Shown here: in pieces, positions 1 through 64,000 of the stretch
Layout of the letters: each line of letters starts with the position of its first letter
Position numbering within the stretch: position 1 is the first letter of the stretch
Assembly (NCBI GenBank): GCA_012840355.1
Contig: DULN01000002.1
Span: 114,529-178,528, forward strand
DNA: 64,000 bases
Direction of reading: 5' to 3'
DNA from: Clostridiales bacterium
GTDB taxonomy: Bacteria > Bacillota > Clostridia > Oscillospirales > CAG-272
Made by a program: the position numbers and the translations under genes
Notes under the pieces: generated by a model
The model's input: the letters and a program-made list of their open reading frames with translations, nothing else
The model's database searches: none
Told to the model about the DNA's origin: nothing

Positions 1-82
1 TGAAGCGTCCGCCCGGGTTATGACGGCTCTTGACGAGATGCTTGACATAATTATAAACAGGATGGGTATCGTCGGAAGGTAG
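1..82 (+). CDS. flgK: 3' end of flagellar hook-associated protein FlgK, truncated by the window edge
   Basis: Frame 2 reads EASARVMTALDEMLDIIINRMGIVGR-stop, a terminal helix typical of hook-junction proteins. It lies directly upstream of flgL. Confidence 0.5.
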   Translation, partial: EASARVMTALDEMLDIIINRMGIVGR

Positions 83-97
83 CCGGGGGTGATATAA

Positions 98-1078
98 TTG
101 CGGCTGACAAATAACATTATTTCAAAAAACTACCTGAAAAGCCTCAACAAAAGCCTTAATGAGTTGAGCCAGATGAATACTCTCATAGCGGCAAAACGCA
201 AATATATGAATTTTGCCGACGACCCTATAAATGCTATGAGAGCGATGAAGGTTCGACAGAACATAAATAAAATTGACGTTTATGTCGAAAACCTGCGCGA
301 GGCTGCAGACATTTTCAGCCAGTACGAGTCGGTAATCTCAAACGTCAACAATATCGTGTCCGATGCCCTCGTTCAGGTTTCCCAAGGCATGAACGGGACA
401 AGCGATGCGACCGCGAGGTATACAATCGCGCAGTCGCTGCGGGCTTTTCAGGACGCGATTTTGGCTGCTGTTAACACTCAGTTTGCGGGCAAATACATTT
501 TCAGCGGCGAAACTGTAGGCGTCCCTCCGTTTTCAATTAGCGAAGAAGAGGACACAAAAGGCATGCTGCTTTATAAAGGCATGCTCGTGGACAACATTTC
601 GGAGGTTACCGAAAAGCGCTACATAGACATCGGACTTGGCTTAAGCTTAGACGAATACAGCAATGTGATACCCAATACAGCCCGGGATATAGCTGTAACT
701 GGCCTTGAGCTGCTTGGCTGTGGCGTCGATGAAGACGGCTATACTAAAAACCTTTACAATATGCTCGGGATTATAGCGAAGAAGTTTGAGGAAAACGACA
801 TGTCCGGTATGGATGTCTATTATGAGAAGCTCCAGAAGATTGCGGACAATGTCAGGGTTCAGTATGTCGGCGTGGGCGAAAAGACGGAGTACATAAACTT
901 TTTCCTAGAGCGGCTTGATTCCGAGCAGTTCAACCTTAAAGTTAAACAGTCAAGGCTCGAAGGACTCGACCTTGCGGAAGCAATCACAACGTTTGGAGAG
1001 CTTGAGCTTGCGTACAACGCATGCTTGCAGATAGGAACGAAAATTCTTCAGCCATCGCTTCTTGACTTCCTTGACTAG
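98..1078 (+). CDS. flgL: flagellar hook-filament junction protein FlgL (HAP3)
   Basis: 326 aa with a TTG start. It has flagellin-like N-terminal (MRLTNNIISKNYLKSLN) and C-terminal (LELAYNACLQIGTKILQPSLLDFL) helices. Synteny is flgK-flgL-fliW-csrA-flagellin. Confidence 0.85.
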   Translation: MRLTNNIISKNYLKSLNKSLNELSQMNTLIAAKRKYMNFADDPINAMRAMKVRQNINKIDVYVENLREAADIFSQYESVISNVNNIVSDALVQVSQGMNGTSDATARYTIAQSLRAFQDAILAAVNTQFAGKYIFSGETVGVPPFSISEEEDTKGMLLYKGMLVDNISEVTEKRYIDIGLGLSLDEYSNVIPNTARDIAVTGLELLGCGVDEDGYTKNLYNMLGIIAKKFEENDMSGMDVYYEKLQKIADNVRVQYVGVGEKTEYINFFLERLDSEQFNLKVKQSRLEGLDLAEAITTFGELELAYNACLQIGTKILQPSLLDFLD

Positions 1079-1099
1079 CAAAATAAGTTCAAGAAACGG

Positions 1100-1627
1100 G
1101 TGCATATGTACATCTATCAAATATCGCTGAGATATGATATAACGCGAGCGCAGCTCTTAATGAGGACAATACCGCCCGAGATTAGGGTGCAGTCTATAAG
1201 AAACGGCGTTGAGATAAATTCTCACCCGCTCAAGATAAAAATCGACAACTCAGACTTTTTTAAGTCCATTGGCATACGGCCGGTATGGTCGGTCCTGCAA
1301 GACTCTGCCGTAAAAGGCAACAGGGCTGTGCTTGACTATATGGCAAAACAAGCCCATAAGAAAAACGCGCTGCTCGGCCCGAATGCCAAAACTGTCGCCG
1401 AGATAGCGAACACAAAGCCCGGCCTGATATGGAGCAAAATCGATTTTATCCCCAAAGAAGCCCCGCACATCAGCTGGGAAGACGGCTATGTCGATATAAA
1501 CTTCAAAAAAGACCAGAGAGTTGTCGACATAATACCCGGAAGGATCGAGTTTAGGTACATACCTTACCGGGTTGAGATTTACGCCGAAAAGTGGATAAAG
1601 GAATATCCGCCAGAGCAAGCCTCCTGA
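1100..1627 (+). CDS. conserved flagellar-locus protein of unknown function (YviE-like position between flgL and fliW)
   Basis: 175-aa ORF with no recognisable catalytic motif. It occupies the slot held by yviE in the B. subtilis flgL-yviE-fliW-csrA-hag order. The start is uncertain (GTG 1100, ATG 1106 or ATG 1160) and there is no strong SD. Confidence 0.55.
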   Translation: MHMYIYQISLRYDITRAQLLMRTIPPEIRVQSIRNGVEINSHPLKIKIDNSDFFKSIGIRPVWSVLQDSAVKGNRAVLDYMAKQAHKKNALLGPNAKTVAEIANTKPGLIWSKIDFIPKEAPHISWEDGYVDINFKKDQRVVDIIPGRIEFRYIPYRVEIYAEKWIKEYPPEQAS

Positions 1628-1648
1628 TGCGCGGCGGAGGGGATTTAT

Positions 1649-2083
1649 ATGATAATTGAGACAATGGATTTCGGCTTCGTGGAAATCCGCGAAGAAGACA
1701 TAATAAATTTCCCGCTTGGCGTCTACGCGTTTAGAGAGCATAAAAAATTCGTCGTGCTGCAAAATCCTGACAGCGCGTGGATGCTTCACCTTCAGTCGAT
1801 TGACGGGCCAAAACCGAGGTTCATACTGCTTGACCCGTACATGTTCGTCAGCGACTACAGCCCCATTTTGCCTTCCGAGGCCGACGAGATTTTCGGCACG
1901 CGCGACCCTAGCAAGCTGAGCATCTTTGTAATCGCTTTCATCCCCGGCAACATCCGCGATATGACCGTCAACTTTAAAAGCCCTATCATAATCGATTTTG
2001 ACAGGAAAATCGGCGCCCAGCTGATCCTCGAAAATCCCGGCTACGAGGTGCGGACAAGACTATTCGGCTCGGAGGATGAATGA
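1649..2083 (+). CDS. fliW: flagellar assembly factor FliW (CsrA antagonist)
   Basis: 144 aa, MIIETMDFGFVEIREEDIINFPLGVYAFREHKKFVVL... is a typical FliW N-terminus. There is a GGAGGGG SD. The stop overlaps the csrA reading frame. Confidence 0.9.
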   Translation: MIIETMDFGFVEIREEDIINFPLGVYAFREHKKFVVLQNPDSAWMLHLQSIDGPKPRFILLDPYMFVSDYSPILPSEADEIFGTRDPSKLSIFVIAFIPGNIRDMTVNFKSPIIIDFDRKIGAQLILENPGYEVRTRLFGSEDE

Positions 2084-2085
2084 AA

Positions 2086-2328
2086 ATGCTCGTTATAACG
2101 CGAAAATCCTCCGAAAGCATCCTTATAGGGAACGACATCCGCGTGACAGTACTCGAGATTAGTGAAGGAAAGGTTAAAATCGGGATTGAGGCGCCAAAGC
2201 ATGTCAACATCGTTAGGACTGAAGTGCTTGAGACAATAAACGCCAACATCGACGCGGTTTTAGCCGAAAGCCCGCGAGACCTGAACTTGCTAAAAAGCAG
2301 AATTATAAAGCGGAAAGAAAAAAACTAA
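2086..2328 (+). CDS. csrA: carbon storage/translational regulator CsrA
   Basis: MLVITRKSSESILIGNDIRVTVLEISEGKVKIGIEAPKHVNIVRTEV is the canonical CsrA core. ATG 2086 lies 9 nt after GGAGGA. The ORF-track start at 2080 is too close to the SD. Confidence 0.9.
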   Translation: MLVITRKSSESILIGNDIRVTVLEISEGKVKIGIEAPKHVNIVRTEVLETINANIDAVLAESPRDLNLLKSRIIKRKEKN

Positions 2329-2366
2329 AATGTCAGAAAATTCTGCATCATTTTTCTTTTTCCGCT

Positions 2367-2393
2367 TTATTTTTGTTTCGAGCATTCGATATA
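2367..2393 (+). promoter_or_regulatory. possible sigma28 (FliA/SigD)-type promoter for flagellin
   Basis: The -10-like TCGATATA (2386-2393) is identical to the element upstream of fliD at 10772-10779. The -35 region TTATTTTT (2367-2374) matches TAAAGTTT only partly. Confidence 0.35.
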
Positions 2394-2409
2394 TTTAGTG
2401 AAACAAAAA

Positions 2410-2449
2410 GGGGAATGGAATCCCCGTAAATTTCAGGGAGGAAGAAAAA
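2410..2449 (+). promoter_or_regulatory. flagellin 5' UTR with two CsrA-type GGA sites (hairpin-loop GGA plus SD-overlapping GGA)
   Basis: GGGGA(2410-2414)/TCCCC(2421-2425) form a stem presenting the loop AUGGAA. A second GGA lies inside the SD CAGGGAGGAAG (2434-2444), just upstream of ATG 2450. Confidence 0.6.
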
Positions 2450-3586
2450 ATGAGGATTAACCACAACATATCGGCGATGAATACTTATCGCCAGTACAAC
2501 ATCAACTCGACTTCTATAGCCAAGTCGATGGAGAAGCTGTCGAGCGGCTATAGGATCAACCGCGCGGCAGACGACGCTGCTGGCCTTTCGATTTCCGAGA
2601 AGATGCGCAGCCAGATCCGTGGCCTCAGGCAGGCTATCCGCAACGCCCAGGACGGCATCTCGTTCATCCAGACCGCTGAAGGCGCGCTGACCGAAGTATC
2701 TGATATGCTCACAAGGCTGAAAGAGCTTGCGGTGCAGGTTCAGAACGGCACATACAGCGAAGAGGACAAAGCCAACATCGGCGCTGAAATGAAGGCTCTC
2801 GGCAAGGCAATTAGCGATATTTACGTGAACACCAAGTTCAACGGCATTCAGGTATTTGGCAAGCAGGAAGTTGAGACTACAACTATTGAAGATGTAGTTA
2901 AAAATATGTTTGTTTACGACGGTGGTAATTATACATATTTAAGATATACTGAAGAAAATGGTTGGCAAGGTGGCACGTATAATTCTACTGCGCAGAAGAT
3001 CGAGTGGGAGGGCGTAAATAACCAAATTAAGTACCTTCCCGAAAATATGGAAGCTGACACAATATATAAGCTTGATGTGGATACAATAAAAGAAGTAACT
3101 GTTAATGAAACGGATGGATCAGAAACATTTGGTAATGATGTGACTTTCGATGATTTGACTTTAACTGCTTTGAAGACGTCTACTGCAGATGATAATGCAT
3201 CTATTATAAAATACGGTGAAGACGGAAAGCAGTTTGTCGAAATTAAAACTGCAACTACGAATGCTCTTAATAATCTAACAAAGAAAGCATCGATAGCGGT
3301 CAATAATCCCACACTCGTCACCGTCGACGACGTTGAGGCTGCGATTTCTGAGGTCAACACCACGCGCGCTGCTTATGGCGCTCTCCAGAACCAGCTTGAG
3401 CATGCGTCGAACAACATGGCGACGACGAGGGAGAACCTGCAGGCCGCAGAGTCCCGCATCCGCGACGTCGACATGGCCGAAGAGATGATGGAGTACACCA
3501 AGAACAACATCCTCTTGCAGGCTGCTCAGGCGATGCTCGCTCAGGCGAACGCCCAGCCGCAGGGCATCCTCCAGCTGCTCCAGTAA
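2450..3586 (+). CDS. fliC: flagellin
   Basis: 378 aa. The N-terminus is conserved (MRINHNISAMNTYRQYN...RINRAADDAAGLSISEKMRSQIRGL) and so is the C-terminus (AAYGALQNQLEH...MMEYTKNNILLQAAQAMLAQANAQPQGILQLLQ). The central part is variable and AT-rich. Confidence 0.95.
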   Translation: MRINHNISAMNTYRQYNINSTSIAKSMEKLSSGYRINRAADDAAGLSISEKMRSQIRGLRQAIRNAQDGISFIQTAEGALTEVSDMLTRLKELAVQVQNGTYSEEDKANIGAEMKALGKAISDIYVNTKFNGIQVFGKQEVETTTIEDVVKNMFVYDGGNYTYLRYTEENGWQGGTYNSTAQKIEWEGVNNQIKYLPENMEADTIYKLDVDTIKEVTVNETDGSETFGNDVTFDDLTLTALKTSTADDNASIIKYGEDGKQFVEIKTATTNALNNLTKKASIAVNNPTLVTVDDVEAAISEVNTTRAAYGALQNQLEHASNNMATTRENLQAAESRIRDVDMAEEMMEYTKNNILLQAAQAMLAQANAQPQGILQLLQ

Positions 3587-3616
3587 CCTCGCCACCGCAA
3601 AAAAGGCAGCTTAGTT

Positions 3617-3661
3617 CCGCGGGAGCGGTTGATATCGCAAAAGAAATCACCGCTCCCGCGG
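3617..3661 (+). terminator. perfect 13-bp hairpin downstream of flagellin (no U-run)
   Basis: CCGCGGGAGCGGT (3617-3629) pairs perfectly with ACCGCTCCCGCGG (3649-3661). What follows is TGTCCCG, not a T tract, so this may be a 3'-end stabiliser or an atypical terminator. Confidence 0.5.
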
Positions 3662-3777
3662 TGTCCCGTATACTTATGGGCACGGCAAATGCATACGGCA
3701 GCGTGGTTGTAGCCGGCACCTATGAAGAAGGGAAAACCGAAGTTTGCCGTAAGGTAAACTAACACAAAAACCAAAAA

Positions 3778-3800
3778 CCGGCCGCTCGGCCGGCTTTCTT
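3778..3800 (+). terminator. short GC hairpin plus T-rich tail
   Basis: CCGGCC (3778-3783) pairs with GGCCGG (3788-3793) and is followed by CTTTCTT. Confidence 0.5.
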
Positions 3801-3863
3801 GACTTTATGGGTAATAAAAGGATAAAACCATAATTTAATGACACTAGAGAGGAGCGTGACGAG

Positions 3864-4229
3864 TTGTACACGGTACTTGTAGTTGACGATGCCGCGTTCA
3901 TGAGGCTTGCGATAAAAAACGTGCTTGAGAAAAACGAGTTCAAAGTTGTCGCCGACGCGAAAAACGGCGTTGAAGCCATTCAAAAATATATTGAATTTAA
4001 GCCCGATATTGTTACAATGGATATAACTATGCCCGATATGTCAGGCATAGACGCGCTAAAAAAGATCAGGGAATATGACCCGAACGCCAAAATCGTGATG
4101 GTATCTGCCATGGGGCAGGAAAGGATGGTTAAGGAGGCAATCCTAAACGGGGCGAAAAATTTCATAGTTAAGCCCTATAAAGAGGAGCACATAGTACAAA
4201 CGCTCCGCAAAGTAGCGGCTGAAAACTAA
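3864..4229 (+). CDS. cheY: chemotaxis response regulator CheY
   Basis: 121-aa single REC domain (VLVVDDAAFMR...DIVTMDITMPDMSG...MVSA...KPY). TTG start 9 nt after GGAG. Confidence 0.9.
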   Translation: MYTVLVVDDAAFMRLAIKNVLEKNEFKVVADAKNGVEAIQKYIEFKPDIVTMDITMPDMSGIDALKKIREYDPNAKIVMVSAMGQERMVKEAILNGAKNFIVKPYKEEHIVQTLRKVAAEN

Positions 4230-4256
4230 ACCTATCGCAAAACCGAGGTCTGACTG

Positions 4257-6359
4257 ATGGCAGAGAGAAAAGACGATTCCCTTCTTGAGCTGTTTATATT
4301 CGAGACTCTTCAAAACGCCCAGCAACTTGAAAAAATAATCCTTGACACAGGGGCCGGCGACAGGTTTTCCGAAGTGGCGATTAATGAGATATTCAGAATA
4401 ATGCACACCGTCAAAGGCTCTGCGGCGATGATGTCGTACTCGCACATTTCGTCGCTTGCCCACAAAATTGAGGATTTATTTTTCTACATACGCGAAACCC
4501 CCGACGCCGAGTACGATATTGGCACAGTTTCTGATTTCGTTTTGTCGTTTATAGATTTTATTAACGAAGAGATAGAAGTTATAAAGAGTGACGGCGAGCA
4601 GGATGCCGAGCGGGCAGAGGAGCTTGGCAAGGATGTCGAAAAGTATTTAAGTATGCTGAAAAATGAAGGCCAGGCTGAAGGTGCGCAGGCGGTAAAAAGC
4701 GCGGAAGCGGCAAAGGGCGTACCCGCAGCTGCAGAATCGGCTGGATATAAGGTTACCCTCTTTTTCGAAGATGGCTGCGGTATGGAGAATATCCGCGCGT
4801 ATGCGGCTTTGCTCGAAATAGCCGAGTACGCAAAGATTGTATCCTTTATCCCCGCCGATATCGAAGAGAACGACAGGAGCGCCGAAGAAATAAGGAAAAA
4901 CGGTTTTACAGTTTACTTCGAGTCCGAGGCGTCTTATGATGAGCTTCAAACCCGCTTTGAAAACATACCGCTGGTGCACGAGGTAGTCCTCACCAAGGCT
5001 GAGAATGAGGGCGTGGCGCTCGACGATACGGCGATGCCGGCTGCCGAGCCTGATAACCGAGTCAAAACCGAGGCTAAAGACCAAGCAGAAGCGAACACAG
5101 AAATTGTTGCGATACCGCAAGCTGCTGAAAAAGCCGCATCTCAAAACGGCTCGCAAGATTCAAGAAAAACCGAAGCTCACCAGCCTACGCAAAGCATTAT
5201 TAGCGTGCACGTGTCAAAGCTCGACAAGCTGATGAACCTTGTCGGGGAGCTTGTCATTGCCGAGTCAATGGTGGTAGAAAACCCGGACCTCAAAGGGATG
5301 CAGCTGCCCTCGTTTCAGCGTGAGGCGGCGCAACTGCACAAGATAGTCGACGAAATACAAGAGCTTGTGATGTCGATGCGGCTAATGCCGCTCGCGACGG
5401 TATTCCAGCGTACAAACCGCATCGTGAGGGACATGAGCAGAAAGCTCGGCAAGCAGGTAAAGCTTAAAATCACAGGCGAGGAGACCGAGGTTGACAAAAA
5501 CATCATCGAGCATCTTTCGGACCCGATACTGCACCTTGTCCGCAACTGTGTCGACCACGGCATAGAAAGTCGCGAGGAGAGGATAGCCGCCGGCAAGCCT
5601 GAAGCCGGGACCATAAGCATTGAAGCGTACAGCGCGGGCAGCTATGTGTACATTATAGTCAGCGACGACGGGCGCGGGCTGGACAAGCAAAAAATCCTCG
5701 AAAAAGCGATGCGAAACGGCTTGCTTAAAAAATCGCCCGAGAGCATGACGGACAAAGAAATATATAACCTTATATTCCTCCCGGGCTTTTCGACAAGCGA
5801 GACCGTAACGGAGTTCAGCGGGCGGGGAGTCGGCATGGACGTCGTCATGCAGAGCATCGGCACGATTGGCGGTAATGTTTCAGTCGACAGCACGCCCGGG
5901 CAGGGCACTTCGATTATGATGAAGATCCCGCTCACCGTCGCAATTATCGACGGTATGAACGTAACAGTGGGCGACAGGCTGTTTACAATACCTATTTCAA
6001 ACATAAGGGAATCGTTTAAGCCGGACCTGAAAAATGTCTTTAGGGACCCTGACGGCCGTGAGATGGTAATGGTGCGCGGCGAGTGCTATGCCATAGTCAG
6101 GCTCCACGAGATATGGGGCATAGAAACAAGCGTGACGGAACTTTCGGATGGAATTTTGGTAATGGTCGAACAAGAAGAGCGGCGCCGCTGCATATTTGTC
6201 GACAGCCTCATCGGCCAGCAGCAGGTAGTTGTAAAAAGCATGCCGGAGCTTATAAAGCGCTCGAAGCTCGCCGAGGGCTTTGCGGGCTGCACATTGCTCG
6301 GCGACGGCAGCATAAGCCTTATATTCGACGTAAGCTGGCTGGTAAGTTTCGATATATAA
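4257..6359 (+). CDS. cheA: chemotaxis histidine kinase CheA
   Basis: 700 aa. It has an Hpt motif (MHTVKGSAAMM), a dimerisation/HATPase region (HLVRNCVDHGIE...DDGRGLD...GRGVGMDVV) and a C-terminal CheW-like domain. Confidence 0.95.
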   Translation: MAERKDDSLLELFIFETLQNAQQLEKIILDTGAGDRFSEVAINEIFRIMHTVKGSAAMMSYSHISSLAHKIEDLFFYIRETPDAEYDIGTVSDFVLSFIDFINEEIEVIKSDGEQDAERAEELGKDVEKYLSMLKNEGQAEGAQAVKSAEAAKGVPAAAESAGYKVTLFFEDGCGMENIRAYAALLEIAEYAKIVSFIPADIEENDRSAEEIRKNGFTVYFESEASYDELQTRFENIPLVHEVVLTKAENEGVALDDTAMPAAEPDNRVKTEAKDQAEANTEIVAIPQAAEKAASQNGSQDSRKTEAHQPTQSIISVHVSKLDKLMNLVGELVIAESMVVENPDLKGMQLPSFQREAAQLHKIVDEIQELVMSMRLMPLATVFQRTNRIVRDMSRKLGKQVKLKITGEETEVDKNIIEHLSDPILHLVRNCVDHGIESREERIAAGKPEAGTISIEAYSAGSYVYIIVSDDGRGLDKQKILEKAMRNGLLKKSPESMTDKEIYNLIFLPGFSTSETVTEFSGRGVGMDVVMQSIGTIGGNVSVDSTPGQGTSIMMKIPLTVAIIDGMNVTVGDRLFTIPISNIRESFKPDLKNVFRDPDGREMVMVRGECYAIVRLHEIWGIETSVTELSDGILVMVEQEERRRCIFVDSLIGQQQVVVKSMPELIKRSKLAEGFAGCTLLGDGSISLIFDVSWLVSFDI

Positions 6360-6382
6360 AAACATAAAGGTGATTTTCGGTA

Positions 6383-6847
6383 ATGGCAGAGCTTGTGAGC
6401 AAAATTATTGAGCAAGAGGAAGACACGCTTTCGGGCAGGTTCTTGATATTCAAAGTCGGGGACGACAGCTACGGGATTGAGCTTGGGTACGTGACTGAAA
6501 TAGTCAGCGTCCCCAAAATAACTAAAGTACCCGGTCTTCCGGAATATCTTGTGGGCATCATTAACCTGCGGGGAAGCATCATCCCTGTAATGGATATAAG
6601 GCTGCGCTTTAATATGCCCAAAATCGAGTATAACGACCGCACTTGCATAATTATTACGCAGATTGACGGCATGGATGTCGGCTTCGTCGTGGACGCCGTT
6701 TGCGAAGTCGCGAACATACCCGCCGAGAGTATCGTGCCACCGCCCGAGACAAGCAAAAACAAAAGCAATTTTATAAGGGGCATTATAAAATCCGGCGACA
6801 ACATTTACTTGCTTATCGATTATCAAAGCATCTTGAAAATTACCTAA
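6383..6847 (+). CDS. cheW: chemotaxis coupling protein CheW
   Basis: 154 aa. FLIFKVGDDSYGIELGYVTEIV...INLRGSIIPVMDIRLRF is a typical CheW fold signature. Confidence 0.9.
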   Translation: MAELVSKIIEQEEDTLSGRFLIFKVGDDSYGIELGYVTEIVSVPKITKVPGLPEYLVGIINLRGSIIPVMDIRLRFNMPKIEYNDRTCIIITQIDGMDVGFVVDAVCEVANIPAESIVPPPETSKNKSNFIRGIIKSGDNIYLLIDYQSILKIT

Positions 6848-6874
6848 AGCTATATATTTCCAGGGTTGGACTTT

Positions 6875-8851
6875 ATGGATGAAAAAAATAAGAAAAAAAG
6901 AAAAAAGTCTATAAGGCACGAATTTATATTAGCTTTTGGTACGGTATTCGTTGCCGTTTGTGTTTGCTATTCCATAGCGGCAGGGTTAATGTTTTCAACT
7001 GCGCTTAGGAAAAGCCTTCAGCTGTCTCTCCAAGAAGTCGCAAAAGGCGCTGCCGATACCGTATCGGGGTGGGTAGAGGCTAATTTCGATTATATCGACG
7101 CCCTGGCAAGCTGTTCGGAGTTTTTTGATACGGCAAAATATAAGGAAACAATACTTAAAAAAATAAATGAGACAGCAAATGAAAAAGGCTATTACGACAT
7201 GCTCGTTTCGGATATAAGCGGGCATGCCTACTCGTTGCGAAAAGAAAGCATCGATGTGTCGCAGTTTGAGTTTTTCAAATCGGCAATTGCCGGAAACCAC
7301 TATCTTTCCGACCCGCTATACCTTGATAGCGGCGAGATGGTAATAGTGCTTTCAGTGCCAATATACGACAACCATAATGAGCTTGAAGGCACGCTGACCG
7401 CCGCTGTGGACGTGTTGGCTTTCTCGGAGATTGTAAATAAAGTTTCATACGGCGACAGCGGGTATGCGTTTATAATCAACGGCGAAGGCACGGTTGTTGC
7501 TCATAAAGACATAGGACTTGTAATTAAAGGGGACAACATAATTAAGGCTGCCGAAAACGACCGCTCTCTTGAGAGCCTGGCAAGCTTACACAGGCAAATG
7601 ATAGGGCGTCGTGTCGGCAGCGGTTCCTATTTTTATAACGGTGAACAAAAATCGCTGAGTTTTGCGCCGATTGAAGGCACAAATTGGTCGATTGGCGTCA
7701 CGACGGTTGACACTTATTTGTACAAAGACCTCATAAAGCTGAATGTCGTAATGGCCATTTTGGCTATATGCGCAGTTGCGGCGGGGTTAGTTTTGGCGTG
7801 CATTATAGCAAACAATTACAAAAAGCGTGTCGATACGTTCCTTGGCCTGGCGAATAAGCTCGCAGAAGGCGATTTCTCCGTCACCGTTAAAGACGAGTTC
7901 CTTAACAAGAAAAATGAGTTTGGCGAGCTTGCGCATGCGGTAAAAGTGCTGCTTGAAAACACTAACGAGTTGCTTGCCGGCATCAACCAAGCCTCCGAGC
8001 AGGTCGCTGCCGGCGCGCGCCAGATATCGGCGTCAAGTGCGCAGCTTTCTCAAAGCGCGACCGAGCAGGCAAGCTCAATAGAAGAGCTTACCGCAGCGAT
8101 AGACGAGATTACCCAGCATACAAAAGTCAACGCGGAAAACGCCGATAAGGCGAGGGAGTCCGCATCAAGGGCACAAAGCTCGGCTGTCGACGGCAGCGAA
8201 ATGATGGCCCAGATGCTTGCCGCGATGGACGAGATTAGCCGGGCTTCAAACAGCATTTCGAAGATTATAAAGGTAATTGAAGATATCGCATTCCAGACAA
8301 ACCTGCTTGCGCTTAATGCTTCGGTAGAAGCTGCAAGGGCAGGGCAGTACGGCAGGGGCTTTGCAGTTGTCGCCGAAGAGGTTAGAAACCTCGCTGCTCG
8401 TGTCGCGCAAGCGGCAAAGGAGACGACGGAGCTTATCGAAAGCTCGATATCCAAAGTCGAGGACGGCTCAAGGATTGCCGACAGTACCGCAAAAAGGCTT
8501 AGCAGCATTGTTGACGAAATCACGAAAACATCGGAGCTTATCGCCAATATAGCAAAGGCTTCGGAAGAGCAGTCGGCTGCGATAGAGCAGATAAACAAGG
8601 GCATCTCCCTTGTTTCAAACGTGGTCCATGAAAACAGCGTTGCTGCCGAGGAAAACGCATCGGCGAGCGAGCAGCTTTCAAGGCAGGCGGAATTGCTTGA
8701 CAAGCTGGTAAGTAAGTTCAAGCTCAACAGGGCATATTTGACGGTGAACTTTTCAAGCTATGAAAACGGGAACCTCCCGGATACACGCTCTGAGTTTGAA
8801 AATGATAACTTGAGAATAATCCTTAACGATAATGAGTTCGGCAAATATTGA
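6875..8851 (+). CDS. methyl-accepting chemotaxis protein with an extracytoplasmic Cache-like sensor, HAMP and MA domains
   Basis: The signalling hairpin is highly conserved ([40 protein letters not shown]). Two TM segments flank a sensor of about 270 aa. ATG 6875 is preferred over TTG 6866 on SD spacing. Confidence 0.9.
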
Positions 8852-9689
8852 ATCCCTAAAGCTCGGTACTGGACTGTCCGACCTAACCGACAGCGAGTTT
8901 TTAAAACTTGCTGAGTACATAAAAAACAATTACGGCATCTCGATTTCCGTCCAGAAAAAGCAGCTGGTTTCCGCAAGGCTCGCTAACGCGCTCGCCCAAA
9001 ATGGGTTTAAGAGTTATACGGATTTTATAGACAAGCTGCTTTCCGACAAAAGCGGCCAGCTGGCGGCGATGTTGGTGAACAAAATCACCACCAACCACAC
9101 TTATTTCATGCGCGAAAAAGAGCATTTTGTCTTTTTCCGCAAAGAGGTATTGCCGTATCTTGAAAAAAACGTGATTGACCGCGACCTGAGGATTTGGTGC
9201 GCCGCGTGCTCCACGGGCGAGGAATCGTATACTCTTGCTATTATCTTAAGCGAGTACTTTGGCAGCAAAATGCTCTTTTGGGATACCAGGGTACTCGCTA
9301 CCGATATCTCTGAGCAAGTGTTAAAAACTGCTGCTGCCGGCATTTACTCGGCGGACAAGCTTTCGGTGCTCCCGCCCGAGTGGGTGAGCAAATATTTTAT
9401 AAAAATCAGCCACGACAAGTATAGGGTAGTCGACAATATCAAAAACAACGTCATTTACAGAAAATTTAACCTTGTCGAACGAAATTATCCATTCAAGAAA
9501 AAGTTTCACGTCATTTTTTGCCGCAACGTAATGATATATTTCGACAACGAAACAAGGAAATGGCTTGTAAACAAGCTGTATGACAACCTTGAGCTCGGCG
9601 GGTATCTGTTTATAGGGCATTCCGAGTTCATATCAAAAGATGAATCGAAGTTTAAGTACATAATGCCAGCGGTCTACAGAAAAATCTAA
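8832..9689 (+). CDS. cheR: chemotaxis protein methyltransferase CheR
   Basis: 285 aa with a SAM-binding core ([18 protein letters not shown]...[11 protein letters not shown]). The start overlaps the mcp 3' end by 20 nt. Confidence 0.9.
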
Positions 9690-9716
9690 TGTAAAACCTC
9701 AAGCGCGTGTTTACGC

Positions 9717-10742
9717 ATGGTAAAGAAAATCAAAGTTCTCATAGTAGACGATTCGATTCTGTTCAGGGAGATACTTGCACGCAATCTTGCAGAGGACCCG
9801 AGGTTTGAGATTGTCGGGAAGGCCGCCGATCCTTACGAAGCGCGGGATATGATAATAAAATACCGGCCCGACGTGATGACTTGCGATATTGAAATGCCAA
9901 AAATGAACGGCATTGAGTTTGTCAGGAGGCTTATCCCCCAATACCCAATGCCGGTCATAATAATCAGCTCAGTGTCGGGCGTGGTTTTCGACGCGATGCG
10001 GGCGGGCGCGGTCGATTTTGTGGCAAAGCCCGACGACCGCACCCCTGCCGGAATGTACAATTTTGCGCAGGAGCTAAAATCGAAGATCATCGCCGCGGCG
10101 GAAGCCAAAGTTAAAATCGCACCGGGCAGCGCGCAAAAAGAAGCAACAGCCCCTGTAAAGCACCAATTTGACTACAAGAAAATTATTGCCATCGGCTCGT
10201 CGACCGGCGGTACCGAAGCTTTGTATGTCATACTAAAGAGCCTGCCTTCGGCTATCCCCGGTATAGTGGTGGTGCAGCATATCCCGCCGGTGTTCTCGAG
10301 GATGTTTGCCGAACGCATGGCGCGCGAGACTTTGTTAAATGTCGTGGAGGCGAAAAGCGGCGACGTGATTTTGCCCGGCAAAGTCCTTATAGCGCCCGGC
10401 GACAAGCACATGAAGGTGCGGAAGATAGGCTCAAGGTTTGTGGTCGACGTCTTCGAAGGCGAGAAAGTTAACGGCCACTGCCCATCTGTCGACGTGCTGT
10501 TTTCGTCGGTAGCGCAGGTATACGGCCCGAACGCAGTCGGCGTGATACTTACCGGCATGGGCCGCGACGGGGCGCAGGGCCTTCTTGAGATGCGTTCCCG
10601 CGGCGCGACGACTATCGGGCAGGACGAAAAAACATCGGTGGTTTACGGCATGCCGCGCGCCGCTTTTGAGATCGGCGCAGTTGAAAAGCAGTATCCCCTT
10701 GAAGCTATTGCAAATGCGATAATATCGGCTGTAAAAATATAG
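9717..10742 (+). CDS. cheB: chemotaxis response regulator protein-glutamate methylesterase CheB
   Basis: 341 aa. A REC domain (VLIVDDS...DVMTCDIEMPKMNG) is followed by a methylesterase domain (IGSSTGGTEAL...VVQHIPP...LTGMGRDG). Confidence 0.95.
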   Translation: MVKKIKVLIVDDSILFREILARNLAEDPRFEIVGKAADPYEARDMIIKYRPDVMTCDIEMPKMNGIEFVRRLIPQYPMPVIIISSVSGVVFDAMRAGAVDFVAKPDDRTPAGMYNFAQELKSKIIAAAEAKVKIAPGSAQKEATAPVKHQFDYKKIIAIGSSTGGTEALYVILKSLPSAIPGIVVVQHIPPVFSRMFAERMARETLLNVVEAKSGDVILPGKVLIAPGDKHMKVRKIGSRFVVDVFEGEKVNGHCPSVDVLFSSVAQVYGPNAVGVILTGMGRDGAQGLLEMRSRGATTIGQDEKTSVVYGMPRAAFEIGAVEKQYPLEAIANAIISAVKI

Positions 10743-10752
10743 CCTTCGTGTT

Positions 10753-10779
10753 TAAACTTTCAGATTTTTTATCGATATA
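10753..10779 (+). promoter_or_regulatory. sigma28 (FliA/SigD)-type promoter for the fliD operon
   Basis: TAAACTTT (10753-10760), an 11-nt spacer, then TCGATATA (10772-10779). Compare the enterobacterial/Bacillus consensus TAAAGTTT-N11-GCCGATAA. Confidence 0.65.
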
Positions 10780-10820
10780 TTTTATAGAAGAGATATACTT
10801 GTCTTAAAGGAGATAAAATA

Positions 10821-12737
10821 ATGTCGCAATCGGTAAACTCGGTGATGACTTCGCGCATAACCGGCCTTGCTTCCGGCCTTGACACCGAGGCGATTGTGGC
10901 CGACATGCTTTCGGCCAGCAAGCTCAAAATAGCCGAAGTTGAGCAAAAAAAGCAGATCCTTGAGTGGAAAAAGGAATTTTATCAGGAAATTGCGACCTCT
11001 CTATATAATTTTCAAAATAAATATTTCAGCGGCACGGCGTCAGTGCTTGAGAATGCGCTAAAAAGCTTGAAAGCTACCTCAAGCTCGCCGTTTGTCACCG
11101 TGACCGCGACGTCATCTTTCCCGTCGCAGAGTATCTATATCCACGACATTATAAGCCTTGCGACGAATACGACCGTTGTAAGCAGCAGCCGCGTCAGCGC
11201 AAACCCAAAAATTACGGTTAACACGGACAAATTAAGCGCGCTTGGCGGCAAAATCATTACCGTTAGCCTAGACGGCGTTGAGAGGACGCTCAAATTTGAT
11301 GAAAATATAGAATACAAAAGCGTCGGGGATGTCGCAAGCGAGCTTCAAAATATGCTCGACAAGGCGTTTGGCAAAGGCCGCGTCGCCGTTTCTATCACAG
11401 ATGGTCAGATTGAGCTTTCGGCGGAGGCTAGTACGCTGACGCTAAAGATGCCGGCTGATGCTGCCCCGGCGGACGTGCTGTATTTTGACAACCTTGCGTC
11501 GAATAGGGTTGACCTCAACGTGTCGCTCGAGTCGGCGGGGCTCGCCGGGCAGCTGCAAACCGACGAAGACGGCAAGTTCTTGTTTGTAATTAACGGCGTT
11601 GAAATCGAGGCTTCAATAAACGAAACGCTTAACAGCATCATTGCGAAAATCAACAAAAGCGGCGCGGGCGTCAAGATTACATACTCGCAGCTGACCGACA
11701 AGTTTACCCTTACAGCGACCGAGTCGGGCGCGGCGGCGGATATTGAGTTTGAGGACAAAACAGGCAACCTGCTTTCGGTCTTGTTCGGCGGGGGCGTAAA
11801 AACCCAAGGTACCGACGCCGTGGTAAGGCTCAGCACGAACGGTAGTTCCGATGAGCTAATAACGGTTACCCGCAGCACGAACACTATAAGCTTCGACGGG
11901 GTAACTATAACGCTCAACGGTATGGCGGAAGGCGCCGAGGAAGAGAAGATCACCGTTACGTTCAGCCGCGACGTCGACGCGCTTGTCGAGCAGATTAAGT
12001 CGTTTATTGCCGATTACAACGAGCTTTTATCGAAGATTGTAACGAAGCTTTCTGAGGAGTATGACCCCGACTACCTGCCGCTTACCGAAGACCAGAAAAA
12101 AGGGATGACCGAAGAGGAAATCAAGCTCTGGACGGAGAAGGCGAAAACGGGGCTTCTGCGCAACGACATATACTTGACAAATATCGCAAACCAGCTTCGG
12201 AGCATATTCTATACGCCGATAATGAGCCTAGTCGAGGGCGACGACCCCATCGGCACGTTCGCGGACATAGGCATAGCGACGACAAAATATGCCGACAAAG
12301 GCAAGCTGACGGTCGACGAAAAGAAGCTGAGAGAGGCGCTACAGACAAATCCAGAGAAAGTTATAAACCTTTTTACTCAAAAAAGCGGCATCTCCTACTC
12401 GCTTTACGCTACGCAAGAACAGCAGAATAAGCGCTTTAACCAGTCGGGCGTGCTCGACCGTCTTTTGGACATCCTTAGGACAAACCTTAACAAGGTCGGC
12501 AAAAAAGGCGCGCTTATAACGCTTGTCGGCAGCCCGGACGACTCGTTTAAAGGCGACACCGAATACACTAAGCGCATTAACGCGCTGAAAAAGAAGATTG
12601 ATGAGTTAAACGTAAAGCTCGCGTATGAAGAGGAGCGGTACTGGAAGCAGTTTACCGCAATGGAGAAAGCGCTTGCCAACCTGCAGGCTCAAAGCAGCTG
12701 GCTCATGAGCATGATTTGGGGTAACAGCAACAGGTAA
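10821..12737 (+). CDS. fliD: flagellar filament capping protein FliD
   Basis: 638 aa. The N-terminus (ITGLASGLDTEAIVADML...EQKKQILEWKKEFYQE) and C-terminus (RYWKQFTAMEKALANLQAQSSWL) are characteristic of FliD. Confidence 0.9.
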   Translation: MSQSVNSVMTSRITGLASGLDTEAIVADMLSASKLKIAEVEQKKQILEWKKEFYQEIATSLYNFQNKYFSGTASVLENALKSLKATSSSPFVTVTATSSFPSQSIYIHDIISLATNTTVVSSSRVSANPKITVNTDKLSALGGKIITVSLDGVERTLKFDENIEYKSVGDVASELQNMLDKAFGKGRVAVSITDGQIELSAEASTLTLKMPADAAPADVLYFDNLASNRVDLNVSLESAGLAGQLQTDEDGKFLFVINGVEIEASINETLNSIIAKINKSGAGVKITYSQLTDKFTLTATESGAAADIEFEDKTGNLLSVLFGGGVKTQGTDAVVRLSTNGSSDELITVTRSTNTISFDGVTITLNGMAEGAEEEKITVTFSRDVDALVEQIKSFIADYNELLSKIVTKLSEEYDPDYLPLTEDQKKGMTEEEIKLWTEKAKTGLLRNDIYLTNIANQLRSIFYTPIMSLVEGDDPIGTFADIGIATTKYADKGKLTVDEKKLREALQTNPEKVINLFTQKSGISYSLYATQEQQNKRFNQSGVLDRLLDILRTNLNKVGKKGALITLVGSPDDSFKGDTEYTKRINALKKKIDELNVKLAYEEERYWKQFTAMEKALANLQAQSSWLMSMIWGNSNR

Positions 12738-12759
12738 ACTGGAATAGAGGTAATTTAAA

Positions 12760-13164
12760 ATGAACTCTCCGTATAAAAAATACGTGCAGCAATCGATAAC
12801 GTCGCTTACTGCCGGCGAGCAGCTAGTCCTTTTGCTTGAGAAAGCGTGCCTGAACATTAGCCGCGCGATTGACAGTATCGAGAAAAAGGACATTGAAACC
12901 GCGCATGCCTTGCTTGTCAAGACTCAGGACATATACTACTATCTCATCGAAAGCCTTGACATGAGCTTTCCAATCTCCAAAAACCTGCTATCGCTTTATA
13001 ACTTCATAATCGAACAGCTGACGGAGGCTAACATTAAAAAAGACGCCGAAATATTAAAGCGGATACAGAAGCTTGCCACCGAATTAAAAGATACGTGGAA
13101 GCAAGCCGAGTATCTCGCGAGGGTTAACAATACTGCCGGCAAGGTGGCTAGCGGCGGCAGATGA
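12760..13164 (+). CDS. fliS: flagellin-specific export chaperone FliS
   Basis: 134 aa. Y..Y....I.TA...QLVLLLEKA...I is the FliS pattern, and the gene lies immediately after fliD. Confidence 0.85.
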   Translation: MNSPYKKYVQQSITSLTAGEQLVLLLEKACLNISRAIDSIEKKDIETAHALLVKTQDIYYYLIESLDMSFPISKNLLSLYNFIIEQLTEANIKKDAEILKRIQKLATELKDTWKQAEYLARVNNTAGKVASGGR

Positions 13165-13655
13165 GCTACATAGACGCTGGTACGCTTGAGACGCTCTGCG
13201 CCGTGCTCGAGCAAAGGTGTAAGGCGCTTAGCCGCATAAGCAGCCTATACGCAAGCGCGCTTGAGCTTATTGAAAAAGGAGAGTACGAGCCGGCATGCGA
13301 TGTGCTGGAGAGCCAAAACAGCCTTTTTGAGGAGCTTTTTAAAATAGAGCTGCCGGTGTCCGAACGCGAGCTTGCCGGCATTCGCGAAATGTCGCAAGCC
13401 GTACTAAGCGGCAAGGCGGGAGGGCGGCTTGACGAGGCAAAAAGGAAAGCGGCGGAAAAAACCGAGCTCTACTTTAGGCTTCTTAAAAACTGCAAGACCC
13501 TAAACGAAAAGCTCGCTTTCGTTGCAGCAAAGAAAAAAGAGGAATCCGAAAGGCATATTACGGCTGCGAAAAACAGAAGGCTCATAAACGCCGGGTACGG
13601 AAAGCAAGCGGGGCCTGTAAAAGGGGCGCTTGTCGATTATAAAAGCACAAAATAA
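13161..13655 (+). CDS. helical protein in the fliT/flgN position (putative flagellar export chaperone)
   Basis: 164 aa, predicted all-helical and charged. An ATGA overlap with the fliS stop indicates translational coupling. The function is assigned from position only. Confidence 0.35.
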   Translation: MSYIDAGTLETLCAVLEQRCKALSRISSLYASALELIEKGEYEPACDVLESQNSLFEELFKIELPVSERELAGIREMSQAVLSGKAGGRLDEAKRKAAEKTELYFRLLKNCKTLNEKLAFVAAKKKEESERHITAAKNRRLINAGYGKQAGPVKGALVDYKSTK

Positions 13656-13692
13656 ACGGCTAATGATAGCAGAATAGAATCGAGGTTACAAC

Positions 13693-14562
13693 ATGGATAT
13701 AGCGAGCATTATAGGAATAATCGCCAGTTTCGGTTTCGTCCTCTATGGGTATGCGATGGAGGGCGGCAACGTAGCGGGGTTGATGATGCTGAGCGCCATG
13801 GTCATAACTTGCGGCGGGACCTTAGGCGCGGTAATGCTCTCATTTGGGTTTGAAAACCTTAAAAATTTCCCGAAACTGGTGTTCGAAGCTTTTAGGAGGC
13901 CTAAATCAAGGATAAACCAAACTATAGATTTCCTTATTTCGCTTTCGCGTACCGCAAAGCAAAACGGCCTTTTGAGCCTTGAGAAATCCATAATCGATGC
14001 GGAAGGGCAAAAGGGCGGCGTCGACCCGTATGTGAAAAAAGGCATCCTTTTAGCTGTCGACGGTACCGATCCGGAAAAGATCGAGGAAATCCTCTCAAAT
14101 GACATTTATATATACGAGCAGAGACGGCTGTCCGATATTGCAATGTTCGAAGTCGCAGCCCAATATGCGCCCGCGTTTGGTATGATAGGCACGATTGTCG
14201 GCCTTATCCAGATGCTTTCGATGGGGATGGACGACCCCAATACGCTGACAAAAGCGATAGGCGTCGCGTTTATAACGACCCTTTATGGCAGCCTTTTGGC
14301 AAACGGGTTTTTCTCGCCTATTGCCCAAAAGCTTAAAAATAGGCTCGCGACCTACAGGCTCGAAAAGGAAATGATTATATCGGCCGTGTGCGCAATAAGG
14401 AATGGCATAAACCCCAAGATGCTGCACGAGCAGCTTGAGGCGTATGCCACCGGTACAAAGCGCAGAAGGGCGGAAGTGCTCCGCATGGTGGGCGCTGACC
14501 GCAACACCGCCGGAACGACTAGAAGCGGCAGCGGCACCGGTAGCACTACATTGGGCAGCTGA
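13693..14562 (+). CDS. motA: flagellar stator protein MotA
   Basis: 289 aa with four TM segments. It carries the conserved plug/channel region (AAQYAPAFGMIGTIVGLIQML...AFITTLYGSLLAN). Confidence 0.9.
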   Translation: MDIASIIGIIASFGFVLYGYAMEGGNVAGLMMLSAMVITCGGTLGAVMLSFGFENLKNFPKLVFEAFRRPKSRINQTIDFLISLSRTAKQNGLLSLEKSIIDAEGQKGGVDPYVKKGILLAVDGTDPEKIEEILSNDIYIYEQRRLSDIAMFEVAAQYAPAFGMIGTIVGLIQMLSMGMDDPNTLTKAIGVAFITTLYGSLLANGFFSPIAQKLKNRLATYRLEKEMIISAVCAIRNGINPKMLHEQLEAYATGTKRRRAEVLRMVGADRNTAGTTRSGSGTGSTTLGS

Positions 14563-14604
14563 CAGCAAGGGCTACTTGGTTCCGCTTGAGGGACGGGGAT
14601 AAAG

Positions 14605-15402
14605 TTGAAAAGAAAAACGCCGGACTATAACAGAGTTACCAAGGGCACATGGCTTACCACATACGCCGACCTGATGAACAACCTGCTGGTGATGTTTATA
14701 ATGCTCTATATGATGAGCACGATTGACCTGCAGAAGTTTAAAAGCCTATCATATCTCATGAGCGAGTTGCTCGGCGGCAGAAGGGGAACTGAAGTTGTGG
14801 ATCACGTGCCCGATCCGCTCACTTATGAGATGCCGGATGTAGAGATACAGCCGCCTGAAACCCAGCCGGAACAAGAGGATGAACTTGGCCTTGAGGACAA
14901 CACCGGACAGGGGATAATGTATGACCTCGACGAGTTTGTCAACCGTATAGCGGAAATAATAAGGAAGAAAGGCTATGGCGACCAAATTGACGTCGAGCGG
15001 GTCAACAACTACGTTTATTTCAGGCTGAGGGAAGGCGTGCTGTTTTATCCGGACTTAGCTGTGCTTAAAGATGACAGCTATGATATATTGTCGCTGGTCG
15101 CCGATATAATAAAGGAAGCGTATAACGAAATCTACAAAATTGAAATATGCGGGCATACTGCTTGGGTTGCAATTGACGAGATACCTACGAATTTTAACTC
15201 GTGGGAGCTTTCTTCAAAGCGCGCGCTGACGGTTATGAAATATTTCGTAACCGAGTGCGAGCTGCCGAAATACAAAATGGTGCTCTCCGCATTTTCGAGC
15301 ACAGAGCCATATACGAAAGGCGAGACCGAAGAAGAAAAAGCTATGAACAGGCGGGTCGAGATAAGGCTGTCAAGGCTGATAGACCAGCCGAGCGAAAACT
15401 AA
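14605..15402 (+). CDS. motB: flagellar stator protein MotB (OmpA-like peptidoglycan-binding C-terminus)
   Basis: 265 aa with a TTG start. The N-terminus has a TM segment with WLTTYADLMNNLLVMF, and the C-terminus reads NRRVEIRL. Confidence 0.9.
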   Translation: MKRKTPDYNRVTKGTWLTTYADLMNNLLVMFIMLYMMSTIDLQKFKSLSYLMSELLGGRRGTEVVDHVPDPLTYEMPDVEIQPPETQPEQEDELGLEDNTGQGIMYDLDEFVNRIAEIIRKKGYGDQIDVERVNNYVYFRLREGVLFYPDLAVLKDDSYDILSLVADIIKEAYNEIYKIEICGHTAWVAIDEIPTNFNSWELSSKRALTVMKYFVTECELPKYKMVLSAFSSTEPYTKGETEEEKAMNRRVEIRLSRLIDQPSEN

Positions 15403-15408
15403 AAACAA

Positions 15409-15443
15409 ACCGCGCGATAAAAGTATCGTGCGGTTTTATTTTT
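15409..15443 (+). terminator. rho-independent terminator of the motAB unit
   Basis: An 11-bp stem (15409-15419 with 15424-15434), an AAAG loop, then TTTATTTTT. Confidence 0.85.
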
Positions 15444-15454
15444 GCCGCAACGAC

Positions 15455-15502
15455 AAAACAAGCCGCACACCGCGTTATGCGTGCTGCGGCTTGTTTTGTT
15501 TT
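15455..15502. terminator. bidirectional terminator between convergent units
   Basis: AAAACAAGCCGCAC... pairs with ...GTGCTGCGGCTTGTTTT in a long stem. An A-run lies on one side and a T-run on the other. Confidence 0.8.
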
Positions 15503-15539
15503 AGCGATGAGAGCAATGCGGCTGACATAATCGCCGGGA

Positions 15540-16073
15540 TTAAATAAGCAAAAGACCGAGCAGCAGGACCGTTATAGGGTCCGCGTTGCCGCTTTCAAGC
15601 ATCATAAGTATAAGCGCGGCAAGCAGCATGTCGTCAAACCCCGCATGCGAAAGCAGATCCGTAATCGGGCTGGGCTTAGCGGGCGGTTGAGCCTCGGTTT
15701 CTGGAGCGGTTTCCGTAAGCGTGTATCTTTTGCGCTGACGGTTGTAGTAATGGCTAAAAGGCCTGCGCGGCAGCGGATAACGGGGAAGGCATTCGTCAAG
15801 CCCGCGTATATCCGGCGCGGGCAAAGGAAGCGTGACGTTTTCGTCAGACTCGGCGCCGCGCCGCTGCGCTTGATTTTCAGGTTGTGCTGCGCTTTCGGCC
15901 GGCAGGTTTGCCTGCCTTTCAGCTACTGCCGCCGGCTCGCTATTTTGCTGCTCATTTTTGTCGGGCCTGTTAGGATTGCTGTTGTCGGCTGGGGTTGATG
16001 CATTGTTGAATAACACGCCGCTGTAGTCAGGCGGCGGTATCAGCGAACGCCGTGAACCATAGCGTGGATACAA
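15540..16073 (-). CDS. orphan Pro/Gln/Ala-rich protein with a hydrophobic C-terminus
   Basis: TTG start at 16073, 8 nt after GGGGG; the GTG at 16082 abuts the SD. The body is low-complexity, and the C-terminus reads DDMLLAALILMMLESGNADPITVLLLGLLLI. No family was recognised. Confidence 0.55.
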   Translation of the reverse strand: MYPRYGSRRSLIPPPDYSGVLFNNASTPADNSNPNRPDKNEQQNSEPAAVAERQANLPAESAAQPENQAQRRGAESDENVTLPLPAPDIRGLDECLPRYPLPRRPFSHYYNRQRKRYTLTETAPETEAQPPAKPSPITDLLSHAGFDDMLLAALILMMLESGNADPITVLLLGLLLI

Positions 16074-16088
16074 GCTCGCCACCCCCGT

Positions 16089-16502
16089 TCACTTTGAAAG
16101 ATCGCCGAGAAGTTTTGAAAGCTCGTTGAGGTCGGTAAACCGCAAGAGTTTCAGTAGTCGGATCATAATGTCAGCCTTTTCACGACGATCCTCGTTTAAA
16201 TACGGCTTTAGAGCAATGAGCAGGCGAATGCGGTTTTCTTCCTCATCGCCGCGTTTTCTATGCCCGCGGTGAAAATGAGGGTTTGCGCTCGCGCTCACCG
16301 CCTGATCAGCCTGGCCGCCCTCTGCAGGCTGGCCCGCCGCAGGCTGAGGGGTTTCGTTTTCGTCATCTTCTTCATCCGCCGCCGCATCGCTGCGATTTTC
16401 TTTAAGATCGTTCGCAAGCTTCATAATTGTCTGCATAGCTTCAGGGTTTGATATGACTTTATTAATTAATGTCGATAAATCGGAACGGTTTTCGTCGCTC
16501 AT
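16089..16502 (-). CDS. orphan protein with an acidic disordered centre and a helical C-terminus
   Basis: 137 aa. The ATG lies 9 nt after an AGGGGG inside the end of the upstream gene. The central stretch is DAAADEEDDENETPQPAAGQPAEGGQADQ and the C-terminus is RIRLLIALKPYLNEDRREKADIMIRLLKLL. Confidence 0.6.
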   Translation of the reverse strand: MSDENRSDLSTLINKVISNPEAMQTIMKLANDLKENRSDAAADEEDDENETPQPAAGQPAEGGQADQAVSASANPHFHRGHRKRGDEEENRIRLLIALKPYLNEDRREKADIMIRLLKLLRFTDLNELSKLLGDLSK

Positions 16503-16505
16503 ATC

Positions 16506-16769
16506 TTAAAGCCCCCTAAACTTTTTAAGCAGCTCGTCGATTTTTGCCTGGTCGATTTCGCCGCTGGCGGTGAGCTTTTCAGCTGTGCGCATAATCTCCC
16601 TGTCGGACGCGTTCTGGATTCGGCGCTTTATGTAACCGACATTCTCAAGCAAGCGTTTTTTCTGCTTTTCGTCGGCACCGGCAGCTTCCGCCAGTATTAA
16701 AATCGCTTCGGTGAGCTGCCGCTCGTCAAGCCGCCTAAGTTTGGCAAGCAGCTCCGGGTCTATGTTCAT
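16506..16769 (-). CDS. orphan small helical protein
   Basis: 87 aa starting MNIDPELLAKLRRLDERQL, with a GAGGT SD. The ORF-track extension to 17123 runs antisense through the neighbouring gene and was trimmed. Confidence 0.6.
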   Translation of the reverse strand: MNIDPELLAKLRRLDERQLTEAILILAEAAGADEKQKKRLLENVGYIKRRIQNASDREIMRTAEKLTASGEIDQAKIDELLKKFRGL

Positions 16770-16872
16770 ATTGTTACCTCGCTCTCGCTTGTGTTTTGTA
16801 ACAGTATATGTTAAAATCTCATATGTGTCAGCATATGGCGAGTTTCTATGCAAAATAGGGAAAAATTTCGCT

Positions 16873-17382
16873 ATGAAAGCAGTTATTTTTTCAGATACGC
16901 ACGGAAATATGGCACGTCTTAGGAAAATGATGAAGCTGCATGAGGACGCAGACATGTTCGTGCACCTCGGCGATGGCGCCCGCGAGTTTGAGGCGTCTGC
17001 AGCGCTATATAAGAACAAACGCATAGTATCGGTCACGGGCAACTGCGACGTTTTTATGCTTGGCGAAAAAATGCCGCCTGCCGAAGCCGTGGTAGAGCTT
17101 GACGGATTTATGCTTTTTTTCACGCATGGGCATAAGTACGGCGTAAAATACGGCGATGTTTCGCTGCTTGCACGTGCGCGGGAGCTTGGGGTAGACGCGG
17201 TGTTTTACGGGCACACGCATGTGCCGCGCTGCGAGTATTTGCCGCCACGCGAAGTAGTGAATGAAAAGCCGCTTTATGTAGTTTGCCCAGGGAGCCTTGG
17301 GCAGCCGCGCGCCGGCAAGCCGAGCTATGCTGTCGCTGAAACCTATGGGGGTAAGCTTATTTGCCGGCTCGCTGAGATATAG
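16873..17382 (+). CDS. YfcE/MJ0936-family metallophosphoesterase
   Basis: MKAVIFSDTHGN...HLGDG...GNCD...FTHGH...GHTH motifs. The start was trimmed from 16711 to ATG 16873. Confidence 0.85.
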   Translation: MKAVIFSDTHGNMARLRKMMKLHEDADMFVHLGDGAREFEASAALYKNKRIVSVTGNCDVFMLGEKMPPAEAVVELDGFMLFFTHGHKYGVKYGDVSLLARARELGVDAVFYGHTHVPRCEYLPPREVVNEKPLYVVCPGSLGQPRAGKPSYAVAETYGGKLICRLAEI

Positions 17383-17406
17383 CAGCGGGAATAACTTAAA
17401 AATTTT

Positions 17407-17443
17407 GCCGCCAGTGGCAGTATGCCGTGGCGGCTATTTTATT
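17407..17443 (+). terminator. rho-independent terminator
   Basis: GCCGCCA (17407-17413) pairs with TGGCGGC (17428-17434), followed by TATTTTATT. Confidence 0.7.
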
Positions 17444-17543
17444 GCCGGGTGGGATTTTAATAATATGTACATATTTCACGCGGCGGCTTAATAAACATGT
17501 TACAGGATTATGCCGATAACAATGTTAAAGGATGGAGTAGAAA

Positions 17544-18509
17544 ATGAGGACAGAGCTTTATGAACGCGCAAAAAAATACCCGCCCGAAGGCGGACTGCTC
17601 TGCACGCCGCAAAACAGGCTTGCGCTATCGTCCCGCTCCGCACTTGAGCGCGCCTGCATTGAAGGCACCATTCTCGAGGCGCAGGCTGTCCGCTGCGTAT
17701 CCGACTTGAGTCTTGAAGTCGAGCTGTGCGACGGTATAAAAGGCTTTATACCGCGCGAGGAAGTGCTCTACGATCCGAATCCCAACGCCGGCCCGCCGAG
17801 GGACATCGCGATTTTAACACGGGTGGGCAAGCCCGTCTGTTTTAAAGTGCTTGGCTTCACTCCGGACGGCAACGCGCTGCTCTCAAGGCGCGAGGCCCAG
17901 CGGGAATGCTACGAGGCATACCTTTACGGGCTTGAGCCGGGCGACGTTATAGAAGCAAAAGTTACACATCTTGAGCATTTCGGCGCATTTTGCGACATTG
18001 GCTGCGGATATATTGCGCTGATGACCATAGACGCCATTTCGGTTTCGCGCATATCGCACCCGCGCGATAGGCTGTGGTGCGGGATGAACATCCTCGCCTG
18101 CGTGCGCTCGATTGACAGGGAGACCGGGCGGATAAGCATCTCGCAAAGGGAGCTACTCGGCACTTGGCTCGAGAACGCGGCAAAGTTCCAGCCCGGTCAC
18201 ACCGTGGCGGGCATCATACGTGGCGTGGAAAGCTACGGCGTGTTTATAGAGCTTACCCCGAATCTCGCGGGGCTTGCTGAGTACACGCCCGACGTCGAAC
18301 CGGGACAAAGCGCCGCAGTATACATAAAGAGCATTAACCCCGCAAGAATGAAAATAAAGCTTGTTATCGTCGACGTCTATAACGCCCCGCCAGGCCCGCC
18401 GAAAAAGCCGCAATATGTCGAAGGCATCGCGCCGGGAATGCATATAAGCTATTGGCGCTACTCGCCGCCTGAGTGCGAAAAGGTTATCGAAACAAGGTTT
18501 GACCCATAA
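17544..18509 (+). CDS. S1 RNA-binding domain protein
   Basis: 321 aa with repeated S1/OB motifs (GDVIEAKVTHLEHFGAFCDIG..., GHTVAGIIRGVESYGVFIELTPNLAGLAEY). Confidence 0.8.
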   Translation: MRTELYERAKKYPPEGGLLCTPQNRLALSSRSALERACIEGTILEAQAVRCVSDLSLEVELCDGIKGFIPREEVLYDPNPNAGPPRDIAILTRVGKPVCFKVLGFTPDGNALLSRREAQRECYEAYLYGLEPGDVIEAKVTHLEHFGAFCDIGCGYIALMTIDAISVSRISHPRDRLWCGMNILACVRSIDRETGRISISQRELLGTWLENAAKFQPGHTVAGIIRGVESYGVFIELTPNLAGLAEYTPDVEPGQSAAVYIKSINPARMKIKLVIVDVYNAPPGPPKKPQYVEGIAPGMHISYWRYSPPECEKVIETRFDP

Positions 18510-18644
18510 GTAGTTGCTGCGGCGAATAAAAAAGAGGGCGATGGGCAATTCCCCATGCCAGCCAATGGCATTATAACCGCTTTCGCTGGAACATATCGGC
18601 TGCATGCGATGCGGTAATTTTGCATTTGAATTTTAACGTAGTAC

Positions 18645-18673
18645 TTGACAAAAGTGAATTGCCGTGGTATAAT
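18645..18673 (+). promoter_or_regulatory. consensus sigmaA promoter with extended -10
   Basis: TTGACA (18645-18650), a 17-nt spacer, then TGgTATAAT (18665-18673). Confidence 0.8.
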
Positions 18674-18689
18674 CCCAAAAAAATATTTT

Positions 18690-19009
18690 GACAAAGGCGA
18701 CGACGAAGCTAAGTACGCTTCGGGCGCGGTCACAGAGAGAGGCGCTAACGCCGAGTGCGTTACGCTGAGAGCGCCTTACCGCGTAGGGCGGAAACTCACT
18801 TCCGAGCCGGCACGGTGAAAGGGAGGCGGATATGCCTGCCCGAGTAATCGGCACGGGTTCTCCCGTTACAGAGATAGGATATGCGGGCATAGCGCCTAAG
18901 TATCCGAAGAGGTGGCCTGCTTCGTGCGGGCAATGTCGGTGGTACCGCGGAGACTATACTGCTCCGTCCGACCGTATATGTATGCGGTCGGGCGGGGCTT
19001 TTTGTTTTG
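18690..19009 (+). promoter_or_regulatory. T-box riboswitch leader, specifier most likely CUC (Leu)
   Basis: Stem I base GACGAAG pairs with CUUCCGAG. Other hallmarks: AGUA (18712-18715), AGAGA (18734-18738), specifier loop GAA-A-CUC-A (18791-18798), F-box-like CCGUUA (18863-18868) and T-box core GGUGGUACCGCG (18938-18949). A 14-bp terminator stem (18961-18998) is followed by TTTTTGTTTTG. Confidence 0.85.
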
Positions 19010-19038
19010 CCAATATCATAACGAAAGGACGGAAAACG

Positions 19039-20718
19039 ATGGAGTTTATCGAAAGGACACTTGGTCAGCAGCTAGATTATATTGCAAATAGGTTTCCGGA
19101 TGTGGAAGCTGTCGTTTTTGAGGATACTGTCGGAGGGGAAGAGATCATATACCGGCGCACATACGCCGAGTTTGCCGCCGACTGCGAGCGAGCGGCGCGC
19201 GCTTTATATGCGCTTGGGATTCGGCCCGGTGACCATATCGCGATTTGGTCGACAAACTGCCCCCAGTGGCTGCTCACGCTTTTCGGCGCCGCGAAAATCG
19301 GCGCGGTGACCGTTACCGTCAACACCGCCTACAAAATCCACGAGGCAGAGTACCTTTTCCGCCAGTCGGATTCAAAGATGATCGTCTGCTGCGACGGCTA
19401 CAAAGACGTATCTTACATAGACATAATCTATCAGCTTTGCCCTGAGATTAAAACGCAGGACAAAAGCTCGCTCGATTGCCGCGCGCTGCCGATGCTGAGG
19501 ACCGTCGTGACGTTAACGAAAGATACCTACCCGGGCATGTATAACTGGAACGAGATTCTTGCGCTCGCCGATACGGTCGACGAGGCGGAGTATCAGGCGA
19601 CTGTTGCAAATTTAAACTGCCACGATGTCGTAAATATTCAGTATACCTCGGGAACGACCGGCTTTCCAAAAGGCGTAATGCTCACGCACTACAATATATT
19701 AAATAACGGCAATTCAATCGGCGATTGCCTAAAGCTCACCGAAAAAGATAGGCTTTGCATTTCGGTGCCGCTTTTCCACTGTTTTGGGCTGGTTTTGGCG
19801 ACGCTTGCCTGCGTGACGCACGGCTCAACAATGGTGCTTGTGCCGTATTTCAGCCCGCTGAAAGTGTTAAAGACGCTAGAGAGCGAGCGTTGCACGGTCT
19901 ACCACGGCGTTCCAACGATGTTTATCGCGCTGCTCGAGCATCCGGAGTTTAAAAATTTCAAGTTCTGCCTGCGCACCGGTATTATGGCAGGCTCGCCATG
20001 CCCGATAAAGACGATGAGAGAGGTAATAGACGTGATGGGCATGCGCGAAGTGACGATAACTTACGGTCAGACCGAAGCTTCGCCTGGCTGCACGATGACC
20101 GTTACCGACGACCCGATAGAAAAGCGCGTGAATACCGTCGGCAGGCCGCTGCCCGGCGTCGAGGTAAAAATAGTCGACACCTCAACCGGCGAGGAGATTA
20201 CCGAGCCCGGCAAGATTGGGGAAATCTGCGCGCGCGGGTACAATGTGATGAGAGGGTACTACAAAATGCCCGAGGCGACTGCGCAGGCGATTGACAAAGA
20301 CGGTTGGCTGCATACCGGCGACCTCGGCTGCCGCGACGAGGACGGGTACTATAAAATCACCGGCCGCATAAAGGATATGATAATCCGCGGGGGCGAAAAT
20401 ATCTATCCGAAAGAAATTGAGGACTTTATACACACCCACCCAAAAGTAAAAGACGTGCAGGTTATAGGCGTACCGTCAAAAATTTACGGCGAGGAAATTA
20501 TGGCTTGCATAATACCCAAGGAGGGTGCTATAATTGACCCAGAGGAGATAAAAGAGTACGTCCGCTCGCACATGGCGAAGCACAAAACGCCTTCGTATGT
20601 CAAAATAGTCGACAGCTTCCCGATGAACGCCTCAGGCAAGGTGCAAAAATATAAGCTCCGCGAAGCTGCGATTGAAGAGCTCGGCCTTGGCGAAGCGGCT
20701 GCAATCGAAACTGCGTGA
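19039..20718 (+). CDS. AMP-dependent acyl-CoA synthetase/ligase (ANL superfamily, medium-chain/ACSF2-YngI-like)
   Basis: 559 aa from MEFIERTLGQQLDY. Motifs present: YTSGTTGFPKGV, TYGQTE and GWLHTGDLG...GRIKDMIIRGGENIYPKEIE. The ORF-track start at 18832 lies inside the T-box leader and was rejected. Confidence 0.85.
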   Translation: MEFIERTLGQQLDYIANRFPDVEAVVFEDTVGGEEIIYRRTYAEFAADCERAARALYALGIRPGDHIAIWSTNCPQWLLTLFGAAKIGAVTVTVNTAYKIHEAEYLFRQSDSKMIVCCDGYKDVSYIDIIYQLCPEIKTQDKSSLDCRALPMLRTVVTLTKDTYPGMYNWNEILALADTVDEAEYQATVANLNCHDVVNIQYTSGTTGFPKGVMLTHYNILNNGNSIGDCLKLTEKDRLCISVPLFHCFGLVLATLACVTHGSTMVLVPYFSPLKVLKTLESERCTVYHGVPTMFIALLEHPEFKNFKFCLRTGIMAGSPCPIKTMREVIDVMGMREVTITYGQTEASPGCTMTVTDDPIEKRVNTVGRPLPGVEVKIVDTSTGEEITEPGKIGEICARGYNVMRGYYKMPEATAQAIDKDGWLHTGDLGCRDEDGYYKITGRIKDMIIRGGENIYPKEIEDFIHTHPKVKDVQVIGVPSKIYGEEIMACIIPKEGAIIDPEEIKEYVRSHMAKHKTPSYVKIVDSFPMNASGKVQKYKLREAAIEELGLGEAAAIETA

Positions 20719-20740
20719 GCGGGAGGAATCTGCTTTGAAA

Positions 20741-21553
20741 ATGAAACTTTCCTTTTCGACGCTCGGCTGCCCCGACTGGGACCTTAGCGAGGTGGTAGCC
20801 GTCGCGGCCGACCTTGGGTATAACGGCATCGAGATCCGCGGTGTGGGCGAGGAAATCTACGCGCCGCGCGTCCGCGAGCTTTTGCCCGAGCATGCGGGCG
20901 AGCTTCTCGAAAAGCTCCGCGCCGCAAAGCTCACTATACCTATTCTCACCTCCGGGGCATATCTTGCTAATAACCCCGATATAGCTGCAGCCGAAGCCGA
21001 GGTCAAAGACTATGTAAACCTTGCCGCAAGGCTCGGCGTACCATACGTCCGCGTGCTCGGGGAGGGGACTCCCGAGCCGGGCGGCAAGGTCGACAAAGAT
21101 GACGTTATAGCAAGGTTTAAATCGCTTTGCGAGTATGCCGAAAATTTCGGGGTAACACTTCTTGTCGAAACTAACGGTTGGCTTGCAGGTTCAAATCACA
21201 TGCTTGATTTTATAAAGCGCGTCTGCATGCCTAATGCCGGCGTGCTGTGGGACGTCCACCATACAGTGCGGTTTTTCGGCGAGCGCCCCGCGGCGACCGT
21301 CGAGCGGCTTGGCAGATACATAAAGCATGTGCATGTCAAAGACTCGGTGCAAAAGCCGGACGGTAAAATAATGTATGTGCTCACAGGCTACGGCGACATA
21401 CCTATTGAAGATGCGTATAAAGCGCTATCGGCTATAGGCTATGAGGGTTTCTATTCATACGAGTGGGTAAAGCGCTGGGCAAGGGAACTCGACGAGCCTG
21501 GCGTGGCATTCTACAAATATATCAGCTACATGCGCGGAATTGAAGGCGACTAA
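20741..21553 (+). CDS. xylose-isomerase-like TIM-barrel protein (sugar phosphate isomerase/epimerase family)
   Basis: MKLSFSTLGCPDWDL...GYNGIEIRG...LLVETNG...HVHVKD...YSYEW is the pattern of the AP-endonuclease-2/IolE-like fold. It starts 22 nt after the ligase stop; TTG 20735 is an alternative start. Confidence 0.75.
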   Translation: MKLSFSTLGCPDWDLSEVVAVAADLGYNGIEIRGVGEEIYAPRVRELLPEHAGELLEKLRAAKLTIPILTSGAYLANNPDIAAAEAEVKDYVNLAARLGVPYVRVLGEGTPEPGGKVDKDDVIARFKSLCEYAENFGVTLLVETNGWLAGSNHMLDFIKRVCMPNAGVLWDVHHTVRFFGERPAATVERLGRYIKHVHVKDSVQKPDGKIMYVLTGYGDIPIEDAYKALSAIGYEGFYSYEWVKRWARELDEPGVAFYKYISYMRGIEGD

Positions 21554-21589
21554 AGAGCCGCTAAAGCTGCGTATTAGGTAAAATACTGG

Positions 21590-21632
21590 CAAAATAAAAA
21601 ACAGCACCCTGCATCGGGTGCGTTTTTTATTT
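21590..21632. terminator. bidirectional terminator between the TIM-barrel gene and rpsT
   Basis: GCACCC (21604-21609) pairs with GGGTGC (21616-21621). AAAATAAAAAA lies upstream and GTTTTTTATTT downstream. Confidence 0.8.
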
Positions 21633-21673
21633 CCGACACAAAATTTCGGACACTGCCGTGCAAGCGTGCGCCC

Positions 21674-21946
21674 TTACTGGGCGGCTCGCATCGCGTTAAG
21701 CGCGCGGGTGAAACGGCTCTTTTTGCGTGCCGCGTTGTTTTTAGCGATTATGCCCTTAGTGGCGGCGCGGTCGATTTTCGCAATCGCAACTTTATACGCG
21801 GCTATTGCGGCATCATAGTTGTTGGCCTGCACCGCGGCGAGGAACTTCTTTATAGCCGTTTTCATGGCGGACTTCGTCATCCTGTTGCGAAGCGTCCTCT
21901 TTGCCGTCAGCAAAACGCGCTTTTTCGCCGATCTCGATTTCGGCAA
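21674..21946 (-). CDS. rpsT: 30S ribosomal protein S20
   Basis: TTG start gives MPKSRSAKKRVLLTAKRTLRNR, the canonical S20 N-terminus. An AGGAGG SD lies 8 nt upstream. The ORF-track GTG at 21955 abuts the SD. Confidence 0.9.
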   Translation of the reverse strand: MPKSRSAKKRVLLTAKRTLRNRMTKSAMKTAIKKFLAAVQANNYDAAIAAYKVAIAKIDRAATKGIIAKNNAARKKSRFTRALNAMRAAQ

Positions 21947-21991
21947 TGCCTGCACCTCCTGTCGCTCGATAAAAATTTAGTCACAATGTTT

Positions 21992-22020
21992 ATCATACCA
22001 CAATTTAGGGTCAAAAGCAA
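21992..22020 (-). promoter_or_regulatory. probable sigmaA promoter for rpsT
   Basis: The minus strand reads TTGCTT, a 17-nt spacer, then TGgTATGAT. Confidence 0.45.
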
Positions 22021-22073
22021 TATCTTTTTACATCTTTTTAGTTGTTAAATTATTGTAAAATTTATTGTTCCGG

Positions 22074-22102
22074 TTGACAAACTTTGCGATTTATGTTATA
22101 AT
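22074..22102 (+). promoter_or_regulatory. consensus sigmaA promoter with extended -10 upstream of rpoB
   Basis: TTGACA (22074-22079), a 17-nt spacer, then TGtTATAAT (22094-22102). Confidence 0.8.
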
Positions 22103-22504
22103 TATAACCTGCACGATTAAAATCCGGGGCAGGCCCGCGGAAAACACCTTTTTGGAGCCGGCCCGGAAATCAGCGTGGTAAGCTGGTTTTTGCAAATCCT
22201 GCCTTATGAATAAAAATATCGGTAAAGGCTCTTTTCGGGAGTAAGATGTAACAAAGTTACCGGATCGCACAGTTGAGCGGCGGCTTTGCCGAGCCGGAGT
22301 GCGAGAGGGTAGCTTTGTCATGTTGCGCCCGAATTTTAGTTTTAGTACAGGCGACTGTCCATACATCTTGTCATCGTGCGGGGAGTTTTACGCGAGATGT
22401 AGCACGCGGGTTTTGACGCAAGCGACACATCGCGGCATTATCCCACGACATCTGGTATCCGGGGACAGCACAAAACTTTAAAATCGAACGGAGTGATTTT
22501 TCGC
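22103..22504 (+). promoter_or_regulatory. long (about 400 nt) untranslated leader of rpoB-rpoC
   Basis: No credible ORF lies between the promoter and the rpoB ATG at 22505; the two ORF-track hits lack an SD and have implausible composition. Several GC-rich inverted repeats are present. Confidence 0.55.
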
Positions 22505-25500
22505 ATGGTCAAACCCGTGAAGCTCGGTCGAGTTACTCGAATGAGCTTTTCAAAGATCGACGACGCGCTCGAGATGCCGAACCTCATTGAGGTACAGAAG
22601 AAGTCTTACAAGTGGTTTCTTGACGAGGGCCTCATGGAGGTGCTTCGCGACGTCTCGCCGATTACGGACTACTCGGGCAACCTTTCCATCGAGTTTGTAG
22701 GTTATCACCTTGACCCCACGCCGAAATACTCGGTGGAGGAATGCAAAGAGCGCGACGTCAACTACGCGGCGCCACTGCGTGTTACCGTGCGCCTGCACAA
22801 CAAAATCACGGGTGAGCTATTAGAGCGCGACATTTTCATGGGCGATTTCCCGCTCATGACCGAAAACGGAACGTTTATTATCAACGGCGCGGAACGCGTA
22901 ATCGTGTCGCAGATTGTGCGTTCCCCTGGCATATATTATGCGTCGGAACTCGATAAATCGGGCAAGCGTCTTTATACCGCCACCGTCATTCCTTACCGTG
23001 GGGCATGGCTTGAGTATGAAACCGACTCGTCCGACGTTTTCTATGTCAGAATCGACAAAAACCGCAAAATCCCAATAACAGTGCTTATCAGGGCGCTCGG
23101 CGTGGAATACGATGCGGATATTATAGCGCTGTTTGGCGACGATGTGAAAATCACCGCGACACTTGAGCGCGACGACTGCCAGATAGAAGCCGACAAAAAC
23201 GGCACGACGCCCGGCGACGAGGCGCTCAAGGAGATTTACAAGAGGCTGAGGCCCGGAGAACCCCCGCTTGTTGAGTCGGCACAAATTCTTATAAATAACC
23301 TGTTTTTTGACACAAAGCGTTACGACCTTGTGGCGGTCGGCCGTTATAAGTTCGACAAAAAACTTTCACTCGGCAGCCGCATAGAAGGCGGGAAACTCGC
23401 CCGCCCGGTCGTCTCGCCCATAACAGGCGAGCTTTTGTTTGACGCCGGCGAGCTCATTAACCGGCAGAAAGCGATGGCTATAGAGCACGCGGGCGTCAAT
23501 GAGGTCTACCTTGACATCGGCGACGGGCGCGAGCTTAAAGTGTTCTCAAACGGCATGGTTTACCCTGCCGACGTGCTTGGGTACGACCTTACCGAGATTG
23601 GCATCCGCGAGAAAGTTAAGCTCTCGGTGCTGCTTGAGATATTCGAAAAGCACGGGTCCGACCGCGAGGCTTTGCTTGCGGAATGCAAACAGCGCATCCA
23701 CGAGCTTGTGCCGAGATATATAACGAAAGACGACATTTTCGCCTCGATTAACTACCTTGTCTGCCTTTCGCACGGCGTAGGGTACGAGGACGATATCGAC
23801 CACCTTGGCAACCGCCGCCTGCGCTCGGTCGGCGAGCTGCTTCAGAACCAGCTGCGCATCGGGTTTTCAAGGATGGACAAGATTGTTAAAGAGCGCATGA
23901 CAATCCAGGAAAATGAGTCGGTAACGCCCGAGCAGCTTATAAATATCAGGCCGATCCTCACTGCGATACGCGAGTTTTTCGGTAGCTCTCCGCTTTCGCA
24001 GTTTATGGACCAGTCAAACCCGCTTGCGGAGCTGACACACAAGCGCCGTATCTCGGCGCTCGGCCCCGGCGGCCTTTCGCGCGACCGCGCGTCGTTTGAA
24101 GTGCGCGACGTACACTACACGCACTACGGCCGCATGTGCCCTATCGAGACCCCGGAAGGCCCGAACATCGGCCTTATCTCGTACCTTGCGACCTATGCGA
24201 GAATCAACGAGTATGGTTTTATTGAAGCCCCGTACCGCAAGATAGACAAAGCAACCGGCGTGGTGACAAACGAGATTGTCTACATGACCGCCGACGAAGA
24301 GGACAATTTCGTGATCGCGCAGGCGAACGAGCCTCTTGATGAGAATGGCAGGTTTAAAAATAAGCGCGTTACGGCACGCCACCGCGCCGAAATTATAGAG
24401 GTCGACGCGTCCGAAGCCGACTTTATGGACGTGTCGCCGAAGATGGTGGTGTCCGTCGCCACCTCGATGATCCCGTTCCTTGAAAACGACGACAACTCCC
24501 GCGCCCTCATGGGCTCGAACATGCAGAAGCAGGCGGTACCGCTGCTCGTCACCGATGCGCCGATTGTCGGCACCGGCATGGAATATAAAGCCGCTATCGA
24601 CTCGGGCGTAATGGTGATGGCTAAAGAGAGCGGCGTTGTCGAGCGCGTGGCTTCCGACGAGATAGTTATACGCGAGGACAGCGGGAAAAAGACCACATAT
24701 AAGCTTATAAAGTTCAAGCGCTCGAACCAGGGCACCTGCATTAACCAGCGCCCGATAGTCAACGTCGGCGACAGGATCGAAAAAGGCGACGTCATCGCCG
24801 ACGGCCCCGCGACCTGCAACGGCGAGATAGCGCTCGGCAAGAACGTGCTCGTCGGATTTATGTCGTGGGAAGGATATAATTACGAGGACGCGGTCCTTAT
24901 AAACGAAAACCTCGTACGCTACGACACATACACGTCGATACACATAGAAGAGTATATTCACGAAGCGCACGACACAAAGCTCGGGCCTGAAGAGATAACG
25001 CGCGAGATACCGAACGTAAGCGAGGACGCGCTAAAGGACCTTTCGCCGGACGGTATTGTGCGCAAAGGCACGGAGGTTCGCGCCGGCGACATTCTGGTCG
25101 GCAAGACCACGCCCAAAGGCGAGACCGAGCTTACCGCCGAGGAGCGGCTGCTCCGCGCGATATTCGGCGAGAAAGCGCGCGACGTGCGCGACACGTCTTT
25201 GCGGCTGCCTCACGGCGAGTCCGGCATTGTGGTAGACGTTAAAGTCTTCTCGCGCGAGAATGGCGACGAACTGCCGCCCGGCGTCAACAAATCTGTGCGC
25301 GTCTATATCGCTCAGAAGCGCAAGATCTCGGTTGGCGACAAGATGGCGGGCCGCCATGGTAACAAAGGCGTCGTGTCGCGCATACTGCCGCCCGAAGACA
25401 TGCCTTTCCTTGCGGACGGCACGCCGCTAGATATAGTCTTAAACCCGCTCGGCGTCCCGTCGCGAATGAACATTGGGCAGGTGCTTGAAGTGCACCTTGG

Positions 25501-26218
25501 CATCGCGGCAAAAAAACTCGGTTGGCTGGTGGCAACGCCGGTGTTTGACGGCGCGACCGAGGACGATATAATAGAGTGCCTAAAGCTGGCGGGCATGGAC
25601 GAGAGCGGTAAAGTAACGCTTTACGACGGCCGCACCGGCGAGCCGTTCGACAATCCCGTCACTGTCGGCATCATGTACTACCTCAAGCTGCATCACCTCG
25701 TTGACGACAAAATTCACGCGCGCAGCACCGGCCCGTACTCGCTCGTCACCCAGCAGCCGCTGGGCGGCAAAGCGCAGTTCGGCGGCCAGCGCTTCGGCGA
25801 AATGGAAGTTTGGGCGCTCGAAGCGTATGGCGCGGCGTATACGCTGCAGGAGATACTCACCGTCAAGAGCGACGACACTACAGGGCGCGTTAAGACCTAT
25901 GAGGCTATCGTCAAAGGCGAAAGCATTCCGACGCCCGGCGTGCCCGAATCGTTCAAAGTGCTTGTCAAAGAGCTTCAGTCGCTATGCCTTGACGTGCGCG
26001 TGCTCGACAAAAACGGCAACGAGATCGAGCTGTCGACGCTTTCCGACGAGCCGATGGAAGCGCCGACGTATGTCGCCGAAGAGGATATCGGCGAGGCAGT
26101 CGACGACACTGCAACATCCGACGGCATGTATGAGGAAGAAGCCGAGGATGAGATATTCGATGAAGACGCCGATCTTGACGATATCGAACTCGACGACGAC
26201 GAGAGCTTCGATGACTGA
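22505..26218 (+). CDS. rpoB: DNA-directed RNA polymerase subunit beta
   Basis: [39 protein letters not shown] is the canonical N-terminus, and conservation continues throughout. A 46-aa acidic tail ends the protein. Confidence 0.97.
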
Positions 26219-26322
26219 GGAGAAGCTGGCTTGAAAATTTTAGAGAAAGGGAAAGACAAAGGCGCGGAGGGCAAAAGCGTTCATGCCCACGCGTCCCCTC
26301 GCGCCTTTGCGTGATGCTTGTG

Positions 26323-30045
<3,723 letters not shown>

Positions 30046-30063
30046 TTAAAAATGTAGCACTCG

Positions 30064-30104
30064 GGAGCTTCCGGCAGAGGGTAACTGCTCGGAAGCTCCT
30101 TTTA
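30064..30104 (+). terminator. rho-independent terminator after rpoC
   Basis: GGAGCTTCCG (30064-30073) pairs with CGGAAGCTCC (30090-30099), followed by TTTT. Confidence 0.85.
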
Positions 30105-30237
30105 AGGATATAAGGCATAAATTGTAAGTAACCGCTGCAAATGAGGTTATAAGGTGACATAACACCGCAAACGCCCAATGCCGATGCGTCGGGGGTTGTG
30201 CGGTTTGCTGAAAATTTTCATCGGTTTTTCATAGGAC

Positions 30238-30267
30238 TTGACAAAATCTTTATTGCAGTGGTATACT
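30238..30267 (+). promoter_or_regulatory. sigmaA promoter for the rpsL-rpsG-fusA-tuf cluster
   Basis: TTGACA (30238-30243), an 18-nt spacer, then TGgTATACT (30259-30267). Confidence 0.7.
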
Positions 30268-30422
30268 ATGTTGTATTTTCATGCGAGATACGTGTTGTTT
30301 TTCATGGCAAAAATAATATAGACGCTTATAGTTAGTCAAAACCAGAAAAGTTGCCTGAATTTAACCGGCCTCCATGGGAAATATAACTTTATATTATAAA
30401 TTTTCGAAGAAGGAGGAATGAC

Positions 30423-30839
30423 ATGCCAACCTTTAACCAGCTTGTAAGGCACGGCCGGCAGACCACGGCTTACAAGTCCAAGTCTCCTCTGATGCAGAAA
30501 GGCTTCAACAAGCTTATAAACAGGCCTTTCAATCAGAGCTCCCCGCAAAAGCGTGGCGTATGCACGTTTGTCGGCACAAGAACGCCGAAGAAGCCGAACT
30601 CTGCGTTGCGTAAAGTCGCAAAGGTTAGGTTGACCAACGAGCTTGAAGCGATAGCTTATATCCCAGGCGAAGGTCACAACCTGCAGGAGCACTCGGTAGT
30701 GCTCATCCGCGGCGGCCGTGTCCGCGACCTGCCCGGCGTGCGTTACCACATCATACGCGGCGCGCTTGACGCGGCGGGCGTTGAGGGGCGCAAGCAGGGC
30801 CGTTCCAAATACGGCGCTAAGGCCGAAAAGAAAAAATAA
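30423..30839 (+). CDS. rpsL: 30S ribosomal protein S12
   Basis: [15 protein letters not shown]...[17 protein letters not shown]... Confidence 0.97.
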
Positions 30840-30985
30840 TTTGCAAAATTTTATTAGTTTTGTCACGTTGCGGTTAACGAAGATTTATAATATAATTTTA
30901 TATATCCTGTTAACCTCTCCGTGCGCAACGAAACTTAGGTTTCGAGTACCTGTGATAGCATTTTCATAATGAAGGAGGGAAGAAA

Positions 30986-31456
30986 GTGCCGAGAAGAGGT
31001 AGAGTGCCTAAAAGAGATGTTCTGCCGGACCCGGTATACAACTCCAAGCTGGTTACAAAGCTCATCAACAATATAATGATTGATGGCAAAAAAGGAGTTG
31101 CACAGAAAATCGTCTATAAAGCCTTTGAGATAGTCCAGCAGAAGACAGGCAAGGACCCGATAGAAGCGTTCAACGCGGCGCTGGAGAATATAATGCCTGT
31201 TTTTGAGGTAAAGGCAAGACGTGTGGGCGGCTCCACATACCAGGTTCCCGTGGAGGTTCGGCCGGAACGCCGCCTGACACTTGGCCTGCGTTGGCTGCGC
31301 ACATACTCGCGTTTGCGCGGCGAACGCACAATGGCTGAGAAGCTCGCAGCTGAGATAATCGATGCCATGAACAACACCGGCGGCGCGGTCAGGAAGAGAG
31401 ACGAAACGCACAGAATGGCCGAAGCCAACAAGGCGTTTGCTCACTACAGGTATTAA
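30986..31456 (+). CDS. rpsG: 30S ribosomal protein S7
   Basis: GTG start 8 nt after GGAGG, giving [28 protein letters not shown]... Confidence 0.97.
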
Positions 31457-31571
31457 TTCATAATTTCGATAGATAAAAAATACACTAGCAAACCATACTA
31501 CTATAGATTAATGCATTTTTCCTCCCCATGGGAGGGGATTGGCTGGTTAGAAATAAGGAGAAGAAAAATTA

Positions 31572-33656
31572 ATGCCGAGAGATTATCCTCTTGAGCGGAC
31601 ACGCAATATTGGTATTATGGCGCATATTGACGCCGGGAAGACTACGACAACCGAGCGAATACTCTATTATACGGGCGTCAATTATAAGTTGGGCGAAGTC
31701 CATGAAGGTTCCGCTACGATGGACTGGATGGAACAGGAGCAGGAGCGCGGGATAACGATAACCTCCGCTGCGACGACCTGCTACTGGAAGGATCACCGTA
31801 TAAACATCATCGACACCCCCGGACACGTCGACTTTACGGTTGAGGTTGAGCGCTCACTTCGTGTGCTTGACGGTGCGGTTGCGGTTTTCTGCGCCAAAGG
31901 CGGCGTGGAGCCACAGTCCGAAACCGTCTGGCGTCAAGCAGACCGCTACGGCGTGCCGCGTATTGCCTATGTAAACAAAATGGACATTACCGGCGCTAAC
32001 TTCTATAGAGTTGTTGATATGATGAGGGAGCGCCTCAGATGTAACCCCCACCCCATCCAGCTTCCGATCGGTTCCGAGGAGAATTTCCGCGGTATTATAG
32101 ACCTGATCAACATGGAGGCCGACGTATATTACGACGACCTCGGAAAAGACATGAGAGTGGAACCAGTGCCCGCGGATATGGTCGAGCTGGCCGAAAAATA
32201 TCGGGGGCAGCTTATCGAAGCGGTAGCGGAAATCGACGAACGGCTATTTGAAAAATACTGCAACGGCGAGGAGATAACAAGAGAGGAGATCGTCGCGGCG
32301 ATTCGTGCGGCGACAATCGCAAATAAAATTGTGCCGGTCTGCTGCGGTACGTCGTACCGCAACAAGGGCGTGCAAAAACTGCTCGACGCAATAGTCGACT
32401 ATTTGCCCTCCCCGCTTGACATCCCGCCGGTTAAAGGTGTCGATCCCGACAGCGGCGAGGAAATCGAACGCCATGCCTCCGACGATGAGCCGTTCTCCGC
32501 GCTTGCGTTTAAGATTATGACCGACCCGTTTGTAGGCAAGCTTTGCTACTTCCGCGTGTACTCGGGTAAGGTTCCTGCAGGGAGCATAGTTTATAACTCG
32601 ACCAAACGTTCTCGTGAACGTCTGGGCCGGCTGCTGCAAATGCACGCTAACGAGCGCCGCGATATAGACTGCGTTGCGGCTGGCGAAATAGTGGCGGCAG
32701 TCGGACTTAAAAACACCACTACAGGCGACACGCTTTGCGACGAAAACCACCCGATTGTCCTTGAGTCGATGGAGTTCCCCGAGCCCGTTATCCGAGTAGC
32801 CATCGAGCCGAAGACCAAAGCCGGCCAGGAAAAGATGGCGATTGCGTTGCAAAAGCTGTCGGAGGAAGACCCGACGTTCCGCACCTATACCGACCCGGAA
32901 ACCGGGCAGACAATCATCGCGGGTATGGGCGAGCTGCATCTTGAGATTATAGTTGACCGCCTGCTTCGCGAGTTTAAAGTCGAAGCGAATGTTGGTAAGC
33001 CCCAGGTATCCTACAAAGAGACTATACGCAAGCCCGCCGAGGCCGACACCAAATACGTGCGCCAGAGCGGCGGCCGGGGCCAGTACGGTCACGTCAAGAT
33101 CAGAATCGAACCCAACGAACGCGGAAAGGGGTATATGTTCGTCGACAAGATTGTCGGTGGCGCGATCCCGAAGGAGTTTATACCCGCGGTCGACGCCGGT
33201 ATCAGGAGCGCTATGGAAGCGGGCGTGCTAGCAGGCTATAATGTTGTGGACGTCATAGTCACGCTCTACGACGGCAGCTACCACGAAGTCGACAGCTCGG
33301 AGCTCGCGTTTAAGATTGCGGGTTCGATGGCGTTCAAGGAAGCCATGCGCAAAGCGGATCCCGTGCTTACCGAGCCGATTATGAGAGTGGTCGTAATAAC
33401 CCCGGACGATTATACCGGCGACGTAATCGGCGATCTCAACGCTCGCCGCGGCGCTATCCAGAGCATGGAGCCCGTCGCAGGCGGACAGCAGATCACCGCA
33501 TTCGTACCGCTTTCCGAGATGTTTGGGTATGCAACAGATCTGCGTTCGCGCACTCAAGGCCGCGGTGTTTATACGATGGAACCCAGCCACTTCGCGGAGG
33601 TTCCGAAGAACATCCAGGACAAGATTATCACAGTGCGTAACGCCAACCAGGCATAA
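31572..33656 (+). CDS. fusA: elongation factor G
   Basis: [25 protein letters not shown]..., 694 aa. Confidence 0.97.
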
Positions 33657-33688
33657 AATAATATAAAATAAATACGGAGGAAATAAAA

Positions 33689-34894
33689 ATGGCAAAGGCA
33701 CATTTTGAAAGAACCAAGCCTCACGTAAACATTGGTACCATCGGCCACGTCGACCATGGTAAGACCACTCTGACGGCCGCTATCACAAAGTTTCTTTCGC
33801 TTGTTAACAATAACGTTCAGTTCTTAGCTTATGACCAGATCGACAACGCTCCCGAGGAAAAGACGCGTGGTATTACAATTAATACCCGTCACGTCGAGTA
33901 TGAAACTGCGAACCGCCACTATGCTCACGTCGACTGCCCTGGCCACGCCGACTACATTAAGAACATGATTACCGGTGCGGCTCAGATGGACGGCGCGATC
34001 CTCGTTGTCGCTGCGTCCGACGGTCCCCTGCAGCAGACCCGCGAGCACGTGCTGCTCGCCCGTCAGGTCGAAGTTCCCGCGATTGTCGTCTTCATGAACA
34101 AGGTTGACCTTGTCGACGACCCCGAGCTCCTCGACCTCGTTGAGATGGAAACCCGTGACCTGCTCAACCAGTACGACTTCCCGGGCGATGATGTCCCGGT
34201 TATCCGTGGCTGCGCCCGCGACGCTCTCGAGTCGACCAACACCGACCCGAACGCGCCCGAGTACAAGTGCATCCATGAGCTTATGGAGGCTGTTGACAGC
34301 TATATCCCGACGCCCGAGAGAAAGAGCGACCTGCCGTTCCTGATGCCGATCGAGGACGTCTTCTCGATCACCGGTCGCGGCACGGTTGTTACGGGTAGGG
34401 TTGAGCGCGGCACCGTTAAGGTTGGCGACACAGTTGAGATTGTCGGCCTTGCCGATGAGAGCAGGTCCACCGTCGTTACCGGTGTTGAGATGTTCCGCAA
34501 GCTGCTTGATCAGGCTGAAGCCGGCGACAACATCGGCGTGCTCCTCCGCGGTATCCAGAAGGACGAAGTCGAGCGCGGTCAGGTTCTCTGCAAGCCCGGC
34601 TCGATCCATCCGCACAAGAAGTTCAAGGGCAACGTCTACGTCCTCACCGAGAAGGAAGGCGGTCGTTCGAAGCCCTTCTTCGCGGGTTATCGTCCGCAGT
34701 TCTACTTCAGAACCACTGACGTTACCGGCGTTATCGGTCTGCCCGAAGGCGTTGAAATGTGCCGTCCCGGCGACAACGTCGAGATGACTGTCGAGCTCAT
34801 TTCCCCGATCGCTATCGAGAAGGGTCTGCGCTTCGCTATCCGTGAAGGCGGCAGGACGGTCGGTTCGGGCGTCGTTACTGAAATTCTTGACTAA
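33689..34894 (+). CDS. tuf: elongation factor Tu
   Basis: [32 protein letters not shown]..., 401 aa. Confidence 0.97.
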
Positions 34895-34938
34895 TTGCGC
34901 CTGAGGATTACCAATTTGCAAATGTCCCAGTAAAACTT

Positions 34939-34969
34939 GCCCGGAGAAGGCATCATGCCTTCTCCGGGC
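34939..34969 (+). terminator. 14-bp hairpin downstream of tuf (no downstream T-run)
   Basis: GCCCGGAGAAGGCA pairs with TGCCTTCTCCGGGC around a 3-nt loop. It is followed by CTAAAAAG, so it is an atypical terminator or a 3' stabiliser. Confidence 0.5.
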
Positions 34970-35011
34970 CTAAAAAGACATCATAATTACTACATTACAA
35001 CTAAATACATA

Positions 35012-35151
35012 ATTCACACTATATTTTCGGGGGTCGGTGAAATTCCGCACCGGCGGTGAAAGTCCGCGAACGCCCGATGCATTAAAAAGCGTCGGGTGCC
35101 GAGCAGGTGGAACTCCTGCACCGACAGTGAAAGTCTGGATGGAAGAAAATA
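35012..35151 (+). promoter_or_regulatory. FMN riboswitch (RFN element) aptamer
   Basis: UUCGGGGGUCGGUGAAAUUCCGCACCGGCGGUGAAAGUCCGCGA...CACCGACAGUGAAAGUCUGGAUGGAAGAAAAU matches the RFN consensus nearly position by position. P1 is UAUUUUC paired with GAAAAUA. Confidence 0.92.
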
Positions 35152-35161
35152 TACCGTGTGA

Positions 35162-35217
35162 GCGGCTTTGTAGCCGTTTTCCATGGATATTTTACCTCCG
35201 TAACAGGAGGATTTTTT
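35162..35217 (+). terminator. FMN riboswitch expression platform: weak terminator plus SD-sequestering hairpin
   Basis: CGGCT pairs with AGCCG, followed by TTTT (35163-35180). CCTCC (35195-35199) pairs with GGAGG (35206-35210), which is the ribU SD, followed by ATTTTTTA. Confidence 0.6.
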
Positions 35218-35221
35218 ATTT

Positions 35222-35806
35222 ATGACGAAAACCCGTCTTAGAGTGTATCGCATTGCCGCAATGGGCATTTTTGCGGCGCTTTCGATTGTGCTCGTTTACT
35301 TCATCCATTTTCCGATCTTCCCTGCGGTGCCGTTCCTCGAGTATGACCCCGCGGACGTTCCGATAATAATCTGCGCCTATCTTTTCGGCCCCCTGCACGG
35401 GCTTGTACTTACCGTGGTTGTCAGCGTTGTTCAAGGGCTCACTGTCAGCGCCCAGAGCGGCTGGATAGGCATACTTATGCACATACTCGCGACCGGCGCG
35501 CTTGTGCTCGCTGGCTCCGGCTTGCGCCTTTTGCTGCACACCCGCAAACAAAAAACCGGCGCTGGACTAAACGCCGGAGTTATTGACATTATTTCAGCTT
35601 TTTCGGGTACTGTGGCGATGACGGTCACCATGGCGCTTTGGAACATGCTGTTCACTCCCATTTTCATGGGCGTGACGCTCGACGTCGTGATGCCGCTGAT
35701 GCCGTTTATCGTGGCTTTCAATCTCATAAAAGCCGCGCTCAACTCGGCAGTTGCGCTGGTAATCTATAAGCTTTTGCCGAAGCGGTTGCTTGAGCGGCTG
35801 TCTTAA
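35222..35806 (+). CDS. ribU: riboflavin ECF-transporter substrate-binding (S) component RibU
   Basis: 194-aa polytopic membrane protein directly behind an FMN riboswitch. N-terminus RIAAMGIFAALSIVLVYF. Confidence 0.8.
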   Translation: MTKTRLRVYRIAAMGIFAALSIVLVYFIHFPIFPAVPFLEYDPADVPIIICAYLFGPLHGLVLTVVVSVVQGLTVSAQSGWIGILMHILATGALVLAGSGLRLLLHTRKQKTGAGLNAGVIDIISAFSGTVAMTVTMALWNMLFTPIFMGVTLDVVMPLMPFIVAFNLIKAALNSAVALVIYKLLPKRLLERLS

Positions 35807-36507
35807 CCGTCCGTCTCGCCGTCGGTCTCCGCGGTGAGGTCGATTTTATCAAGGTGAAGGAAGGCGTTTACGCATAGTGAGCTTCCCAACGGGTAATCCC
35901 TGCGGCTGCCGCAGGTTTTGCAGTAAATACGCGCGGTTGCGCCGACAATTTTGAAATCGTACTGGGGGAGCTGGTACTCGTTGCACCTGCAATGTATAAG
36001 GCCGTCGGCCTCCAGCTCCCTCAACATAAAACGCACGATATCCTCTACGGAGATATCGCCAGAGATATAATCGTCGTCATCGTCCCATATGTCGCGGCCC
36101 GAGCGGTTTAAAATGTGAAGTTTGTCATAATCGTCAAGCCCGCACTCGGAAAGCAAGTCGGAAAGCTCGCGGTTTGACTCCTCGATAGCTTTTTCTATAT
36201 CTTCTTCCGAGCCGATAAAGCAGATGCTAAAATCGGCATAGGCGCAGTCGAGAGTCAGCATCTCTCGGTCAAAGAAGATACCGTTGCCGATTATATAAGT
36301 GTGCGGGGTTGGGCAGAAAATGCAGGGGACCAAAAGGCGAATCTTTTTGTCGGGAGTATATTCAATCGTAAGCTCGCTGTAGCCACAGTCGCATTTGAGT
36401 TTGATGACGTCGCCAGTGAGCGTAAAAATACCGACAATGCCCTTAATGCATTTCCCGCAGTATGGGCATCGGTATGCTATTGTCGTGTCTTTTGATTTAA
36501 GAATCAT
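35803..36507 (-). CDS. Cys-rich (multiple CxxC/CxC) cytoplasmic protein of unknown function
   Basis: 234 aa. Cys clusters: CPYCGKC...CDC, CIFCP and CRC...CKTC. There is an acidic linker DDDDD. No family was recognised. Confidence 0.6.
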   Translation of the reverse strand: MILKSKDTTIAYRCPYCGKCIKGIVGIFTLTGDVIKLKCDCGYSELTIEYTPDKKIRLLVPCIFCPTPHTYIIGNGIFFDREMLTLDCAYADFSICFIGSEEDIEKAIEESNRELSDLLSECGLDDYDKLHILNRSGRDIWDDDDDYISGDISVEDIVRFMLRELEADGLIHCRCNEYQLPQYDFKIVGATARIYCKTCGSRRDYPLGSSLCVNAFLHLDKIDLTAETDGETDG

Positions 36508-36513
36508 AAAAAA

Positions 36514-37254
36514 CTAATCGCTCTCCGTTTCCGCCGCCGCAGTTTCAGTTTCGCTGGCGGCGGGTTTTTTCCATACGCGGCTTTGTATAAGGCCGTCAGT
36601 GGTAGTAGCCGAAAGCTCGCCTTTTTTAGGTTTGTATGGCACAAGGCCTTGCTCTTTCGTGTAGACGGTTATGGTGTTTATAGGCGCTGAGCTGCTTTCG
36701 TAGTTGACATATCCGGTGTAGTAGACCTCAAGCCTGAGGTAGCTGCATCCATCGAGCTGCACGCCGTCAAATACTAGCCGCCGGAAGTTATAAACGAAAA
36801 TCGAGTCGGTGATATATTCAAATTTTGTGTAAAGGTTGCCTTGGTCGTCGCGCAGCGCGAAAGTCAGATACTCGCCGGTCGGCTCCTTTTTAAGCGAAAA
36901 ATCGTCCATTATAAAACGGGCGAGGCTTTTGTTATAGCGGACAGTGAGCTGAAACTGGTCTATAGGCTCAATAAAGCGTATGTTGGTGACGGTTATTCTC
37001 CCATCCCTTGTGGTAATGCTGTCTTCGGCGAAGGCGTGAACCTTCATCGAGTCCGGCTGCGCGGAATAAGCCTGTACAAACGTCTCATTGCGGATTAGCT
37101 GGCGGGTTTTAGCAGTGTCCTTTAGCCCGTCGAGCGCGCAGGCGCGCAGCGTTAAGAGAAGGTAGACCGAAAAGGTAATAAGCGCCATCAGCCACTTAAA
37201 CAGCTTGCCAATACTAAAACCCTTTTTCGGCTCAGCATCGTCGTAATAACTCAT
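36514..37254 (-). CDS. N-terminally membrane-anchored protein of unknown function
   Basis: 246 aa from MSYYDDAEPKK, with a GAGGT SD 7 nt upstream. It has a single TM segment (LFKWLMALITFSVYLLLTL). The start was trimmed from the ORF-track 37344. Confidence 0.6.
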   Translation of the reverse strand: MSYYDDAEPKKGFSIGKLFKWLMALITFSVYLLLTLRACALDGLKDTAKTRQLIRNETFVQAYSAQPDSMKVHAFAEDSITTRDGRITVTNIRFIEPIDQFQLTVRYNKSLARFIMDDFSLKKEPTGEYLTFALRDDQGNLYTKFEYITDSIFVYNFRRLVFDGVQLDGCSYLRLEVYYTGYVNYESSSAPINTITVYTKEQGLVPYKPKKGELSATTTDGLIQSRVWKKPAASETETAAAETESD

Positions 37255-37499
37255 CTTTTGTACCTCGGAAGTGCGGCAAAAAGCCGCGCTTTTTGTTTTG
37301 GGGTTAGCCGTTTGCCGCATAAACTTACGGCAACATTGTAGCATATTTTATATCAATATTCAATACTGCGCAGTAAATCTCTTGCAATTATGCACCTTTG
37401 TGTGGTAAAATATTCTTTAACGCAGCGGCATATGCGGATGCGTTAAAACAAACGGAAGGGGACGTATTGAGCGTCGACTCTTTGACGGCTCCATATGTT

Positions 37500-38690
37500 A
37501 TGGCGGAATACAGATTTTCGAAGAAGATGGCTGAACTTAAGCCCTCGGCGATTCGCGAGATATTCAAAAGCCTTGGGCAGCCCGGCTCGATAGCGTTTTC
37601 GGCGGGCAACCCTGCGCCCGAGTCGTTCCCGGCAGAATTTATAAGCCGGGCGGCTGCGGATATATTGGCAAACCAGCCGGTACTCGCGCTGCAGTACAGC
37701 ATAACCGAAGGTTATATGCCTTTGCGCGAAGCAGTGGCGGCGCGGCTGCGCGAGCGGTTTGCGACCGGTAAAGACGGCGACATGGTGCTTATTGTGTCCG
37801 GTGGGCAGCAGGGCATAGAGCTTACCGCAAAAGTGATGTGCGACGAAGGCGACACGGTAATTGCCGAGGAACCGAGCTTCATCGGTGCGCTGAACGCGTT
37901 CCGTTCGCTGGGGCTTAATATCGCCGGTGTGCCGATGGAAGACGACGGCATGAATATCGAAGCGCTTGAGAGAGAGCTTAAATCAAATCCGCGCGCGAAA
38001 ATTATATATACAATCCCGACCTTCCACAATCCGTGCGGGATAACTACCACTCTGGGAAAGCGGCGCGCGGTTTATGAGCTTGCAAGACGCTACGGCGCCA
38101 TTATAATCGAGGACAACCCCTATGGCGAGCTGCGTTTCTCGGGCGACGAGGTGCCGACAATAAAAAGCCTTGATACCGAGGGTATTGTAGTATATTGCGG
38201 CTCGTTCTCGAAGATACTTTCGCCGGGCATGCGCGTGGGGTTTGTCTGCGCGCCTGAGCAAATCGCGCAGAAAATTGTCGTCGCAAAGCAGGTGGAAGAT
38301 GTGCATACGAACATCTTCTTCCAGCTAATAGCACATAAGTTTATGACTGAGTTTGACATTGACGGGCATATCGAGAATATAAGAAAGCTATACAAACATA
38401 AATGTGGGCTGATGCTCGACGCGATGGCGAGCGAGCTTCCCGGCGACTTTAAGTGGACAAAGCCCGAAGGAGGGCTGTTCGTCTGGTGCACGCTGCCCGA
38501 GAGGCTAGATGTCAATAAGTTCGTTAAAGACGCCGCAGCGGAGAAGGTTTTTGTCGTGCCGGGCGACGCGTTCCGCTGCGATTTGTCGAAAACGATAAAT
38601 GCCGTAAGGCTCAACTATTCGACCCCGTCCGAAGAGGAAATCGAGAGAGGTATAGAAATCCTCGGGCAAATTGCGAAAAATAAAAAATAA
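37500..38690 (+). CDS. PLP-dependent aminotransferase, class I/II
   Basis: MAEYRFSKKMAELKPSAIREIFK, NPCG, and the PLP-lysine context GSFSKILSPGMRVG. The start is uncertain; TTG 37467 follows GGAAGGGGA. Confidence 0.8.
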   Translation: MAEYRFSKKMAELKPSAIREIFKSLGQPGSIAFSAGNPAPESFPAEFISRAAADILANQPVLALQYSITEGYMPLREAVAARLRERFATGKDGDMVLIVSGGQQGIELTAKVMCDEGDTVIAEEPSFIGALNAFRSLGLNIAGVPMEDDGMNIEALERELKSNPRAKIIYTIPTFHNPCGITTTLGKRRAVYELARRYGAIIIEDNPYGELRFSGDEVPTIKSLDTEGIVVYCGSFSKILSPGMRVGFVCAPEQIAQKIVVAKQVEDVHTNIFFQLIAHKFMTEFDIDGHIENIRKLYKHKCGLMLDAMASELPGDFKWTKPEGGLFVWCTLPERLDVNKFVKDAAAEKVFVVPGDAFRCDLSKTINAVRLNYSTPSEEEIERGIEILGQIAKNKK

Positions 38691-38699
38691 GTAAAGTAA

Positions 38700-38740
38700 A
38701 AAAAGCCTGCCCCAGCACACGGAGGGCAGGCCCTTTTTTG
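38700..38740. terminator. bidirectional terminator
   Basis: GCCTGCCC (38705-38712) pairs with GGGCAGGC (38724-38731). An A-run and CCTTTTTT flank it. Confidence 0.85.
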
Positions 38741-38753
38741 CGCTAACAAAAAG

Positions 38754-39881
38754 CTATTCTTTTCTGCAGCGCTCGACGCACTCGTAGCCGTAGTTTATAT
38801 AGAGCAAGAGATTCTCTATGTACTTTTCATCGGGGAAAGGGTACTCCATATACCCAGCCGACGGGCAAAGGATAAAGCGGCCGCTCTTTCTCCCGGCTTC
38901 AACGCATTCTTCTATAAGCATCTTCAGCCGCTCGGGCGTGGATTGGAGTATCTCCTGTATCTCGATGTTGCCCTCAAGTCCGATGCGGTTTCCGAACTTC
39001 TCCACGATCTCGCTGAGAATTACGTCGCCGTTTTTTGGCGGCTCGAGCGGATTTAAGATATCCACTCCCATGTTTATAAAGTGCTCGATGAAGTTTGCGA
39101 CTTTGCCGTGGCAGTGCACCCATACGTATCCGCCGGCGTTGTGAATTTCATCGCAAAGCGGCTTGTCGTATGCGTAGACGAAGTCCATAAAATCCTGCGG
39201 CGAGAGCAGCGGCGGGATGAAAAGCTCGGGGCCGACCCACTCGAACGGGCCTTTTACGCCTGCCGACAGTATTTTGTCAAGATGGGCGCGCAGGCGGGCT
39301 GAAAAAACGCTAATCACCTCGTGGACTTTTTCGCGGCAGTCGACGGTAAAATACGCGAGCGTTTCGGAGCCTGTGAGCCGCTGCAGCGCATATGCGGCGT
39401 GGTCAAGCCCGCACAGCACTACGCCGCGGTCGCCCAGCTCCTCCTCTGCCTTAAAAAAGCCGTCTAGATTAAACTCAAAAGGTTCATACTCCAGCGACAT
39501 CAGCTTGTCGAGGTCCTCCGGCTCTTTGACCCAATACTCAATCGTATACGAAGGCTCGCCGACGGTGGAGATTCGCTCTACGCCGTGAAGGTCGCCTTTC
39601 GGGGTGTGGAAAATGACGTGATGGTCTTTCCATGTCGGCTGGTCGGTGTCCTTGTCGTAAATCTCAATCTGCTCGTGCCATTTGCTGCCGCAGTAAACAT
39701 GAAACGGCGCGTAATAGCCTCCAAAGAGGTCGGTTTTTTCGATGGCAAGGTCCCGGACAGGGCGGTATGCGGGGTGAAGCAGATAATCGCTCGTTGTCGC
39801 GCCCCAAAGTTTAAAGCCGGGACGGTCAATCTCTTTGTTTTGGAAGATGCGCATGATGCGCTCGCGCGAAGTCAGCTTCAT
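38754..39881 (-). CDS. uroporphyrinogen-decarboxylase (URO-D) family protein
   Basis: 375 aa from MKLTSRERIMRIFQNKEIDRP, a typical URO-D/MtaA-like N-terminus. A GGGGGA SD lies 8 nt upstream. Confidence 0.6.
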   Translation of the reverse strand: MKLTSRERIMRIFQNKEIDRPGFKLWGATTSDYLLHPAYRPVRDLAIEKTDLFGGYYAPFHVYCGSKWHEQIEIYDKDTDQPTWKDHHVIFHTPKGDLHGVERISTVGEPSYTIEYWVKEPEDLDKLMSLEYEPFEFNLDGFFKAEEELGDRGVVLCGLDHAAYALQRLTGSETLAYFTVDCREKVHEVISVFSARLRAHLDKILSAGVKGPFEWVGPELFIPPLLSPQDFMDFVYAYDKPLCDEIHNAGGYVWVHCHGKVANFIEHFINMGVDILNPLEPPKNGDVILSEIVEKFGNRIGLEGNIEIQEILQSTPERLKMLIEECVEAGRKSGRFILCPSAGYMEYPFPDEKYIENLLLYINYGYECVERCRKE

Positions 39882-39945
39882 AAAATGTATCCCCCGTCTT
39901 TTATGCATTGCCCGCGGCAGTGCGAGCAGGGTTTTTGATTCCGGT

Positions 39946-40983
39946 TTATACTTTTTTGGGTTTTACAGGTTTGCCAGTGTGTGCCGACTCGTAGATGGCA
40001 TTAACAATAGCGACCGATTTTATCGCCTCGCGCGGGGAAACCAGCGGCTCGCGGTTAAAGTATACAGCGTCAATCATATCTTGAACCATAAGCGCGTGCC
40101 CGCGCACTTTGGTGTCGCCGGGCGGGTTTCCGCCGCTACCGTAGAGGTCGAGCATTTCTTCTTCCTCAAGCTCGTCGCCGTCAACGAGCTTCCAGGTCTT
40201 CAGCTTGTCGCCGTCAATCTCTATCGAGCCGCCGGTGCCATATAGCTGTATATCGGTCGAAATGCCCGGATACGCACAGGTTGTGCTGACGAAAGTCGCG
40301 ACCGCGCCGCTTTTGAATTTTATAATCGATGCCGTAAGGTCCTCGGTTTCGATGTTGTGGTTGTGGATGCCCGCATAGGATGTGACAGTATCGACCTCAC
40401 CCATCAGCCACTGCATGATGTCAACCGTATGTATCGCTTGGTTCATAAGAGAGCCGCCGCCGTCAAGCTCCCAGGTACCGCGCCAGCCGCCGGCGTCGTA
40501 GTATTTTTGGTCGCGGTACCATTTAACCGCAAACGTGCCGAGGATGAGCCTTCCGAGCCTGCCCTCGTCTATCGCCTTGCGTACAGGCTCCATGCAGGCG
40601 TTAAACCTGTTCTGGAAAATTACGCCTACCTTAAGCCCGGTGCGCACCCTCGCTTCCTCGATTTTCATAGCCGCGTCTACCGTTATGTCGATGGGCTTTT
40701 CGACGAGCACATGCTTGCCTGCCTCAAGCGCTTCGACCGTCAGTTTTGCGTGAATCCCGCTCGGGACGCAGATGCTAACAATTTTTATCCGCTCGTCGCG
40801 GAGCAAGTCGCTAAAGTCTGCGTAAGCCTCGACGTCGGGATGCTCGGACTTGAATTTGCCGAGCCTCACCGGATCGATGTCGCATACCGCGACGAGCTTG
40901 CCGCGCTCGGACCTAAGCACGCCATCGGCATGCGCCCTGCCTATGCCGAGCCCTACGACTCCGTAACCGATTTTGTCTTCCAC
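39946..40983 (-). CDS. Gfo/Idh/MocA-family NAD(P)-dependent oxidoreductase
   Basis: The N-terminal Rossmann motif is IGYGVVGLGIGRAHA, followed by EKP...D. GTG start after AAGGAAGG. Confidence 0.85.
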   Translation of the reverse strand: MEDKIGYGVVGLGIGRAHADGVLRSERGKLVAVCDIDPVRLGKFKSEHPDVEAYADFSDLLRDERIKIVSICVPSGIHAKLTVEALEAGKHVLVEKPIDITVDAAMKIEEARVRTGLKVGVIFQNRFNACMEPVRKAIDEGRLGRLILGTFAVKWYRDQKYYDAGGWRGTWELDGGGSLMNQAIHTVDIMQWLMGEVDTVTSYAGIHNHNIETEDLTASIIKFKSGAVATFVSTTCAYPGISTDIQLYGTGGSIEIDGDKLKTWKLVDGDELEEEEMLDLYGSGGNPPGDTKVRGHALMVQDMIDAVYFNREPLVSPREAIKSVAIVNAIYESAHTGKPVKPKKV

Positions 40984-40998
40984 TTTAATCGCCTTCCT

Positions 40999-43131
40999 TT
41001 ATCTTTCAATTATGATTATCTTGGACAGTAGCGGCTCTATTTTAAGCGGGACGGTAATGCCAGAGCCGCAAGTCGCCGCGTTTGTGGGCGCGATCTCGCC
41101 GGTATTTGGGTCGGCAATCTCGGCTGTAGCGCCCTCGGCGATAAGCTCGCCTTCATATGGTTCGTCTGCCATGTTGCAAAGGAATACTAGGGTTTGGCTT
41201 CCCTCGTGCCGCACATGCGATAGCACCATTCCAGCCCCTTGGCCGGTGAGGGTTATGTGCCGCTTTATAAGCCCGGTTTCAAAAAGCCCCCTCGGAGAGT
41301 ATTTCTCGTCGATGTCGCATAGCGCCGGCATACGCTCGAAATAGGCGGTAAAGTTAATCGGCCCTCCGTCTTCGCGTGCAGTGTCGGGATAGCAGCCAAC
41401 GCATACGACGCCTACGCCGGCAGCCGATGCTTTGGCGAGCTTTTCGACCGTCGCGCGGCGCAGGACATTAGCGCTGGGCAGAACTATGCATGAGTACTGC
41501 CTGCCGCGGAAGCGGAGCGCGCCGCTTTCGATTTCGCCTTCAAGTATTGCGTCTTCGTCAAGATAGTCGAAATCGACATGCTGCTTTAAAAGCTCCCACG
41601 AGGTGCGGGCGAAGGTTTGGTCGATACGCAGCGTCTGGGTGCTATGATCGATGGCGTTTGCGGCGACCGACGGCGTGTAGGCGCTCCAAATTGCAGCCTC
41701 TGGGTATAGCACCGCAGTCGTCGATGCGCGCTTGCCATGCCGCATGATTTGCCCGCAGCGCGCGGTGTAGAGGTTGAGATGCCGAAGCTCGTCTTCAGCC
41801 CAGCCGGCAAAAGAGTAGTAGCTCGTAAAGTTGTTAATGCCCTGCGCGATGTGCCAGCCGACCGAAGCGTATGTCCAGCGCTTGTCGGCTACCCTGCCCG
41901 CCATACGAGTGACATGGTCGGAAAACTCGGTAAACGCCTCGCCCTCGCCGTAAACGTCGGCAAAAGAGGCGAGCAGCCTCGCTATCGGGATTATGTCTTG
42001 GTTCATCAAAGCGCCGGGCTCGGTATTAAGCTGGTCAATGCCCGGCCAATCCATCCTGCACGCGCACTTGTACATCGAGCCGTAGGAGTAGACATGCGAC
42101 TGCAGCCGCTCCTCCGCGAGCATGTGCCCCGACGATTTGATGTTATGAGCCCTGCACCAGTCTTGGATAGTCCCGAAAAAGCCCTCGGCAACGCTGTCGG
42201 CGACAAACTCCCAAAAATCGCAGCGCCGCTTAGTAACATCGGGCCCGCGCCCTGTGACTACCGCAGCCGCGGCTAAAAAGAACGAGTAGCCGTACTTTTC
42301 CTCGAACTCTTTGGGATAAGACGGGTGCCACGGCAAAATTGGGTAGACGCCATGTCGTATCGTCCAAGAGATAAGCGAGGGCTCGTCGGTAAAAAACGCG
42401 GGGATACCGCGCCCGAACTCGTCGCCGAGATATTTTGCGTATTTTTCATGCGTGACGGCTATGAACTCTTTTACTGCGTCGCGGTCGGAAAGGCTTATAT
42501 AGTTGCGCGGCTCGGAGTAGCTTTCGGCGGCGTGCGTGCCGTCAAAAAGCCTGCGCTCGCTCATCATAAAAAGGTGCCAATTTCCGGGCGGCACCTCGAG
42601 CCTCAATACGCCATCCGAACCGAGAAAATGCGTGACGTCTTTTGGCTCGCTGCCGTCAATCGGGAGCAGCATCGCGCATACCAGCCGGTCACCGGGCGTG
42701 TCGGCACGGTACTTGCAGGGTCCGGAGATGGTGCGCCAATACTCGTAGCAGACAAGACCCTTCGCGATATACTCGGGATTCCTTTCGACGACAACGCCGC
42801 CGGCGGTGCCGGAAGGGTACCCTTTCTCATCGTACAGCCATACCCTCATGCCGCGCTTTATGTAGCCGCGGATGCCTGCCTCGGTGGCAAGCCATTCGTA
42901 CTCGTCGTCCGGGAACCCGTCGCCATACGGCACGTTGCCGACCACGCCCGCAAACCCGCAGCGCTCAAAATAGTCGCGACGGCGGTCTGCGGCGCCGGGC
43001 GAGTGCGGCGGCGGCTTGCCTTGCCCCGTGATGTCGGCGCCCGATGAGGGTGATGCGGCAACCCCGCCGTGTATGATTTGATAGATGCCGTATTTTCGGT
43101 CGGGGGAGGTAAACTCGGTGCGTATCGACAT
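40999..43131 (-). CDS. large cytoplasmic protein, putative glycoside-hydrolase-like enzyme (family not assigned)
   Basis: 710 aa from MSIRTEFTSPDRKYGIYQIIH, with an AAGGAG SD. Motifs LYDEKGYPSGTAGG, FFTDEPS and GHMLAEE resemble uncharacterised GH-like proteins. The assignment is from memory only. Confidence 0.4.
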   Translation of the reverse strand: MSIRTEFTSPDRKYGIYQIIHGGVAASPSSGADITGQGKPPPHSPGAADRRRDYFERCGFAGVVGNVPYGDGFPDDEYEWLATEAGIRGYIKRGMRVWLYDEKGYPSGTAGGVVVERNPEYIAKGLVCYEYWRTISGPCKYRADTPGDRLVCAMLLPIDGSEPKDVTHFLGSDGVLRLEVPPGNWHLFMMSERRLFDGTHAAESYSEPRNYISLSDRDAVKEFIAVTHEKYAKYLGDEFGRGIPAFFTDEPSLISWTIRHGVYPILPWHPSYPKEFEEKYGYSFFLAAAAVVTGRGPDVTKRRCDFWEFVADSVAEGFFGTIQDWCRAHNIKSSGHMLAEERLQSHVYSYGSMYKCACRMDWPGIDQLNTEPGALMNQDIIPIARLLASFADVYGEGEAFTEFSDHVTRMAGRVADKRWTYASVGWHIAQGINNFTSYYSFAGWAEDELRHLNLYTARCGQIMRHGKRASTTAVLYPEAAIWSAYTPSVAANAIDHSTQTLRIDQTFARTSWELLKQHVDFDYLDEDAILEGEIESGALRFRGRQYSCIVLPSANVLRRATVEKLAKASAAGVGVVCVGCYPDTAREDGGPINFTAYFERMPALCDIDEKYSPRGLFETGLIKRHITLTGQGAGMVLSHVRHEGSQTLVFLCNMADEPYEGELIAEGATAEIADPNTGEIAPTNAATCGSGITVPLKIEPLLSKIIIIER

Positions 43132-43241
43132 GGCAGCACGCTCCTTTGCCACATTATATATATAATCTCCCATATTTCGGGAACAGTATAGCACGCTAAA
43201 ACTCCTATGTCAACGAAACTGCCGATATTGAAAATTGTTTA

Positions 43242-43270
43242 TTGACGCAACAATTTAGCGGTGCTATAAT
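43242..43270 (+). promoter_or_regulatory. consensus sigmaA promoter with extended -10
   Basis: TTGACG (43242-43247), a 17-nt spacer, then TGcTATAAT (43262-43270). Confidence 0.7.
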
Positions 43271-43443
43271 ATACAAATAAAGTAGGATTTTATTTTGGTT
43301 TATAGTTCGTATTAAATTCCGGCTTTTTGAGAAAATAATTAAAAGCGACCCTAATATTGGCGCCGCAAGAGGGGTTTTCCCCGACCGCCAATTGTGGCGC
43401 GCCGGCGGAACCTAAAATTCAAGGCGCCCCAAAGGAGTCAGAG

Positions 43444-43710
43444 ATGAAATTTAGCCTTAAAGTAGCCACAAAAAAAGGCTATATTGGGATTTACGGTAAA
43501 AAGTACAAGCCCACCTCCATTGTGATTTCAAAAAGCAGCGGCATCTCGCCTCTCGTTTATCCGGCAGCGGTGGTGCTTGCGCTCGGGATTTTAACTTTAG
43601 CAGCCGCAGCGAAGCTTGGCAAAATGAGGCTGTCTTTAGCCGGCGCAAGATTAAGCGCCCTTGGGGGAGCGCTCTTGACGCTAGGGGCGCTACTTAGTGG
43701 AGGCAAGTAA
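43444..43710 (+). CDS. small two-TM membrane protein
   Basis: 88 aa from MKFSLKVATKKGYIGIYGKK, with an AAGGAG SD 7 nt upstream. It has two Ala/Leu/Gly-rich hydrophobic segments. Confidence 0.6.
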   Translation: MKFSLKVATKKGYIGIYGKKYKPTSIVISKSSGISPLVYPAAVVLALGILTLAAAAKLGKMRLSLAGARLSALGGALLTLGALLSGGK

Positions 43711-43803
43711 CGAGGGCGTGGCTTTATTGTCGAAAGGTGCCGCTAAAACTGTAACAAATCACACCGGCGCGGTATTAATTTACATCGAAATGGAGTGGGG
43801 CGC

Positions 43804-44325
43804 ATGAGGAGCGAGTTTGAACGTATATACAACGAGTATTCCTCGGGTATATGCGGGTTCCTATACAAGTTGTGCGGCAGCGCCTCGCTTGCCGAAGAGC
43901 TGACCCAGGAGACATTTTACCAAGCATATAAATCCTTGCACCGGTACAACGGCTCTTGCGAACTTTTTACTTGGCTTGCTGCAATTGCGAAAAACACATA
44001 TTTTAAGTATTTGCGCAAACATAAACGCGAGCTTTTGGGTTGCGAGCTTTCCGAACTTGAGGGGGTAATCGCCGATATCGACGAGCGGCCGGAAGACCTT
44101 GCGGAGCGGCGCGAGCTGCGCGATGCCGTAATTCAGGCGGTGACAAGGCTTGGCAAAAAATATCGGGACGTGGTAGTGCTTAGGATATACGCCGAGCTGC
44201 CGTTTTCGGCAATAGCGGAGTTTTTGGGCATCACCGAAAACTCGGCAAAAGTCATCTTTCACCGAGCCAAACGGCAGCTTGAGGCCGAACTTAAAAGCCA
44301 GGGATTTATTGATGATGTGCGCTGA
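43804..44325 (+). CDS. ECF-type RNA polymerase sigma factor (sigma-70 family group 4)
   Basis: Region 2 reads LAEELTQETFYQAYKSLHRY...FTWLAAIAKN. Region 4 reads YRDVVVLRIYAELPFSAIAEFLGITENSAKVIFHRAKRQL. Confidence 0.9.
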   Translation: MRSEFERIYNEYSSGICGFLYKLCGSASLAEELTQETFYQAYKSLHRYNGSCELFTWLAAIAKNTYFKYLRKHKRELLGCELSELEGVIADIDERPEDLAERRELRDAVIQAVTRLGKKYRDVVVLRIYAELPFSAIAEFLGITENSAKVIFHRAKRQLEAELKSQGFIDDVR

Positions 44326-44446
44326 ATCTGTTTGTCGGAGGTTGCGTATTTTGAAGGCGGAAAAAATCATCGCAATAGGTAAGGAACTGAAAAAAGCGGC
44401 GAGGAAGCTCTTTTTGCCTTTTGTCCCTCGGGAAGTGGGCGAAGGG

Positions 44447-44758
44447 ATGGCCTGCGAAGTTGTGCGCGATCTTATCCCCCTTTATGCGGATGGAGCCACA
44501 AGCGAGATGACGGGTAGCTTTGTTCGCGCGCATATAGACGCTTGCGGCGAATGCGCGGACTTTTTCCGCTCGGTTGTGGCTGCAGCCCGGGAGAAACGCA
44601 TGTCGCGGCGAGCGCAGCGATTGGGCGTCGGCGGATTTGCGGGCATTGCGGGCAAAATTAGGCGCAGGCGGGCTGCGTATGCCTCCGTCACCACGGTAGC
44701 ACTGCTTGTTTTGGTAGGACTGAACATATACGCATTCTTAACTCGGGGGGGCAGATGA
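44447..44758 (+). CDS. anti-sigma factor (zf-HC2 type, single C-terminal TM segment)
   Basis: MACEVVRDLIPLYADG...HIDACGEC carries the H-x3-C-x2-C motif. A TM segment lies near the C-terminus. An in-frame alternative start is ATGATG at 44312, overlapping the sigma gene end. Confidence 0.75.
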   Translation: MACEVVRDLIPLYADGATSEMTGSFVRAHIDACGECADFFRSVVAAAREKRMSRRAQRLGVGGFAGIAGKIRRRRAAYASVTTVALLVLVGLNIYAFLTRGGR

Positions 44759-46471
44759 ATGAAGCAGAAATATGTGAATTATGAAGTAAGGCCGATTACG
44801 GACATACGCGAGCTTTTACGCTCTAGCGTAGAGCTTTACGGCAATCTGACGGCGTTCCTCGAAAAGCGCGACGGAAAATACCAGCCCGTGACGTATAACG
44901 AGTATTATCGCGATGTGCGCGGGCTTGGCGCGGCTCTTTACGACCCCGCTCGCTCCGAACGCCGCATCGCGGTTATAGGTGAAAACTGCTACATGTGGGC
45001 GGTTTCGTATATGGCGGTCGTTTGCGGGCTCGGCGTCGTCGTGCCTATCGACCGCGAGTCGACAGCCGAAGATATAAAAAACATTGTCAGCATCGCGGAA
45101 GTCGACACAATCCTGCATGCCGATTCGGTGAAAGGCAAGCTTGCGGGTATAGAAGGCGTGCAGAAAATAGCTTTCAGCGACCTTCGCAGGCTTATCGAAA
45201 AAGGCGCTGAAATGCTCGAAGCCGGCTCGACGGCATACGACGGTCTGCCGATCGACCCGTATAAGATGACGGCGCTAATTTTCACCTCGGGCACAACCGG
45301 TATCGCTAAGGGTGTCATGCTCTCCCACCACAACATCGTTTTCGACATCATGGAAATGTGCAAGATGATAAATGTCCAGCCCGAGGACATCTTTTTGTCG
45401 GTTCTGCCGCTGCACCATACCTACGAGTGCACCTGCGGTTTTTTGGCGGTGCTCTATCGCGGCGCGACTATTGCATACTGCGAGAAGCTGAGCACGATTC
45501 AGCGCAACCTGCAGGAAACAGGCGCAACGGTGATGCTCGTCGTCCCGCTGCTTCTTGAAACACTCTACAAAAAGATATGGCAAAACGCCGAAAAAAGCGG
45601 GCGGGCAGCAATGCTCCGCCGCGCGATAAAGATTAATAACGCGCTGAAAAAGGTCGGGATTGACCTTTCAAAGAAGCTCTTTGCCGAAATTCACAACGCT
45701 TTCGGTGGTCGGCTGAGGCTGCTCATCTCGGGCGGCGCCGCGATTGACCCCAAAGTCTTGGCTGGGCTGCGCGATTTGGGTTTCCATGCGCTTCAGGGCT
45801 ACGGGCTCACCGAATGCGCGCCGCTCGCGGCGGTCAACCGCGACACTTACTTCAAAGATGATGCAGCCGGGCTTCCGCCTCCCAACGCTTGGCTTGCAAT
45901 CCATGATCCCGATGAAAACGGCATAGGCGAGATAAAATACCGCGGCGATAACATCATGCTCGGGTATTATAAAATGCCCGAGGCGACGGCGGAGGTTATC
46001 CGCGACGGCTGGCTTTACACCGGCGACCTTGGCTATATAGACGAGGAAGGATTCCTCCATATAACCGGGCGAAAGAAGAACGTCATCGTTACCTCGAACG
46101 GCAAGAATATTTATCCCGAGGAGCTTGAGTACCATCTCGGCCGCGACCCAAGAGTGCTCGACTCGATGGTCGTCGGCGACACCGCGCCGGATGGCGAGAC
46201 TGTTATTAAGGCGATAATATACCCAGACTACGAGCGGGTCAACGCCGAAATTGCGGCAAAGGGCATTCCGACCGACAATATAGACTCGCCCGATTACCGC
46301 GACGCGGTAAGAAACCTTTTCGCGGATATGATAAACGACCTTAACCTGAAACTTCCGACCTACAAGCGCATACGCAAGTTTATAATCCGCCGCGAAGATT
46401 TTGAAAAGACCACGACAAAGAAGATAAAACGCCACGCACAGGCGAATCTTGACGAGTCAGGGCAGCTGTGA
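44759..46471 (+). CDS. long-chain-type AMP-dependent acyl-CoA ligase
   Basis: 570 aa. Motifs: IFTSGTTGIAKGVMLSH, GYGLTE and GWLYTGDLGYIDEEGFLHITGRKKNVIVTSNGKNIYPEELE. The ATG immediately follows the anti-sigma stop. Confidence 0.85.
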   Translation: MKQKYVNYEVRPITDIRELLRSSVELYGNLTAFLEKRDGKYQPVTYNEYYRDVRGLGAALYDPARSERRIAVIGENCYMWAVSYMAVVCGLGVVVPIDRESTAEDIKNIVSIAEVDTILHADSVKGKLAGIEGVQKIAFSDLRRLIEKGAEMLEAGSTAYDGLPIDPYKMTALIFTSGTTGIAKGVMLSHHNIVFDIMEMCKMINVQPEDIFLSVLPLHHTYECTCGFLAVLYRGATIAYCEKLSTIQRNLQETGATVMLVVPLLLETLYKKIWQNAEKSGRAAMLRRAIKINNALKKVGIDLSKKLFAEIHNAFGGRLRLLISGGAAIDPKVLAGLRDLGFHALQGYGLTECAPLAAVNRDTYFKDDAAGLPPPNAWLAIHDPDENGIGEIKYRGDNIMLGYYKMPEATAEVIRDGWLYTGDLGYIDEEGFLHITGRKKNVIVTSNGKNIYPEELEYHLGRDPRVLDSMVVGDTAPDGETVIKAIIYPDYERVNAEIAAKGIPTDNIDSPDYRDAVRNLFADMINDLNLKLPTYKRIRKFIIRREDFEKTTTKKIKRHAQANLDESGQL

Positions 46472-47487
46472 AAACGGGATTTTATAAGCCGGGCTATTGG
46501 CTTTTTCGTGTAAAAACAACGCGGGCGCGGCTGGCAAAGGTTTTTTTAGCCTTATGGCTTGCCGCGTCCGCGGCCGCGATATTTGGCGGTTGCAGCGAGC
46601 CGGCAAGGTTTGACGCAGGCAAAAACTTGTCAAAAACAACGGCTGAGGCAAACCACACGTTTGAGCAGGCGCCCGCCGTTGTCTACAAAGCGCCGGAAGG
46701 CGAGCCCGCATGGTACGAGGACAACAGGATAGTCGCGCATGCGCTCGGCTGCGTCGACGGGCGTTGCGAGACAAACTCATACGAGGCGCTCGAGCTGACT
46801 TACTCGCGAGGGCAGCGGGTGTTCGAGGTGGACCTTGTGCTCACCTCGGACGGTTATCTCGTTGCGCGCCATGACTTTGCCGACGACTCGTACTACACGC
46901 TCGAGCAAAAGAAGCCCGAAGACCCTGTAATGAGCCTTGAGGCGTTCCTATCGGCGCCGATTAAGGGGCTTTATACGCCGATAACGATAAAAGATATATC
47001 CGAGTTTATGGCATCGCACGAGGACACATTTTTTGTTACCGACACAAAATTCACCGATACCGAAACCGTGCGAAAGCAATTCGAGCAGATTTGCGAGGCA
47101 ATGGAATATGACAGCCGGCTCGATAGGATTATAGTGCAAATTTATAATTATGAAATGTACGATACCGTAAGCTCGGTGTACCCTTTTAAAAACTACATTT
47201 TTACGGTCTATCAGATAAACCCAAACGATCTTGATTATAACGAACTAGGAAAGTTTTGCGCCGAGCGTGGGATTGCCGTGGTGACAATGCCGGAAGCAAG
47301 GGCAAACGCCGAAGTGACGTCACTTTTGCACTCATACGGCTTGCGGGTGTATGTACATACCATAAATCGCATCACCACGATGGGCACAATGCTGATGTAT
47401 GGCGTATGCGACGGGTTTTACAGCGACTATGTGACGCAGCCTGAGCTTGCGCGATACCTAGAAAAAGCGAAAATAACTATAGACTAA
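46468..47487 (+). CDS. GDPD/PI-PLC-like phosphodiesterase lipoprotein
   Basis: The GTG start overlaps the ligase stop by 4 nt. A signal peptide with lipobox IFGG-C is present. The GDPD-like core reads VAHALG...TNSYEAL...FEVDLVLTSDGYLVARHD. Confidence 0.65.
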   Translation: MKTGFYKPGYWLFRVKTTRARLAKVFLALWLAASAAAIFGGCSEPARFDAGKNLSKTTAEANHTFEQAPAVVYKAPEGEPAWYEDNRIVAHALGCVDGRCETNSYEALELTYSRGQRVFEVDLVLTSDGYLVARHDFADDSYYTLEQKKPEDPVMSLEAFLSAPIKGLYTPITIKDISEFMASHEDTFFVTDTKFTDTETVRKQFEQICEAMEYDSRLDRIIVQIYNYEMYDTVSSVYPFKNYIFTVYQINPNDLDYNELGKFCAERGIAVVTMPEARANAEVTSLLHSYGLRVYVHTINRITTMGTMLMYGVCDGFYSDYVTQPELARYLEKAKITID

Positions 47488-47535
47488 TCGCCGCCCGTTC
47501 GCCAGCCGCGGACGGGACTTCTTGTTGCTTTGACG

Positions 47536-48384
47536 CTAAAGCAATGCTTCTACAAGCGCGTCTTCAATCTCGTTGTAGATTGAGGTCGACTGCTCCGGAG
47601 GCAGCGGGTTTGTGCCGTGCCCGCACTCAATCGTGATGCCCGGCTTGTTAAACTCGAGCGTGAACCAGTCTTTGCAACCTCCGTGCGACGCCATACCGGT
47701 CGGCTCCGAAATCACATACCCGCTGCGCCTCGCCATGCGCCCGGCGAGGCAGGCTGCGCCGCGCGGCACGATGCCGTCGTATCCGTAATAAATCTCGCCG
47801 CCCTGCGTATGCAGGCAGACGAGCGCATAGGGCTGGGTTTGCCTTATGTATGTACAAAGCGACTCGGTTTCAGGCTCACTTTCAGGAAACTCGCCCGCGT
47901 AGCGGGTGGGAGCAGGGCCGGTTATCCCCGCCTCGGCTTCCATGCGCTTGTATGCCGTAAACCCGGCGTTGTAGTTGTGGTTGAGGTCGACCCCGTGAGC
48001 GTTCGCCTGCCAAAAGGTTCCGCTTTGCGCAATCATCGCGCCGTCGGGATTGAGCATCGGCACGATGTCGACAGTGCGCGCCTCAAAAAGAAATTTTGCG
48101 GCCGCCCTGCCGAGCCTCCCCCCGTTTTCGGCAGCACGGCAAAGCCGCTCGGCGAACATTAAAAGCAGGTTTGCGGTAATATGCTCAAGCCCGTGATGGG
48201 TTCCCACAAACAGAATGCGCCGATTTCCTTGCCCAAATGAAAGGAGTGCAAGTTCTCTGCCAAGCACGCTCTGCCCGATGGAGCCGAAACGCAAAAAGTT
48301 CCCGTACCGCTCGCATAGCAGTTTCGATATGGCTAAAACTTCCGGCCAGCCGAAGACTTTATCATAGGAAAAATCAAACTGCAA
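47536..48384 (-). CDS. M14-family zinc carboxypeptidase (gamma-D-glutamyl-diamino-acid peptidase-like)
   Basis: Motifs HHGLEHIT, NPDG, HGVDLNHNY and LHTQGGEIYY. TTG start 7 nt after AGGAGGG. Confidence 0.8.
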   Translation of the reverse strand: MQFDFSYDKVFGWPEVLAISKLLCERYGNFLRFGSIGQSVLGRELALLSFGQGNRRILFVGTHHGLEHITANLLLMFAERLCRAAENGGRLGRAAAKFLFEARTVDIVPMLNPDGAMIAQSGTFWQANAHGVDLNHNYNAGFTAYKRMEAEAGITGPAPTRYAGEFPESEPETESLCTYIRQTQPYALVCLHTQGGEIYYGYDGIVPRGAACLAGRMARRSGYVISEPTGMASHGGCKDWFTLEFNKPGITIECGHGTNPLPPEQSTSIYNEIEDALVEALL

Positions 48385-48479
48385 CGCTCTGCCCTCCTAA
48401 AGTAGCTTTGTCCAATATATATGCAAGTCCGCCTCTCAGATTGCGCGGGTTTGGGTTTATAATTTTGTTGACATAACGG

Positions 48480-48493
48480 CGAACATAGGTTTG
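48480..48493. promoter_or_regulatory. SOS (LexA/Cheo-type) box 1, overlapping the lexA -35
   Basis: CGAACATAGGTTTG, compared with the Gram-positive consensus CGAAC-N4-GTTCG. Confidence 0.65.
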
Positions 48494-48519
48494 CAATTGG
48501 GACGAAGGCATGATATAAT
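48491..48519 (+). promoter_or_regulatory. sigmaA promoter of lexA
   Basis: TTGCAA (48491-48496), a 17-nt spacer, then TGaTATAAT (48511-48519). Confidence 0.7.
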
Positions 48520-48534
48520 AAACAGAGCCGACTT

Positions 48535-48548
48535 CAAACATTTGTTTA
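48535..48548. promoter_or_regulatory. SOS box 2 (degenerate), in the lexA leader
   Basis: CAAACATTTGTTTA, a palindromic AAAC-N4-GTTT variant. Confidence 0.45.
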
Positions 48549-48563
48549 GACGGGGGCTAAGCG

Positions 48564-49172
48564 TTGCAAGAACTGCAGGATAAAGAAAAGGCGATATACG
48601 AGTACATACTCGACGTCATTCGAAGAGAAGGCTATTCGCCGTCGGTGCGCGACATACAAAAGGCACTGCAGATAAAAAGCACCTCGACAGTGCACACCTA
48701 TCTTGAGCGGCTCGAGCGCAAAGGATATATTCAAAAGGAGTCGGGCAAATCGCGCACGCTGCGGGTAGAGAGCCTTGCGGTTGAGCCGAAACGCACGCTG
48801 CGCGTGCCGATTTTGGGCAAAATCACGCCGGGGCTTCCAATCCTTGCGCTTGAAAACCATGAAGGGTATCTCGATTTCCCGGTCGGCAGCCGCAGCTTTC
48901 AAGCAAATCAGCTATTCGGCCTTCGCATCCGGGGCGACAGCATGGCCGGCGCGGGCATACTGGACGGCGATATTGTGATTGTCAAAAAAGACAGCGAAGC
49001 TTCGAGCGGCGATATAGTAGTAGCGCTCGTCGAAGGCGAGGCGCTGGTCAGGACTTATTACCGCGAAGATGGAAAGTGCAGGCTGGTTCCCGAAAATCAG
49101 GGGATGGCGCCAATTGTGCTTGACGACGTGTACCTGCTTGGCCGCGTGGTGTCGGTAATAAGGTACTATTGA
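48564..49172 (+). CDS. lexA: LexA-family repressor (S24 peptidase fold) with an atypical cleavage site and catalytic residue
   Basis: The winged HTH reads GYSPSVRDIQKALQIKSTSTVHTYLERLERKGYI. The S24 domain carries GDSM (Ser126). The scissile site reads T-P-G (P89-G90), and Arg163 stands where the catalytic Lys is expected. Confidence 0.85.
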   Translation: MQELQDKEKAIYEYILDVIRREGYSPSVRDIQKALQIKSTSTVHTYLERLERKGYIQKESGKSRTLRVESLAVEPKRTLRVPILGKITPGLPILALENHEGYLDFPVGSRSFQANQLFGLRIRGDSMAGAGILDGDIVIVKKDSEASSGDIVVALVEGEALVRTYYREDGKCRLVPENQGMAPIVLDDVYLLGRVVSVIRYY

Positions 49173-49198
49173 TTTTAATTTAGTTCCGTGGGGACTTT

Positions 49199-49903
49199 AT
49201 GCCGCTGAAAAAACAGCTTATAATACGCGCATTGATTTTGGTTGTGGCGATTCCGCTTGCAAACAGTTTCGGCTTGCGCCTTTTATATTCATATGAAATC
49301 GCCGGGAATATCGCATATGAAAACATCGAGCCCATAATATCCGGCGCGATTCCGCTTTTTGAGGCTGTGTCGGTTTTTTCTGGGTTTGGGCTTTTTTTGC
49401 GCGCTTATTTTGAGCTTGGATGGCGGGGCGCCGGCCCGATATTGGCGCTTGACGTGCTCTCGGCGCTGGTTCCATATTGCGCTGGGATGGTCCTACTAAT
49501 ACTTACTACCGGCATGCCCGATGAGAGCTTACCGTATGCCGCAGCGTATGCGGCGGCAAATTTTCTCGCCGATATTGCCACTTTAGCGGTGGTGGTGGCG
49601 GCGGCGGCAGCTATATCTAATTCCGCAAAAAAACGCGGCGGGGCAAGCAGCGCAAAGCTTTTCCGCCAGGGGTGCGTTATGGCTGCAGTGGTATTTGCAG
49701 TCGCAGGCTTAATTCTGCGGGCGGCGGAGACAGCGATTGATATAATCGAGTTTGGCGCGCCTGTTGAGATAGGCGATTTTGTTTATCTTGCGGTCCCTTA
49801 CATGCGGGTTTTATCTTACTCGATGCTCGGCATGTTTGTTGCGTTTTTTGCCGGCAGTCCGGGGCTTGAGAGCGGCTCGGCCCTCAGGGTCGGCCAAAAT
49901 TGA
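49199..49903 (+). CDS. polytopic membrane protein of unknown function
   Basis: 234 aa with 5-6 hydrophobic segments. It starts 26 nt downstream of lexA with no intervening terminator. Confidence 0.6.
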   Translation: MPLKKQLIIRALILVVAIPLANSFGLRLLYSYEIAGNIAYENIEPIISGAIPLFEAVSVFSGFGLFLRAYFELGWRGAGPILALDVLSALVPYCAGMVLLILTTGMPDESLPYAAAYAAANFLADIATLAVVVAAAAAISNSAKKRGGASSAKLFRQGCVMAAVVFAVAGLILRAAETAIDIIEFGAPVEIGDFVYLAVPYMRVLSYSMLGMFVAFFAGSPGLESGSALRVGQN

Positions 49904-49980
49904 TGTGTCAGTTTGGCTGAAAAATAGGCTAGCCGCAGGGCTTTTTTGCGGCGGCATCATTTATATAGAGGGGCAGAAAG

Positions 49981-51102
49981 ATGACGATCGAGAAGCTTCG
50001 CGTGATGGTTGAAAACGGTAGCCTTCCGGCTGTAAATCGCACTCATTATATCAACAACCACATACATACCACACATTCGTTCTCGCCCTACACTCCGGCG
50101 GGCGCGGTTTACACGGCTTGGGCGAATGGGCTCGCCACAGCTGGGATAATGGACCACGACACGACCTCGGGCGCAAGGGAGTTCCTTGAGGCGGGGAAAC
50201 TGCTCGATTTGCCGGTGACGGTGGGCGTCGAATGCAGGGTGGACATGTCGCGTACGCCGTTTGTCGGCCGGCGGATAAACAATCCCGACCAGGACTCGTG
50301 CGCGTATGTCGCTATGCACTGCATCCCGCACCAGTATATAGTGGCGGTTGACAATTGGTTTGCGCCATATCGCGAGGCGCGCAACCGGCGCAACCGAAAA
50401 ATGTGCGAAAACATTAATAAAATCGTGCCGGATTATCTTGCCATCGATTTTGACCGCGATGTTTTGCCGCTTGCGGTGAGCACCGTGACCGAGCGGCATA
50501 TACTGTTCGCGCTGACAAAAAAGATTACCGCGGTGTATAAGACGCCTGAAGAAGCGCTGCACTGCCTTAAAAATGTGCTCGAAATCGACGTCCCGGCGCG
50601 CGTCGAGCGCAACATTTTGGGCGGGCATGACACCCCTCAATATTACGAGTATGATATTCTCGGTGCGCTTAAGGGGAATTTTGTAGAAAAATTTTACGTA
50701 AATGCCACCGACGAGATGCCCGATGTCTCCGAGTTTATAGAAATGGTCCACCGTTATGACGGGCTTGCCGCATACGCATATCTCGGCGATGTCGGCGACT
50801 CGGTGACAGGCGACAAAAAGACGCAAAAGTTTGAAGACGATTACCTTGACGACCTGATGAGGGTGCTAAAAGAGCTGGGTTTCGACGCGGTGACATATAT
50901 GCCGACGCGCAACACTGAGGCACAGCTTGACAGGGTAATGGCGCTTTGCGAAGAATACGGATTTATGCAAATCAGCGGCGAGGACATAAACTCGCCAAGG
51001 CAGTCTTTTATTTGCAAGGCTTACGACAAGCCTAAGTTCAAACACTTAATCGACGCCGCATTCGCGCTTATTGAGCGCGAAAGCAGGCTTAGCACCGAGT
51101 AA
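49981..51102 (+). CDS. PHP-domain metal-dependent phosphoesterase
   Basis: The N-terminal INNHIHTTHSFSPYTP...GIMDHD is the PHP His/Asp motif. Confidence 0.75.
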   Translation: MTIEKLRVMVENGSLPAVNRTHYINNHIHTTHSFSPYTPAGAVYTAWANGLATAGIMDHDTTSGAREFLEAGKLLDLPVTVGVECRVDMSRTPFVGRRINNPDQDSCAYVAMHCIPHQYIVAVDNWFAPYREARNRRNRKMCENINKIVPDYLAIDFDRDVLPLAVSTVTERHILFALTKKITAVYKTPEEALHCLKNVLEIDVPARVERNILGGHDTPQYYEYDILGALKGNFVEKFYVNATDEMPDVSEFIEMVHRYDGLAAYAYLGDVGDSVTGDKKTQKFEDDYLDDLMRVLKELGFDAVTYMPTRNTEAQLDRVMALCEEYGFMQISGEDINSPRQSFICKAYDKPKFKHLIDAAFALIERESRLSTE

Positions 51103-51143
51103 AGGGTGCTATATTGCGAGAAGAAACTGGAGTTTTGTACTGC

Positions 51144-52472
51144 ATGGAGAAAATCAAAATCGGCTTTATATCGCTCGGATGCCCAAAAAACCAGGTCGAC
51201 ACCGAAGTAATGCTCTCGCTGCTCGACAAGGCTGGCTACGAGCTGACCGGCGACGAAAAAGAAGCCGATGTAATCGTAATAAACACCTGCGCGTTTATAG
51301 AGAGCGCAAAAAGGGAATCGATAGATAGCATTCTCGATGTCGCCGAGCTGAAAAAGCACGGCAATCTCAAAGGCATTGTTGTCTGCGGCTGCATGGCCCA
51401 GCGCTATGCGGACGAAATCGAGCGCGAGCTGCCCGAAGTTGACGCGATTGTCGGCACCGGCAGCATCCGCGAGATTGCAGAGGCGGTAAAAGCCGCCGCG
51501 GAGGGGAGCCGGTTCCGCTCGGTAAAACCAAATGCCGAAGCTCCGCTCGGCGGCGAGCGGATTATAACGACGCCGTCGCATTATGCATACCTAAAGATAG
51601 CTGAAGGCTGCGACAACCGCTGCACATACTGCGCGATACCGCTTATCCGAGGGCCGTTCCGCAGCCGCCCTATGGAGGAGCTTGTAGAAGAAGCAAAAAC
51701 GCTCGAGCGCTCAGGCGTGCGCGAGCTGCTTTTAGTCGCGCAGGATACCACGCGTTACGGGCTTGACCTTTACGGGGAGTATAAGCTCGTGGAGCTTGTC
51801 CGGAAAATCACAGCGGAGACCTCTATCCCGTGGATAAGGCTAATGTACTGCTATCCCGACAAGATAACCGACGAGCTTGTAGGGGAGCTAAGAGATAACG
51901 GCAGGCTGGTAAAATACATCGACCTTCCGGTCCAGCACATATCGGATAAAGTTCTGCGCGCGATGAACCGGCGCGGAGGCAGCGAAGCCGTCCGCTCGGC
52001 GATAAAAAAACTGCGCGAGAATGTGCCGGGCATAATAATCCGTTCTACGGCGATTGTAGGCTTCCCGGGAGAGTCGCGCGCTGACTTTGAAGAGCTGTGC
52101 GAGTTTATAAAAGAGGTTCGGTTCGACAGGTTCGGCGCGTTCACCTACTCGAGAGAAGAGGGTACGCCCGCATATGATATGCCCGGGCAGGTGCCGGAGA
52201 AGGAAAAGCGGCGCCGGCTCGACCGTCTTATGGAAATCCAGCTTGAGATGCATGAGGAGAAAAACCGCTCCTGGATAGGGCAAACCCTAAAGGTGCTTTG
52301 CGAAGGCTACGACGAGGATTCGGGGCTTTATTTTGGGCGAAGCTATGCCGACGCGCCCGAGATTGACGGTAAGGTATTATTTGCCGCCGACCGCAGGGTG
52401 CCAGCCGGCGAGTTTGTGGACGTCAAAATCGGCGTGGCTGAAATGTACGATTTGCGTGGCGAGATAGTTTGA
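51144..52472 (+). CDS. rimO: ribosomal protein S12 methylthiotransferase RimO
   Basis: It has the UPF0004 domain (IGFISLGCPKNQVDTE...INTCAFI), the radical-SAM motif CDNRCTYC and a TRAM C-terminus. The start was trimmed to ATG 51144. Confidence 0.9.
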   Translation: MEKIKIGFISLGCPKNQVDTEVMLSLLDKAGYELTGDEKEADVIVINTCAFIESAKRESIDSILDVAELKKHGNLKGIVVCGCMAQRYADEIERELPEVDAIVGTGSIREIAEAVKAAAEGSRFRSVKPNAEAPLGGERIITTPSHYAYLKIAEGCDNRCTYCAIPLIRGPFRSRPMEELVEEAKTLERSGVRELLLVAQDTTRYGLDLYGEYKLVELVRKITAETSIPWIRLMYCYPDKITDELVGELRDNGRLVKYIDLPVQHISDKVLRAMNRRGGSEAVRSAIKKLRENVPGIIIRSTAIVGFPGESRADFEELCEFIKEVRFDRFGAFTYSREEGTPAYDMPGQVPEKEKRRRLDRLMEIQLEMHEEKNRSWIGQTLKVLCEGYDEDSGLYFGRSYADAPEIDGKVLFAADRRVPAGEFVDVKIGVAEMYDLRGEIV

Positions 52473-52531
52473 GAAAACGGCGCCTACTACGAAAAAAGCA
52501 ATAAAAAATTAAAAGATAGGGAGATAAAAAG

Positions 52532-53671
52532 ATGAAGTATCGCGATTTTGGGAAAACGGGCGTTAAAATCTCACAGATTGGTTTCGGCTGCATGAGGCTG
52601 CCGGAAATCGATCGCGACGGGCAGCGCGTCGTCGACGAGGAAAAGGCTATCCCGATGCTCCGCCGCGGCTATGAGTTGGGCATCAACTATTTCGACACCG
52701 CTGTCGGCTACAACAACGGGCAAAGCCAGTATGTGGTAGGAAAAGCGCTTAAGCCCTTCCGCGACAAGGTGATGATCTCGACGAAGCTTCCGCTTTGGAT
52801 GGTGAACACCACGGACGATTTCAAGCGCATCCTTCACCAGTCGCTCGAACGGATCGATACCTCGTATATCGACTTTTACCATTTCCACGGCATAGGCAAA
52901 AAGGATTTTGACGAGAAGATTGTACCGCTGAAGCTGATGGACGAGGCGCGCAAGGCGATGGACGAAGGGCTCATCCGCCATATTTCGTTCTCGTTCCACG
53001 ACAAGCCAGAGAATATGGTCTATATAATCGAGCGCGGCGAGATTTTCTCGTCGGTGCTGATGCAGTATAACCTGCTTGACCGCAGCAACGAGGAAGTGCT
53101 CGCATACGCCCATGAGAAAGGGCTTGGCACGGTCATAATGGGCCCGGTCGCGGGCGGAAGGCTTGCCGCGCCATCGTACCTTTACGAAAAGCTGCTCGGC
53201 AAAAAGAGCGGCTCGACGCCCGAGCTTGCGCTCCGCTTTGTGCTCGGTAACAAAAACGTCTCCTGCGCGCTGTCCGGCATGACGACGATAGAGATGGTCG
53301 AGGAGAACTGCAAAATAGGCGACGAAGAAAACCCGATGTCCCCCGAGGACTGGGAGCGCGTCACGGTGATGATGGAGGAGATTAAGAAGTTCTCCGACCT
53401 TTACTGCACCGGCTGCGGATACTGCATGCCTTGCCCGAAGGGCATAGACATACCCTATGTTTTCAACTGCTATACATACTTCAATGTCTACGGCCTCAAA
53501 GACCACGCGCGGCATATGTACTCTCGCGTCGGAAGAGCGGAACACGGAGTTGGGAAGCCTGTAGCCGATTGCGTCGAATGCAGGGCGTGCGAGAAAAAGT
53601 GCCCTCAGAAAATCGAGATTCCAAAGCGGCTTAGGGAAGTCCACGAGGCGCTCACCGCCGAAAAAATATAA
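52532..53671 (+). CDS. aldo/keto reductase with a C-terminal 4Fe-4S ferredoxin-like domain
   Basis: The AKR N-terminus reads MKYRDFGKTGVKISQIGFGCMRL...NYFDTAVGY. The C-terminus carries the Cys clusters CTGCGYCMPCP and CVECRACEKKCP. Confidence 0.85.
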   Translation: MKYRDFGKTGVKISQIGFGCMRLPEIDRDGQRVVDEEKAIPMLRRGYELGINYFDTAVGYNNGQSQYVVGKALKPFRDKVMISTKLPLWMVNTTDDFKRILHQSLERIDTSYIDFYHFHGIGKKDFDEKIVPLKLMDEARKAMDEGLIRHISFSFHDKPENMVYIIERGEIFSSVLMQYNLLDRSNEEVLAYAHEKGLGTVIMGPVAGGRLAAPSYLYEKLLGKKSGSTPELALRFVLGNKNVSCALSGMTTIEMVEENCKIGDEENPMSPEDWERVTVMMEEIKKFSDLYCTGCGYCMPCPKGIDIPYVFNCYTYFNVYGLKDHARHMYSRVGRAEHGVGKPVADCVECRACEKKCPQKIEIPKRLREVHEALTAEKI

Positions 53672-53682
53672 AAAAGCAAAAA

Positions 53683-53717
53683 CTCCGCCGATATTTTTCG
53701 GCGGAGCTTTCTTTTTA
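53683..53717. terminator. bidirectional terminator
   Basis: CTCCGCCG (53683-53690) pairs with CGGCGGAG (53699-53706), followed by CTTTCTTTTT. An A-run lies upstream. Confidence 0.85.
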
Positions 53718-54140
53718 TCGCCATCCGGCAGCAAGCCTATAAATCCATACCGCAACAAATACGCCGCAAAGCGCAAGGAGGATTGCGCCCGCGCACTTTT
53801 TTACCGGCGGCTTTTTCGAGAGGGAGTACACTGCGACGCCGGCTACTAAAAACGGAGCCAGCGGGAAGAGCGGGTGATAATAAAAGGCGCGTTCAAAGTT
53901 CCCCCGTGCGGCGAAAATAAGCGCGCGGGTCATCCCGCAGCCGGGGCAGGGGATACCGAATATCGTTTTGACGGGGCAAATCGAGCCGAAAAGCAAAGTC
54001 GCAACGAAAAGCCCTGTACAAATCGCAAAAAGCAGGGCAAAAACCCTAAGAAAGCTTTTAAGCTTAGGGTAAACCTTCAAAAGCACAGGCTTTATAGTTT
54101 TGCTCAGCGCGTGCTTTAGATTGACAGGTAACAGTTTCAT
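53715..54140 (-). CDS. DUF2752-family membrane protein
   Basis: CPVKTIFGIPCPGCGMTRA is the hallmark motif. An ATGA overlap links it to the prmC stop. Confidence 0.8.
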   Translation of the reverse strand: MKLLPVNLKHALSKTIKPVLLKVYPKLKSFLRVFALLFAICTGLFVATLLFGSICPVKTIFGIPCPGCGMTRALIFAARGNFERAFYYHPLFPLAPFLVAGVAVYSLSKKPPVKKCAGAILLALCGVFVAVWIYRLAAGWR

Positions 54141-54898
54141 GGCAAAACGAGCTCGGCGACCCGGTCGTTGCCGCCATAGTCGCGGTGTATTTTGCAGATG
54201 TAGCCGTACTCTTCGGCGAGCGCGTGCACAGCGCCGGATTGGTCGTAGCCAATCTCAAGCAGCATAACGCCGCCGGGAGCAAGCTTTTTTCGGTAATCCT
54301 TTAAAATCGTGCGGTGAAAGTCAAGCCCGTCGGGACCGCCGTCAAGCGCGAGCATTGGCTCAAGCCGGACCGACCTATCAAGCGTCGGCAAAACGCCCGT
54401 CGCTATGTAGGGCGGGTTTGATGCGATAATGTCAAATCCCCCGTCGGGCAACGAGCCGATAAACCCGGAGTCGCGCATGTCGGCAAGCATAAAGCTTACA
54501 CGATCTGCAACGCCGTTATGCAGCGCGTTTTTTTCGGCAAGCTCAAGGGCGCCGGGCGATATGTCGACCGCAGTGACGGCAAGATCGGAGCAGTGAGCAG
54601 CCGTTGATATAGCGATGCAGCCGCTGCCGGTGCCAAGGTCGAGCATGCGCATTTTGCTGCTGCCCACAAATTTTACCGCAAGCTCTACAAGCCGCTCGGT
54701 ATCGGGGCGGGGGATAAGGCAGTCGGGCGAAACGTGATAGGTTTCGTCATAAAAATAGGCTATGCCGGTTATATACTGCACTGGTTCGCCCGCGGCAAGC
54801 CGGCGGAAGGCCTCGTCAATCTCCGGCCCTTCGGGGAAGCGCTCGCGTAAAAGCCGCTCGGCAAGGCTCATGGGTTTTTTGAGGTTTTTGCTATGCAT
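54137..54898 (-). CDS. prmC: peptide chain release factor N5-glutamine methyltransferase PrmC (HemK)
   Basis: Motifs PVQYITG, LIPRPDTE, DLGTGSGCIA and NPPYI. The start is uncertain: 54898 overlaps the upstream stop, and 54934 and 54871 are alternatives. Confidence 0.85.
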   Translation of the reverse strand: MHSKNLKKPMSLAERLLRERFPEGPEIDEAFRRLAAGEPVQYITGIAYFYDETYHVSPDCLIPRPDTERLVELAVKFVGSSKMRMLDLGTGSGCIAISTAAHCSDLAVTAVDISPGALELAEKNALHNGVADRVSFMLADMRDSGFIGSLPDGGFDIIASNPPYIATGVLPTLDRSVRLEPMLALDGGPDGLDFHRTILKDYRKKLAPGGVMLLEIGYDQSGAVHALAEEYGYICKIHRDYGGNDRVAELVLP

Positions 54899-55928
54899 TT
54901 GCGGTATCAGAATTTGCCTTTCCGTTTTCGGCAAATACCTGGTTTACGGTTTTAATTTTCTTTTCAGGACTAAAACCTGGAAACTCCTCGGGCAACGCCG
55001 ACTTTAGCGCAGCTATCGCAACCTCGATTTGCCGTTCATCAGGCTCGCGCGTGGTCAGCCGCTGCATCCAAAGTCCCGGCGCAGAAAGCGCTCGGACTAG
55101 CGCGTTGTCGTGCCTGCCGGCGTATCTTATAAACTCGTAGCCGAGCGCGACGAGAAGCGGTAAAAAGATAAGCTTTGTCAGCATGCGCAAGAGCATGTTG
55201 TCCCAGGTGAAAATGGGGAGCGAGTAAAGCAGCACGCTTATAAGCAGCATGACGATGAGAAACGATGTCCCGCAGCGCGGGTGAAAGCGCGAGTACTTTT
55301 TGACGTTTTCTATAGTCAGTTCCTCGCCGCTCTCGTAACAAAAAATCGACTTGTGTTCGGCGCCATGGTACTCGAATGTGCGCCGGATGTCGGGTATAAG
55401 CGAAACCAGCGCGATGTACCCGACAAAAATGCCGATTTTTATAACCCCTTCGATAAGGTTGCGGGCTAGCCCAAGCGAGCCGCCGGATAAAATGTCAATG
55501 CCCTTGGTGACAAGGCTCGGCAAAAAGAAAAACAGACCAAGCCCAAGCCCGACGCCGAGAATCGTGCTTATAACCATTATTACGTCAACGATGCCCCGGC
55601 CGAATTTCTCGCGCAGCCATTTTTCAAATTTGGTTTCGGACGCTTCATCTTCGACGCCGGTGGCGCGCGCCGATATTTCGAGCGTTTTGTAGCTTAAGGC
55701 TAGCATCTCTCCGAAATTTACGACGCCACGGATGAGCGGCCAGCCGAGGATTTTGTATTTGTTTTTCAGCGGCACAAGGCGCTCGCTTGTGATGTCGATA
55801 TCGCCGTCCTCAAGCCTGACCGCCACAGAGTAGCGGTCTTTGCTTTTCATCATAACGCCTTCGAGTACCGCTTGCCCGCCTACTGTTCCAATGCGGCGGG
55901 ATTTAGGGTCTTGCGGTTTATTTTTCAT
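54891..55928 (-). CDS. DUF1385 (YqhQ-like) membrane protein
   Basis: IGTVGGQAVLEGVMMKS...YHGAEHK...HPRCGTSF is the family signature, and its association with prmC is typical. Confidence 0.85.
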   Translation of the reverse strand: MKNKPQDPKSRRIGTVGGQAVLEGVMMKSKDRYSVAVRLEDGDIDITSERLVPLKNKYKILGWPLIRGVVNFGEMLALSYKTLEISARATGVEDEASETKFEKWLREKFGRGIVDVIMVISTILGVGLGLGLFFFLPSLVTKGIDILSGGSLGLARNLIEGVIKIGIFVGYIALVSLIPDIRRTFEYHGAEHKSIFCYESGEELTIENVKKYSRFHPRCGTSFLIVMLLISVLLYSLPIFTWDNMLLRMLTKLIFLPLLVALGYEFIRYAGRHDNALVRALSAPGLWMQRLTTREPDERQIEVAIAALKSALPEEFPGFSPEKKIKTVNQVFAENGKANSDTANA

Positions 55929-56086
55929 ATTGAAAATACCTAAATTCAGCTTTTTGCAATATTATATCATTAAAGCCGGTATAAATATATAATTAAATGT
56001 TAATATTTTTGTCGGAAACTTTTTTCACGCTTCTTAGAGTCCCGAAGTGCGCCGTTTGCCGGCTGGCGGAAACAAAAGAAAAATAC

Positions 56087-56116
56087 TTGACAAAAGCGGC
56101 GATTTGTGTTTATAAT
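56087..56116 (+). promoter_or_regulatory. sigmaA promoter for the rpmH operon
   Basis: TTGACA (56087-56092), an 18-nt spacer, then TATAAT (56111-56116). Confidence 0.7.
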
Positions 56117-56189
56117 ATAGGGTAACGTCCTAAATATAGCATCAGCTAAAGTGTGCGCCATAAACCCAAGTAAAGGAGTGATGACTGCG

Positions 56190-56324
56190 ATGCTCAGAAC
56201 ATATCAGCCAAAGAAGCGCCAGCGCAAAAAAGAGCACGGCTTCCGCAAGAGAATGTCAACAAGAAGCGGCCGAAAGGTGCTCAAGAGAAGACGCGCAAAA
56301 GGTCGCGCAAGGCTTTGCTACTGA
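56190..56324 (+). CDS. rpmH: 50S ribosomal protein L34
   Basis: 44 aa, [44 protein letters not shown]. It falls below the ORF-track length cutoff. An AAGGAG SD lies 11 nt upstream. Confidence 0.95.
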
Positions 56325-56325
56325 T

Positions 56326-56739
56326 TTGAAACACATATCGATTAACGAAAACCACCTTTATTCAAAGGTCTACGCCAAGGGGAAAAAATTCGTTACCCCG
56401 ACGGTAGTTGTCTACGTTTTGACAGACTATTGCGCCGCGCGCTTCAGGAAACAGAACCCCGAAAAGAAATTCATAAACCGCATCGGCTTGACCGTTACAA
56501 AGCGCAATGGCGGCGCCGTGGTGCGAAACCGCTGCAAGCGGGTGCTGCGCGAGGCATTGCGCAGCGTCGAGGCGAAGTACGAGCTTCGGGGAGGGAATCT
56601 GATTGTTCTTGTGGCGCGCGACGCTACCGCATATGCAAAATCCCACGAGGTCGAAAAGGACCTAGCGCGCGCCTTCATGAAGCTTGGCATGCTTTCCGGC
56701 ACAAAGCAAAAAGAGGAGCCTAATGAAAAACTATCCTAA
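56326..56739 (+). CDS. rnpA: ribonuclease P protein component
   Basis: F..V...G......VV.Y....IGLTVTKR.GGAVVRNR.KR.LRE is the RnpA pattern. TTG start 1 nt after the rpmH stop. Confidence 0.9.
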   Translation: MKHISINENHLYSKVYAKGKKFVTPTVVVYVLTDYCAARFRKQNPEKKFINRIGLTVTKRNGGAVVRNRCKRVLREALRSVEAKYELRGGNLIVLVARDATAYAKSHEVEKDLARAFMKLGMLSGTKQKEEPNEKLS

Positions 56740-57013
56740 ACAGTTTGTGCTGGCGGCTATTCGGTTTTATCAGCGATATCTCTCCCCGCTCAAACGCATG
56801 CGAACCTGTAAATATTATCCCACCTGCTCAGAATATGCCGCCCAGGCGGTGAGCGAGTGGGGCGTTTTTGTAGGTGGAGCGCTCGCGATTTGGAGGATAC
56901 TCCGCTGCAACCCTTTCTCGCGCGGCGGGATAGATTATGTGCCGCGCCGCCCAAGGAAAGGCGAATCGCCGGCAATCGGCGGTGCCATTCGGATTTATTA
57001 CTATCAGCGCTGA
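56723..57013 (+). CDS. yidD: membrane protein insertion efficiency factor YidD
   Basis: AIRFYQRYLSPLKRMRTCKYYPTCSEYAAQAV...RILRCNPFSRGGIDYVP. ATG 56723 lies after GAGGAG and overlaps the rnpA end. Confidence 0.9.
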   Translation: MKNYPKQFVLAAIRFYQRYLSPLKRMRTCKYYPTCSEYAAQAVSEWGVFVGGALAIWRILRCNPFSRGGIDYVPRRPRKGESPAIGGAIRIYYYQR

Positions 57014-57097
57014 TTTGTCGGCAACCGGAATTTTTAGTAGGCTGTCGTTAAATTTAAAAGCCAGCTTTTTATCGGCTTAAGGATACGAAAAACGAAG

Positions 57098-58276
57098 ATG
57101 GGCAATTTTTTTGACTTCATAAACGTACCTCTAGGTTATCTTATACGTTTTTGCTATTTTTTGATACCGAACTACCTTTTGGCGCTCTTCCTTTTTGCGC
57201 TTATAATAAAAGTTATACTGTTCCCGCTCGGTATCAAGCAGCAAAAAAGCGTTGTAAAACAGGCGGAGCTCCGGCCGAAGGAAGCAGCGATACGTAAACG
57301 CTATGCCGGCCGGACCGATAGGGTTACGCAGCAGAAAATAAACGAAGAAATAATGAAGCTGTATCAGGACGAAAACTACAACCCGATGAGCGGGTGCCTG
57401 CCGCTTCTGGTGCAGCTTCCTATAATAATGGCGCTTTATACGGTTATAAACAACCCGCTAAAGTACCTCTGCAGCCTGTCGGCAGAAGTGATTTCAGCGA
57501 TTAGCGCTCGGGTTACCGAGCTTTATAACGCCTCGGCGCTCTCGCTGGCCGGAGTTACCGAAAGCGTGGTAAAAGCTCTTGAAGCTGGAAGGCCGCTTAC
57601 ACAGATAAACATCGTAACGCTGATGCACGGCTCCAACTTCCCGCTGTTTGCTGACCTTTTGCCAGCCGGGTTCTCGGAGTCGCAGCTTCCGGACTTTACG
57701 GTTTTCGGCGGGCTTTTAAACCTAGCCGACGTGCCGAAAGTGGAACTCTCATGGCTCACCCTTGTGCCGGTGCTGACGTTTGTCATCTCGTTTGCCAGCA
57801 TGAAGCTGATGCGCAAGATGACATACACGCCGGGTATGGACGACCCGAACACACGCACGTCGATTCAGATTATGGATTTAACGATGCCGCTGTTTAGCGT
57901 GTGGATTGCGTTTACGGTCCCCGCACTCATCGGCATCTACTGGATTTACCAGAACATCCTTAGCACGCTGCAGCAGTTTATACTCATGAAAATGTATCCG
58001 CTTCCGGTGTTTACGGAAGAGGATTATAAGAGAATAGAAAAAGAGATGAACGGCACCATTCGCCGTGAGAAGAAAAAGCGCTCGCTCCACCGCATAGACG
58101 AAGAAGACGACGAGGACGAGGCAGACGAAGCCGAGCAGCCTGAAAATAAAGCTGCCGGCGGCATGGCTGCCCAGCTGATAGATAGGGGAGAGCTGAAAGA
58201 CGAGCGCGACAAAGATGCCGGTAAAGAAAAAGGCGCCGGAAAACCGGGCAAAAAGAAAGCGACGGAAAGCAAATAA
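57098..58276 (+). CDS. yidC: membrane protein insertase YidC/OxaA with a long charged C-terminal tail
   Basis: Motifs PL..KQ.KS, MSGCLPLLVQLPI and IYWIYQNILS. The tail is rich in K, E and D. Confidence 0.9.
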   Translation: MGNFFDFINVPLGYLIRFCYFLIPNYLLALFLFALIIKVILFPLGIKQQKSVVKQAELRPKEAAIRKRYAGRTDRVTQQKINEEIMKLYQDENYNPMSGCLPLLVQLPIIMALYTVINNPLKYLCSLSAEVISAISARVTELYNASALSLAGVTESVVKALEAGRPLTQINIVTLMHGSNFPLFADLLPAGFSESQLPDFTVFGGLLNLADVPKVELSWLTLVPVLTFVISFASMKLMRKMTYTPGMDDPNTRTSIQIMDLTMPLFSVWIAFTVPALIGIYWIYQNILSTLQQFILMKMYPLPVFTEEDYKRIEKEMNGTIRREKKKRSLHRIDEEDDEDEADEAEQPENKAAGGMAAQLIDRGELKDERDKDAGKEKGAGKPGKKKATESK

Positions 58277-58337
58277 CGGGCAATCGGCGCCTATAACAGA
58301 GAGAGGATAAAGCTAAGAAAGATTCAAGGAGAGCCCT

Positions 58338-59030
58338 ATGAAACAGGAAGTTGTAACCACCGGCAAAACAATCGAAGCCGCCGTCGCCGCTGCCGCCGAA
58401 ACCCTCGGCGTAGACGTATCGGAGGTAGAATTCGAGGTTCTCGAGCATCCGAAAAAGGGCTTTTTGGGTTTTGGCGAAGTTTTGGCAAAGGTCCGCGTAA
58501 CATACGATCCTCCGCCTGAGAAAAACGCGCTAATGCTTGTGCGCAAACTTATCGAGGATATGAACCTTGAGGTATCAGCCGAGCTCGGCGAGCCGGAGGG
58601 AGATGCCGGCGACAAAGCAATTTATATAAGCGGCAAAGACGCGGGAGTGCTGATAGGGCATCATGGCGACACGCTCGACGCGCTGCAATATCTTGTCAAC
58701 CTTGCAGCAAACAAACGGGACGAAGACTCAAAACATCCATACACTCGCATAATCATAGACGTTGAGAATTACCGGGCAAAGCGCGAGGAAACTTTGAGGA
58801 AACTGGCTCGCAGCGTGGCAAACCGGGTTAAAAGGTATGGAAAAAGCGTCTCGCTTGAGCCGATGAACCCATACGAGCGTAGAATCATACATTCCGAAGT
58901 GCAGAGCATCGATGGCGTGACAAGCGCGTCGATTGGAGTAGAAGGGAACCGCCGGGTAGTAATTTCGCTTATAGAAAAACATGCAGGATCAGACAAGGCA
59001 TATCGCCGCCAACGTGGCGGGCGCAGATAA
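58338..59030 (+). CDS. jag: Jag/KhpB RNA-binding protein (Jag-N, KH, R3H domains)
   Basis: The N-terminus reads TGKTIEAAVAAAAETLGV. The R3H region reads LEPMNPYERRIIHSEVQ. It sits in the position after yidC. Confidence 0.9.
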   Translation: MKQEVVTTGKTIEAAVAAAAETLGVDVSEVEFEVLEHPKKGFLGFGEVLAKVRVTYDPPPEKNALMLVRKLIEDMNLEVSAELGEPEGDAGDKAIYISGKDAGVLIGHHGDTLDALQYLVNLAANKRDEDSKHPYTRIIIDVENYRAKREETLRKLARSVANRVKRYGKSVSLEPMNPYERRIIHSEVQSIDGVTSASIGVEGNRRVVISLIEKHAGSDKAYRRQRGGRR

Positions 59031-59069
59031 AAAACCGCCGGTCTATTTGAGCCGGCGGTTTTTGATTTT
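59031..59069 (+). terminator. rho-independent terminator
   Basis: AAAACCGCCGG pairs with CCGGCGGTTTT in an 11-bp stem, followed by TGATTTTG. Confidence 0.9.
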
Positions 59070-59202
59070 GCAACGTTCTGCGGAAAGCGGCTTTTTTTAT
59101 ATCAAGGCTAAATAATTCATATTATGTTCCACTACGGCTAAATATTTATAAATCTTGCTGTTTTTCAATTAAATTATATATAAATACTTGGCTATAATTT
59201 TG

Positions 59203-59231
59203 TTGACAAACTGTTAAGGGTATTGTATTAT
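59203..59231 (+). promoter_or_regulatory. probable sigmaA promoter
   Basis: TTGACA (59203-59208), a 17-nt spacer, then TATTAT (59226-59231). Confidence 0.5.
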
Positions 59232-59275
59232 TATAACAGCCAAATTTTAGACGCCAAGCAAGCGGAGGGTCACGT

Positions 59276-60478
59276 ATGAAGAAGGCTGTAACAATATTTT
59301 TTGTTTTTGTAATGGCAGCACTGCTCGCGCTGCCGATTTGGGCGGAAACGATAGTGTTCCGTACCAGGACGCCCGGAGAAGATCCTTATATTTACCTTGA
59401 GATGGGCTCAAACGACCCAGGCGACGGCAAGAGCCGCTTCCACGACGGGACGAATTTCATCATTTACGAGTTCCCGTGCCCGGAAGGCTCAAAGTATGCG
59501 GCCTTGACATGGAAGATCCAGGCGCAGTTTGAAGTGTCGGTTACAAATACCGACCCCGATGACGACGACGCATATGAAGTGATCCATGTCAACGAGCCGA
59601 CCGAAGAAGAAATCGCAAGCGGAAAACCGGACTGGGGCTATTCTATCGGTGTCCAGTACCCGACATATGACCTGTCAAAGTGGTGCGAAAACAACACGAC
59701 GGGTAAAATTTGGGTTAAAATGGCCGACGCTGATCCTACCAACGGGTGGGGCGGCTACATATTCGGCGACTTCGACATCACTTACTATGTAGGTACCGAG
59801 CCGCCGCCTACTGTCGCTAAGCCGAAGACTGCCGAAGAAGATGCTGCCGACATCCTCGCCTCGATGAACCTTACGGCTAACGACCAGGCTTTCGTGGTCG
59901 GCACTTCTTCCGAGCAGCCGTTCTTCTACAAAAAAGGCGGCAACATCGACGGCGGTAGGGCGCGCTTTATGGATGGCACCGAATATGTGATCTACCAGTT
60001 TGACGTGCGCGCCACCGATACGGTTGCCACTATTTCGATGGGCATCGACCAGCAGTATGAAATCCGCGCGACAAGTGGCGATCCCGACGATCTCGACGGC
60101 TATACGCTCATAGCGGTCGCCGAACCGAACGAAAACGAGGATCCAAGCTCGCCGAACTGGGGCAGCCGCCGAGATGAAAACGGCCAGGTCCCGACGCAGA
60201 CGTTTGACCTCAGCCACCTTCTCACCGGCAAAGACGGCAAGATCTACGTCTATATCGGTGACTGCCAGCCCGACGCCGGCTGGGGCGGCAGGATAGCCTT
60301 CTATAACGGCGTACGCTTTACCTCTTACGGGCCGAGTGCCGTGTCTGCGCCTGCTACGGGCTCGGCTGATGTTCCGGCTCCCGCTACAGCGCCCGCGACA
60401 ATGGATTCGGCATCATTTGTTGCGATAATGGCGATAGCGTCTGCCGCCGCAGCCGCCGTGCTGAAAAAGAAACGCTAA
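59276..60478 (+). CDS. secreted, C-terminally anchored surface protein with a tandemly duplicated domain of about 145 aa
   Basis: A signal peptide ends ...LPIWA. Repeats at aa 27-171 and 205-351 share RF.DGT..(I/V)IY.F, DPDD, GKI(W/Y)V and GWGG. The C-terminus has a hydrophobic segment followed by KKKR. Confidence 0.65.
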   Translation: MKKAVTIFFVFVMAALLALPIWAETIVFRTRTPGEDPYIYLEMGSNDPGDGKSRFHDGTNFIIYEFPCPEGSKYAALTWKIQAQFEVSVTNTDPDDDDAYEVIHVNEPTEEEIASGKPDWGYSIGVQYPTYDLSKWCENNTTGKIWVKMADADPTNGWGGYIFGDFDITYYVGTEPPPTVAKPKTAEEDAADILASMNLTANDQAFVVGTSSEQPFFYKKGGNIDGGRARFMDGTEYVIYQFDVRATDTVATISMGIDQQYEIRATSGDPDDLDGYTLIAVAEPNENEDPSSPNWGSRRDENGQVPTQTFDLSHLLTGKDGKIYVYIGDCQPDAGWGGRIAFYNGVRFTSYGPSAVSAPATGSADVPAPATAPATMDSASFVAIMAIASAAAAAVLKKKR

Positions 60479-60483
60479 AATAG

Positions 60484-60517
60484 TAGCCTCCGGGCACATC
60501 CCGGAGGCTAGTTTTTT
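60484..60517 (+). terminator. rho-independent terminator
   Basis: TAGCCTCCGGG pairs with CCCGGAGGCTA in an 11-bp stem, followed by GTTTTTT. Confidence 0.9.
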
Positions 60518-60536
60518 CCTTTCGGCCCCCGCTTTG

Positions 60537-60565
60537 TTGACATAGCGGGAAAGGTAATGTATAAT
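60537..60565 (+). promoter_or_regulatory. consensus sigmaA promoter for the ABC exporter pair
   Basis: TTGACA (60537-60542), a 17-nt spacer, then TATAAT (60560-60565). Confidence 0.7.
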
Positions 60566-60676
60566 TTATATAAATTTAGCGGCATTTGTAGCAGGCGGGC
60601 GCTGATATTTACGCCTGCCTGCCGCCGGTTGCGCAGCCAGAGCGCTTGGCTAAATCCCGACTAAACGGTAGGCAAT

Positions 60677-62419
60677 ATGAGAATCTGCTTTAAGTACATA
60701 AAAAGGCACCTTTTGCCGTTTATATGCGGCATACTTTGCGTTTGCTGTGAGGCGGTTTGCGATCTGCTCGGCCCGACGTTTATGTCAAGAATAATAAATG
60801 AAGGCATCCGCGGCGGCGATAATGGCAAGGTCGTCCGCTGGGGTGTTTTTATGTTGCTTGTAACCGGCGCAGGCGCGTTTTTTGCGGTATCCCGCAACGT
60901 GCTCGCCAGCCGGGTATCGCAAAAGGTGGGCGAGGAGCTTCGCGGCGACCTATTTGCGAAAATCATGAGCATCGCGGAGTTTGAAACCGACCGGCTTGAG
61001 CCGGGCTCGCTCATAACGCGCATGACAAGCGACACACAGCAGGTCACGCAATTTATAAACGGCATAATGCGCATATTCCTAAAGGCGCCGGTCGTCTGCG
61101 TGGGGAGCATGGTGCTCGCGGCGATGCTGAATTTAAAGCTCAGCCTTATAATTTACGGTGTCGTGATAGTCGTGATGGCTGTAATATTTATAAGCATGAA
61201 GCTGAGCTATCCGCTTTACTCGAAACTCCAAGCTGCGACCGACCGGCTTAATTCGGTGGTGCAGGAATACCTGATGGGCATCCGCCCGATAAAGGCGTTC
61301 GGCACATACCGGGAGGAAGAGGCGAAGTTCGCCGGCGCAAACGACTCGCTCTATAAAGCGAGCTTTACGGCGCAGCTTGTCATAACGCTAACCTCGCCTA
61401 TAATGACACTCGCGGTCGGCGCCGGCACGGTGATGGTGCTGGCGATAGGCGGCTCGATGTTTGAGGCAGGCGCGGCGTCCCCAGGCGACATATCGGCGTT
61501 TATAATTTATATGTCGCAGATTTTAACATCGCTTACGACGATTACAAACATTTTCAACACGTTTGTGCGCACGAAAGCTTCGACCGAACGCATCTCCGAG
61601 GTAATAAAAAGCAAGGACGACTTTACCGGTGGAAAGATAACTGATATAAAATTTGAAACGCTTGAGTTCCGCAACGTGAAATTTACCTATCCGACCGCGG
61701 CGCTAGGCGGCAAGGCGCGCCCCGCGCTCGACGGCATCTCCTTTAAAGTAAGCCGCGGGGAAACGCTGGCGATAATCGGGCCGACCGGCAGCGGCAAATC
61801 GACGATATGCGCGCTGCTGCTACGCTTTTACGATGCCGACTCGGGCGAGATTTTGATAGACGGCAGGCCGATTTCAGATTACAATGTCGAGGCGCTGCGG
61901 AACGCTATAGGGTATGTTTCGCAAAAGCCGATGCTGTTTTCGGGAACCGTTGAGGAGAACCTGCGGTTCGGACGCGAGAACGCGAGCAACGAGGAGCTTG
62001 ACAAAGCGATAAAAGATGCGCAGGCTGATTTTATATACGAGAAGCCCGAGGGGCTTATGACCGTGCTCGGCAGCGGAGGTGTAAACCTTTCAGGCGGGCA
62101 AAAGCAGAGGGTAGCGATAGCGCGCGCCCTGGTTAAAAAAGCGCCGGCGCTGGTTCTAGACGACGCCACGAGCGCGCTCGATGCGCTGACCGAAGCAAAG
62201 GTCAGGGAAGCGCTAAAGCGCGATGCTGATTCAAGGCTTACGATAAACATAACGCAGCGCTGTGCATCGGCAAGGTTTGCCGACAAAATCCTGGTGCTGG
62301 AAGATGGCGTGCAGGCGGGTTTCGGCAAGCACGACGAGCTGATGAAAAACTGCAGGGTTTATATTGACATTTACAAGTCCCAGATCGAAGGCTCGCACGG
62401 CGAAGAAAAGGCGGAATGA
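60677..62419 (+). CDS. ABC exporter, fused permease/ATPase (heterodimeric multidrug-type, subunit 1)
   Basis: 580 aa. A six-TM domain is followed by an NBD with Walker A GPTGSGKST, signature LSGGQKQR and Walker B LVLDDATSALD. Confidence 0.9.
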   Translation: MRICFKYIKRHLLPFICGILCVCCEAVCDLLGPTFMSRIINEGIRGGDNGKVVRWGVFMLLVTGAGAFFAVSRNVLASRVSQKVGEELRGDLFAKIMSIAEFETDRLEPGSLITRMTSDTQQVTQFINGIMRIFLKAPVVCVGSMVLAAMLNLKLSLIIYGVVIVVMAVIFISMKLSYPLYSKLQAATDRLNSVVQEYLMGIRPIKAFGTYREEEAKFAGANDSLYKASFTAQLVITLTSPIMTLAVGAGTVMVLAIGGSMFEAGAASPGDISAFIIYMSQILTSLTTITNIFNTFVRTKASTERISEVIKSKDDFTGGKITDIKFETLEFRNVKFTYPTAALGGKARPALDGISFKVSRGETLAIIGPTGSGKSTICALLLRFYDADSGEILIDGRPISDYNVEALRNAIGYVSQKPMLFSGTVEENLRFGRENASNEELDKAIKDAQADFIYEKPEGLMTVLGSGGVNLSGGQKQRVAIARALVKKAPALVLDDATSALDALTEAKVREALKRDADSRLTINITQRCASARFADKILVLEDGVQAGFGKHDELMKNCRVYIDIYKSQIEGSHGEEKAE

Positions 62420-62445
62420 CGCCATCTTGAGGCGGTGAAAAGACG

Positions 62446-64000
62446 ATGGACACAAGGCAATTGCAACGAGATACAAGCCTTCCTACTTTCAGGCGGGGTC
62501 TAGGCGCAAACCGCTTTAGGCCAGCCGAGCGTCCGCGCGACACAAAGCGGACCGTGCGCCGGATTATAAAGGTCTACATGCGCCAAAAGATTGCGCTGTT
62601 TTTGGCAGTGCTTTTAACTTCCGCCACCTCGGCGATTTCGGTTTCGATACCTTACTTTGTTGGCAAAGCTTATAATGCGTTCGATATAGTTACAGGCAAG
62701 CTTGACCACCCGCTGCTTTTCAGGTTTTTACTTATAATTGGCCTTCTTTACCTTTCTAACTGGATAATAAACACGACCGAGGGCGTGCTGATGCTGCGCG
62801 TGTCGCAACTTCTCGTGCGCACGCTCAGAAAAGAGTTTTTCGACAAGCTGCAAAAGCTTCCGCTGAAATTTTACGATACACGGCCGCACGGCGATACAAT
62901 GAGCCGCGTGACGAACGACGTCGAAAGCATATCGAGCACGATTGCGCAGGCGACGACGCAGTTTATATCGAGCATTATAACCTTCACAGGCTCGCTTGTG
63001 CTGATGCTTTCGCTCAGCGTACCCCTGACGGCTGTAACGCTTATATGCGTGCCGCTTATAATCGGGCTTACCGTGTTTATCGCGAAAAACAGCAGGCCGC
63101 ATTTTATCGGTCAGTCGAGAAATCTCGGCGCGCTGAGCGGGCTAATCGAGGAGACCATTATGGGGATGCGTACCGTAAAGGCCTTCGGCCAAAAGCGGCG
63201 CATCTTGAGCGAGTTTTCGGAGATAAACGCGGACCTTACGCGCGACAGCTATATGGCTCAGGTTTGGTCGGGGCTTATGATGCCGATGTTCAACGTCATA
63301 AATAACCTGACATTTACGCTAGTCGCGTTGACCGGTGGCTTGCTTGCGGCAGGGAATGGGCTGCCGGTCGGCACGGTCGTCAGCTTTCTCAACTATTCAA
63401 AGCAGATTGGACGGCCGCTTAACAACGTTGCGGGTATGTTCAACACCGTGCTGTCGGCGCTTGCCGGTGCCGAGCGCGTGTTTGAGGTTATGGATACCGA
63501 GGAGGAGGCACCCGACCGCGAAAATGCCGTCGAGCCCGGCCCGTCGATTTCCGGCGAGGTGGAGTTCGACCATGTGACGTTCGGCTATACGCCCGACAAC
63601 CCAGTGCTGCACGATATTTGCTTTAAGGTTGGGCCTGGGCAGACAATAGCGCTAGTCGGCGAGACCGGATCGGGCAAGACAACGATAGTGAACCTGCTCA
63701 CGAGGTTTTACGATGTCGATAGCGGCAGCGTGAAGGTTGACGGCATAGACGTGCGCGACTACAAGCGCGACAGCTTGCGCCGGCTTTTTTCGGTGGTGCT
63801 GCAAGACACCTGCCTATTCTCGGGCACGATAATGGACAATATCCGATACTCGCGAGTTACCGCGACCGACGATGAGGTTGTTGCCGCGGCGAGGATGGCG
63901 CACGCCGACGAGTTTATAACAAGGCTGCCCGACGGCTATGGGACTTTTATCTCGGGCAGCACCGACACGCTTTCGGAGGGCCAAAAGCAGCTTCTCGCGA
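62446..64000 (+). CDS. ABC exporter, fused permease/ATPase (subunit 2), 3' end beyond the window
   Basis: The frame is open from ATG 62446 to the window end. It has a TM domain, Walker A GETGSGKTT and signature LSEGQKQ at the very end. It is absent from the ORF track because no stop codon is reached. Confidence 0.85.
   Translation, partial: MDTRQLQRDTSLPTFRRGLGANRFRPAERPRDTKRTVRRIIKVYMRQKIALFLAVLLTSATSAISVSIPYFVGKAYNAFDIVTGKLDHPLLFRFLLIIGLLYLSNWIINTTEGVLMLRVSQLLVRTLRKEFFDKLQKLPLKFYDTRPHGDTMSRVTNDVESISSTIAQATTQFISSIITFTGSLVLMLSLSVPLTAVTLICVPLIIGLTVFIAKNSRPHFIGQSRNLGALSGLIEETIMGMRTVKAFGQKRRILSEFSEINADLTRDSYMAQVWSGLMMPMFNVINNLTFTLVALTGGLLAAGNGLPVGTVVSFLNYSKQIGRPLNNVAGMFNTVLSALAGAERVFEVMDTEEEAPDRENAVEPGPSISGEVEFDHVTFGYTPDNPVLHDICFKVGPGQTIALVGETGSGKTTIVNLLTRFYDVDSGSVKVDGIDVRDYKRDSLRRLFSVVLQDTCLFSGTIMDNIRYSRVTATDDEVVAAARMAHADEFITRLPDGYGTFISGSTDTLSEGQKQLLA

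Follow-up and report, generated by a model that had tools for sequence, protein, structure and literature searches.

Organization of the T-box locus

The locus lies within a window of 64 kb (the whole stretch of DNA that was analyzed) and comprises a promoter, a structured leader, and two genes in the same orientation, followed by a hairpin flanked by T-runs that closes both this operon and the convergent rpsT gene (Table 1). The promoter matches all 12 hexamer positions of the sigma-70 type, carries a TG extension ahead of the -10 element, and ranks first among seven promoter-like sites detected between positions 18400 and 21900. The first gene encodes an ANL-superfamily acyl-CoA ligase with AMP-binding (PF00501, 330.7 bits) and AMP-binding_C (PF13193, 69.3 bits) domains. 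The second encodes a xylose-isomerase-like TIM-barrel protein with an AP_endonuc_2 domain (PF01261, 106 bits), for which an alternative TTG start exists at 20735. An earlier note on this DNA had proposed the same promoter, leader motifs, and gene identities, and all of them were recovered in the present analysis. A public gene call of 628 residues for the ligase begins within the leader, at 18832, and is too long, since homologs align from residues 1 to 3 of the shorter protein. Current annotations are generic, i.e., "AMP-binding protein" or "fatty-acyl-CoA synthase" for the ligase and "sugar phosphate isomerase/epimerase" for the TIM barrel.

Table 1. Features of the T-box locus, numbered from the first nucleotide of the window
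Feature	Position	Strand	Basis
Sigma-70-type promoter, TTGACA-17-TATAAT with TG extension	18645-18673	+	12/12 hexamer positions
T-box leader (Stem I, Stem II region, Stem III, antiterminator)	18691-18974	+	RF00230 alignment
Stem I base, 5' strand GACGAAG	18702-18708	+	Sequence
AGUA	18712-18715	+	Sequence
AGAGA	18734-18738	+	Sequence
GAA-A-CUC-A	18791-18798	+	Sequence
Specifier codon CUC (Leu)	18795-18797	+	RF00230 alignment and purpose-built Stem I model
CUUCCGAG	18799-18806	+	Sequence
CCGUUA	18863-18868	+	Sequence
T-box core GGUGGUACCGCG with UGGU bulge	18938-18949	+	Sequence, RF00230 alignment
Intrinsic terminator, 17-bp stem (18961-18998) and U-run	18961-19008	+	Fold calculation
ANL-superfamily acyl-CoA ligase, 559 aa	19039-20718	+	AMP-binding and AMP-binding_C
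Xylose-isomerase-like TIM-barrel protein, 270 aa	20741-21553	+	PF01261 (AP_endonuc_2)
Hairpin with T-runs on both sides	21604-21621	.	Found on both strands
rpsT, convergent to the operon	about 21674-21955	-	

The T-box identity of the leader is confirmed. In a covariance-model search, it aligned with positions 1 to 219 of the 219 positions of RF00230 and scored 81.2 bits (E = 4.2e-18 for the leader alone and 5.4e-16 for the whole 64 kb), and no other T-box was found in the window with this model. The score nevertheless falls short of the Rfam gathering cut-off of 93, so that a default gathering scan missed the leader and a permissive scan was needed. In the alignment, the leader departs from the model by two insertions, one of 27 nt in distal Stem I and one of 31 nt ahead of Stem III. 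The K-turn base of Stem I (GACGA...CGAGC) is present, as are the AGUA, AGAGA, and GAA-A-CUC-A elements. The 12-mer core alone is not significant, with 29 of 100 shuffles of the 64 kb containing at least one match at no more than one mismatch; the significance of the T-box call thus rests on the full covariance model. The UGGU bulge predicts pairing with the 3' end of a tRNA whose discriminator base is A73, for which no tRNA or antitermination data are available, and no tRNA genes were found in the 64 kb.

The T-box sequence, with its UGGN bulge, sits in an antiterminator, and this structure and an intrinsic terminator exclude each other. They share CUCCGUCCGAC, the 3' arm of the antiterminator, which overlaps the 5' arm of the terminator. 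The terminator stem has a calculated free energy of -33.2 kcal/mol (z = -7.0), compared to -15.1 kcal/mol for the antiterminator segment alone. The position of this stem and the U-run that follows it were correctly given in the earlier note, but the stem measures 17 bp rather than 14 bp.

The leader carries a leucine specifier conserved in other Clostridia

The RF00230 alignment bears out the Leu-type specifier given in the earlier note: CUC is followed by the purine A18798 and by the lower Stem I helix CUUC (18799-18802). Specifiers of homologous leaders were read with a purpose-built Stem I covariance model, as a strict regular expression (GAA-N-codon-R...GAG) failed on most of the diverged leaders. 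Of 80 reference loci for the ligase module, 33 have a homologous T-box leader, as do three closer relatives, and 35 of these 36 leaders from other Clostridia carry CUC or CUG, the remaining one being ambiguous. In unrelated T-boxes, this model finds AUC, GUA, and UGG at the specifier position. In an alignment of 43 leaders, standard pairs occupied 96.3% of Stem I cells, compared to 74% in shuffles and 35 to 45% with a slid partner. Compensatory changes were found at 12 of 14 Stem I pairs, a level of covariation that none of 500 shuffles matched, and in the lower Stem I helix 98.8% of cells were paired and each of the four pairs showed double changes. Because this alignment was fitted to the Stem I model, these pairing and covariation figures are biased towards the structure. 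About half of the homologous loci lack a T-box, and a search of seven such loci for a divergent T-box or another riboswitch returned only an unrelated TPP riboswitch. As read from the specifier, the amino acid specificity of the leader is leucine, and readthrough in response to uncharged tRNA-Leu is predicted.

A leucine T-box described in 1996 (listed in the references of PMC2494555) belongs to the same RNA class and has the same CUC specifier. Antitermination by uncharged tRNA-Leu and control of leucine supply, features of that system, are predicted for the window leader as well. The two systems differ in their targets, since known leucine T-boxes precede ilv/leu biosynthetic genes, leuS, or a permease, whereas that of the window precedes an ANL ligase and a TIM barrel. 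They also differ in that only the window leader has the two insertions and scores below the gathering cut-off. The regulatory mechanism is that of an ordinary T-box and is not new; it is the content of the regulon that appears to be undescribed. No T-box with a ligase and TIM-barrel target was found in comparative T-box regulon papers or by full-text literature searches, and no description of the module emerged from the literature on T-boxes with acyl-CoA synthetases, on isovalerate carboxylation genes, or on YngI.

The ligase and the TIM barrel form a conserved module

The ligase cannot be assigned to a named family, as it remained below the cut-off of every NCBIfam model. Its top match was PRK12583, "fatty acid CoA ligase family" (NF009233), at 744.6 bits for a cut-off of 832. 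Among 18 homologs, residues 201-215 (QYTSGTTGFPKGVML), G533, and K534 are invariant, and we take these to be the ANL adenylation motifs. The nearest solved relatives in a PDB search are generic and include feruloyl-, malonyl-, and oxalate-CoA ligases.

The TIM barrel was confidently modeled by AF2 (pLDDT of 93), and Foldseek matched the model with a probability of 1.00 and TM values of 0.75 to 0.83 to UlaE, AsbF, Art22, and ketose 3-epimerases. UlaE, the ketose 3-epimerases, AsbF, IolI, and Art22 thus share its fold, at no more than 20% identity, and solved structural relatives include dehydratases or hydratases (AsbF, an IolE protein, and AtHYD). Named equivalogs of this fold (fructoselysine 3-epimerase, IolO, hydroxypyruvate isomerase, psicose epimerase, and IolE) scored at best 47.2 bits against a cut-off of 305. 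In 65 TIM domains, the candidate metal-site residues are near-invariant (E143 in 65, H198 in 63, D171 in 56, and E241 in 56), and their Glu/Asp/His/Glu spacing presumably corresponds to the metal site of xylose-isomerase-like enzymes. The TIM barrel looks catalytically intact, catalysis itself being inferred.

Together, the two proteins constitute a module conserved among anaerobic Clostridia. Of 80 reference loci, 55 encode the TIM barrel as an N-terminal fusion to the ligase and another 9 encode it next to the ligase, and the order T-box, ligase, TIM barrel is kept in three close relatives (67 to 79% identity). In four loci (L001, L013, L033, and L057), a ligase without the TIM barrel sits under a leucine T-box, which points to the ligase as the core leucine-related function. 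The earlier note had left the role of the TIM barrel unexplained; it remains so, the frequent fusion to the ligase being the new element. UlaE, the ketose 3-epimerases, AsbF, IolI, and Art22 are not known to be fused to an ANL ligase or placed under amino acid control.

Extended operons and parallel isoleucine and valine T-boxes

Several homologous operons contain additional genes. A gene for a LeuA-like protein is present in 20 of 80 loci and heads the T-box operon in 10 loci. The protein carries an HMGL-like domain and scores 335 against a LeuA equivalog cut-off of 532. An Amidohydro_2 gene, whose solved relatives include non-oxidative decarboxylases, occurs in 15 of 80 loci and in one further locus (L085). 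In six loci (L037, L038, L040, L047, L048, and L073), genes for the alpha, beta, and gamma subunits of a 2-oxoacid:ferredoxin oxidoreductase (OFOR) and for IlvE lie downstream in the same orientation. A survey of the 64-kb window found no OFOR, ilv/IlvE, or leu genes. Enoyl-CoA reductase genes were not found in any of the module operons, and the loci with annotated neighbors contained no fab or lipid genes. PDB sequence and fold searches with the ligase, the TIM barrel, the Amidohydro_2 protein, and the LeuA-like protein returned only generic or uncharacterized relatives.

In five genomes (L014, L017, L042, L052, and L064), an isoleucine (AUC) T-box drives a different ANL ligase, and in L042 and L064 a valine (GUA) T-box precedes another HTH-cupin protein of this ligase type. 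The best NCBIfam match of the isoleucine-type ligases is MbcS (449 bits, cut-off of 850). Single-linkage clustering had suggested that they are paralogs of the TIM-ligase, which was rejected, as Pfam resolves them into HTH, Cupin_2, and ANL domains and the window ligase is only about 26% identical to them. MbcS (NF047394) is also absent from the 25 best NCBIfam matches of the window ligase.

Purified MbcS of Staphylococcus aureus activates 2-methylbutyrate and isobutyrate and uses isovalerate only poorly (PMC10026030); this would account for leucine having a ligase family of its own. Like the enzyme proposed here, MbcS is an ANL ligase that uses ATP to turn exogenous short branched acids into CoA thioesters in a salvage reaction (PMC10026030). 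The window ligase, however, belongs to another ANL family, with PRK12583 as its best match, and MbcS feeds lipid synthesis and is not described in that study with a T-box or a TIM-barrel partner (PMC10026030).

A proposed role in leucine supply

We propose that the operon is a leucine-supply module and that its ligase activates isovalerate, which is then reductively carboxylated on the way to leucine, a reading that we consider probable without regarding it as secure. Under leucine limitation, uncharged tRNA-Leu would accumulate and its anticodon would pair with the CUC specifier in Stem I. The free 3' end of the tRNA would then pair with the UGGU bulge and stabilize the weak antiterminator against the strong terminator, allowing RNA polymerase to read through into the bicistronic ligase and TIM-barrel operon. 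The ligase is predicted to convert a short branched acid that has the carbon skeleton of leucine (most probably this is isovalerate) to its CoA thioester at the expense of ATP. Isovaleryl-CoA could be reductively carboxylated to 2-oxoisocaproate by an OFOR, and IlvE would transaminate the latter to leucine. The TIM barrel may be a metal-dependent enzyme of the same route, acting at a step that has not been identified. The ligase substrate, the direction of flux, and the role of the TIM barrel are inferences only. The window ligase is accordingly presented as a candidate isovalerate-CoA ligase, for which the leucine T-box and the OFOR, IlvE, and LeuA-like neighbors are the grounds and no substrate biochemistry exists.

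Isovalerate activation and reductive carboxylation had already been suggested in the earlier note. The idea gains considerably from the OFOR and IlvE genes in several operons and from the parallel isoleucine and valine T-boxes, but it is not proven. It is established in rumen physiology that isovalerate is carboxylated to yield leucine (Allison 1962, 1966, via PMC7356843). In this pathway, exogenous isovalerate is carboxylated and aminated to leucine, as proposed here, in Clostridia-type anaerobes of habitats considered rich in volatile fatty acids; the evidence is physiological labeling, and the pathway as described there includes no role for a TIM barrel. Our literature searches found no activating ligase gene or regulatory RNA assigned to isovalerate carboxylation. 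To our knowledge, neither has been assigned to this pathway.

Several points stand against this proposal. Biochemical evidence is lacking for any substrate, the ligase stays under all NCBIfam cut-offs and has only generic solved relatives, the window contains no OFOR, IlvE, leu, or tRNA genes, T-boxes are missing from about half of the homologous loci, and RNA contigs reveal no start site or readthrough ratio. Isovalerate activation, moreover, requires no TIM barrel, Amidohydro_2, or LeuA-like enzyme, yet all of them are tightly linked to the ligase. The close linkage of a TIM barrel that looks catalytically intact implies that simple acid activation is not the whole story, and the unexplained roles of the three proteins leave room for a new route. 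All four linked enzymes could, for instance, catalyze steps of an undescribed route to the leucine skeleton that bypasses the isopropylmalate pathway. In one version that is chemically coherent, the LeuA-like synthase would condense acetyl-CoA with a keto acid, e.g., acetoacetate to give 3-hydroxy-3-methylglutarate, and the ligase would re-activate this free hydroxy-dicarboxylate as its CoA thioester. Dehydration by the fused TIM barrel would yield 3-methylglutaconyl-CoA, which the Amidohydro_2 protein would decarboxylate to 3-methylcrotonyl-CoA. Reduction would give isovaleryl-CoA, and OFOR and IlvE would complete the path to leucine. The product made by way of the dicarboxylyl-CoA intermediate might also be a leucine precursor other than isovaleryl-CoA. 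This scheme would make the TIM-ligase fusion a bifunctional enzyme of a new type performing consecutive steps, and it also assigns roles to the Amidohydro_2 and LeuA-like genes. It agrees with the low LeuA equivalog score and HMGL-like domain of the LeuA-like protein, with the dehydratases and hydratases among the structural relatives of the TIM barrel, with the decarboxylases among the solved relatives of the Amidohydro_2 protein, and with the dicarboxylate activators (malonyl- and oxalate-CoA ligases) among those of the ligase, a similarity that is, however, generic. The scheme is entirely inferential, none of the operons supplies the enoyl-CoA reductase, most loci, including the window, have only the ligase and the TIM barrel, and four have the ligase alone under the leucine T-box. 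In addition, the MbcS-like ligases under isoleucine and valine T-boxes are simple acid activators and argue by analogy for simple salvage. We regard the four-enzyme route as unlikely.

Isovaleryl-CoA might instead prime iso-branched membrane fatty acids and thereby spare scarce leucine, as MbcS does for S. aureus lipids (PMC10026030 and PMC11167679). Such a sparing role would be served just as well by T-box induction under leucine limitation. Co-transcription with IlvE, OFOR, and LeuA-like genes points to amino acid synthesis, however, the annotated neighborhoods offer no lipid genes, and the TIM barrel would be left unexplained here too, which makes this use of the thioester rather improbable. 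That the substrate is an unrelated fatty, aromatic, or sugar acid and the leucine T-box an incidental or general starvation cue is suggested by little more than the generic annotations and a combination of TIM barrel, Amidohydro_2, and ANL ligase that recalls aromatic-acid pathways such as that of AsbF, and it seems very improbable given that 35 of the 36 leaders, which span clostridial families, keep a leucine specifier, and given the recurrent LeuA-like, IlvE, and OFOR genes and the amino acid-specific wiring of neighboring isoleucine and valine T-boxes.

Distribution and significance

T-box specifiers act as built-in functional annotations, and the conserved leucine specifier labels a nearly unannotated gene pair as leucine-supply genes. 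The pair is widespread in Oscillospiraceae, Acutalibacteraceae, Christensenellales, and other gut, rumen, and digester Clostridia. Branched-chain acid carboxylation pathways have been known as physiology since the 1960s. The leucine module, together with the isoleucine and valine T-boxes on MbcS-like ligases near OFOR and IlvE genes, provides candidates for the acid-activation step and makes these pathways directly testable. Such candidates are relevant to the branched-chain volatile fatty acids that fiber-degrading rumen bacteria require, to cross-feeding among members of gut and digester communities, and to genome-based predictions of auxotrophy. What the TIM-barrel partner does is an enzymological puzzle, and solving it could bring a new reaction to light.

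Metatranscriptome assemblies contain the locus, with contigs spanning the leader and both genes. These RNA contigs, available as assemblies only, start upstream of the promoter and merge with the convergent rpsT transcript; they yield no start site and no measure of readthrough. The organism is found in metagenomes from biogas, digesters, and manure, habitats that are generally rich in volatile fatty acids.

T-box leader and downstream genes

All motif coordinates that the earlier note had assigned to the leader matched the sequence on direct checking. At the default gathering threshold, at which the T-box cutoff is 93 bits, an Rfam scan of the window reported only an FMN riboswitch. In a permissive scan, the complete T-box model (positions 1 to 219) aligned to positions 18691 to 18974 with 81.2 bits (E value of 4.2e-18, or 5.4e-16 across the whole window), which bears out a full-length T-box, though below the curated cutoff. 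In this alignment, two insertions set the leader apart from the model, one of 27 nt in distal Stem I and one of 31 nt ahead of Stem III. According to the covariance model alignment, the specifier region reads GAA-A-CUC-A with the codon CUC at 18795 to 18797, the same Leu codon that had been claimed. The terminator lies where it was first placed and is followed by a U-run, with a stem longer than the 14 bp originally given (see the table). Taken alone, the overlapping antiterminator is far less stable (−15.1 versus −33.2 kcal/mol), as expected of a switch that needs tRNA for stabilization. The UGGU bulge predicts a tRNA with discriminator A73; no tRNA genes were found in the window. The leader is a real, ordinary member of the T-box family.

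Domain searches also supported the claimed pair of an ANL ligase and a xylose-isomerase-like TIM barrel. The best NCBIfam match of the ligase was the fatty acid CoA ligase family PRK12583, below its cutoff (744.6 versus 832 bits), while named epimerases and isomerases in NCBIfam matched the TIM barrel only weakly. The ligase as called in the public annotation has 628 residues and starts from an ATG within the T-box leader (18832 to 20718). Because homologues align from residues 1 to 3 of a 559-residue form, this call is most likely an overcall, with the true start predicted at 19039, downstream of an AAGGA ribosome-binding site; annotation pipelines would here have taken riboswitch sequence as coding. 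Beyond the convergent rpsT gene lie rpoB and rpoC.

Features of the window and of reference loci encoding ligase homologues (L handles, with positions within each locus)
Feature	Position	Strand	Description
Promoter	18645-18673	+	Sigma-70, 12/12 positions, TG extension
Terminator	18961-18998	+	17-bp stem, then U-run; −33.2 kcal/mol, z −7.0
ANL ligase	19039-20718	+	AMP-binding and AMP-binding_C; domain search
TIM barrel	20741-21553	+	Xylose-isomerase-like (PF01261); domain search
Hairpin	21604-21621	both	T-runs on both sides; terminator of TIM-barrel gene (+) and convergent rpsT (−)
Ile T-box/HTH_3-Cupin_2-ANL unit	L014:6772-9372, L017:6570-9165, L042:6513-9079, L052:6223-8791, L064:5740-8396		
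Val T-box/HTH-cupin unit	L042:9135-9653, L064:8533-9653		Loci end short of a confirmable ligase domain
CbiA/ParA-like P-loop protein	L038:6709-7389, L040:6683-7399, L073:5664-6374, L017:9240-9653		Weak Pfam match

Conservation of the Leu specifier

The leader was compared with 80 loci from reference genomes, nearly all Clostridia metagenome-assembled genomes, which encode relatives 55 to 68% identical to the ligase. In these loci, T-box cores recur on the ligase strand, at three characteristic distances from the ligase. A Stem I alignment was built from 32 leaders, in which the lower helix next to the specifier carries compensatory changes in 7 to 15 sequences per pair, and a covariance model was then made from it. 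Searching the window and the 80 loci with this model gave 43 Stem I elements. The window and 33 of the 80 loci have one of these 5′ of the ligase module, and T-box control of the module is thus frequent, not universal. In the model-based alignment, the specifier is CUC in the window and 30 loci and CUG in two (L019 and L029), and it is ambiguous in L031, where the register is shifted by one base (a 5-bp helix would give CUC-U). The same model aligned AUC in five other T-boxes, GUA in two, and UGG in one, indicating that it does not force CUC; a further weak match (17 bits) lies away from the ligase module in L045. Standard pairs fill 96.3% of Stem I cells, versus 74% in shuffles and 35 to 45% with the partner slid, and double changes occur in 12 of 14 pairs, with the caveat that fitting to the model produced this alignment. 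The order T-box (CUC-A), ligase, TIM barrel is shared by all three closer relatives (ligase 79, 70, and 67% identical). In seven loci without a T-box, a permissive Rfam scan detected neither a T-box nor an alternative leader.

In L041, Stem I (1386 to 1503) and the T-box core (at 1891) lie about 390 nt apart, the intervening sequence being repetitive, highly GC-rich, and perhaps an insertion or an assembly error. Also present in the flanks of related loci are a T-box with a UGG (Trp) specifier unrelated to the module (L005:9301-9418, minus strand) and a TPP riboswitch (L049:5688-5785, plus strand).

Linkage of the TIM barrel and ligase

The ligase and TIM barrel are one module: in 55 of 80 loci, an in-frame fusion joins the barrel to the ligase N terminus in a protein of about 840 residues (e.g., L003:1869-4400, with AP_endonuc_2 at residues 22 to 244 and AMP-binding at 303 to 692), and nine loci carry the two as separate neighbors, as in the window. 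The remaining 16 have no adjacent TIM barrel; five of them are Desulfuromonadales-type loci, and some are truncated contigs. The predicted TIM structure is confident (pLDDT of 93), with UlaE, AsbF, Art22, IolI, SCO6571, and ketose 3-epimerases as structural neighbors at no more than 20% identity. Across 65 fused and split TIM domains, E143, D171, H198, and E241, together with E31, E181, D201, and W242, vary little or not at all, and we take the first four to represent the Glu-Asp-His-Glu site of the epimerases. Such conservation argues for an active metal enzyme over a scaffold, the activity itself being inferred from sequence alone.

The ligase homologues from Desulfuromonadales and other deltaproteobacteria (L061, L066, L070, L072, and L076; ~56% identity) have neither a TIM barrel nor a T-box, so the family is not confined to Clostridia, and its context outside them is different; downstream of the ligase in L061 and L072 lies an M24 (PepQ-like) peptidase.

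Operon architectures and parallel Ile and Val T-boxes

Three architectures recur: a T-box followed by a LeuA-like gene, the TIM-ligase fusion, and Amidohydro_2; a T-box with the fusion alone; and a T-box with the ligase, which a TIM gene and Amidohydro_2 may or may not accompany. In four loci the ligase stands alone under the Leu T-box, which speaks for the ligase being the core function. HMGL-like and LeuA_dimer domains are present in the LeuA-like protein, but its score falls far under the LeuA cutoffs (335 versus 532); among solved structures it is closest to genuine isopropylmalate synthases (~120 bits). Amidohydro_2, found in 15 of the 80 loci and in L085 outside this set, has uncharacterized proteins and nonoxidative decarboxylases as solved relatives. 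In six loci (L037, L038, L040, L047, L048, and L073), the operon runs on into IlvE and/or subunits of a 2-oxoacid:ferredoxin oxidoreductase (OFOR; alpha POR_N, beta TPP_enzyme_C, gamma POR). In the operons for which the table lists it, a gene for a small CbiA/ParA-like P-loop protein consistently lies just ahead of those for OFOR alpha and beta.

In five loci, an Ile (AUC) T-box comes after the Leu unit and drives a gene encoding an HTH_3-Cupin_2-ANL fusion, which is ~26% identical to the Leu-type ligase and best matches the NCBIfam family MbcS (449 bits versus a cutoff of 850). A Val (GUA) T-box then follows in L042 and L064, ahead of a further HTH-cupin protein 38 to 46% identical to the Ile-type one. 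The DNA-binding/cupin module in this unusual fusion with an acyl-CoA ligase may act as a feedback sensor. Elsewhere, the HTH-cupin part is encoded by a separate gene ahead of a ligase (L078:817-1428, ligase at 1428-3101) or stands alone (L073:8994-9545).

Proposed function

The most economical reading of three amino-acid-specific T-boxes, each with its own ANL ligase beside a shared OFOR and IlvE, is reversed branched-chain amino acid fermentation. An ATP-driven ligase would turn the acid into an acyl-CoA, ferredoxin-dependent carboxylation would convert this into a 2-oxoacid, and transamination would yield the amino acid; the inferred substrate of the Leu-type ligase would be isovalerate. The organism occurs in biogas fermenter, anaerobic digester, and manure metagenomes, habitats rich in volatile fatty acids, which matches isovalerate salvage. 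The locus is present in many digester metatranscriptomes, where single contigs cover the leader and both genes; these contigs merge with rpsT and hence carry no quantitative information. The proposed ligase role also matches the isovalerate carboxylation pathway of rumen bacteria, as demonstrated by labeling (Allison 1962 and 1966, cited in PMC7356843). Purified MbcS of Staphylococcus aureus activates 2-methylbutyrate and isobutyrate, the acids matching Ile and Val, and isovalerate poorly (PMC10026030).

The isovalerate-activating ligase feeding carboxylation that the earlier note suggested thus fits the Ile and Val parallels and the OFOR and IlvE neighbors but leaves the TIM barrel, Amidohydro_2, and LeuA-like enzyme unaccounted for. 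Simple isovalerate salvage needs none of them, yet two thirds of loci carry the barrel as a fusion with the ligase, and it appears catalytically intact, as far as activity can be inferred. A chemically coherent route that gives every linked part a use would have the LeuA-like enzyme form a hydroxy-dicarboxylate by condensation, the ligase reactivate it, the TIM barrel dehydrate it, and Amidohydro_2 decarboxylate it to a branched enoyl-CoA, reduced to isovaleryl-CoA; with no direct evidence and the required reductase absent from the operons, we consider it unlikely. Somewhat more doubtful still is that isovaleryl-CoA serves as a lipid primer in a leucine-sparing role, and a function of the module unrelated to these pathways seems very improbable.

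Under the reversed-fermentation reading, this new regulon member offers gene-level candidates for a pathway long known and genetically unassigned; the conserved TIM barrel-ligase fusion also brought to light is unexplained. No description of a T-box-controlled ANL ligase and TIM barrel, or of a Leu/Ile/Val T-box set on acyl-CoA ligases, was found in two comparative T-box regulon papers or by full-text searches, which did not extend to Vitreschak 2008.

Other elements of the window

The FMN riboswitch (RF00050, 104 bits, 35019 to 35154, plus strand) lies directly 5′ of an ORF for an ECF-transporter S component (35222 to 35806) and looks like part of an ordinary riboflavin-uptake unit. A second ANL enzyme (44759 to 46471, plus strand), with AMP-binding only and ~29% identity to the T-box ligase, appears unrelated to the T-box operon; its gene overlaps the start of a GDPD-family phosphodiesterase gene (46468 to 47487).
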